Positions 1 through 64,000 of a DNA stretch of 64,000 nt are shown one piece after another; position 1 is the first letter of the stretch; the number at the start of each line of letters is the position of its first letter. The stretch is from the human T2T-CHM13v2.0 reference genome, Homo sapiens, in the NCBI RefSeq assembly GCF_009914755.1, contig NC_060947.1; one strand, given 5' to 3'. Below the pieces are notes generated by a model. That model was not told the origin of the DNA, did no database searches, and worked only from the letters and a program-made list of their open reading frames with translations. The translations under genes were made by a program, and so were the position numbers.

Positions 1-1164
1 GTGCTACAAAAGGGATTATCGTCCTCAAAGAGAGGCTGGTTGGGAAAAAATTTGGAAGTTTCTTCATGAGTTAACATTCTGTACCTCACTAACCAGCTCA
101 TGGACATCTTATGATTTTACAGGCACTTCAACTGGAAGTGTTCTGCGATGCAGAGTAATTCAGTAATGAGTTGAAATTCCATGAAGGTGTTTGCCCAGGG
201 ACACACAGAATGCACTCCTTGGTAAAGTAAATATCAAATACCACACTTAATTTCATACCAGCCAGCTATTGCACAGTAGGGGCCCAAGTATAGCAGTAAA
301 ACAATAAATTTACCATTTTAGAATAATCAAACTGAAGAATGAAGGAGGTGAAATCTAAACTTATTTACAGGTCAACAAGTAAAGGGACAGGAAGAGATTT
401 AACCAAAGTTGACAACTCATGCTGGTAGAGCTATATAACTAAAGTCTCCTCTCAGTCCAAGACTGTTCCCATCACTCCAATGACTACCAAACCCCTGATG
501 TACTATGATCAATAATAATCTGGAATTGCCTCAAGAATAAACTTATCTTTAGGTTTTAATATATACCTAATTAATGTTAAATAAATCTACATTTAGTCAT
601 TAAAGTTTTCTCTGAAGAGTTAAGTGCCCCATCAGCCAAGTTTTGAGTTGGTGTGTTACACTACCACACATCTTCTTTAATTCACCACTATGCCCATTAA
701 CTTGATGATTCATTTCCTATTTAACTTCCTTTTAGCTAGAAATCAAAACAGCCCATCAAAATGCTGTAGTTATCTCCTGAATGTCAAAGGAGTCTTTCTT
801 AAACACAAGATCACATCTACTTTTCAATTTGAAAACAATTCTGTGTGCTGTTTCTTATCCAATACTATAAACATTGTTCTGTCAAATATCTTACTAACGT
901 GACTTTTCAGTTATCTTATTAATATGGCTTCTCTCTTCATAATGCATAGAAGACAGAATGCCTACAACCACTAATTCATTCCCTGGGTTCCTTTTTCTGG
1001 TGGAGAGTGAAAACTATTTCTCAAAAAAAGCTATGCTAAGATTGCTAATTGGGAGAGGTTATGCCCTTTCTGTCCACCTTGTGTTCATTATTTCAGTTAC
1101 AGCAAGCACTTTCTCAAGCACTTTCTTTCCCAGTACTTAGGTGGAAGAAAGGGAAGAAAACAAA

Positions 1165-1380
1165 CTCCCACTTACTGAGCATCTATTTGATAGGTTATTT
1201 ACATAATTTATTTTCTTAATCCTCAGAACAACTTGGCAAGGTATCTCGACCCTTTTTTTTACAGATGAGAAAACAGACTTGGGGAGAACAAGAAAGTGCT
1301 CCATGATTAGACAGCTGGAACAACCGGCAGAGAACGGACTGACCTCTTGGTCTGCCTGCCTGTAAAAGCCCTGTTCTCTG
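1165..1380 (-). mobile_element. MIR SINE
   Basis: cttactgagc...ttaatcctca...ttttacagatgagaaaacagac core. Confidence 0.7.
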
Positions 1381-1999
1381 GTGCAAACCCTGTTTGAAGG
1401 GGCAAAGATCCATGCCAACGCAGAGGCCTGTGTAGACAAAAGCTGCCTTATAATGAGCAGGACCCAGGCCCTAGTGTTTTTGCTTTAACCCACAAGCATC
1501 ATCTTGCTTCTCATTTTAAAATTTTATGGTCAAAAATTCTCTTTGGAGGCTTGGGAATTCAAATTCAGCAGCTTTAATCATGCTACTTACTGAAAATTTC
1601 TTCCTAATGGTATACATTATCCACCCATCACAACTCCCTTTGCACAAGCCAAGTTTGTGTAGATTACTACATGTAGTAAAATCATTTGGATAAGAACTGT
1701 GAGCTGAGAATTGGCCATTGTTTTTCTTCCCGGGGCAATTTTGTGATCCTTGGCATTGCTTAGAGGCGAAAGATCTGGGTGTGATCCTGGTAGAAAGCAC
1801 CAAAGCTTTTAGTGGATACATGAGACTGGTATAATAAAATTGAAAAATTTTATATACATGGCAGCTTTTCTCACAGAACATTTGCTGAATTCTGAGGTTG
1901 CACAAGACGCTGAAGAGGCAGGCCAAAATTTCAGAAAAGGAGAACAAAATATCCTGTAGCCTTGCAGTGCTTATGAAACACGGAGAAAAGAACTTCCTT

Positions 2000-4270
2000 A
2001 ATCATATAAAAAAATTTACAAAGTAAACCTACAACAAATTCCATTATTAATGGTGAAATATCAAAAGCTTTCCACTGAAATAAGAAACAAAACAAGGATA
2101 GCTGCTATTACCTCTTCTGTTCTACTCTAATTGAAGATGATATGAATTTGTATGCAGAAAATCTAAAAGAAATTGTAGACAAATGTTGGAATTAGTAAGT
2201 CAGTAGAAAAAGGCTTCCAGATACAAGGGCAATGTGTAAAACCAATCATATCTCTACATAGCTATAACAAATGTTATTTTATCCTTCTTTTGCCCTAATC
2301 CTCCTATATTGAAGAACAAATTCTCAAAATGGCATGAAAAATCATATCTCAAGGCATAGATCAAGCAAAAATATGTAAGACCTCGAAAGTGAAAAGGCCA
2401 AAACATTATTCAGAGGAATTACAGAATAAAATTAAGAGGAATATACTAATTTATGAATTAGAACATTCAGTATTATAAAGATTTTTTAAAACTCCACAAG
2501 TTTACTTATATATTCAATATGAAGCCAACCTGAGTAGATTTTTTTCTCAGAAAATGATAAGCGGATTATAAAATTTATCTAGAAATTTGAAAGGCCATGA
2601 ATAGTCAAGATAATCTTGAAAATAACAAGGCTGGATGACTTATATTACCAGATATCAAACCTATCATAAATATATAGTAATTAAGATAGAAGTGACATTT
2701 ATCATGAGAATGAAGTTTGGCCTAAACATATGTAAATCAATCATTGTTATTTACTGTGTCAACACACTAAAAAGAAAAATTATATAACTAGCCTAATAGA
2801 CAGAGAAAGAACAATTGAAAAATTCTGACGTTCCTGTTAAAAACTTTTAGCAAACTAGGAGTAGAAGAAAACTTCCCAAAATTGATAAATTTCATCTAGG
2901 AAAAACCTACACCTATCATCATATTTAATGTTGAAAGACTGAACCCTTTCTCCCTAAGATCAGGAACAAGACAATGGTGTCTGCTTTCACCATGTCTATT
3001 CAACATTATATGTGAAGTCTACTCAGTGCAATAAAGAAAGAAAAAAGAGCATCCATATTGCACAGGAAGAATTAAAATGGTCTTTCTTCCTATAGGACAT
3101 AATCATTTAAGCATATTATCTAATGAATCTACAAAAAAAGCTACTAGAAGTTTCACTTCTGATATGAAAACATGAAGAACTCTGCAGACCTGCTCCTCAG
3201 TGAAATGGAAATTTATTATCATTATTTTTCCTTTCTGTGAAGAATGGGGTCTGGCTACGTTGCCCAGCCTGTTCTCAAATTTCTGGGCTCAAGCTATCTT
3301 CATGCCTTTGCCTCCCTAAGTGCTTGGATTACAGGTGTGAGCCACTATGCCTGGTCTAAAATTTATTTTTGAAACAACGAAATAAAGTTTCTGAAAATGC
3401 TCCTATGGGCATACATAAAATCAAAAAAAAATTATTCAAGAAAAAATGTATTCAAGAAAATCTACTAAAACTGAGTAAGAAAGCAAGAGGTTAGAATATT
3501 TAAACCGAGAACCATTCCCACCCACCTGCCAGCTCAGTGAAACAGAAACTCTATTCTAGATGTGTGCAACCAAGAACACAGGGCTCTCTCTTCCCCCATC
3601 TCCCAGCTGAAGAGCTATCTTCCTGGGTAAGGCACGACGTCAGCATTTCTCATCCAGGAATAAGCTACCTGTTGCTGAGCTAAATTCTAAGCAACTTTGG
3701 CTGAGAGTTTCTTCCTTTCTTGCTCCCAGCCCTCACTTACGGCACGGAGACTCTAACTTGGGAATAGCACTGCTGAGAGTACTGTGGCCTCAAGTTCTCT
3801 TGATCTGGCTAATGGAGCAGTGGTCCATGCTCAAAAATGCAAGCTGAGGAGACCTGGGGCCACTGCCATCACCCCTCTACCAAGCACTCAGCAACTAACA
3901 TAGGGTCGTTCCTCAGAGAAAAGTGTGCCTTGTTCTCACCCCAAGAACTAGAACCATAGCTTAGAGATTTTGCCCAAGAGAGAAGCAGACCATAGAAGAG
4001 AGAGCATCAGATCGTTCCCCAAAGGAACTGACTTCATTTGCAACAAAGTATGGAGAAGTTCAAGCCTAGGGGTGCTCTCAAAAACAAGGGAGACTGTAGT
4101 GAAAGGCAATTAGGAGAAAACTGAAAGATACATTGGATGTACAGGCCAAACTGCAGACCAGCTAGTTTGCTGGAGAGAAACTGGGAAAAAGAAAGCTAGA
4201 AGGAGCCCTTCTGCAGTCAGAACAAATACCAAACAAATCTTTCACCTCTGCAACTATTAAAACCTTCAAA
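2000..4270 (+). mobile_element. Old L1M fragments (decayed ORF2 and 5'-region pieces) with a minus-strand Alu monomer at ~3240-3356
   Basis: ORF2-like tccctaagatcaggaacaagacaa...ctattcaacatt; A-rich sense bias; FLAM-like ttgcccagc...ggattacaggtgtgagccac. Confidence 0.7.
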
Positions 4271-4274
4271 GAAT

Positions 4275-4682
4275 TTTTTAAATTTTATTTTTATAGATTT
4301 AAGTGTACAAGTGCAGTTGTGTTACCTGGATATATTGCATAGTGGTGATGTCTGGGCTTTTACTATACCCACCACCTGAAACTTCAAAGATTCTTTTTTT
4401 TCAGAGACTGAGTCTCTTTCTGTTTACCCAGGCTGAAGTACAGTGGCACAGTTATGGCTCACTGCCTCTAATTCTTGAGCTCAAGCGATCCTGCTACCTC
4501 AGCCTCTCGAGGAGCTGGGACTACAGTTGCATGCTACCATGCCCAGCTAATCTTTTTATTGTTTTGTAGAGACAGGGTCTCACTATAATACCCAGGTTGC
4601 TCTTAAACTCCTAGCCTCAAGCGATCCTCCTGCCTTAACCTCCCAAAGTGTTGGGATTACAGGGGTAAGCCAGCATCCTGCC
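4275..4682 (-). mobile_element. Short L1PB-type 3' end (4275-4378) followed by AluJ (4394-4682)
   Basis: gtacaagtgcagttgtgttacctggatatattgcatagtggtga; dimeric Alu with J-type ctcaagcgatcc. Confidence 0.8.
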
Positions 4683-5724
4683 AATTTCAAAGTTTTTTGA
4701 AGTATATTTTCTTAATTTATTTAGCACAGAGGTCCAAGGAAAGGAACAAATATTGGTCCCCAAAAGGGCAGTTACTGAGACCTATGTTAAAAGATTTTTT
4801 CTATCCCACCCCACCACAGGCCTTTATTCTTTATATTCAATATCTCCCCCCCTTCATTTTTTGCTCCTGCCAATGACACTTATAGTCAAAACTTAGTTAT
4901 AACAATGGCTCCAGGAGAGTGATTTTAACACAGCCAATGACCAAGTTAATGCTAAGAAACTGTTCCTGCTTCAGCTCACAATGGCTCCACTTCTCCGTAT
5001 CACTCCTAATGAATATGTAGCTTGGATCGTGTACAATTTAAACCTGTTTCTTGTTCTAATGTCACAAAAATAAAATCCTTTTGGCAGCCAGACAAACATC
5101 TTCATTACCAACCATGGGTTTCCATACCTTGCTTGACAATCATCCCACCCATCCCATAAGTTTAAATGTATAATTTGTCAATGAGCAATGTTTTCCTAAG
5201 ACAACATACACATCTAGAAATACTTGCTGCCTTTATGTAAGTTTGGTGAAGTTTCTTAGTTCATTCAAAATTCAGTGAGACCAGAAAACAAGATGAGTAG
5301 AACTGAACCTTTCAGGAACAGCTAATTAATAAAGAGAAAAGCACTTTGCTGGCCTCCTAGAAAGACCCCAGTTTCGTAATTTGGAGTCTTCAGAAGGCTC
5401 TGCATTATAATTTCCAGAAGCTGGTTTCAGGAAGAGTTTTAAATATTATGCAGAAAATGATTTTAGGAGTCACAGAATAACATGTCTCAAAGGGGTCTCA
5501 AGTGGTCCCCCAATTCTATTTTAAACAGCTTCAAGAGGAAATCCATTGGCTACAAGAGACAAGTCAGAGTCATAGATGTCTTCTAATTCCCCTTCTAGAT
5601 GGATTCAGATTTGATTAATCCATCCATTAAAAAGATACAAGGAGAGAGAAACTGCAGGTTATGGTTGCAGAGTGTTTGGTCATGTGGATTCCCCCAAAGA
5701 TAACGCTCAGAATCAAGATAAAAT

Positions 5725-8189
<2,465 letters not shown>

Positions 8190-8194
8190 TAATT

Positions 8195-12070
<3,876 letters not shown>

Positions 12071-12379
12071 CTTTCTCTTCTTTCCATATTAATTGTTCCA
12101 ACCTCAAATCCAAAAAAAAAAAAAACAAAACGCAATTGCACCATTCTCCCTCCAGTCTTCCCTATTTTAGAAAATAGCACCACCCAGTGATACAAGCCAG
12201 GAACCTAGAAGTTATCCCTTTCTCCTCCTCTTTTTCTAACCCCATAATCTAAGCAGTCACCAAATTCTCTCCATTCACACAGTCATTATTTTCATCCTAG
12301 AAAATTGCAATTAATTTGTGACTGGTCTCTCCTCCTTCAATACCGCTCTACTCTAATCCATTATTTATATAAAAGCAGG

Positions 12380-13640
12380 CGTTACATAGCCTTAGTCCAA
12401 AATCAAAACACAATGAAAAAACTGCAAATATATATTTAACTTTACTTAATGTGTTTATTGTAGTACTATGGGTGTAGTAATTTCAAAATATTTTTGTATA
12501 TTGTAGGATTAAACAAATGGGTACATGTATCAATTAAAAGTACTTGTTGGACTGCAATTAGTAGTATCAGTGTAAACTTATTGCCATACATGCACACACA
12601 CATACATATACATATATACAATACATCTGTGTGTGTATATGTGTGAGTGTGTGTGCATTTGCTATTTTCCCAGTTCTATCTACTGAAAAATCCTGGAAGC
12701 AATGAGATCCTAGCAGTAATGAGGACACCTAGCAGCCAGAAATTTGATTCTAAATGTAATTTCCCAAAAAAGGTACCACTTATTCTTGGAAAAATGACTA
12801 ATTCCAAGGCTGGATTATGAAAGTACAAAATAAGTCTGGAATATACTGTCATGCCATATAATAAGAAAGTACTCAAAAAATGAGAGCATATCAAAAGGAA
12901 ACAGAAGCCAAATGGAATAGGCTTCCACTTAGGGAATATGGGAAATTATTAGCAAAAATTTTAATCAAAATAGTCTATTGAAATGAATGATATTAATGGA
13001 CTGTAATCCACCGAATAAAGCAAAAATCCATTCATACTGACATTAGCTAATTAATTAAAGAGAAAGAGATTTTTTCTTACAATAGAATGTCATTTAGTAA
13101 GTGTAGAATAATAATCGCTTTAGAAAATCACCATTTTGCCACCATAATTGTTATTAGTCTCACAGGGATAATCTATAGTTGTTAAGACTATTGGGTGTAA
13201 GCTGGAAAAGGCATAAAATAGTGTCAGAACATCTCTCCACAAATTACGTATTAATTATAAACTTTTAAAATAGTAATTTTAGAGTGCAGCAACCTGGTAA
13301 ACATCTACATTAACATTACCAGTAATGGAGCAAACAGACTTCAAGTCCCTTCTTGAGCAATGTGCTGATAAAGACATAATTAACTCCTATGGTGTTACTT
13401 TGAAAATAAATATGGAAGATTTAATCAATGTCATGAAAGACAAAGAAATGCTGAGTGTAGGCTAAACAGACACAACAATAAATGTAATGCATAATCCTAG
13501 ATTGAATCCTAAATCAATGAAAATTTCTATAAAGTACATTTTGGGGATAATTGGAAAAATTTGAATATGGACTACAGATTACAAAAGAGCATTAGATTAC
13601 ATTTTGTGAATTTATAATAACCCGTGATATATTATAATAT
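12380..13640 (+). mobile_element. Old L1MC/L1MD-type 3' end
   Basis: acaataaatgtaatgcataatcctagattgaatcct...ttggaaaaatttgaatatggact terminal motif; internal (CA)/(TG) microsatellite at ~12590-12656. Confidence 0.65.
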
Positions 13641-13861
13641 ATTTACCTTATTGTGATCATATTGCTGATTATACTAAACTGATGGCCAACTAAGATCTCA
13701 CATAGCCAGTAGATTATTCCTTTTTGGAGTGTCAGGCTGATATATGCTCAGGGTTTTGAAAACAAAGGCATGTTTCTCAGCTTTTCCTGGACCACACCAG
13801 TCACCCAGGCAGGTATTGGTATTCTGTTACTAGAAATGGGCATTGTCTAACCTTGAGGGAG

Positions 13862-14009
13862 AGATGCTCCTCAACTTACAAGACCCCATCCCAATAAACC
13901 CATCATAAGTTGGAAATATAGTAAGTCTAAATCCATTGGGCTATGTCCCATAAACCCATCATAAAGACAAAAATCATACGTCAAACCATTGTGAGTCATG
14001 GAACATCTG
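13862..14009 (+). mobile_element. Short Tigger-family non-autonomous DNA transposon (MER47/Tigger5-like)
   Basis: Termini agatgctcctcaacttac ... gtgagtcatggaacatctg form imperfect TIRs. Confidence 0.65.
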
Positions 14010-14233
14010 TGTATTACTCCATATGCACCTAGCAAAAACCTAGAATCTTCTGAAGCCAGACCAGAGAAATCACCTACTGAAATGAAGGATTATGACTAAT
14101 TTTTAGTGCTCATAGGGAAGAAATTCAGCTTTACACTAATCTCATTGGCCAATAGACTACTGAAGGCACCTTATAACTGTTTTTAGATAACAATGGCCAA
14201 GAAGAAGATCTGAAAAGGACTTCAAAGATCTTA

Positions 14234-14404
<171 letters not shown>

Positions 14405-14875
14405 TTAATAGGAAAAAAAATACATGACTAGATATCGTAATTCAAGATTTCAATTAATAGACTGGGCCAATTACATAGACCTATATCTTATCCAAAATAG
14501 CAATCACTACATATTTGTCACAATGATTGCTTGTGTAGGAGGCAGACAGTGTGGTTAATACTCGAACTCTTACTCTAGCATTGGTATGAGCTTTGCCAGG
14601 CATATATCCTGGCCCCAACCCAGCAGTAAAGAGACACAAGTAGAAATTCTGGACAGAATGTCACTGAGAACATTTCCCGGCATACAGTTGGTTCATCAAA
14701 TTGTGTTGCATGATTAAACAGGCATCAAAATAAAGAAGGGAAATGTTACTGAGAACTTACCTCACTTCTAGCCCAGAGAAATTTAAGTTCACAGAAAAAC
14801 AGGGTTAGACAGATCCTTAAATTGTACATAGTCTACTTCTACCCTCATCCTATGGGGAAAGGGAAAACTATTTGC

Positions 14876-16296
14876 TGAATATCAAGAACATACACTGGAA
14901 AAAAAGACAGTCTTTTCAATAAACGGTGCTGGGAAAACTGGATATCCATATGCAGAAGACTGAAACTAGACCCCTATCTCTTGCAATATACAAAAATCAC
15001 ATCAAAATGGATTAAAAGACTGAAATCCAAGACTTCACACTATAAGACTACTACAAGAAAACTTTGGGGAACATCTCCAGGACATCAGTCTGGGCAAAAA
15101 TTTCTTGAGCAATACCCTACAAGCACAGGCAACCAAAGCAAAAATGGACAAATGGGATCACATCAAATTACAAAGCTTCTTCACAGCAAAGGAAGCAATC
15201 AACAAAGTGAAGGGACAACCTACAGAATGGGAGAAAATATTTGCAAACTATCCATCTGACAAAGAATTAATAACCAGAATAGATAAAGAGCTCAAACAAC
15301 TCTGTAGGAAAAAGTATAATAATCCAATTAAAAATGGGCAGAATATTTGAATAGACATTTCTCAAAAGAAGACATACAAATGACAAACAGGCATATGAAA
15401 AGGTGCTTAATATCACTGATCATCAGAGAAATGCAAATCACAACTACAATAACATATCATCTCACCCCAGATGAAATGGCTTACATCCAAAAGACAGGAA
15501 ATAACAAATGCTGATGAGAATGTAGAGGAAAGGGAACCCTCGTACACTGTTGGTGGGAATGTAAATTAGTACAACCACTATGGAGAAGAGTTTGGTGGTT
15601 CCTCAAAATATTAAAAATAGAGCTACCATATGATCCAGCAATCCCACTGCTGGGTATATACCCCAAAGAAAGGAAATCAGTATATCAAAGAGATATCCGC
15701 ACACCCATGTTTGTCACAGGACTGTTCACAATCGGTAAGATTTGGAAGCAACCTAAATATCCATAGTAGATGATTGGATAAAGAAAATATGATACACGTA
15801 CACACTGGAGTACTATTCAGTCATAAAAATAATGAGATCCTGTCATTTGCAAAACATGGATGAAACTGGAGATCATTATGCTAAGTGAAATAAGCCAGGC
15901 ACAAAAAGACAAAAATTGCATGCTGTCATTTATTTGTGGGAGCTAAAAATTAAAACAATTGAACTCATGGAGATAGAGAGTAGAAGCATTGTTACTAGAG
16001 GTTGGGAAGGATAGTGGAGTGGTTGAGGGAAAGTGGGGATGGTTAATGTGTATAAAATAATAAAAAGAATGAAACCTAGTATTTGATAGCACAAAGGGTG
16101 ACATCAGTAGTAATAATTTAATTGTACATTTTAAAATAACTAATTGGATTGTTTTTAACACAAAGGATAAATGTTTGAGGGGATGGATACCACATTCTCC
16201 ATGATGTGATTATTTCATATTGCATGCCTGTATCAAAACATCTCACGCACCCCATAAATATATATACCTATGATGTACCCACAAAAATGAAAAATT
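14876..16296 (+). mobile_element. L1MA1/2-type 5'-truncated element
   Basis: ORF2 C-terminal remnants (KMDKWDHIKLQSF) and 3'UTR ending tgtacccacaaaaatgaaaaatt. Confidence 0.88.
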
Positions 16297-16464
16297 AAAC
16301 AATTCTTTAAAATCCTGAATAGAAGGCCAATACACTGTGCTTGCTTTCTTACTGAAATACTAGCTTCCATGAGAATGCATTTCCATTTCCTCCTGGTGAC
16401 TGTTGATATCTTAGCATCATTCTTCATCAAAAAGTTGAAAACTTTTAAGTCAAAAAGCAATGCT

Positions 16465-16685
16465 AGTTTGTGACCAGTCTGGACAATATGGCGAAATCCT
16501 GCCTCTACAAAAACACAAAAATTAGCTAGGCATGGTGGCACACCTGTAGTCCCATTTACTGGGGAGGCTGAGGTTGGAGGATTACTTGAGCCTGGGAAGC
16601 GGAGGTTGCAGTGAGCTGAGATCATGCTACTGCATGGGCAACAGAGCAAGACCCTGTCTAAAATAAATAAATAAATAAATAAAAA
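16465..16685 (+). mobile_element. 5'-truncated Alu
   Basis: Right arm with (AAAT)n tail; TSD aaaaa(g/t)caatgcta. Confidence 0.88.
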
Positions 16686-17277
16686 TCAATGCTAAATATC
16701 ACCCCCAAATTATTTTCAATATATTGTTCTATGGTTTTATTCTTTATTACTGATTTTTTTTCTCCTAATGTGCACTAAATTATTGTGTGGGGAAGCAGAT
16801 TTAATCTGCGACCTAAGTAGAACTCTTTCTTATTCAGTAACTAAACTGCAACGTGATCCTATAGTTTGAATTCAAAGGTAGTTTGGGGAAAAAAGGAATC
16901 ATGGCATGTCAGAATTATGGAGAAGCTTAGATATTGTATAATTCTCTCCCTTCATTTTACACATGAGACACCTAAGACACCAACACCAAAGAGAGAAATG
17001 AATTGCTTGATGCTATGTGTTTATCAACTTAATGAGAGCAACACTAAAACATGTCCATTGCACCTCATATTTGCCACTACTGGTTAGATAAAATATGATA
17101 ATAATAATAATTCATCATTGAAAAATGAAAATGACGTTACTAATACACTATCTGAAGGTTATGCCAAGTTTAGTCATTTTCCTAGCCCTAAAGATGGATC
17201 AGTGGTAAATTCACAGGACCAGAATCAAATGACTAGAATTTAGTTCTGTCTCTGCCACTAACTGACTGTGAGACCTA

Positions 17278-20926
<3,649 letters not shown>

Positions 20927-22839
20927 TATTTCCATATATGTAAAATGGGGATAACAATAACCTACATTAGAAAACTTTTGAAATAAATAGGTAAATAAGA
21001 TAATAAATACAAAATTGTTTTATAAATGAAGGTTGTTCATTAACTTCCCCCCAAACTCCTGAAAATGCAATGAAAAACCTTTACAATACATTATCTTTTA
21101 GGCAATGGGAGAAAGTCAAGATCACTGACCATCTAGAGCATCCTCAATGAAGCTGTCAAACTCATGCTGTCACTGCCAGCATCCTTCATTGAGGATCCTG
21201 GTGTGTTTATGTTAAGGGAAAGCAGGAGAGGCACAAATGTGGAGTTGCTGACGCAGTTCATACAACATCCCAAAGAGGAAAGATACTTACTTCATTAAAA
21301 GGATGGCATTTTTCCTAAACCACATATTTCCTGGGAGAGAGCAGATTTTTTTAAATAATAAAAATTCGGAATTACTGAGCATATTATGTCTCTGCATCGC
21401 TCACAAACCTTTCATAACTCTTCATAGCTAACCAAATAAAATTCCAATGCCTAAGCCTGACAATCATGGCCTTCTGCAATCTGTTCCTGATATACTTTTA
21501 CAGTTGCAAATTCTACTACTTCTCTTTCTGACCACCAATCACAGGCAAATCAGATTACTCACCATTTCCAAATATTCCTCATGTTTTCATTTTTCAAGTC
21601 CAGTCTTTCCTATAAGTGGAAATGTTCAACTAAAGATTCAGCACTAAGGATGCCAGTTATATACTAGGGAGGAAATGAGAAACACCTAGAATTCAATAGC
21701 ACACTTTCTCTTTACAGAAGCTGCTTGAAGAAAAAAAAAAAGAAGAAGAACTAACCTGATTTTGGCTAGAATACGCCAAATCCATCTGAAAAAGACAGCT
21801 GTTCTTTTCTGAAATAGCTTATATGGACTGGTAATAAAACTACAGAGGTACTGACTTGAGACACACCTACCCACTTGGTAAAATAAAGACCAAGTCCTTC
21901 ATGCCTTCTTAGTAACTAAAAGCCACTGCTTCACAAAAAAGAGAAATATTTAATTAGTATATGTTGTGAATGATAAAATAAGCTAGTAGACATATGATTC
22001 CATGTGACCATAAGCAGACATATCGCAATTTAAAATGTGTCATGAACCAAAGTTTGCAAAGAAGCAGGGGTACATTCTTCCTTTGAAACAATGCCATAAA
22101 GGGTAGCTAGTTTTCTAGACAAGAGTAAGCAATACTGTTTCTCATGGTTAATCTGAATGACTGTAACCATAGTGCCAATGCATGAGCACTATTTTGGCAA
22201 CGTTTCTGGTTAAGCAGGTATTAATAGGCCAACCTGAGAACCATTTATAACACTGTTTATGTGGAAAGACATTTTTTGACACAAAAGAAAAGAAAACTAA
22301 AGTACTAAAAATATTATCTCCCCTACTATTATTTGTTCTTTACCCCCACACCCACAGCCATGATCAAAGCAATGAGCTGGCCATCAGCTCAAAGACTTTG
22401 AATTAATCCTGATGGTTGATATCCTTACAATGGCGAGTCCCGACAGTCATCACCCTAAGCAAGTGATAAAATTCAGTATCAGCCATACTGAGACAACCTT
22501 GCCTCCTGACATAACGCAACAGGAAGCCACAACATCACCTACAAAGTATCATTGATTGTGGCCTCACATGTCCATCCCTGTTCTGTGTTACAAATTCTGC
22601 ACTTCCACCTCAAAAGGGAAAATGGTAGGATAAAATTACATTTCTTATTTCTCCAGGTCCTATAAGAAAAATGCACTTGCCACATCTGAACATGGTCTAC
22701 CCAGCTATGTGGCTGAGATATTAAGAATTCAGTGGTTGAGAGGTTACTATATGTAAGTAAATATTCAGGTATGTAAAAGAAATTGACATGTGCCTCATTC
22801 TTACTTAAAAGTAACCAAACTCAGGAAAAGCAATATATC

Positions 22840-23060
22840 ATAATGATTAATAGCATGGACTCTGGAACCAAACTTTCTGGGTTTCAATCCTAACTCTTCT
22901 ATTTTCTAGCTGTGTGAGCTTTGGCAAGTTACCTGACCTCTCTCTGTCTCCATATTTTATCTGCAAAGGAATAATAACATCACTTAGCTATCAGGTCTGT
23001 TATAAGGATTATATTAATCAACATATATTAATAACTTAGAATAGAGCTTGGTATATAGGA
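22840..23060 (+). mobile_element. MIR SINE
   Basis: gcatggactctggaacca...ctagctgtgtgagctttggcaagttacctgacctctc. Confidence 0.8.
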
Positions 23061-23919
23061 CTCTATGAATATAAAGTTTAAACTAACATAATGGAATAAG
23101 TAAGACTAAGGAATCGAATCTCAAAAAAATGGCTTAATTAGATAACAAGGGAGAGTGTCCAGTTTGAAGCAATGTCTGGAAAACCATATTATGCCAAGAG
23201 AATATTTGAAAGGAATGAGAGTTAGCCTGCAGACAAGAAAGCATGGAGTATATCTGAAAGCCACTATGTGGAAAAAGAAGCAAATGTTGCAAATGTTACA
23301 GGGCCCTATAACTAGGAGGTGTTTGAAGAAGGTGGACTTCAGCTCAATATAGGAAGCACTTTCTAACCCCTGGAGCTATGCCCTGTGGTACTAATGCAGC
23401 TTATCACTGCAGAGATTCAAACTGGTAGGTGAATCATCAACCATAAAGCAGGAGGGATTCTTTCCCAGGATAGGAGCCTAGGAACTGACAGCCTCTCAGG
23501 TCCCAAGTCTGGTTCTGAAATTTTAAGATTTGATGGTCAAATGCTAAGAGTATTGATGCATTGATTCTTTAATAGAAATTACATGTAAATGGAAGGGTTT
23601 GGACTTTTCATACTTATATTCCAAGTAAAAGTAAGTACATGTGTGGCCACAGGTGACAGTTTATTCTGAGATTAAGAGAACTGAGAAAATCATTTTCAAG
23701 ATGAATACAGATGCTTACAAGCACTGACACCTTTAGATAGTAGAACCAAGTCAGGCTGTAGATATGACAAGGAGACAAGCAACTCCCCAGCAGTCTCCTC
23801 TTCAGTTCACTGCATCAGTTGTCACCATGGCCACCACCATATGATGTTGATGCAGAAAATGTGTTAATATAGTGTCATATTCCTCCCAAATCATAGTCCC
23901 TACTCTATTAGTAGTGTGG

Positions 23920-24335
23920 AAATATGCGGCCTTGTGTGCAGCATATTTCGTTTGCCTTTTCACTATTCTCCACCCCGTTCTCCTTTCTAGAAGGCTAATT
24001 TTTATGCACTACATTATGGGCGCCATTGGCCTATTGCTTCAACTTGAGTTTGGCCACCTTGGCTGAAGATCAGAGGAAGACGAAAAGACTGGGCATGTAA
24101 CTCCCTGGCTCTCTCCCTGTGAAATCTTCTCAGGCTGGCTGTTTCCTCCACCAAAAATCTGCACCTCTGAAGAAAGCTTGATTTACATGATATGTGTGCT
24201 GTTCACCTTAGGTTCTTACTCTATTCCTTGCGGTTTCCCTCCACTTAGATCATAACTTTATGATTAGTCTCTGCAAATATATCCTCCTCAAATAATTGAA
24301 ATGTCCCATCTGTATTCTCTGGGATCCTGACAAAT
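23920..24335 (+). mobile_element. Old ERVL-type solo LTR (LTR33-like)
   Basis: Recognised loosely from ctattctccacccc...tgagtttggcca...ctctgggatcctgac. Confidence 0.45.
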
Positions 24336-24380
24336 TCAACAAATTGCAGTCAGACCTGGCATTTGCTGCTTAGGCACTTA

Positions 24381-24462
24381 CGTGTTGACCCATTATGAAA
24401 ATTGCTGATATTCAATCGTTCTGACCTAGCAAAATGTCAGTTTCAAAATGGTTCAACTTGAC
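24381..24462. mobile_element. MADE2 mariner MITE (palindromic)
   Basis: gttgacccattatgaaaattgc ... cagtttcaaaatggttcaac inverted repeat of ~80 bp. Confidence 0.7.
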
Positions 24463-25249
24463 ATTGTTCACGTACATAATTCCATTTGCTAATGGTCAAA
24501 ATACTTGACCAGGAACCAGGAGTATAGGAAATTCATTTATTATATGAAGTTGAAATTACTCTCTGTAGCTTCTTATCAAAAATGCAGGACTGGGAATCAG
24601 AAACTGGTGCTCTAGACCTGGGTCTCTTATGAACTCATTGTAAGAAAGTCAATTTTCCTTTCTGGGCTTCAGTTTCTTCAGGTACAGATTAAAAAATCAG
24701 ATTAGATGCTCTCTACAGGTTTTTCCATGGGTGCTGTTCTAAAGTTCCAGAATCCCAAATCCCAAACTATACTGTTAGTTTCTTAAAAACAGGAACTGTG
24801 TCCCCAAAGATTCCTTACACCAGAATCATCTGGGGCATTTTAGGCACTATTCCCAGAGCTACCAAATCATAATCTTCAAATGCAGAAGCCTGCTTTCTTG
24901 CTTACAAATACTGAATGTTGAGAACTATTACATCAAGCACATGAGTTATACAAAGTACTGGTCGATAAACCACTGTTGATTGTTAAAATGGCTGTGGCGG
25001 CCAATGTAGGTGGTTTAATTGAATAAATCATTAAAGTTGGATAAAATAATGCAGTAATGGATTTTTTTCAATACACAAAAACATAATTAAGAAAGTACGG
25101 AAATAATCAAAAAGCAGCAGCAGCTCTTAAGTACCACAACTATCAGCAAAAACTCTATACTTTAAAATTATATTGGATCCTTTATTTATGGCAAATACAA
25201 CTCTAATATTTGTGCTTTTTATGATTAACCAAGTCTAATTTTGTCATAA

Positions 25250-28200
25250 TTTTTTTCTTTACAGCTTTATTTTAGGTTAGGGGATACATGTGCAGGTTTG
25301 TTATGTAGGTAAATTATATGTCATGAGGGTTGGTGTACAGATATTTCGTCACCCAGGTAATAAGCATAGTACCCAAAAGGTAATTTTCCTATACTCACCC
25401 TCCTTCCACACTCTACCCTCAACTAGGCCCTGGTGTTTATTGTTCCCTTCTTTGTGTCCATGTGTACTCAATGTTCAGCTCCCACTTATAAGTGAGAACA
25501 CATAGTATTTGGTTTATTGTTCCTGTGTTAGTTTGCTCAGGATAATAGCCTCCAGCTGCATCCATGTTGCTGCAAATGACATGATCTCGTTCTTTTTTAT
25601 GACTGCATAGTATTCCATGGTGTATATGTACCACATTTATTTTATCTAATCCACTTTAATGAGCATTTAGGTTGATTCCATGTCTTTCCTATTATGAAGA
25701 GTGCTGCAATGAACATATGCATACATGTGTCTTTATGATAGAATGAGGTATATTCCTTTGGATATATATCCAATAATGGGATGCCTGGGTCAAATAGTAA
25801 TTCCATTTTAAGTTCTTTGAGAAATCACCGAACTACTTTCCACAATGGCTGAACTAATTTACATTCCCACCAGCAGTGTATGAGATAGTTGTAGGTGTGC
25901 AGCATTATTTCTGAGCTCCGTATTCTGTTCTCTGCAACCTGACCAGCAGCTGTTATAATTTGACTTTTTAATAATAGCCATTCGGACTGATATGAGATGG
26001 TATCTCATTGTGGTTTTGATTTGCATTTCTCTAATGATCAGTGATGTTCAGCATTTTTTCATATGCTTGTTTGCCACAAAAAAATGTCTTCTTTTGAGGA
26101 GTGTCTGTTCATGTCTGTTGCCTATTTTTTAATTGGGTTGTTTTTTGCTTGTGAATTTGTTTAGGTTCCTTATAGATGCTGGATATTAGACCCTTGTTGG
26201 ATGCACACCTTACAAATATTTTCTTCCATTCTGTAGACTGTTTACTCCCTTGATAGTTTCTTTTGCTGTGCAGAAGCTCTTTCATTTTATTAGGTCTCAT
26301 TTGTCAATTTTTGGTTTTGTTGCAATTGCTTTTCATGTCTTCATCATGAAATCTTTGCCAGGTCCTATGTCTAGAATGATATTTTCTAGATTATCTTCCA
26401 GGGTTTTTGTAGTTTTAGGTTTGACATGTAAGTTTTTAATCCACCTTCCCAGCACCATTTATTGAATAGGGATTTCTGTCCCCATTGCTTGTTTTTGTCA
26501 ATGCTGTGAAAGATCAGATGTTTGTAGATCTGTGGCATTATTTCTGGGCTCTCTATTCGGTTCCCTTGGTCTAGGTGTCTATTTCTGTACCGGTACCATG
26601 CTGTTTTGGTTACTACAGCCCCATAGTATAGTTTGAAGTCAGGTAGTGTGATGTCTCTAGCTTTGTTCTTTTTGCTTAGGATTACCTTGGCTATTTGGGC
26701 TCTTTTGGGGTTCCATATACATTTTAAAATAGTTTTTTTCTAGTTCAGTAAAGAATGTCATTGGTAGTTTGATAAGAATAGCATTGAATCTGTAAATTGC
26801 TTTTGGAAGTATGGCCATTTTAACAATATTGATTCTTCCTATCCATGTGCATGGAATTTTTTTCATTTGTTTGTGTCATCTCTGATTTCTTTGAGCAGTG
26901 TGTTGTAATGCTTATTGTAGAGCTCTTTCACCACCCTGGTTAGCTGTATTCACAGGTATTTTACTCTTTTATGGCTATCGTGAATGGGATTGCGTTTTTG
27001 ATTTGGCTCTCAGCTTGGATGTTGTTGGTGTATGATGCTACTGATTTTTGTACATTAATTTTGTATCCTGAAACTTTGCTGAAGTTTTAAAATCAGATCA
27101 AGGAACTTTTGGGCAGAGACTTTTCTGGGTATAGAATCATATTGTCTGCAAACAGAGATAGTTAGACTCCCTATCTTCTGATTGGTATGCCTTTTATATC
27201 TTTCTCTTGCCTGATTGCTCTGGCTAGGACTTCAGTACCATGTTTAATAGGAGTAGTGAGAGAGGGCATCCATGTCTTGTTCTGCCTTTCAAGGAGAATG
27301 CTTCCAGCTTTTGCCCATTCAGTATGCTATTGGCTATGGGTTTTTTCACAGATAGTCCTTATTATTTTGAAGTATGTTCCTTCAATGCCTAGTTTGGGTG
27401 GTGGCTTATACCTGTAGTCCTTCATTTTAATGAAATAATGTTGATTTTTATCAAAAGGCTTTTATGCATCTACTGAGACAATTATGTGTGTTTTTGTTTT
27501 TAGTTCTACTTATGTGGTGAATCACATTTATTAATTTGCATATGCTGAACCAACCTTGCATTCCAGGCATAAAGTCTACTTGATCATGGTGGATTCAATT
27601 TTTGATATGCTACTGGATTTGGTTTGCTACATTTTATTGAGGATTTTTGCATCTACGTTCCTCAAGGATATAGGCCACAAGTTTTCTTTTTTGTTGTGTA
27701 CCAGGTTTTGGTATCAGGATGATGCTGGTTCTCACAGAATGAGTTAGGGAGGAGTCCTTCCTCCTCAGTTATTTGGAATAGTTGCAGTAGGAATGGTACC
27801 AGTTCTTCTTTATATATCTGGTAGAATTTGGCTGTGAATTAATTTGTTCCTAGACTTTTTCGGATTGGTAGGCTTTTTTTTACTGATTCAATTTTGGAAC
27901 TTGTTATTGGTCTGTTCAGGGATTCAATTTCTTCCTGGTTCAGTCTTAGGAAGTCGCAAGTTTCAAGGAATTTATCCATTTCTTCTAGGTTTTCTAGTTT
28001 GTATGCATAGAGATGTTCATAGTAGTCTCTGAGGGTTTTCTGTATTTCTCTGGGGTCAGCAGTAACATGTTCTTTGTTATTTCTGATTGTGTTTATTTGG
28101 ATCTTCTCTTTTTTTCTGTATTAGAATAACTAGTGGTCTATCCATCTTATTCATTCTTTCAAAGAACACACTCCTGGACTTAATCTTTTGTATGTTTTTT

Positions 28201-28480
28201 TGCATCTCAATTTCCTTCAGTTCAGCTCTGATTTTTGTTATTTCTTGTCTTTTGCTAGCTTTGGGGTTGGTTTCCTCTTGGTTCTCTAGTTCCCCTAGGT
28301 GTGACATTAGGTTGTTAATTTGAGATCTGTGTAACTTTTTGACTTGGGCATTTAGTGCTACAAACTTCCCTCTTAACACTCTTTAGCCATGTCCCAGAGA
28401 TTCTGGTATTTGTATCTTTGTTCTCATTACTTTCAAGAAATTTCTTTATTTCTGCCTTAATTTCATTATTTACCCAAAAG
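25250..28480 (-). mobile_element. Older L1PA (about L1PA13-16), 3' 3.2 kb
   Basis: 3' end tttattttaggttaggggatacatgtgcagg; frameshifted ORF2 peptides ([29 protein letters not shown]). Confidence 0.9.
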
Positions 28481-28595
28481 ACATGCAGAAGAATACAACC
28501 TTAATATTTGGGCCATGCTTTTAGTAGTATCATGCCTCAAAAGTATTAATTGCACTGGGCTTGGAGGAAAGTAAAGAAAAAAATGTTTCTAATTC

Positions 28596-29432
28596 TTGCG
28601 ATAGTTTACTGAGAATGATGGTTTCCAATTTCATCCATGTCCCTACAAAGGACATGAACTCATCATTTTTTATGGCTGCATAGTATTCCATGGTGTATAT
28701 GTGCCACATTTTCTTAATCCAGTCTATCATTGTTGGACATTTGGGTTGGTTCCAAGTCTTTGCTATTGTGAATAGTGCTGCAATAAACATACGTGTGCAT
28801 GTGTCTTTATAGCAGCATGATTTATAGTCCTTTGGGTATATACCCAGTAATGGGATGGCTGGGTCAAATGGTATTTCTAGTTCTAGATCCCTGAGGAATC
28901 GCCACACTGACTTCCACAATGGTTGAACTAGTTTACAGTCCCACCAACAGTGTAAAAGTGTTCCTATTTCTCCACATCCTCTCCAGCACCTGTTGTTTCC
29001 TGACTTTTTAATGATTGCCATTCTAACTGGTGTGAGATGATATCTCATAGTGGTTTTGATTTGCATTTCTCTGATGGCCAGTGATGATGAGCATTTCTTC
29101 ATGTGTTTTAACAAAAAACCAAACACCGCATATTCTCACTCATAGGTGGGAATTGAACAATGAGATCACATGGACACAGGAAGGGGAATATCACACTCTG
29201 GGGACTGTGGTGGGGTCGGGGGAGGGGGGAGGGATAGCATTGGGAGATATACCTAATGCTAGATGACACGTTAGTGGGTGCAGCGCACCAGCATGGCACA
29301 TGTATACATATGTAACTAACCTGCACAATGTGCACATGTACCCTAAAACTTAGAGTATAATAAAAAAAAAAAAATTAAAAAAAAAAAATTAAAAAAAAAA
29401 ATTAAAAAAAAAAATAAATTAAAAAAAAAAAA
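28596..29432 (+). mobile_element. L1HS pre-Ta, 5'-truncated and 5'-inverted (inverted 28596-29109, sense 29110 to tail)
   Basis: Diagnostic ACG at 29268-29270 and G at 29353; TSD aaaaaaatgtttctaattc at 28577-28595 and ~29426-29444; long patterned A tail. Confidence 0.93.
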
Positions 29433-29455
29433 TGTTTCTAATTCAAGAAACAGAA

Positions 29456-30443
29456 ACCAGGTGTGGTGGCCCACACCTGTAATACCAACACTTTGGGAGG
29501 TCAATGTGGGAAGATCTTTTGAGGTCAGGAGTTTGAGATCAGCCTGGGCAAGACAGTGAGACCCTATCTCTAAAAAATAATTTTAAAAATCAGCCACGTG
29601 TGGTGGCTTATACCTGTAGTCCCAGCTACTCAGGAGGCTCAGGCAGGAGGATCATGTGATCATGTGAGCCCAGGAGTTTGAAAGTTTGAAGTTACAATGA
29701 GCTATGATCACATCACTGCATTCCAGCCTGGGTAGCAGAGTAAGACCACGTCTTTAAAAAAAAAAAAAAAAAGAAAGAAAGAAAGAAAGAAAACATGCAG
29801 TGATTGTATTGCCTCTTTACTAAAACCAAGCACTTCACTCTGCTTTTTCAGGTAGGATTTCTTGGCCTACTCCTTGACATAATTACTAAAAACTAGGCTA
29901 TCTGGTTTTCTAAGCATCAACAGGATGCTAACAAACCATTGTAAAGAGGACACGGGACATAAGAACTAACACTGGCTGGGCACAGTGGCTCATACTGGGA
30001 GGCTGAGGCGGGCGGATCACAAGGTCAGGGGTTCGAAACCAGCCTGACCAACATGGTGAAACCCCATCTCTACTAAAAATACAAAAATTAGCTGGGCGTG
30101 GTGGCATGTGCCTGTAATCCCAGCTACTCCGGAGGCTGAGGCAGGAGAATGGCTTGAACCCAGGACACGGAAGTTGCAGTGAGCTGAGATCGCACCATTG
30201 CACTACAGCCTGGGTGAAGAGTGAGACTCCATCTCAAAAAAAAAAAAAAAAAAAAAATTCGAATGAATATAATGAACATGTGCTTAAGAATTTTTTGTGG
30301 TTTTTTTTTTTGTCTGTTTGTTTGTTTTAGAGATAGAGTCTCACTGTGTGGCCATGGCTGGCCTTTAACTCCTGGGCTCAAGAGATCCTTCTGTATCAGC
30401 CACCCAAGTAGCTGGGACTACAGGCATGTGCCATGGCATGCAA
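29456..30443. mobile_element. Alu cluster: AluJ (+, 29456-29795), AluS (+, 29974-30256), Alu monomer (-, ~30300-30443)
   Basis: Alu arms, middle A-rich linkers and A tails. Confidence 0.9.
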
Positions 30444-30999
30444 CCGTGAATTTTCTTTATGATGACCAAAAGTCACAAAGAAATGGGACTATTCTGTTTA
30501 AAAAAATCCTTGTTTAGGATTATAAGAAAATATGCAATACATTTTTAGAAAACTATATTATCAGAGTTAAAATGTAAAAGGCTTTAACACTTGAAGCGGT
30601 AAGGTTAATTTATTTAGAACCTTCATCTTATTTAGAATCTATCATGGCCCAGTGAAATGAAATACATGAGGAGTTAACAAAACAGAACTGGTTTTATTTT
30701 CCATTTTGGAAGAAAGAACAAAAAGAGTCTTATATACCAAGATTCTAAGGATATACAAGCCCAGTTCTGCAGCCTCAGCCCCAGAGATTACTGTAAAAAT
30801 GCTGATATAAGATGAAAAGACTCAGAGTACATTAAGATAATCAACACTGCAAAAATAATTAGGAATACTTCCTACTTCAAGATGCATGCTTCCAAGAATA
30901 TAGGACAATAGCCAAATGTAAAACCAAAAAAAAAAAGTCACTACCAAGGAATAAAATACCTTGGGTAATATTGAAATATTGCAGGGCTAAGAGGTCATT

Positions 31000-32830
31000 T
31001 CTAGTAATGATATTCCTTGGATTAGAAGGGATTTTAAAGTCTAAAAGGAGTTCAACATTGCTGAACACAGTTTGGTGGCAGAAAGACTAAGAAATAAGGC
31101 TAGCAAGGTGGGTAGAAGCTGGGTCCTAATGGGTTTTATAAAATCATGTTAAAGAGTTTGTACCTTATTGTAGGGACAACAGAAAACCATGAAAGGGCTC
31201 TAAATAGGGTAGGTATGGTCAAACATGCATTACAGAAAAAAATAGTTACAGAGTGGAGGTTAGTTTGGATGGAAACAAGATTTTAGGAAGTAAGACAAGG
31301 TTTGCACAGTGGTCCAAGTGAGAGACAACATCAGATTAAACTAGGGTGCTAGCAGAAAAGTTGGAAAAAAGTAGATGAATCCAAGAGATGTGGGAGGTAG
31401 AAATGACAAATCTTGGTGATTGATTCAATCTGGAGAGTAAAGGGTAGAAAACTGGCAAAAATGATTCCAAGTTTCTGACTTGAGCAACTGGGTACACAGT
31501 GGTACCACTGACTGAAACAGGAAAAAAATGGAAGAGGAATATTTTTGTCTGTTTGTTGTTTGTTTTGTTATGTTTGTTCTTTAGGATGGGGGAGGGAGAT
31601 GAAGCTAATTAAATACATTGGACATGCTTAGTTTAAGAAGTGTGTGGAATAGCCAAGTGGGCATGTTCAGTAGACAGTTGGATATAGAAGTCTGACATTC
31701 AAGAGAAGTCTAGAATGAAGATTGAGATGGGAGTCATTGGCATTTACATATATAAGGTAACTACATCATAGAAATGGATTACATCACTCAGGGGATCTGT
31801 AGGGTAAGAAGTGTGCCTAGAACAAAACAAGGAAAAACACAAACACCTGAGGGGTGAACAAAAGAAGACTAAAAAGGATCTTTATATCACAAAGGTCTTT
31901 GATGTACCTGTGTAGTATTGTGGAAAATATTGCAGAAAGCATAGTCATAAAAGTATAAAGAAAACCAGATGTAGTATTTATTATTGGTATAATACTATTC
32001 TCGGATCCCTTTACTGGGCCAGTGAAATCATCCTGCAGCTACTTTGGAAAATTACTATCTGTTGCAGGGAGTCGCCTCACCTAAAATATCTGGAAGACTA
32101 TGCCTTTCTCCAGGGGATCCACAGGCAAAGACTAATTGAGGTGAGAGTACACAAGCTTGGGTCCCTTGCCTCAAAGTAGGACAAATCTTTTAGTGCCATT
32201 TATGCCCCACTTCTCCTCATGAGGTCAAATTGAGGCTACACCTTTGCTTTACTTCTTCTCTTTCCCTATCTTCCTTCCCTTACTTCCTTACAGGTTTCTG
32301 TTGAAAGTGACCTCTCAATAAATCATTTGCTCAAGAATCCTTGTTTCATACTCTGTTTCTAGAGAACCCAATCAAAACACCAGAGAATTATAGTGTCTCT
32401 GAAGCCAAAAAGAATTATTATTAAACTATATATTTATATTTTATGCATGTTTCTACATGTATTTTTATTTCATAATAAAATGAAGTCAAGGATGGAGAAG
32501 TCAACAATATTGGAACGTAAGAACAGAGAAGTGTTCATTTCAGCAACAGAACCAACATTGGCCATCTTGGCTGCAGAAGTTGCCTTAGAGTCTGGGGTTG
32601 GAAGTCAGATGGCAGCAAGTGAATGAAAGGGTGAGAGGTAAATAGATGCAATGAAGCATACCACTCCTTCAAGAAATATGGCTATGAAGGGGAGCAAATA
32701 ATTAAGGCAGTATCTGGAGGGAAGATTTTTAAATTTAAGATGAGTGATTCCTAAACATTATCATGTTTAAATGCTATGGAGCCACACAGCCAATAAAAAG
32801 GAAAAGGTTGAAGATCTAAGAGAGGAGAGA
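31000..32830 (-). mobile_element. L2 remnants with nested LTR16-like solo LTR (~32020-32378)
   Basis: L2 antisense motifs (cagtagacagttggatatagaagtctg); LTR end caataaatcatttgctcaagaatcc...gagaacccaatcaaaaca. Confidence 0.65.
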
Positions 32831-33093
32831 TAAAATTGAGGGCAAAAGAACTATTTTTAAGATATTACAGAGGTGATTCAAGCCTGGGCCAGGGTGTTGT
32901 CTAAGAAAAAGAAACTTTGAGATCTCTTTCTACTTTGAGAGTCTGAGCCTATGACTTTTTTCTAAATATAATGTAATGTATAAGTATCAGAGACCAGAGT
33001 ACTTGGGTTCATCTGGGGGAAAACATCAGAAGTTTTGGTCTGAGGCAAACATTTATCACAGTCTTCTTTCATCCTAAGAGTTAGGGGTTCTTA

Positions 33094-33276
<183 letters not shown>

Positions 33277-34479
33277 TTAGATAAGGGATAAGAGGTAGAG
33301 AGTAGAAAACAAAGGGAGAGAGGAGAAAGAGGTAAAAAAGAGAGAAAGAGATGTTATTAAACTCTATTAGAGCCATTTAACTTCTCTAGTGTCTAGTTAC
33401 TCAGTGCTTAATTCAACAGTCCCCTTTTCCCAGCTTGTCAATGCCACCAAAATCGCCCCCAATATACCCTTCTCCTAAATATACCAGAGCCCATCCAAGA
33501 AAGGATGCACAGTGTAGCACAAACAGCCCTAAGTCAGTAATCAGGAGTCTGAGGTTACTGCAACATCTCTTTCCTTGGCTTCACCCTATGTGATTAGGTG
33601 AATCACAGAACTTCCCTCAGCTTGGGTTACCTCTTATAATCTAAGATCTTAAAAATATTCTCTCATGTCTTCATTTTATTTCCCTCCAATTCCCTGTTTG
33701 ATCTTTAGTGTTACAAAGTCCTTTGCCTTGGTTAACTGTGTAATATCGTAGAGAATCCTACTATCCTAGTATATTAAGACCTGGAGTCTTTTTATAGCAT
33801 TTTTGGGATTGATTCTCAGCTTCATAGAGTTAAACAATTTTCCAAAAGATTAAATGGCCTGAAGTGGATAGACTGTTTCCTCTAAATTAGGTTGAGAAAA
33901 TACTGAATAATGAGACATCATGGCTCTTGAATAAGAATGCAGTATTTCCCCATAAAGAGATATTTGAAAGCAAACTTGTTCCTTTAGATAGGGGACACAA
34001 CAAAAAGAGAAATCCAAGCCTACTTCCTGACACTGAAATCTCTAAGAGGTCAGCAAATTATACTGGTGATAGAACTAGTGATATGGAGTTCCCTATAAGG
34101 AAGGCTGTTTTATGAACCCTGGATCAGTGGAGATTTACCCAAGACATGGGGTTAAGAAAGCAACCAATAAAGTGATGGTTACTTGCTACCTCTAATTTGT
34201 GTGGCTTCTTTGATTATGAGACACTGAGAACTTGAAGGAGACCTAACTCTGACCCAACAACATACCCTTTTTCAGTCATATCAGTGAATTAATTTTCAGA
34301 GAAAATGGAGGGATATATAACTGGTTTTTTTTCCAAGAAAGCTTATACAAGAGACCAATATGTAAAACAGATACACATTAAGGAGCTATTCTGGTTGGTG
34401 AGATTAAGAACAAAAGGCCTTTTAAATTCACCCCACACGCCTCAAAAAAGCAGCCACTGGATCTATATTAAGCTGTCTT

Positions 34480-36110
34480 CATGAATCTGGTATAGGCATT
34501 TGAAAAACTACAACAATGGAGAAGACAGACTTCTGACATGATGAAGTGTCAACATTAGAGACAGAGATAATCATAGTATTAGATTGCACCATATGAAATT
34601 GCCAATATTTCACAATTTTGGTTTTATCAAAGAAAGCAATTTCTTATGGTCAACCTAATATAAGAGCTGTGACATCCATGCTTCATGAACAATAAAAGAG
34701 TTGATGGACATTTTACAGGAGTATACAGGAATGGTACGGTTCAGAAAACCATAGTATATGAGTAAGAAAAGATAGTGCATGATCAGACAACTCCAAGCAT
34801 AAGTAACTTCCATGGTAAGGGCAGTAACCATGATATACGCTCAAACATTCACAGTGCTTTAGCAGACCTTAATGTTGTGTAATCATATGACAAGAATTAA
34901 TGTTCAGATAATCACGATACATGAATTGACAACTACTCTACAGGAACAGAGACACTTGGGCTAGGATATGAAGTTCAAATCATAGAAATAATCCATGGAA
35001 CATAAGACATAGCCATGATGCATGCTTAGAAAACATGAGTCCATGAGTAACAATCCTGGATGTAGGAGAAGATGGCCATGCTGTGTAAACAAAGAGATCC
35101 ATAGTGTGTGTTCAGCTATGCTATTCTACTATATCACTATGGGTTATGTTCAAATTATCATGGTAGATAAGCAGCAAACTATCATATTAAGAATAGATGG
35201 CAATTACATAGAATTAAATGCCCATGATTTGGAAAGAGAAAACTAAGACATATACTATGATACATAAAAAAGACAACAGCATTACATGAAATCATAACTA
35301 AATAAAATGTCTGTGACAGTGAAACAAAGAGCCTTCAAAAATGATCACACATCCATGTGGCTGGAGGCAAATACAGTATATGCATAGACAAACATGATAC
35401 ATGTGAAGAAGCATTTGGTACATCAATTCTTAACCATGATAAATGCACACAGAATATATGTATCATAGCAACCATACTATAGGAATTAAGTGAAATGGTT
35501 TAGGAGCAGACTGAAGTGCTATGGAATTAGATTACCATGGTGCAGGAACACAAAAGGTCATGGTCCATGAGTAGGCAGACATGGTCAAAAATTTTTCACT
35601 GTAGCAGAAAGGTAAGATACAGTTGCAAGTGACCATAGTGAAGAATTGATATCCTTTGGGTAATGATGATGACAGTGAATAAATAGCTATTTGTAGTGTA
35701 CGAACACACAAATATAACGCACATATCCATGGTGAATAAAATGAAAATTACAGTGAAGGAACATCATACGAATATTCAGACAACCATGATGTACAAGCAG
35801 AAGGTAAAACCTATTGCTGATTTTAATCAAGAAGCCAGGCTATGTTGCAAAAGTAGACAACCATAGTGTATGCTTATATAAGTACAGTACATAAAAAAAA
35901 AATGTCCTGTGAGTTTACAGTCAACCATGGCACAAATGCAGATGCCTTTGGCAGGAGCAGATTGGCTATGAAACAGGAGGAGACAACTCTTGTGCAAACT
36001 CAGATAATCATGGTGTTAGAAGAGATTATCCATGATACATGAACACATAATCATGACACGTGCTCAGGCCATTATAATATGTAATTGCATGGCCAAATTA
36101 GCAAATGATT
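34480..36110. repeat. Second block of the same degenerate 21-bp repeat
   Basis: Units start at 34836, 34857, 34878, 34899, 34920, 34941, 34962 (e.g. TACGCTCAAACATTCACAGTG, AATGTTCAGATAATCACGATA). Many ACCATG(G/A)T and CAGA(C/T)AA motifs. Confidence 0.8.
34577..34660. mobile_element. MADE2 mariner MITE inserted in the 21-bp repeat block
   Basis: tattagattgcaccatatgaaattgc ... gcaatttcttatggtcaacctaata TIRs with TA ends. Confidence 0.85.
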
Positions 36111-36339
36111 ACCAACCAATTCACCCTACTAAAGAGCTAAAGGAAGGTACAAGGAACAAACAAATAGACGAAAATATCATTTATAAACTGATGACTTGCA
36201 AATTAATATCTTCATTCCAGATATTACCTCGAATCCATATATGTATCTAGATATGGGTTCCAGGAGATAACACATATCTTAAACTCATATCGTAACTCAT
36301 AAGTAAAACTTAAACCCAGGTTAGGTTTAAGATACCTCT

Positions 36340-41700
<5,361 letters not shown>

Positions 41701-41781
41701 GCCTCCTTGAAGCCTCCCGACACTGATTCGGAAACTATGCTCAGTTCATACTTCTATCTTTTTGTGGCGTTTCTGTATACT

Positions 41782-43900
<2,119 letters not shown>

Positions 43901-44599
43901 AATTCATGCTTTTCATATCCCTCTATCATTTTCAGTATTTCACTGTTTGTGTAGATAATATATCTATCATAGTTATTTGATCTGCACAATCTCTATGACT
44001 TTCTCTTCCATTCAATCACACCCTGTATCTTATGCATAATTGCTCCTATATCACAAATATTAAACTATGGTATTTGATGTTTGACCTTATTCTGTTATTC
44101 TTCTAGTTTATAAACTTTTACTTCTACTCCACTTGCTCTTTGAAATTAGTGTTCTAGTCTGTTGATCCTTTCATTGTCACCCAGGCTCTTGGACTTGCCT
44201 AGTGTTACTTCCTTTCATTTCAAGGCTGGATCCAAAGTAAATTACTTGGACTACTCTTTCAGCACCTTGTTCATATGACCTTCCACTGTATTTGTCTAGA
44301 AACCCTATTTGGGATCAATCCACAAACAATCTGTTTTGTCTTAGACTGATGAAAGCAGCTGAAGAAAATTCCACAATAAATTCATTATTTCCAATACCAG
44401 CATTCTTCAATAATCCTTCAATTTGTCATAAACCAGTCCTCTTCCCTATTCCTCTCAACTATTTTAAACCTTTGTCATTCTTCTCAAGTTGCCTATTTAG
44501 GGAAACTAGTATATTCTTTCAGTACAAAGTCAAGATGATCAGAAGAGACAAACCACCCATATTAGACACTAGCTAATTATTAATGCCTCATTCATATCC

Positions 44600-45029
44600 C
44601 CTTGGATCTCTTCACCAGTTTCACATATCCTGACTCCATTGAGCCTTCCCGCCCAAAAGGCAGCATCTGCATTTCTTTGTCTGAGGATTAGAGCTGTCCT
44701 CAGGTTGCTGAAACTAACTTTTGCCCGTGCACACTGACAATCAGAATTGCCTGAGAATTTGAGTTTCCAAACTAGGGCAGCCCTAAACTAAGACTGACAG
44801 ATACAGAAGTACAAATAATGCAGCTCCCTGATAGGGGCAACAGTGAGGTGTGACCCACACAGTTTCCATGGTACTTTGCTTGATACATTACCCTTGCTTG
44901 GCCACCCTCACTTCCTTGCCCCACTTCCCAAAACTCTTATTTTTTTTTTCTGGGAACACTTCCCAATAAACTACCTTCATATGAATCCTAATCTCCGAGC
45001 CTGCTTGAGTGAAACCCAATTTAAGACAT
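44600..45029 (+). mobile_element. LTR16-like ERVL solo LTR within L2 sequence
   Basis: 3' end cccaataaactaccttcatatgaatcc...aacccaatttaagaca. Confidence 0.65.
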
Positions 45030-48000
45030 CAGCTTGTCTCAACCTACAAAATTAACTCACTTTTATATTTATCCTTACTTTTTCTTTTTGTTTCAGAAAA
45101 TGAGGTGAACCTTCCCTATCTTAGGATAATCTCTCAACCTAAGCTCCTGACCTCATGAACTTTTTTCCTTTCCATCGACTCTCCTTCTCACCTATATCTT
45201 AAATCTCTTGTTCTCTAATGACTCCTTTCTCTTAGACTATAAACATAATAAAGTTTCTTCCACTGTAAGAGAAATTCTACCAATATGTTTCTTTCTAGCT
45301 GTTACCTTCTTTCTTTTATCAATCAAGTTTCTTGAACTAGTAATTTATAATTGTTTACTCCAGCTTAATTGCCTTCTGTTTATTTTTTAATCATCTACAT
45401 TCTGCCTTCTTCCTTACTGAATTTAATGATACCAATCTAATTACACTGCAGTTCTGTCTATTTCTATTCAATATTTTTGTGGGTTTCTATATGGATACCT
45501 CTAATTTGGGGCTCCTTGCCTCAGAGTTAACACAACAGAAAATATATCACCTCTGAAATTCTCATTAAGAGAGACAGGAATAACAGAAAACAGTGGGTGG
45601 AAGGAAGTTTGATTGTCAAGAATAATGGAAAAAAGGCAAAAATCCAATGTCTAAAAGGGAATTTGATTATATACATTGCTATTGAGAATGGATTCAGATA
45701 AACATTCTTGTACTATACAACACATGTTTCATCTTCTAAAAATACCCAAAGACTGTTAGGAAAAGACAAACCAATGTCACATAAACACCGTAATTTAGAA
45801 ACCTAGGGGCTGAACTAGCAAAAAATGTATGTGGTCATTCCATGATTAATATATTTTGTACTGTACTCTTCTGTGAGGTATATATAGGTATAGTTGCTAT
45901 TCTTTATCCATCCCCACTATTAGCAACAACTCATAAAACCTTCTGCTTTCAATAATAATACTGCAGACTAAATAAAATAAAATCTTAGAAATAAAAGATA
46001 AATGAAAGAAATCGGGTGTTAATGTAAATTAACACAGCACTCAGTTTGCAATGACTAAGCTGACAAATATGAAGACAGATTCAAACATCATAATTAACAC
46101 AACAGACTAAACAGAAATTGAAATTTGTTCTCTAAATAACACCATCTCAAGAATAATTAAGGCAGCAAAACTATAAAACAAAACTTTATTTTGGGGAGAA
46201 TAAACCCAAAACTGTACAGATGGATAAATTAATAAATTGCCATTACTCAATGTCTTTATGATTAAATAAGAGAGAAAAAAAAACAACCTAAGGAAATTTT
46301 AAAAAAAAGAAAACAAAAACAGCAATCCAAGGAAAAGTAAGAGAAAATAAATACAGAGCTACCAAACCATGTTGTAGTTTTGACAGCCTCATAGAGCAAG
46401 GAGTGCATAAACCAAAGCCTAGAATTTTCAAGTGGTGTGGAGTCTGACAACATGCATGCACACACATACACACAAACACATGCTACAATTTCAGATTATT
46501 GATGAATCAGAAGCATGCCTGTGTATCTTCTTCAAACCCCAGGAGACTGCAAGAGAGTTGCTTTAGTTTGAACAGGGCATAGACAAATTGAGACAAATAA
46601 AACAGACAAAACGATCCCCCTGCAAAAGGTTTTAAACCACAAGCAGGCCTCTCTTACTCTCTTAAGTTTGCAACTCAAATTCACATTAATGTTTGATCCA
46701 ATAAATCTCAAGTCATGAATTTAATTTAAAGTACCTGCAAACTCTGCCTCAGGTGACCTGCAGAAGTAAACATAAATCATCACTAGAAAATGACATTTTT
46801 GTATTAGGCTTTGGGAAACCCCCATAAATAATTTTTCGCAGACATTGGTCGGTATACAGAGAAAGATCACTAAAACGAGGAATCTAGGCACAATGAGAGA
46901 GAAACAACAGAAACAGCTAGAGCAGAAAGCAAATCCCCATACTTCAGATATTGAATTTATCAGGTGCATATTATATAAAAGGTTTAGGACCTCCACCAAA
47001 AGAAGTTTAAAATATCTGCAGAGTACAGGATATTTAAACAATAAACTAGATGATTTTATTAAAGAATCAAATACAACTTCCAGATATAAAAAGACTTTAG
47101 AAAGTAAAATGTGTGTATTACTAAGACACCCACTAAATCTAAATAAAAATAGACTGTATGTCTTCTATATTAGAAGAGGAGAAAAAATGATTTTAAAGCT
47201 ATCGATCCAAATATAAAATAAATAAATGAAAAAAACACACACACAAAAGGAAAATGAACATAAAATGGGCAAGCTAAATAGAAAGCATTAAAAGAAGATG
47301 ATAGTTTCAAACCCAGATATATCGGCGATTTTTTACATGTAAAGGAACTAAAGGCTCTGGTGCAAATAAAAAAGTTATCAGAAAGATTAAAAGTGATTAA
47401 AACTAAATTAACTACATATTGTTTATGAGTCATATCTAACACATAAGAAAACAGAAAAGTTGACAGTATATATGTTATGTAATTATTAACAAAAAATCCT
47501 CTATTTTTTAATAAGAAATAAAGACTTTCATGTGAAAGGTTTTACTAGAAGTAATGAGAAAAAAGGTTCAACTTACCAGGGAGATATAATAAATTTCTAT
47601 ACACCTAATAATGAAGATTCAAAATATATAAATCAAAATTAACAAAACTACACAAAACATAGATGTCTCTCATCATAACATATCTCTTTCAGAAATTAAC
47701 GTATTAGAGAGATTAAAGAAGTTAGGACAGATACAGAAGATTTGAACAAGATCGAGTAACAAATCTGACCTCATGGAAATATGGAGAATACCATACCCAT
47801 TGATGGCAAAAGAAAATACACATTTAAAAAATCTCACTAGGTATATTTACAAAAATGTACAAGGCTATAAAGAAAATCACAACAAATTTCAATTATTAAA
47901 ATAATATAGGATATCTTATCCTGCCACATGCAATTAAGGTAGAAATTAGTAATTAGGTGATAATGATAACATTGATAAGTGGTTGAAAATTAAGAAACAC

Positions 48001-49461
48001 ACTTCTAAATAACTCATGGTGAAATAAAATCAAAATACATATTAGAACATATTCTTAACTGTACAATAACAAAATTGCTATCAAAATTATGGCATACAGC
48101 TTACACAGTACTTAAGGAAAGCCATGTAGCCTTAAACACGTATATTAAAAAGATTTAAAAAAAAGTAATGAGCTAAGCACCTAGTTCAATCAGAAAGAAT
48201 GAGATTAAAATTAAAGCCCCAAAAGAAAGAAGATGATAATTAAAATATGATGATAAATTTTTGAAATAGAAAATAACATAATAGATATTTACTATCATCT
48301 TCCTTTTCTTTGGGCTTATTTTTTGATTGGTTGATAAAATTTGACAAAGGAATTCCAAAATTTATATGGAAATGCAAAGCAAACAATAGCCTCTTGAAGT
48401 TTTGAAGAATAAGGCAAAAGGACTTTACCAAATATCAGGACTGATATTATTTTTAATTGACAAATCATTGTTGTATACATTTATGGGGTACAATGTGATT
48501 TTTTTTTTGAGATGGAGTCTTGCTCTGTCACCCAGGCTGGAGTGCAGTGCCGCGATCTAGGCTCACTGCAGCCTCTGCCTCCCGGGTTCAAGCGAGTCTC
48601 GTGCCTCAGCCTCCTGAGTAGCTGGGATTAGAGGCGCCCACCACCATGCCTGGCTAATTTTTGTATTTAAATGTGATGTTTTGATATACGTATACATGTG
48701 GAATGATTAAATCAAGATGATTAACATATCGATCACTTTTCTTACCTATCATCTTTTTATGGTAAGACATTTGAAATTTACTCCTTCATTTTGAAATATA
48801 CAATACATTATTACTGACTACAGTTGCCCTGCTGTGCAATAGATCTCAAAACCTATTCCTCCTGTCTATCTGAAACATCGTACCCTTTGATCAACAACTT
48901 TCCATTCCTTTCTCTCTACCCCACCCAATCTCTGGTAAGTATCATTCTACTCTGCTTCTATGAATTCAACTTTTTTAGATTTCACATAAAAGAGAATGTG
49001 CTATTGGTCTTTCTGTTCCTGGCTTATTTCAGTTAGCATAGTATCCTTCAGGTTCATCTATATTGTCACAAATGGCAAGATTTCCTTCTTCGTTAAGGCT
49101 GAATAGTATTCCATTGTGTATATATACCACATTTTCTTTATCTATTCATCTGTTGATGGCCACTTAGGTTGCTACCAAATCTTGGCTATTGTGAACAGTG
49201 CTGCAACAAACATGGGAGTGCAGATATCTCTTCAATATATTGATCTCCTTCTTTTGGGGTATATACCCACAAGTGAGGTTACTGGATCATATTGTAGTTC
49301 TATTCTTAGTTTTTTGAGGAACTTCTGTATCATTTTTGATAATGTAATTTACATTCCCACCAACAATGTACAAGAGTTCCCTTTTCTCTGTATTAATGCC
49401 GGCACTTATCTTTCATCTTTTTTATAAAAGCCTGCCTTACAGGTGTGAGGTGATATATCAT

Positions 49462-49921
49462 TGCTATGTTATGAATATGGTTTGTCTAGCCCTACCAAGC
49501 TTATACTGAGATCTGATGCCCAGTGTGGCAGTGTTGGGAGGTGGGGTCTAGTGAAAGATGTTTGGGTCATGGGGGCAGATCCCTCATTAATGACTTAGTG
49601 CTGTTCTAGCAGTAGTGAGTGAATTCTTTATCTCTCAAGTCTGGATTGGTTCTTGGGGAAATAGATTCGTTCCTAGGAGAGTGAATTGTTATAAAGCTAG
49701 GACACCCCTCAGATTTGATCTCCTTTTGCACATGCCGGCTTCCCCTTTGACTTTCTCTGTCATATTTCAGCACAACACAAAAGCCCTGACCAGCAGCCAG
49801 TGGATGCTGACACCATGCTTCTTGCACGGCCTACAGAACTGTGAACTAAATAAACTTCTTTTCTTTATGAATTACCCAGCCTCAGGTATTCCTTTATAGA
49901 AACACAAAATTAGCTAAGACA
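49462..49921 (+). mobile_element. MST-family (MaLR) solo LTR
   Basis: TGCTATG...ggcagtgttgggaggtgggg...aataaacttctt...cccagcctcaggtattcctttatag...ctaagaCA. Confidence 0.9.
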
Positions 49922-50170
49922 CTGATTATGCTTTTAATTTGCATTTCCCTGAAGAGTAGTGATGCTGAGCATTTTTTTCATGTACTTGTTTGCCATTTGT
50001 ATATGTTCTTTTGAGAAATGTCTGTTCAAGTTCTTTGCCCATTTTTTGATCCAGTTATTTGTTTTCTTGCTATTGAGTTGTGTGAGTTCCTTATGTATTT
50101 TGGATACTAACCTCTTATCAGATGCATGGTTTGTAAATATTTTCTCTCATTCACGGGGTTGTCTCTTCTT

Positions 50171-51120
50171 AATATATTTAAGCATTTATTTAGTCATATT
50201 GATACTTGTTTCTTTTTTATTATGTATACTTTAAGTTCTGAGGTACATGTGCAGAACGTGGAGGTTTGTTACATAGGTGCCATGGTGGTTTGCTGCACCC
50301 ATCAAACTGTCATCTACATTAGGTATTTCTCCTAACACTATCCCTCCCCTAACCCCCCCCACCCACCAACGGGCCCTGGTGTGTGATGTTCCCCTCCCTG
50401 TGTCCATATGTTCTCATTGTTCAACTCCCACTTATGAGTGAGAACATGCGGTGTTTGGCTTTCTGTTCTTGTGTTAGTTTGCTGAGAATGATGGTTTCCA
50501 GCATCATCTATGTCCCTGCAAAGGACATGAACTTATTGTTTTTTATGGCTGCATAGTATTCCATGGTGCCTATGCGCCACATTTTCTTTATCCAGTCTAT
50601 CATTGATGGGCATTTGGGTTGGTTCCAAGTCTTTGCTAACATGAACAGTGCCGCAACAAACATACGTGTGCAACCTATCCATCTGACAAAGGGTTAACAT
50701 CCAGAATCTACAAAGAACTTAAACAGATTTACAAGAAAAAAACAAATAACCCCATCAAAAAGTGGGCAAAGGATATTAACAGACACTTCTCAAAAGAAGA
50801 CAATTATGCAGCCAACAAACATATGAAAAAAAGTTCATCATCACTGGTTATTAGAGAAATGCAAATCAAAACCACAATGAGATACCATCTCACACCAGTC
50901 AGAATGGCGATCATTAAAAAGTCAAGAAACAACAGATGCTGGAGAGGATGTGGAGAAACAGGAATGCTTTTACACGGTTTGTGGGAGTGTAAATTAGTTC
51001 AACCATTGTGGAAGACAGTGTGGCGATTCCTGAAGGATCTAGAACTAGAAATATCATTTGACCCAGCAATCCCATTACTGGGTATATACCCAAAGGATTG
51101 TAAATCATTCTACCATAAAG
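50171..51120 (-). mobile_element. L1PA7/8-like 5'-inverted insertion with short extra 3' sequence
   Basis: Minus 3'UTR at 50213-50672, flipped part 50671-51120; TSD gg(g/a)gttg(t/c)ctctt at 50155-50167 and 51121-51133. Confidence 0.85.
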
Positions 51121-51851
51121 GGAGTTGCCTCTTTACTGTGTTGTTTCCTTTGCTGTGCAGAGACTTTTTAATTTGATGGCATCTTGTCTATTTTTGCTTT
51201 TGTTGCCTGTGCTTTTGGGGTCATAGATAAAAAAGTATTGCCCAGGCCACTGTCATAGAGCTTTTTCTCATCTCATGTTTTTTTCTAGTTGTTTTATAGT
51301 TGTAGGTCTTATGTTTAAGTCTCTAATCTATTGGAGCTGATTTTTTAATATGGTGTGAGATGAGGGTCCAATTTCATTCTTTGGCATGTGTATATTCAGT
51401 TTTCCCAACACTATTTATTAAAGAGACCATCCTTTACCCATTGCATGTTCTTGGCACCTTTGTCAAAAATCAAAGGACCATAAACATATGGGCTTATTTC
51501 TGGGCTTCCTATCCTGTTCCATTGGTTGATGTGTCTCTTTTTATGCCAGTACCATATTGTTTTGATTGATTACAACTGCTTTATAATAGACTTTGAAATC
51601 AAGGACAGTGATGCCTTCACATTTGTTCTTTTTGCTCAAGATTATTTTGGCTATTCTGGATCTTTTGTAGTATCATATAAATTTAATGATTTTTTTTCAA
51701 CACCTTAATACCAAAGCTAGACAAGAACACACACACATACAAAGAAAATTACAGGCCAGCCAGGCATGGTGGCTCACACCTGTAATCCCAGCACTTTGGG
51801 AGGCCGAGGCAGGCAGATCATGAGGTCAGGAGATCGAGACCATCCTGGCTA

Positions 51852-52116
<265 letters not shown>

Positions 52117-54139
52117 TCAAAACCATTCAACAAAACATTAGCAAAGCAAATTCAATAACATACTGAAAGAATCATTTACCATGATCAACTGGCATTTATG
52201 TCTACTAGAATGCAAAGATGGTTTAACATATGCAAATCAAAAATTTATAATACTCCATATTAAGAAAGCAAAGGGTAAAATCCCTACGATCATCTCAATC
52301 AATTTAGAAAAAGAATGTGACAAAATTCAACACTCTCTTGATTACAAAAAAAAAAAAACCCTCGATAAAGGCCATACATGCCAAACCTGCAGCTAACATC
52401 ATTCTCGACAGCGAAAAGTTAAAAGTTTTTCCTCTAATATCAGAAACAAGACAAGGATGCCCACCCTTGCCACTTCTTTTCAGCTTAGTAAAAGAATTTC
52501 TAGCCAGAGCAATTAAGCAAGAGAAAGAGTTAAAAAGCATTCTTAATGGAAAGGAAGAGGCGAAATTGTCTCTGGTTACTGATGACATGATTTTTATATG
52601 TGGAAAACCCTACAGACTCCACCACAAAAAAAAAAAAAAAAAAGAAAAACCTATCCAAGCTGATTAACAAACTCAGTAAAGTTGAAGGATACAAAATACC
52701 CTTACAAAAATCAGGAGCCTTTCTACATACTATGAATGAACTACCCAAAAAGAAAAATCAAGAAAACAACCCCATTTATAACAGCAACAAAAATAATATA
52801 TTTGGTGTAAATTCAGCCAAGTAGGTAAAAGACCTGTATGCTGAAAACTATAGAACACTGATTAAAGACATTGAAGAAAACACAAATAAATGGAAAGATA
52901 GCTCATGTTCATAAATTGAAAGAATTAATGTTTTTCAATCTCCATACTACCCAAAGTGATCTACAGATTTAATGAAAACCTTACCAAAATACCAATGACA
53001 TTTTTCAGAGAAATAGAAAAAAGACTATTTAAAAAAAATTAATTAGCACAGAGGGTATTGGTGCCAGAAGAGATAAACAAATGGCATTGAATAGAGAGTT
53101 CAGAAATAGATATAGGTTTATAAGACAATTGATTTGTGACTAAAGTAGCACCAAAGACTTTCTGGCAAATACAGGCTTTTCAATAAATGGTTGTAGGACA
53201 ATTTGCTATTTTCAAAATTTATACAAAATTAAATTGTAACCTTACCCATAGTATACAAAAATGTATTACAGGTGGATTGAAGATCTAAATATGAAAGGCA
53301 GAATGATAAAGCCTGTACAATAGAAATGAACTTCTTCACAGAGTAAGAGAATATTACTTAAACTTACACAAAGTGATAACCTATAAAGGAAGCAACTGTT
53401 AAAACAGACTACATTAAAATTCAGATCTCTGTTCATTAAAAGATGCAAGAAAGTGAGTAAACAACAAATACCGAATGGTAGACGTTTGTCACACATCATA
53501 CGTATATCTGATAAAGAAACATTATCCAAAGAATTCCTACAACATCATAAGAAAAAGAGAGAAAATCCAATAGAAAAATGGACAAAAGACTTAAAAAGGC
53601 ACTTCACAAAAAAGGAAGGTCAAATTGTCATTAACCATAAGAAAAAGTGTTTGCCTCATTAATAATCATGATAATGAAAATTAGAAATTTAGAAATTAGA
53701 AATTAGAAAATAAGCTCTCACCACAAACTAATTGATTGACAAAAAAATTTAAAGTCTCATAATACAAAGTTTGGCAAGAATAATGAAGCACAAGAGATCT
53801 CTTACACTTCAGGTAGGAGTATAAAATGGTACAAACTCTTTGGAGAAAAGTTTGGCATTAGACTATAAATTTGATGATACACATATACATGATGTACTAT
53901 TTCTACTGTTAGACATATATGTTAAAGAAACATATATTGATGCACCAGGATAATTGTTAAAGCATGTTCATAGAAACACTGTTCTGTAAAAACAGAACTG
54001 GAAACAATCTGAAGGTCTATCTTACAATAGAATGAATACATTGTGCTGTATTCATACAAAGGAATACCATACCACAATGAAACAGAATGAACTACAATTA
54101 CATGCAACAACCTGTACACATCTCACAAACCTAACATTA

Positions 54140-55957
<1,818 letters not shown>

Positions 55958-58781
55958 AAGAAGCCACAAAGGAAAATCATGATTCCATTCATATAAAGTT
56001 CAAAAACAGCAAAACTAAAGTGTATTTTGTTATACATATAATAAAGTTATTTTTAAAAGTAAGATTAAGGATAGTGGAAGTAAAGTGGGAAAGAAAAGGT
56101 TGAAATTAGAAATAAGTTCGTTACAGGCTTCTGGAGTACCCACAATGTTATAGCTGTTGACTTAGTGGTTCTACAGGTGTTCACTTCTTAATTATTCTAA
56201 AACAGCGTGCATCTTTGTGTGATAATTATATTTACATATATAGTGTTTCATATTTTAAGCTAAAACACAGAAAAGTAAGTCCTATGCACAGTTGAATAAT
56301 AAAAATTTCAGATTGTTGATTACATTGATATATATCCTTAAAAACTTAGTCTTAAGATTGATTGAAGAAATGCAATTAAAGCAACAAGGCATCACTCCAC
56401 CTATCAAATGAACAAAAGCTTTTTAAAAAAATGCTAAACAATTCTGTTGAAGATAGGACGAGACAAGAATTCCATATATCTGCTAGTGTGAGCGTAAATC
56501 TATGCTTCCTTCCTTGTAAACAATCTTGCAGCATGAATAAAAAGCCTGTAAAAAAAAATCCATGCTTTGACTCAGTAACTGCACTTCTAGGAATCTACTG
56601 GACAGAAAAAAACCAAAGATTCAAAAAAGTCATGTTCAAATATATTTTCTGCAATATAACAGTATATTAGTTAAATTTTAAAAAATAAATTGAATGTGCA
56701 TACTAACAGAATGGTTAAATAAACAATGGTCGTTGATACATCTAAATATTATACAGGTGAAAATTACATTTTAGAACTATTTTATGTGGAAAAATGTATA
56801 TGATATATTAATATATTTGAAAGTCAGGATATATAACCCAGAAATATAAGTTTTCAATCAAAGAGATAGAGTGTCTTGTCCAATGTCGTAACACAATGAA
56901 AACAGAGAATGGAATTGAAACAAATATTATCAAAGAGAATAACTATAGCACAGGAGCGTTCAATCAATGAGTGCCCACCTGATCATGGTGTATTTTCTAT
57001 GTATGATCATCAAAGTGGACAAATAAACATTCTTAAGAGCATTACCATTGAATTGCATAACTTAGTGGTCCATAATAATAATCAGTAGCCAACTATAGAT
57101 TCTCACCCTGCATGTGTTCAGATAACCCTGACCATAAATGAGCCGATATTCACAATGCGTAAGTTGACAACCACTGTTTATGAGAAGATATCACTATTCC
57201 AAGAACACTACTATTTAGAATGAATACTAAATTTGCAATGGTAAATAAGTAGATATCCATAGTGAAGTAATGATGTTTTCACCAATAATATGAAGTCATT
57301 AAATCATGAAACATGTCATAATAGTGCTAGAGCACACAACTATAGGATGGTTATTATTCAGGCAGATACTGCATGTATTTTTAAAATTATGAAACAAATG
57401 GATTTGCTTCAGGATCAGATGCAACCATGCAAAAGATTATACTAATATATGCTCAAGCACACAGGGTACATGAACAGCTATCACTTAAGTTTGAAAAATT
57501 CATTATAATGGACACTCAAACAACTCTGCCACATTTGCTGCAAGGCATGCAACAGTAGACATTTGGAGATGAAAAAGGAAAAGAATGGTAATAGAAGAGC
57601 AGGCAAATGTGGTATATGAGCTAACCATCTAGGGCTTATAATACTTCATTCTTAGTACTATAGTAGACAATCATAGTTCAGGCATAGATACACATAGTAA
57701 ATATGCACAACTCTACAACTTAAGACAGAAGGAGATGTCACTAATGATCTGCTTACTGAAGTATATGTGTTGCTTGACTTAAACACACACAAGGCATAGA
57801 AAGTAGTAGCTTTGGTCCAGAAGTAGAGGGTAATGGTATAAAAAAGAAAACCTCGGCATAGATCAAGAAGACCATAGCACATAAATATCCATCAACAGCG
57901 TTTTATAATTTGACCATGATACATAACAAACAACCTCAGATTATGAATTGAAACTTACGAAACAGGAGGAAGTAGCCATGATGCAGAAATAAATGGACAT
58001 AGTACAGGTGCAATCACAAATACTGTGTTATGTGATACACAGAACATGAATTTTTAAAAATGGCTTTGGTCCAGGAGCTGAAGGAATTAATGCAAATGGA
58101 GATCCCACGGCACATTCCCAGACAACCATGCTGCGTGATGAAGCGGCACTACTAGAGGCTGAGGATTTGACCGTGATGCATAATCAGATGACAGCAGCTA
58201 TATAAGAGGAGATAGCAATGATTCAAGAACACATCTATGCAGCCTAAGTGCAGACAGTAATTGATATATGAAGGAATGTAGCAGATGGCAATGATGCAAA
58301 AGGAGATCATGAATACCATATGATCACAATGTACCCTAAGACAACTGCAAAATGAGCTCTTGACTATGTTATGAGAAGATGATATAGAAGGAGACAACAC
58401 TGATGGAGGGGAAGAATACCTCAGTGCCGGACCTAAAAACCATCATGCATCAGCTAATACATAGTCCAATACACAGAAGATGGCATTTTCGGTGCAGGAT
58501 CAAACTATAATGGCTCATGCTTAGAAAATTGTGATTTTTTATATATGGTACATGGAAGGGAAGCATGGTAAATGATAAAAAAAAATATAGGAGCAGAGAG
58601 ACATCGTTTAGAGCTTGTTCACATGGATAAGATTTGAGATTAAAAAAATACAACACAGGAACAAAGATTTGGGGGCAAAGTAAATGGCAATAGTAAAAAG
58701 TAAAACAACACAGTATATATTTAAATAGCAATGTGGTATGAACAAACATTCCTGGTGTTTGAACTTCTAATATACAATCAG

Positions 58782-58875
58782 TTTTCAACTTCTTTGCCTT
58801 TGGTTTGAATGTCCTCCCATAGCTCAGAGTAATTTGATCGTCTGAAGCCTTCTTCTCTCAGCTCGTCAAAGTCAT
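58782..58875 (-). mobile_element. 94-bp L1HS/L1PA2-type ORF1 fragment
   Basis: Encodes DFDELREEGFRRSNYSEL(W)EDIQTKGKEVEN; flanked by a caatcag direct repeat. Confidence 0.92.
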
Positions 58876-59434
58876 CAATCAGATAACTATAAAGTGTATG
58901 CTGAGAGTAAGGACACAGAGCTAAAGGATGTGATACAGAAACTGACAGCAATGACAGGAAACCATAAAAAGGGAATTCAAATGAAATAAATTTGATATAT
59001 AAACTTATTTCAATAACATGAATGATGGCTATCTCATTACAACAGTAGACACAATTATGCCTTATGCAGAAAACCATGGTATGTGAGCACATTAGATAAC
59101 TATGGTGATGCACATACAAGTATGTTTGAGGAAAAATTAGAAATGGTAGGTCAAGAAAGCCATAGACTGGTACTTACCGAGAGGGGCATGGTACAATATT
59201 TTCAAAATAAGATGGCATGAAATAGTCCAGGAGCAGATGGCAATGGCCCTATAGATGACATCAAGGCAAATGGTTGTACAACATTTGTGCATTGTAAAGC
59301 CACCACCAGTGCTTAACCATTAGACTATAACACACACCAAGATAATCCCAGAACATAGGCTGCCAACCATGATAGAGAATGAAGAAAAAATTCTAGTATA
59401 ATAACGATGATAACGATGATGAGGATATTATTAA

Positions 59435-59530
59435 AAATTATAATTATTTAGAACTTATTACATACCAAGCACTAAGCACTTTAAAAAAACAAGCATATGA
59501 GGTAGATGTTATTATTTTAGGGAAAAACAA
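59435..59530 (-). mobile_element. Partial MIR within the repeat array
   Basis: cataccaagcactaagcactt...tatgaggtagatgttattatt, preceded by an (ATA/ATG)n tail. Confidence 0.6.
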
Positions 59531-60554
59531 AAAAAAGTGATTTGTATATAATGCAGTCTACCCTTATTATATATCAGTGGTGCTATGCTACCTCTAATGG
59601 ATATGGTAAATTAAAAAACACATGCTTAACAGAGGAATTAATGGCTATATTGCTGATAGAGACAATAATTCCTGTTGCATAAATAAATATATAGTCCATT
59701 GCCAGACATTCTTGGTGTATGAGCAGTCACAATAGTCAGAACATTTGACCACAGGCACACTCAGATAATCCTGCAATATGAACTGACATTCAGGATGGCA
59801 GAAGCACAGGCAAACACGATACTGTCAAAATTAACAAACTGTTATTCATGATACAGATGATTCCATCCTTTTATCAGTTCAGGAGTAGACAATGACAACT
59901 GCATTTTTACACAACCATAGTGTATGAGCGAAAGTCTATAGTACAACCCCATACACAATATATGAGCAGAAATTCCTTACGCGTGCTCAGTCTACCATGG
60001 AGAATGAGCCAATACTTACACATAAAAGAAAACAGACATGACACAAAGAAAATAGCCACATAGTTGAAATTGTACAGATGATCACAATATATAATCGAAA
60101 AGCCACAATACGGGAAAGAATTCCTTGGTTTAGGAGGAGATGGCAATGGTAGGAGACACCATGACATGCGCTCCAATGATCACATGGAAGAAAAACTACC
60201 ACTGGTGTTTGAGAATTTAACCACAATACACACCAATATACACTGAAAGGTGAGCTATCAATTATGATACAGGTACAGGTGGAAATAGAATAGTAGTCAA
60301 CTACTGTGCTATTCTTTCTCAAAAAGACACGATGAATAATGAAATACAACACAGCAATGAATGACTTTGCCAAAGGAGTAAAGGGTATATGTGCAAAAGG
60401 AAAAACCAAGGTATAACATCAGACGACCATGCTGAATGGACAGCCACCACCAGTAATTTAGCATGTGACTAAGGTACACAACCAGACATTCTCAGAATGC
60501 AAGCTAAAAGTCATGATAAAGAATAAAGAGACATAATACAAATAATATAACAAT

Positions 60555-60760
60555 ATCAGCAAATACTTATCATTTATATGTGTCAGGCACTAATCTAAGC
60601 ATTCTACATGTGCATCTTTGAATCCTCACAACTCTATGAGGTATTATTATTTATTTTACAGTTTAGAAAACAGAAACAGAAGGGTGAAATGACTTCCTCA
60701 AGAATTTCAAACTATTAAATAGGAGAACTGGGATTTAAGTCCAAGCAGTGAGCATTGTGC
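60555..60760 (-). mobile_element. MIR within the repeat array
   Basis: tgtgtcaggcactaatctaagc...aatcctcacaactctatgagg...ttttacag...ggatttaagtccaagcag. Confidence 0.85.
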
Positions 60761-60871
60761 ACATACACTGATGGTGCCATGCTTCCTCATATGGATGTGA
60801 TACAAGATTAGAAACACAGAGCACAGGAACAAATGGCTTTGGTCCAGAAGCAGACGGCAATGTAGCAAAAG

Positions 60872-60952
60872 TAGACACCGTAGCACATGCTCAAACATCC
60901 GTGGTGCATGAGCAGCCACCACAGGAGTCTGAGCATTTGACCACGATGCACA
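60872..60952 (-). ncRNA. MIR105-1: microRNA 105-1 precursor hairpin (5p 60918-60940, 3p 60881-60902)
   Basis: The minus strand contains UCAAAUGCUCAGACUCCUGUGGU (miR-105-5p) and ACGGAUGUUUGAGCAUGUGCUA (3p) in an 81-nt fold-back. It is intronic and on the same strand as GABRA3. Confidence 0.97.
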
Positions 60953-62073
60953 CTCAGGTTCTGCAACAGAAGCTGACATCCAATATATAGGAGTAGATAC
61001 TGAGGACGAAGAAGGAGGCAAACACACTGTATGACAAAAAATCATGGTGCACAAAATTATATTCATGGTACAGAAAATTCCATTTTTAGTACAATGTAGA
61101 CAACGATGGTGCATTTTCACAAATCATGATGAATGAGCAGAAGACCATAGCTAAAGGGCATAAGCACATTCATACAACCATGGAAAATTAGCCAGGGCTC
61201 ACTTAGAGCCAAGAGACATCTTATGAGAAAATAATCATAAGTGGAGACCTCATAGATGGATATAGTACAAGATCAAAACATCTCAATACATGAATGATTA
61301 TTTCAAATGTAGGTGGCAAAGGTGCATAGAGGACCCACCGTGTAACATGTTCAGACAAAAGTTGATGAAAGCCATTAGTGATATTTGACTGTTTGATCTT
61401 GACTTACACAGGTACACAAAAGTAGTTTACACTATTACGTAGCATTTATGCCAAAGGAGCTAAGAGGCATAGATAGATACAGCACACAAACTTGTTTTCG
61501 GAGAATAAAACCATGCTGTGGTGCTTACTTAGACAGATATTGTGCCTTATACAAGAGCCACGGTACAGGGGTAAACAGCTTTGTCCATGAGTAGATGTCA
61601 GATATGTCAAAAGAGACCTGACACCATATACTCAGATGACCATTGCATGAACAGCCACCACTAGTATTTGGGCATTTGACTATGATGGCTACCTACACAA
61701 TCCCACGACATAAAGTAAAAGAATGATACAGGAGCAGGTAGACATGAAACCATGATTACCAAAACGGATATGGTTGGTGATTAAAAATCATTATTTTCTT
61801 TAGTCTGGGAGAAGATGGCAATGATTAAACGGGTGAAGTTATGATATATGCTGAAACAGCCATGTTGCATGAACAGCCATCACATCATAGGCATTTAAGC
61901 ATTTGACTGATGTACAATTAGAAAGCCCAGTGACATGAGATAACATCTGTCTTTTTGGAACAGATAAACAATGTGCAGAAAAAGGCAGAAGTGATCTAAG
62001 AGTAGAGAGTCATAGAATATGAGTAAATACTAAACTCATATACACGATGCATAAAACACTATTTCCCTGTAAA

Positions 62074-62182
62074 GCAGTAGACAATGAAGGTTCCTGCTCA
62101 GAAACCATGGGGTATGAGCAGACAAGCATGCTGCATGCTCAGACAACCATGGTGCATGAGCAAAAACCTACAATATAAAAGC
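62074..62182 (-). ncRNA. MIR767: microRNA 767 precursor hairpin (5p 62134-62156, 3p 62100-62122)
   Basis: The minus strand contains UGCACCAUGGUUGUCUGAGCAUG and UCUGCUCAUACCCCAUGGUUUCU, between the two miR-105 copies. Confidence 0.97.
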
Positions 62183-62724
62183 AGGTGGGTGTGATACAAG
62201 AGTGAATAACACAATGAGGAATATGCCCAGATGGACAGGACATATGAATAAAGGAAACATAACACATGAATACAACTTATTTAGGCAAACAGCATATGAC
62301 AATGATGCTGGAGGAGATATCATGGCACATACTCAGGCAATCATGGTGCATGAGCAACTAACACTAATATTTGACTGTTAAACCACGATGTACACCCAGA
62401 TATCCCAACAAAAATAAGCTGATGACCATAATATAGGAGCAGATGAACAAGGATATTGAAGAAGATGCTGATAATAAAATAGCAGAAAACGATAGTGCAG
62501 TAGCTAATAGAATACTACAGATGGCAACGATTCAAATGACTGCCATGGCATATACTTATATAATGATGCTTTAAACACTATCACAAGTATCAGCATTTGA
62601 CCATAATGCACACTTAGAGAACTCCAGAATTTGAGCTGACAATTATTATACACGATCAAGGGACACAGTATCATTATCATCATTGTCATGTCATCATCAT
62701 CATCATCATTGTTATCATCATCAT

Positions 62725-62935
62725 CACTACCTGCCAGGCAGTATTAAAAATATTTTATGTATAATAGCTTATACAATCCTCACAATAACCTTACTACTTT
62801 TTTTGTCATTTTGCAGGAAACTGAAGCATGAAGATACGAATTGATGTGTCCATTTCATGAACTGATGTGTCCAAGATCTCATAGCTAGTAAGTGGATAAT
62901 CCAGGATTCAAATTCAGTCATTTTGGCTCCACTAT
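62725..62935 (-). mobile_element. MIR within the repeat array, with (CAT)n microsatellite tail at ~62670-62727
   Basis: tgccaggcag...aatcctcacaataacc...ggaaactgaagc...agctagtaagtgg...caggattcaaa. Confidence 0.85.
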
Positions 62936-63064
62936 CCATTATTGTAAATATGACAATAAATGACAATATGCTGTGATTCTTCTGACAGACATGATACCAG
63001 ATTTTAAAACAGAGCAGAAAAATGAGTGGCTTTGTTCCAGAAGCAGATGGCAATGTTGCAAAAG

Positions 63065-63145
63065 TAGACACCATAGCACATGCTCAAACATCCGTGGTGC
63101 ATAAGCAGCCACCACAGGAGTCTGAGCATTTGACCACGATGCACA
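63065..63145 (-). ncRNA. MIR105-2: microRNA 105-2 precursor hairpin (5p 63111-63133)
   Basis: Second 81-nt copy with the same mature 5p; two substitutions relative to 60872-60952. Confidence 0.97.
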
Positions 63146-64000
63146 CACAGAAGATCTGCAACATGAGCTGATACCAGGTTATAGGGAGTAGACAGATGAC
63201 AAAGGACAGAGAAAACTCATCACAATAGTGAAAGACATGGTGTAGAAATTAATATACATAGTACAAAATACTCATTCCCAGTACAAGTAGACAATGATTG
63301 TGTATTTTCACACAAGTGTGGTGTTTAAGTTTAAATACGTAGTACAACTTCAATCACAGTATATGAGCACAAATTCATTATGTATGTTTATATTATCATG
63401 GAGAATAGGTCAATTCATACATGAAAAAGGGGATAGATATGGTATCCCAGCAAAGAATCACAGAGTAAAAACTGCTCAGGTGATACAAAAAATACGGGTA
63501 TGTATGGCATTTTGTCAAAAAGAAGATCAAAATAATACAGGATGTTCAGATGAATAAGATGCCAAAAAGCATGTTTTAATATGTGTTCATGAGGTCCAGT
63601 CAGACACCTACAGGACATAGGCTATCAATTATGACACAGGTGCAGATGGACATGATATGGAAATAAAACATGGTGTGATTCTTACTTGGGTAGATATGGT
63701 ATGTAATCAAAAATAACCATGCAAGCAATTAATGACTTTGGCCCAAGAGAAGATGACAGTGGTACAAAAAAAAGACTCACATGGACATAATGACTCATAA
63801 AAAAAATAACCATGGTGATTGACTCTACACATTTGTGTTTGGGCATGATATAAATCCAAACGATCCCATTACACAAACTAACAGCTATGATACAGTTAGT
63901 AAGCATGATACAGGAACAGACAGCAAATATGGAGAAAATACCCATTCTGCAGGAGCCAGTGACCACAATTCAGGAACTAATATTCATGTTATTAAAGTTA

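What the first reader, a model, noticed from the sequence alone, without database searches (positions are those of the whole stretch)
56900..64000. miR-105/miR-767 cluster is carved out of an ancient quasi-palindromic 21-bp minisatellite
Seen: the apparently unique DNA around the miRNAs has a 21-nt period. MIR767 is four consecutive units (CCTGCTCAGAAACCATGGGG / TATGAGCAGACAAGCATGCTG / CATGCTCAGACAACCATGGTG / CATGAGCAAAAACCTACAATA; starts 62093, 62113, 62134, 62155). MIR105-1 is likewise (CAAAAGTAGACACCGTAGCA / CATGCTCAAACATCCGTGGTG / CATGAGCAGCCACCACAGGAG / TCTGAGCATTTGACCACGATG; starts 60866, 60886, 60907, 60928). The phase continues into the flanks. The unit contains the palindrome ACCATGGT and alternates GCTCA with its reverse complement TGAGC, so runs of about four units can fold into an ~80-nt hairpin whose arms are about one miRNA long. 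Established: these miRNAs are intronic in GABRA3. Inference: a self-complementary tandem repeat with a period close to miRNA length acted as a hairpin nursery, and miR-105 and miR-767 are two registers of the same repeat. I am not aware of this origin being described but cannot search the literature.
Basis: partly seen in the sequence, partly recalled or inferred. Interest (0 to 1): 0.92.

Follow-up and report, generated by a model that had tools for sequence, protein, structure and literature searches.

The report
miR-105/767 sit in old 21-bp repeat
The three human microRNA genes miR-105-1, miR-767 and miR-105-2 lie, in phase, inside a decayed 9-kb tandem array of a 21-base unit in an intron of GABRA3, and look like the last working survivors of a once much larger array of similar hairpins.

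Summary
A degenerate, one-directional 21-bp tandem array (consensus about CATGAGCAGAYAACCATGGTG on the + strand) covers window 56918-64000 and runs on to about 65820. A second 1.4-kb patch lies at 34689-36069. Lag-21 autocorrelation is z 9.9 against shuffles, and still z 9.7 after all hairpin-like cores are masked. A matrix trained only on the distant patch hits the main array 12-fold above background.

A 154-nt module of seven units, holding the mir-105 hairpin, recurs at least 25 times. These relics no longer fold. Their consensus, built without the three live genes, still folds into a mir-105-type hairpin (-34.4 kcal/mol, z -4.4).

mir-105 folds about the TGAGCA box and mir-767 about the CCATGG-type box, half a unit apart. 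mir-767 looks like a local triplication of module unit 3.

Not supported: a general GCTCA/TGAGC alternation, which occurs only in mir-767, and any present-day excess of hairpins in the array.

Eight full-text literature searches found no description of this origin. No other mammal could be examined. I rate it a new variant of a known kind, of moderate-to-high interest.

The parts
56918..64000 (+). Main degenerate 21-bp tandem array. It runs on past the window end to about 65820, and a 91-nt outlier lies at 67431-67521. The unit consensus is CATGAGCAGAYAACCATGGTG on the + strand, so GABRA3 transcripts carry its reverse complement.
   Evidence: The wraparound tiling gives 8903 nt, 1253 bits and 426 units. 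Matrix hits are 16-19 per kb on + against about 1 per kb on - and elsewhere. A matrix trained only on the patch hits here at 12.5 per kb against 1.06 per kb in the rest of 124 kb.
34689..36069 (+). Second patch of the same 21-bp array (69 units), 21 kb away in the same intron and just upstream in transcription of the exon at 33095-33260. It holds relic modules but no hairpin that Rfam can recognise.
   Evidence: Module hits lie at 34816-34941, 35062-35186, 35360-35480 and 35952-36084. There is no mir-105 match at E <= 1.
60872..60952 (-). MIR105-1 hairpin. It equals module units u2 (end), u3 (TGCTCA type), u4 (loop on its TGAGCA box, axis about 60912) and u5 (TGAGCA type).
   Evidence: Rfam RF00670 scores 110.2 bits. 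The fold is -47.8 kcal/mol, z -7.1. Unit-by-unit matches to the relic consensus are 16, 17, 17 and 19 on the diagonal.
63065..63145 (-). MIR105-2 hairpin, with the same layout as MIR105-1. The two modules are 91% identical over 151 aligned nt.
   Evidence: Rfam scores 108.9 bits. The fold is -41.3 kcal/mol, z -7.2. Identity is, and blastn gives 86.7% over 203 nt.
62086..62171 (-). MIR767 hairpin (annotated gene 62074-62182). It consists of four in-phase units, 62093 (C), 62113 (A), 62134 (C) and 62155 (A). Its axis is at 62128, in GCATGC, which is the counterpart of the CCATGG box.
   Evidence: Rfam RF01033 scores 111.4 bits on - and 45.1 on +. The fold is -43.3 kcal/mol, z -5.8.
62093..62154 (+). 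Three consecutive units that all match module unit u3 best (16, 17 and 20 of 21). This is a likely local 21-bp triplication that made mir-767, and it is the only stretch Tandem Repeats Finder detects.
   Evidence: The u3-to-u3 spacing from 61847 to 62328 is 481, which equals 2 x 220 + 41.
60838..60991 (+). Reference copy of the 154-156-nt higher-order module (seven 21-mers) around MIR105-1. Other full or nearly full copies start at 57403, 57811, 58065, 58668, 59223, 59673, 60125, 60366, 61299, 61580, 61799, 62280, 62518, 63031 and 63737, and beyond the window at 64194 and 65062.
   Evidence: Iterated nhmmer gave 59 hits at E <= 1, of which 36 were included. MAFFT alignment A1 has 56% mean column identity. 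Model R1 gave 58 hits at E <= 1 in 124 kb, 57 of them in the array regions.
62314..62394 (-). Best-kept dead mir-105-like hairpin relic. Others lie at 58099-58182, 61836-61916, 62536-62612 and 61613-61691.
   Evidence: Rfam scores are 44.1, 39.3, 27.8, 24.7 and 24.3 bits against a gathering score of 68. The folds are no better than shuffles (z -0.7 and -0.2 for the first two; all relics z -2.2 to +2.4).
62660..62990 (.). Interruption of the array: an (ATC)n microsatellite at 62670-62726, followed by about 260 nt without the 21-nt unit, just before the MIR105-2 module.
   Evidence: Tandem Repeats Finder. There are no matrix hits between 62630 and 62976, and the tiling rows are poor.

Best explanation
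GABRA3 intron 1 holds the decayed remains of a three-level tandem repeat, and the miR-105/miR-767 cluster is what is left of it under selection.

Level 1 (shown). A 21-bp, one-directional minisatellite. Its unit has two boxes about half a unit apart: a true palindrome CCATGG and a near-palindrome TGAGCA, whose exact complement TGCTCA differs only in the central dinucleotide.

Level 2 (shown as sequence homology; order of events inferred). After the units had diverged, a seven-unit, roughly 154-nt module was amplified with a variable spacer to at least 25 copies. In this module one TGCTCA-type unit (u3) is followed by TGAGCA-type units (u4, u5). On the GABRA3-sense strand, u3 pairs with u5 around the TGAGCA box of u4. 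This gives the mir-105 hairpin, so the intron once carried a large array of mir-105-type hairpins.

Level 3 (inferred). All copies but two lost their pairing by neutral decay. In one module, unit u3 was re-duplicated at the 21-bp level. This gave a C-A-C-A run that folds about the other axis, the CCATGG-type box. That hairpin is mir-767, so miR-767-5p and the miR-105-3p arm descend from the same unit but sit on opposite arms.

The array itself probably has no present function beyond the three hairpins, which are processed from GABRA3 or cancer-germline transcripts of the minus strand.
For: - Periodicity and extent are established, and cross-validated from the distant patch.
- The array is strand-specific: 199 hits on + against 83 on - in the window, and the - hits are at background level everywhere.
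- The miRNAs are in phase with their flanks.
- Module homology is position-specific and not merely 21-mer similarity. mir-105-1 units match relic units u1-u7 on the diagonal at 17, 16, 17, 17, 19, 11 and 15. Module copies were found by nhmmer, aligned independently by MAFFT to nearly the same consensus, and found again with model R1, where 57 of 58 hits at E <= 1 in 124 kb lie in the array regions and 57 are on the + strand.
- The hairpin is ancestral. The majority consensus of 25 relic copies, with mir-105-1, mir-105-2 and mir-767 left out, folds on the minus strand into an 85-nt hairpin of -34.4 kcal/mol (z -4.4). The relics themselves fold at -5.5 to -23.6 kcal/mol (z -2.2 to +2.4).
- The live modules evolve more slowly: 80% identical to the relic consensus against 67.6% for relics.
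- The two axes are seen.
- The mir-767 units 62093, 62113 and 62134 all match u3 best (16, 17, 20 of 21).
- C followed by A occurs 11 times against 3.5 expected (P 0.0002), and C-A-A 4 times against 0.49.
- The family appears locus-specific. A 31-mer at up to 3 mismatches finds only mir-767 in the genome. A 21-mer at up to 2 mismatches finds 6 scattered sites. RF00670 finds 6 matches, all in this array, among the 57 candidates scored.
- In a simulation, a pristine array folds at -28.3 against -14.4 kcal/mol for shuffles. At 10-20% divergence, 16-20% of windows reach -25 against 2-3% of shuffles.
- An earlier paper placed hsa-mir-767 in the mir-105 family by precursor phylogeny (PMC1832191, passage read).
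Against: - Today's array is no richer in stable hairpins than control intron. Mean z is -0.21 against -0.16, and windows at z < -3 number 20 of 591 against 13 of 591, with about 9 of the 20 being the three known genes.
- Units sampled from the present-day matrix fold no better than shuffles.
- The module period is irregular (186-295 or about 450-600 nt). Unit-space autocorrelation shows no peak at 10-11 units.
- The copies used for the consensus were chosen by a search seeded with the mir-105-1 module, which could pull the consensus toward mir-105.
- The descent of mir-767 is ambiguous, because no module diagonal stands out (10.5-13 matches per unit). nhmmer and R1 also allow a junction of a module tail with u3-u4.
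- Tandem Repeats Finder and the global Fourier spectrum do not show the array.
- Whole-genome searches were shallow.
- No RepeatMasker or Dfam look-up and no second species were available.
Confidence: 0.7

Rival explanations
1. Hairpin first. A single mir-105-like hairpin, with internal repeats of its own, was tandemly duplicated together with its flanks. On this view the 21-nt signal is only the echo of the hairpins' internal structure, not of an older minisatellite.
For: - Every module carries a hairpin-type core, and the module consensus folds.
- Lag 42 and longer lags are weak.
- Tandem duplication of hairpins is the usual way miRNA clusters grow. Hertel et al. 2006, PMC1388199, report 3 mir-105 copies in dog and 2 in human (passage read).
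Against: - With all hairpin-homologous cores masked (2220 of 8903 nt), the remaining DNA keeps lag 21 at z 9.7, and 0 of 200 shuffles reach it.
- Units outside the hairpin (u1, u6, u7 and the spacers, for example 60967-61132) are recognisable 21-mers in continuous phase.
- Random units are far more diverged from one another (42% identity) than modules are (55-68%). This argues that the 21-mers are older than the module.
Confidence: 0.15
2. The two patches are copies or fragments of an old interspersed element, such as a transposon with an internal minisatellite. The miRNAs would then be transposon-derived, like mir-548 from MADE1.
For: - There are two separate patches 21 kb apart with the same module.
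- A sub-threshold mir-548/MADE1-like hit lies at 34577-34660, at the edge of the patch.
- No repeat library could be consulted.
Against: - Whole-genome pattern searches find nothing beyond chance outside this locus.
- DNA searches with 1 kb of the array and with the whole patch return only themselves.
- RF00670 matches lie only here.
- In 124 kb, 57 of 58 module hits are in the array regions.
- All of these searches have limited reach for DNA this diverged.
Confidence: 0.07
3. Chance or base-composition artefact. On this view, A-rich low-complexity intron DNA mimics a period and the consensus is over-fitted.
For: - The first matrix was trained on the region it was then used to describe.
- Tandem Repeats Finder and the Fourier spectrum are nearly blind to the array.
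Against: - Dinucleotide shuffles never reach the observed lag-21 value.
- A matrix trained de novo on the distant patch recovers the same unit, circularly permuted, and hits the main array 12-fold over background, on one strand only.
- The other roughly 31 kb scanned gave no segment of 30 bits or more.
Confidence: 0.01

Closest known systems
Large tandemly duplicated mammalian miRNA clusters (mir-379/410 at DLK1-DIO3, C19MC)
   Same: Many paralogous hairpins lie head to tail, in one orientation, within one transcription unit. They were made by tandem duplication of a module that contains the hairpin. Copies are gained and lost by lineage.
   Different: Here nearly all copies are dead (3 live against at least 25 relics). 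The module is itself built from a 21-bp minisatellite, and no Alu or other transposon was seen to frame it. The comparison rests on recall. Of these clusters I saw only search listings (PMC2500034 and PMC9699419).
miRNAs derived from tandem or simple repeats (mouse mir-467 family in Sfmbt2)
   Same: The hairpins arise from repetitive, non-transposon DNA and are multiplied with it. Yuan et al. 2011, PMC3059204, say the mir-467 family derives from simple repeats (passage read).
   Different: The unit here is a 21-bp quasi-palindrome rather than a simple repeat. The array is ancient and degenerate rather than annotated repeat DNA. The main text of that paper does not mention mir-105 or mir-767 (0 occurrences), and its supplementary tables were not seen.
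De novo miRNA hairpins from template switching at quasi-palindromes (Monttinen et al. 2023, PMC10710096)
   Same: A near-palindrome becomes a perfect inverted repeat in one mutational step. The TGAGCA to TGCTCA change is an inversion of the central dinucleotide, which is the kind of change that mechanism produces.
   Different: No template-switch event was demonstrated here, so this is an inference. That paper does not mention mir-105, mir-767 or tandem repeats (0 occurrences each; passages read).
Higher-order repeat organisation of satellites (alpha satellite)
   Same: Diverged monomers are grouped into a multi-monomer module that is then amplified as a block. As a result, monomers at the same module position are more alike than neighbouring monomers.
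   Different: The monomer is 21 bp, the array is about 10 kb, and it lies in an intron. It is old and decayed, and its module period is irregular. The alpha-satellite comparison is from recall.
mir-105 family assignment of mir-767 (Huang et al. 2007, PMC1832191)
   Same: That work already proposed that hsa-mir-767 belongs with hsa-mir-105, on precursor sequence (passage read).
   Different: In the passages seen, it does not mention a repeat array, relic copies, a 21-nt unit or a shift of the hairpin axis.

Membership tests
Minisatellite (head-to-tail array of a 10-100 bp unit) | Neighbouring copies spaced at one fixed period | tested here: met
   Matrix-hit spacings in 56500-64000 are 21 (34 times), 41 (15), 42 (6) and 62 (5) among 139 spacings. 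Spacing mod 21 is 0 or 20 in 65 of 139. Lag 21 is z 9.9.
Minisatellite (head-to-tail array of a 10-100 bp unit) | All units in one orientation | tested here: met
   Hits are 16-19 per kb on + against 0-3 per kb on - within the array. With the patch-trained matrix, hits are 12.5 per kb on + against 1.0 per kb on -.
Minisatellite (head-to-tail array of a 10-100 bp unit) | Detected by a standard tandem-repeat finder | tested here: not met
   Tandem Repeats Finder at minimum score 30 reports only 62099-62162 (3.1 copies, 75% matches) within 56000-64000. The array is too diverged: random units are 42% identical to one another.
Higher-order repeat array | A multi-unit module recurs with position-specific unit variants | tested here: met
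   There are 36 included nhmmer hits. A1 has 22 copies with 56% mean column identity. mir-105-1 units match the relic consensus on the diagonal. R1 finds 57 of 58 hits in the array regions.
Higher-order repeat array | Regular module period | tested here: inconclusive
   Module starts are 219-295 nt apart where copies are adjacent, and about 450-600 nt apart elsewhere. There is no peak at 10-11 units in unit-space autocorrelation.
mir-105 precursor family (Rfam RF00670) | Score at or above the gathering score of 68 bits | tested here: met
   60872-60952 scores 110.2 bits and 63065-63145 scores 108.9 bits. The five relics score 24.3-44.1 bits and so are not members.
mir-767 precursor family (Rfam RF01033) | Score at or above the gathering score of 90 bits | tested here: met
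   62086-62171 on the minus strand scores 111.4 bits. The plus strand scores only 45.1 bits.
Known interspersed repeat (transposon) family | Dispersed copies elsewhere in the genome | tested here: not met
   Searches find nothing beyond chance outside this locus. The searches score only the best candidates and are weak for DNA at 55-70% identity.
Known interspersed repeat (transposon) family | Match to a curated repeat consensus (Dfam/RepeatMasker) | not testable with these tools
   No repeat library is on hand. The hub's list of long masked stretches has none inside 56.9-64 kb, but it lists only the longest.
Tandemly duplicated miRNA cluster | Several paralogous hairpins, same strand, one host transcript | tested here: met
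   Three live hairpins lie on the minus strand inside GABRA3 intron 1 (and the hub annotation). The relic modules are in the same orientation.

The most novel reading that the evidence does not exclude
A quasi-palindromic 21-bp minisatellite in an old host-gene intron generated miRNA genes more than once. Its two dyad axes per unit gave two hairpin geometries (mir-105 and mir-767). Block amplification then produced an array of at least 25 to about 40 mir-105-type hairpins in the ancestor of placental mammals. Different lineages may have kept different copies, which would explain dog having 3 copies and human 2. This would be a worked example of tandem-repeat-driven birth, expansion and death of a miRNA cluster that can be read from one genome.
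Probability: 0.5. Interest if true: 0.72.

Novelty: new variant of a known kind. Interest (0 to 1): 0.6.

Why it matters
miR-105 and miR-767 are much-studied cancer-germline miRNAs, and their origin is treated as unknown or simply 'de novo'. This locus ties them to one concrete mechanism: a tandem repeat whose unit is nearly self-complementary, followed by block amplification and decay. It also explains why mir-767 groups with mir-105 although their mature sequences differ.

The reading makes clear, cheap predictions for comparative genomics:
- Which mammals keep which module alive.
- Whether marsupials have the bare array without hairpins.

It also shows that old tandem arrays invisible to standard repeat finders can still be recovered by lag statistics and profile tiling. 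That matters for claims that a miRNA arose from 'unique' sequence.

Tried and rejected
- Tandem Repeats Finder at minimum score 30 sees only the mir-767 core.
- The global Fourier spectrum gives no decisive peak for the array or the patch.
- Unit-space autocorrelation for a 42-nt alternation or a 10-11-unit module gave no peak. An unexplained peak appears at 58 units.
- Sliding 90-nt folding of the minus strand shows no excess of hairpins over control intron. The plus strand was not scanned.
- Relic hairpins are not folded today.
- A coding origin of the 7-codon period is rejected. The 8 stop-to-stop frames of 90 aa or more all lie on the minus strand (0 on plus). I put this down to composition: the consensus unit carries stop codons in two of its three plus-strand frames and in none of its minus-strand frames. 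They were not pursued.
- Global alignment at the 2193-nt offset between mir-105-1 and mir-105-2 suggests an older, larger duplication, but the controls were too gappy to settle it.
As a result, age-of-origin tables for mir-105 and mir-767 and the supplementary repeat tables of PMC3059204 were not seen.
- The eight literature searches found no paper describing a 21-bp array or relic hairpins at this locus. The two papers holding 'GABRA3', 'intron' and 'minisatellite' concern a promoter GA repeat.

Full report
**What is in the sequence**

The 21-nt period is statistically strong.
- The lag-21 match fraction in 56900-64000 is z 9.9 against 100 dinucleotide-preserving shuffles.
- It is z 7.2 in 56000-60860, which has no annotated miRNA, z 4.1 between MIR105-1 and MIR767, and z 3.1 between MIR767 and MIR105-2.
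- Two control stretches of the same intron have no lag-21 peak.

In 1-kb windows, lag 21 is the best lag from about 56.5 kb to the window end. Unexpectedly, it is also the best lag at 34.5-36 kb.

An iterated position matrix converged on CATGAGCAGATAACCATGGTG (11.4 bits, 126 units). Its hits run at 16-19 per kb on the + strand across 57-64 kb. They number 8 and 19 in the two kilobases from 34 to 36 kb, and are about 1 per kb elsewhere and on the - strand. The repeat is therefore directional.

**Extent**

The window's genome is held, so I fetched the next 60 kb. The array continues to about 65.8 kb, with a faint outlier at 67.4-67.5 kb, and then stops.

A wraparound alignment of the matrix to 30001-72000 gives:
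- one segment at 56918-65820 (8903 nt, 1253 bits, 426 units);
- one at 34689-36069 (1381 nt, 412 bits, 69 units);
- a 91-nt piece at 67431-67521.

Nothing else reaches 30 bits. The stacked units of the patch are plainly a degenerate minisatellite.

To remove circularity, I trained a matrix de novo on the patch alone. It recovered the same unit, circularly permuted. It hits the main array at 12.5 per kb on + against 1.06 per kb in the remaining 114 kb and 1.0 per kb on -.

**The period is not an echo of the hairpins**

I masked every hairpin-homologous core, mir-767 and the microsatellite with its insert (2220 of 8903 nt). Lag 21 stays at 0.326 against 0.275 in shuffles, which is z 9.7, and 0 of 200 shuffles reach it. 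Units between the hairpins, for example 60967 to 61132, follow in continuous phase with occasional 1-nt slips. Spacings of 21, 41, 42 and 62 dominate.

Some results go the other way:
- Lag 42 is weak.
- A global Fourier spectrum has no decisive peak.
- Tandem Repeats Finder reports only 62099-62162.

I attribute these to loss of phase through indels. The tiling needed 258 insertions and 283 deletions.

**The miRNAs in the array**

Rfam confirms mir-105 at 60872-60952 and 63065-63145 and mir-767 at 62086-62171, all on the minus strand. It also lists five sub-threshold mir-105-like matches on the same strand, at 24-44 bits against a gathering score of 68.

The tiling passes through all three genes without a phase break.

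**A higher-order module**

blastn showed that the mir-105-1 block resembles not only mir-105-2 (86.7% over 203 nt) but also about nine other places in the array, at 67-81% identity.

Iterated nhmmer seeded with 60825-61050 converged on a 156-nt module. It gave 59 hits at E <= 1, of which 36 were included. Full-length copies occur throughout the main array and in the patch.

MAFFT aligned 22 copies independently and gave nearly the same consensus, with 56% mean column identity. A sequence-only model built from that alignment found 58 matches at E <= 1 in 124 kb. Of these, 57 lie in the array regions and 57 are on the + strand.

The module is seven 21-mers, u1 to u7. The homology is position-specific: mir-105-1's units match the relic consensus best on the diagonal, at 17, 16, 17, 17, 19, 11 and 15.

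The period of the module is irregular. Unit-space autocorrelation shows no peak at 10-11 units.

**The hairpin is ancestral and the copies are dead**

Each relic's counterpart of the mir-105 hairpin folds at -5.5 to -23.6 kcal/mol (z -2.2 to +2.4). The live genes fold at -43.1 and -41.3 kcal/mol (z -6.4 and -7.2) (rechecked).

The majority consensus of the 25 relic copies leaves out mir-105-1, mir-105-2, mir-767 and the reverse-strand rows. It still folds on the minus strand into an 85-nt hairpin of -34.4 kcal/mol, z -4.4, in the mir-105 register. The amplified module therefore already carried the hairpin. One caveat is that the copies were picked by a search seeded with mir-105-1.

Relics are 67.6% identical to their consensus (Jukes-Cantor distance 0.43), while the live modules are 80% identical to it. 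From recalled divergences of old mammalian repeats, this places the amplification at or before the placental radiation. It is an estimate, not a measurement.

**Two registers**

- In mir-105 the loop lies on the TGAGCA box of u4, at about 60912. The TGCTCA box of u3 pairs with the TGAGCA box of u5, and the two CCATGG-type boxes pair with each other.
- In mir-767 the loop lies at 62128, on GCATGC. This is the counterpart of CCATGG, and neighbouring TGAGCA and TGCTCA boxes pair.

The mir-767 units 62093, 62113 and 62134 all match u3 best (16, 17, 20 of 21), and no module diagonal stands out. The u3-to-u3 spacing across this module is 481, which equals 2 x 220 + 41. I therefore favour a local 21-bp triplication of u3. 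A junction of a module tail with u3-u4 is also allowed.

**What was not supported**

- Alternation of GCTCA and TGAGC is not general. Of 426 units, 60 are TGAGCA-type and 25 are TGCTCA-type. C then A occurs 11 times against 3.5 expected (P 0.0002), while A then C is at expectation. C-A-C occurs once, in mir-767, and C-A-A occurs 4 times against 0.49 expected.
- The array today is not a hairpin-rich place. On the minus strand, 20 of 591 windows have z < -3, about 9 of which belong to the three genes. Control intron DNA has 13 of 591.
- In a simulation, only a young array has an advantage. A pristine array folds at -28.3 against -14.4 kcal/mol. At 10-20% divergence, 16-20% of windows reach -25 against 2-3% of shuffles. 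There is no advantage at present-day divergence.

**Locus specificity and prior knowledge**

Whole-genome pattern, DNA and Rfam searches find nothing outside this locus beyond chance.

Eight full-text searches found no description of this array. From passages that I read:
- Huang et al. 2007 assigned mir-767 to the mir-105 family (PMC1832191).
- Hertel et al. 2006 noted 3 mir-105 copies in dog and 2 in human (PMC1388199).
- Yuan et al. 2011 do not mention either gene in the main text (PMC3059204).
- Monttinen et al. 2023 describe template switching at quasi-palindromes but not this locus (PMC10710096).

Supplements were not readable, and paper reading closed. No RepeatMasker or Dfam look-up and no other mammalian genome were available.

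**Verdict**

This is a new variant of a known kind. I score interest at 0.6, and comparative data are still needed to settle the order of events.

Noticed in passing
window 34577-34660: A sub-threshold mir-548-like (MADE1-type) match on both strands (30.9 and 28.5 bits against a gathering score of 90), directly at the left edge of the 34.7-36.1 kb patch.
   Followed up: no
window 62670-62990: An (ATC)n microsatellite (19 copies), followed by about 260 nt without the 21-nt unit, interrupts the array just before the MIR105-2 module. This is probably a later insertion.
   Followed up: partly
window 60100-61700 against 62293-63893: At the 2193-nt offset between MIR105-1 and MIR105-2, a global alignment gives 71% identity with 364 gap columns. 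Three control offsets give about 1400-1600 gap columns. Identity is 88-96% at the hairpin and 74-77% just outside it. This hints at an old 2.2-kb duplication.
   Followed up: partly
window 56900-64000, minus strand: All 8 stop-to-stop open frames of 90 aa or more (up to 143 aa) lie on the minus strand and none on the plus strand. I put this down to composition: the consensus unit carries stop codons in two of its three plus-strand frames and in none of its minus-strand frames.
   Followed up: no
main array, unit space: Similarity between units 58 apart (about 1.2 kb) is raised (z 4.2, and z 2.6 at 59 units). This is not explained by the module.
   Followed up: no
window 58820-58909 and L002:215-310 (window 64215-64310), minus strand: These two stretches fold somewhat better than shuffles (-26.6 kcal/mol at z -3.4, and -28.9 kcal/mol at z -2.8; 2 of 200 shuffles do as well in each case). 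Both are branched rather than single hairpins.
   Followed up: partly
L007:9072-9139 (window 121072-121139): This is the only module-model hit outside the array regions (12.8 bits, E 0.013). It is probably chance.
   Followed up: no
L002:3383-3589 (window 67383-67589): A small distal outlier of the array: two weak module hits and a 91-nt tiled piece of 52 bits. It is separated from the main array by about 1.6 kb without the unit.
   Followed up: no

What the first reader, a model, noticed from the sequence alone, without database searches (positions are those of the whole stretch)
59221..63900. ~1.1-kb higher-order repeat (105-like, MIR, 105-like, 767-like, 105-like), with a shared MIR as time stamp
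Seen: modules start at about 59221, 60361, 61578, 62518 and 63731. Each has a 105-like copy, a second 105-like copy (59690; MIR105-1; 61798; MIR105-2), a 767-like segment opening with GTAGACAA(T/C)GA (59885; 61096; MIR767; 63287) and a third 105-like copy. Three of the four complete modules carry a same-orientation MIR with a microsatellite tail at the same position (59435, 60555, 62725); the MIR767 module lacks it. Established: MIRs were active before or around the early mammalian radiations. Inference: the 21-bp array predates this MIR insertion, and module-scale duplication came after it.
Basis: partly seen in the sequence, partly recalled or inferred. Interest (0 to 1): 0.72.

Follow-up and report, generated by a model that had tools for sequence, protein, structure and literature searches.

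The report
Ancient repeat modules around miR-105/767
The three human microRNA genes miR-105-1, miR-767 and miR-105-2 sit in a decayed array of about 1.2-kb repeat modules, most of which carry a copy of one old mobile-element insertion, so the array is probably old rather than a recent duplication.

Summary
A 21-bp periodicity underlies ~240-bp hairpin-type units. Four units (A, B, C, D) form a ~1.2-kb module present four times (59223, 60359, 61574, 62518), with a fifth starting at 63730. Same-position units resemble each other more than other units (0 of 5000 label permutations). The motif GTAGACAAYGA occurs only four times in the window, spaced 1211/981/1210 bp.

A MIR SINE lies in the A|B slot. 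It is clear in modules 2 and 4 (74.7 and 83.2 bits against a profile of 21 unrelated MIR copies). In module 1 it is a degraded remnant (11.7 bits; 0 of 300 shuffles reach this). The MIR767 module has a clean empty slot.

Orientation and junctions agree, so I read this as one insertion copied with the module. The private-mutation test is negative: the MIR copies are no more alike than unrelated MIRs (60% identity). I infer that duplication followed insertion quickly.

Only ~150 bp around the two miR-105 hairpins stays 90-98% identical. Cattle are reported to have the same 105a~767~105b order.

This is a relic higher-order repeat at a known locus, of moderate interest.

The parts
57397..64000 (.). 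Array of 105-like units of about 240 bp with an underlying 21-bp periodicity. It runs past the window end to about 65800; the lag-21 signal runs to about 68000.
   Evidence: Unit profile hits. Lag-21 match is 0.326 against about 0.27 at other lags and in two control regions. Per-module z is 2.4-5.6. No such units elsewhere in 273 kb except at 34713-36067.
59223..60358 (.). Module 1: A1 59223-59341, MIR remnant, B1 59639-59764, C1 from 59885, D1 60123-60236.
59401..59517 (-). Degraded MIR in module 1. The tail-like microsatellite is 59401-59440 and the MIR body is 59441-59517 (profile positions 2-105).
   Evidence: 11.7 bits against the independent MIR profile; 0 of 300 shuffles reach it. 11.8 bits against 6.6 on its antisense strand. 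Missed with default filters. TRF reports a 9-bp repeat at 59401-59420. The strand is inferred from the tail end; MIR polarity is recalled.
60359..61573 (.). Module 2: A2 60359-60485, MIR, B2 60831-60957 (MIR105-1), C2 from 61096, D2 61298-61409.
60537..60749 (-). MIR in module 2. The tail is about 60537-60563 and the body is 60564-60749 (profile positions 6-209).
   Evidence: 74.7 bits. E 1.5e-19 with default filters.
60872..60952 (-). MIR105-1 hairpin (the core of unit B2).
   Evidence: Rfam RF00670 110.2 bits, above the gathering score of 68. Fold z -5.45.
61574..62517 (.). Module 3, without a MIR: A3 61574-61695, empty slot near 61743-61746, B3 61793-61921, C3 62070-62162 (MIR767), D3 62277-62399.
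   Evidence: No MIR signal at maximum sensitivity. Anchor-to-anchor 43 bp. The M2-M3 offset drops from 1213 to 961/981 across the slot.
62086..62171 (-). MIR767 hairpin (core of unit C3). It holds the only TRF-detectable run of the 21-bp unit (62099-62162).
   Evidence: Rfam RF01033 111.4 bits, above the gathering score of 90. TRF period 21, 3.1 copies. Fold z -4.49.
62518..63729 (.). Module 4: A4 62518-62617, MIR, B4 63024-63150 (MIR105-2), C4 from 63287, and a degenerate D4 at about 63506-63719.
62663..62958 (-). MIR in module 4. The (ATC)n tail is about 62663-62723 and the body is 62724-62958 (profile positions 16-245).
   Evidence: 83.2-83.6 bits. TRF reports a 3-bp repeat at 62670-62726.
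63065..63145 (-). MIR105-2 hairpin (the core of unit B4).
   Evidence: Rfam RF00670 108.9 bits. Fold z -5.70.
63730..64000 (.). Start of module 5 (A5 63730-63847). It continues beyond the window, has no MIR, and is poorly colinear with the other modules.

Best explanation
This is the relic of a three-level tandem array in intron 1 of GABRA3.

(1) A 21-bp satellite-like motif grew into units of about 240 bp. On the minus (transcribed) strand each unit could fold into a hairpin.

(2) Four diverged units (A, B, C, D) became a module of about 1 kb. A single MIR SINE inserted between units A and B of one module.

(3) The module carrying that MIR was then copied by unequal exchange, giving modules 1, 2 and 4. 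The module that holds MIR767 either descends from a copy made before the insertion or lost the element cleanly.

The copying happened soon after the insertion. The MIR copies, and the modules outside the hairpins, have since drifted about as far apart as unrelated MIR copies have. I infer this was well before the radiation of placental mammals.

Selection, possibly helped by gene conversion, has kept only three hairpins intact: B2 and B4 (miR-105) and C3 (miR-767). The other units are decaying. The three hairpins are cut out of the intronic GABRA3 or CT-GABRA3 transcript.

Shown here: the hierarchy, the slot, the divergence figures and the hairpin folds. Inferred: the order of events, the dating and the mechanism of unequal exchange.
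For: Hierarchy. Lag-21 is 0.326 against about 0.27 and is seen in every module. The offset profile has steps of about 240 bp and maxima at 1212, 2177 and 3387.

Module structure. Mean same-type inter-module alignment score is 52.0 against 26.6 for cross-type pairs. Permutations reaching the observed value: 0 of 5000 by mean, 4 of 5000 by median. Dropping every pair that involves a miRNA-bearing unit gives 2 of 5000 by mean and 10 of 5000 by median. 13 of 16 units have their best outside partner in the same position. GTAGACAAYGA occurs 4 times against 0.03 expected, spaced 1211/981/1210.

MIR. Scores are 74.7 and 83.2 bits, plus the 11.7-bit remnant. All three are on the same strand. The tail begins 24-31 nt after the shared left anchor and the right flank is homologous.

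Early duplication. M2-M4 MIR identity is 98 of 163 (0.60), against 0.578 +/- 0.043 for unrelated pairs. Each copy is 27-29% from the consensus. M2 against M4 shows 50-60% identity along the module, but 90-98% at 60833-60980.

Hairpins. Of 22 units folded, only the three annotated hairpins fold strongly: z -5.45, -4.49 and -5.70. The next best is -2.37.

Published reports. [quoted passage not shown] Two miR-105 genes are named in dog, rabbit and pig (passages seen). miR-105 and miR-767 derive from GABRA3 intron 1 (PMC4164501, passages seen).
Against: - No excess of shared private mutations links the MIR copies. Their common origin rests on position and orientation only.
- The M1 MIR is weak: 11.7 bits, it needs the filters switched off, and as a query it found only one unrelated MIR copy, at E 0.75.
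- Module identity outside the hairpins (50-60% in a global alignment) is close to what an aligner can give for unrelated sequence. The case for homology leans on colinearity and the permutation test.
- Modules upstream (57397-59222) and downstream (from 63730) do not fit the four-unit pattern.
- D4 is not detected by the unit profile.
- Three of 16 units have a best partner of another type (D1 and D3 with B4, A4 with B1).
- Hertel et al. [quoted passage not shown] That conflicts with an old duplication.
- No other mammalian genome could be examined here.
Confidence: 0.72

Rival explanations
1. All module-scale duplication came after the MIR insertion, and the MIR767 module later lost its MIR and tail by deletion.
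For: Module 3 lies between two MIR-bearing modules. A2-A3 is the best-scoring A pair (59), so M3 is not obviously the oldest branch. Precise removal of SINEs by recombination between short flanking repeats is a known process (recalled, not checked here).
Against: The gap in M3 matches the tail plus MIR to within a few bases: anchor-to-anchor is 43 bp against 229-341 bp. No MIR remnant is seen at maximum sensitivity. A random deletion would rarely be that exact. B3 and D3 are among the most divergent of their types (B1-B3 21, D2-D3 26).
Confidence: 0.3
2. Three independent MIR insertions hit the same A-rich slot of three already existing modules.
For: The MIR copies share no more derived states than unrelated copies do. 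The left flank is A-rich, which might attract insertions primed at A-rich sites (inference).
Against: About 25 MIR hits were found in about 262 kb of flanking sequence plus 12 kb of other loci, roughly one per 10 kb. Three hits within a few bases of the same homologous point, all in one orientation, are therefore extremely unlikely (inference). Absence of private mutations is also what early duplication predicts.
Confidence: 0.03
3. There is no true module. The off-diagonals only reflect three conserved miRNA hairpins within a plain array of monomers.
For: The strongest diagonal by far (265 bits) is MIR105-1 against MIR105-2. Many units hit B2 or B4 best.
Against: The same-type excess survives removal of every pair involving B2, B4 or C3: 2 of 5000 permutations by mean and 10 of 5000 by median. 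Colinear hits lie outside the hairpins: 59884-60093 with 63286-63494, 59298-59385 with 60442-60529, and 60254-60286 with 63621-63653. The GTAGACAAYGA anchor spacing points the same way.
Confidence: 0.05
4. MIR105-1 and MIR105-2 are alike because of recent gene conversion or a recent short duplication, not long-term purifying selection.
For: The two 81-nt hairpins differ at 2 positions, one of them in the loop (read). Identity is 98% at 60893-60952. The copies are only 2.2 kb apart in direct orientation, which favours conversion (inference).
Against: Identity falls off gradually on both sides (0.67, 0.81, 0.92, 0.95, 0.98, 0.90, 0.70, 0.53) instead of forming a block with sharp edges. The rest of the module is at 50-60%. 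Two miR-105 genes flanking miR-767 are also listed in cattle.
Confidence: 0.3

Closest known systems
Higher-order repeats of tandem satellites (for example alpha-satellite HORs)
   Same: Diverged monomers are arranged in a fixed order, and that ordered block is itself repeated. Same-position monomers are closer to each other than neighbouring monomers are.
   Different: There are only four to five modules. Module identity is about 50-60% outside the hairpins, against near-identity in active HORs (recalled). The array sits in an intron rather than at a centromere. It is a fossil and is not being homogenised.
C19MC, the primate chromosome 19 miRNA cluster, with Alu elements inside each amplified unit (recalled, not read here)
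   Same: A miRNA hairpin and a SINE were co-amplified as one tandem unit inside a host transcript.
   Different: Here the SINE is a MIR, there are few copies, and the event is far older. There is no evidence that the SINE drove the amplification.
mir-105 and mir-767 precursor families (Rfam RF00670, RF01033)
   Same: Three units are full members above the gathering score. Assignment of mir-767 to the mir-105 family is in print (PMC1832191, passage seen).
   Different: The other units score below gathering (44.1, 39.3, 27.8, 24.7 and 24.3 bits) and do not fold well. They look like decayed paralogues.
X-linked MIR-506 family, reported as derived from a DNA transposon (PMC11031087; only the start of the abstract in a search listing was seen)
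   Same: An X-linked, testis-expressed miRNA family that expanded by local duplication.
   Different: Here no transposon origin of the hairpin was found. The test against the MIR profile gave no hit. The MIR is a passenger, not the source.

Membership tests
MIR SINE | Significant similarity to the MIR core, judged with a profile built from unrelated genomic copies. | tested here: met
   M2 scores 74.7 bits and M4 83.2 bits. With default filters the E-values are 1.5e-19 and 6.1e-20. M1 scores only 11.7 bits; 0 of 300 shuffles reach it.
MIR SINE | Same subfamily in all three copies (MIR, MIRb, MIRc, MIR3). | not testable with these tools
   No Dfam or RepeatMasker library is available. My profile of 21 copies does not resolve subfamilies.
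MIR SINE | Target-site duplications flanking the element. | tested here: inconclusive
   I inspected the flanks printed by eye and recognised no direct repeat. At this age none is expected to survive.
MIR SINE | Shared private mutations, which would prove that the copies descend from one insertion. | tested here: not met
   10 shared non-consensus states in 163 positions. The ratio is 0.79 against 0.625 +/- 0.19 (95th percentile 0.94) for 613 unrelated pairs.
Higher-order tandem repeat | Same-position units of different modules are more alike than different-position units. | tested here: met
   Mean score 52.0 against 26.6. 0 of 5000 permutations reach it by mean and 4 of 5000 by median. Without the miRNA-bearing units the counts are 2 of 5000 and 10 of 5000.
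Higher-order tandem repeat | Regular module length. | tested here: met
   Anchor motif spacing is 1211, 981 and 1210 bp. The short one lacks the 234-bp MIR with its tail.
Higher-order tandem repeat | High identity between modules (ongoing homogenisation). | tested here: not met
   50-60% identity outside the hairpin region.
mir-105 / mir-767 precursors | Rfam score above gathering, together with a stable hairpin. | tested here: met
   110.2, 108.9 and 111.4 bits and z -5.45, -5.70 and -4.49 for the three annotated genes only. The other 19 units folded have z between -2.37 and +1.58.

The most novel reading that the evidence does not exclude
The miR-105/767 family was born from a 21-bp satellite before or during the period of MIR activity. 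The copied MIR gives a datable bracket for the birth of a miRNA family from satellite DNA: unit array, then MIR insertion, then almost immediate module duplication, all before the placental radiation. The two miR-105 genes would then be ancient paralogues rather than the recent lineage-specific copies suggested in 2006. A few decayed units (62314-62394, 58099-58182, and 64214-64314 just past the window) may still give rise to small RNAs.
Probability: 0.4. Interest if true: 0.5.

Novelty: new member of a known kind. Interest (0 to 1): 0.36.

Why it matters
miR-105 and miR-767 are much studied as cancer-germline microRNAs, but I found no description of how the cluster arose. Six full-text searches turned up no account of the module structure or of the copied MIR.

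The structure gives a worked example of microRNA genes emerging from a short tandem repeat, with most copies decaying and three kept. It offers an internal clock that can be checked in other mammals. It also suggests that the 2006 view of the miR-105 duplication as recent should be revised.

It does not change what is known about the function of these microRNAs.

Tried and rejected
(1) MIR-head origin of the 105 hairpin. The long MIR profile gave weak hits on both miR-105 hairpins (window 60919-60952 and 63112-63142; E 5.4 and 7.8). The trimmed MIR profile against the 105-unit consensus gave no hit at all at maximum sensitivity. Rejected.

(2) Finding the M1 MIR with ordinary searches. It was missed. 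Used as a query, it hit only one unrelated MIR copy, at E 0.75. It appears only with the filters off.

(3) Private-mutation test of common MIR descent. No excess was found.

(4) Fitting the upstream stretch (57397-59222) and module 5 onward to the A-B-C-D pattern. Offsets were inconsistent and E-values were mostly above 0.01.

(5) Looking for extra intact hairpins. None was found beyond the three annotated ones; the best other candidate, at 64214-64314, has z -2.37.

(6) Rooting the modules to decide whether M3 branched first. Four taxa without an outgroup, at about 55% identity, cannot answer this, so I did not attempt it.

I took 20 short stretches instead.
Full report
**What is there**

The window is part of GABRA3 on chrX; Loriot et al. 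2014 place miR-105 and miR-767 in its first intron (PMC4164501, passages seen). I built a profile of the '105-like' unit by iterating from MIR105-1. It finds 25 matches at E<0.001 in the window. On the + strand the units lie at 57397, 57805, 58058, 58278, 58666, 59223, 59639, 60123, 60359, 60831 (MIR105-1), 61298, 61574, 61793, 62070 (MIR767), 62277, 62518, 63024 (MIR105-2) and 63730. Weaker units follow past the window end, to about 65800.

A second small patch lies at 34713-36067. In 273 kb around the window there are no other copies. Rfam's own mir-105 model independently recognises several extra units below its threshold: 62314-62394 at 44.1 bits, 58099-58182 at 39.3 bits and 61836-61916 at 27.8 bits.

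**Three levels of repetition**

- 21 bp. The fraction of matching bases at lag 21 is 0.326 across 57300-65900. Other lags, and two control regions, give about 0.27. The signal is present in every module (z 2.4-5.6), upstream, downstream to about 68 kb, and most strongly in the 34.6-36.2 kb patch (0.370, z 6.9).
- About 240 bp. The offset profile shows a ladder at 211, 462, 732, 964, 1212, 1440 and so on.
- About 1.2 kb. The same profile has its maxima at 1212, 2177 and 3387.

BLAST self-hits are colinear between modules. M1-M2 offsets are 1144/1194/1217. M2-M3 is 1213 before the MIR slot and 961/981 after it. M2-M4 is 2194 and 2158. M1-M4 is 3381/3402/3367.

**Test of the module idea**

I cut the four modules into A, B, C and D segments, leaving out the MIR, and scored all pairs by local alignment. 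Same-position pairs from different modules average 52.0, against 26.6 for other pairs. Shuffling position labels within modules reached that mean in 0 of 5000 trials, and reached the median in 4 of 5000.

Without the B2-B4 pair the counts are 0 of 5000 (mean) and 5 of 5000 (median). Without any pair involving the three miRNA-bearing units they are 2 of 5000 (mean) and 10 of 5000 (median).

13 of 16 units have their best outside partner at the same position. The exceptions are D1 and D3 (best with B4) and A4 (best with B1).

The motif GTAGACAAYGA occurs four times in 64 kb, at 59885, 61096, 62077 and 63287, against 0.03 expected. The spacing is 1211, 981 and 1210 bp.

Modules upstream of 59223 and beyond 63730 do not fit the pattern. 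The D unit of module 4 is not found by the profile.

**The MIR**

No repeat library was available, so I collected 21 MIR copies from elsewhere in the genome. I aligned them and built a 250-position profile that owes nothing to the array.

- Module 2 scores 74.7 bits at 60564-60749.
- Module 4 scores 83.2 bits at 62724-62953 (83.6 bits at 62724-62958).
- Module 1 scores 11.7 bits at 59441-59517. None of 300 dinucleotide shuffles reaches this (largest 9.2). The copy is missed by default filters, and its own antisense strand scores 6.6 bits.
- Modules 3 and 5 onward give nothing. Module 0 gives noise at 2.1 bits.

All three copies lie in the same direction. Their microsatellite end is on the low-coordinate side. 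By the polarity of MIR as I recall it, this puts them in sense on the minus strand, the strand of GABRA3 and the miRNAs. Similar AT-rich triplet tails are visible on several of the unrelated copies, so the tail is a property of MIR and not of this locus.

**Junctions**

Measured from a left anchor shared by the modules, the tail begins 24-31 nt downstream in modules 1, 2 and 4. The sequence to the right of the element is homologous in all of them.

Anchor-to-anchor distance is 229, 279 and 341 bp in modules 1, 2 and 4. In module 3 it is 43 bp, and both flanks run straight into each other there. That is a clean empty slot.

**Private mutations**

Aligned to the profile, the module 2 and module 4 copies overlap over 163 positions. 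They differ from the consensus at 27% and 29% of them. They share 10 non-consensus states and are 60.1% identical.

For 613 pairs of unrelated copies, the ratio of shared states to expectation is 0.625 +/- 0.19 (95th percentile 0.94), and identity is 0.578 +/- 0.043. The M2-M4 ratio is 0.79.

The M1-M2 pair is slightly high (identity 0.694, ratio 1.03), but over only 62 positions.

From these figures I infer that the shared stem after insertion is at most a small fraction of the elapsed time, roughly 5% and not more than about 15%. Independent insertions would also explain the negative test. However, three hits at one homologous point in one orientation, at a density of roughly one MIR per 10 kb, are very unlikely.

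**Age**

A sliding comparison of modules 2 and 4 shows 50-60% identity over the A unit, the MIR, the spacers and the C and D units. It rises to 0.81, 0.92, 0.95, 0.98 and 0.90 only across 60803-60980, which is the hairpin with about 40 nt on each side. There is a smaller rise to about 0.76 at 61041-61129.

So the 79.5% block seen by BLAST is a conserved island in an old duplication, not a sign of a recent one.

Of the 22 units I folded, only the three annotated hairpins fold far better than shuffles (z -5.45, -4.49 and -5.70). The remaining 19 lie between -2.37 and +1.58.

**What print says**

- Hertel et al. 2006 list mir-105 among clusters that arose after the eutherian ancestor, with two copies in human, three in dog and one elsewhere (PMC1388199, passage seen).
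- Huang et al. 2007 assign mir-767 to the mir-105 family (PMC1832191, passage seen).
[quoted passage not shown] This is the human order.
- Two miR-105 genes are also named in dog, rabbit and pig (passages seen).
- A preprint counts miR-105 among families common to six boreoeutherians and present in only one of tenrec and armadillo (passage seen).

These reports fit an old duplication and not a recent one. None of them describes modules or the MIR, and six full-text searches found no such description. Supplementary tables were not opened.

**Reading**

One MIR inserted into an existing array of units and was carried along when its module was copied. The copying was early. Whether the MIR767 module split off before the insertion or lost the element precisely cannot be settled from one genome. 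The exactness of the gap makes me lean towards 'before'.

I cannot separate purifying selection from gene conversion as the cause of the near-identity of the two miR-105 hairpins. They differ at 2 positions in 81 nt (read).

**Verdict**

The finding is a tidy, apparently undescribed piece of natural history at a well-known locus, of a known general kind.

Noticed in passing
window 34713-36067: A second patch of the same repeat family lies about 21 kb away on the same strand. It has four unit-profile hits at E<0.01 and the strongest 21-bp periodicity in the window (lag-21 0.370, z 6.9). It contains no annotated miRNA, and the two units folded there do not fold well (z -0.41 and +1.12).
   Followed up: partly
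window 62314-62394 and 58099-58182 (minus strand): Rfam's mir-105 model matches these decayed units at 44.1 and 39.3 bits (E 3.6e-07 and 8.2e-06), below the gathering score of 68. Their folds are not better than shuffles (z -0.73 and -0.36).
   Followed up: partly
L001:1214-1314 (window coordinates 64214-64314, beyond the window): This unit has the best fold among the non-annotated units (MFE -28.9, z -2.37). Rfam's mir-105 model matches weakly (23.2 bits, E 0.17) at L001:1222-1283.
   Followed up: partly
window 34577-34660: A sub-threshold Rfam mir-548 match is found on both strands (30.9 and 28.5 bits; gathering score 90). It is probably a palindromic MITE-type element (recalled).
   Followed up: no
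window 62830-62890 and 62941-62960: The module 4 MIR carries an internal duplication of about 20 nt, which the profile alignment treats as an insertion. A 10-nt tandem duplication lies at its high-coordinate end.
   Followed up: no
L001:1700-2050 (window coordinates about 64700-65050): A stretch that looks like an unrelated interspersed repeat interrupts the array beyond the window. I did not identify it.
   Followed up: no
window 57300-64000: The array has unusually few adjacent identical bases: lag-1 match is 0.242, against 0.307 and 0.308 in two control regions of the window.
   Followed up: no
window 18501-19500: This is the only 1-kb window outside the two repeat patches with a borderline lag-21 excess (0.326, z 3.0). 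It overlaps a stretch that NCBI masks as repeat (17945-19269).
   Followed up: no
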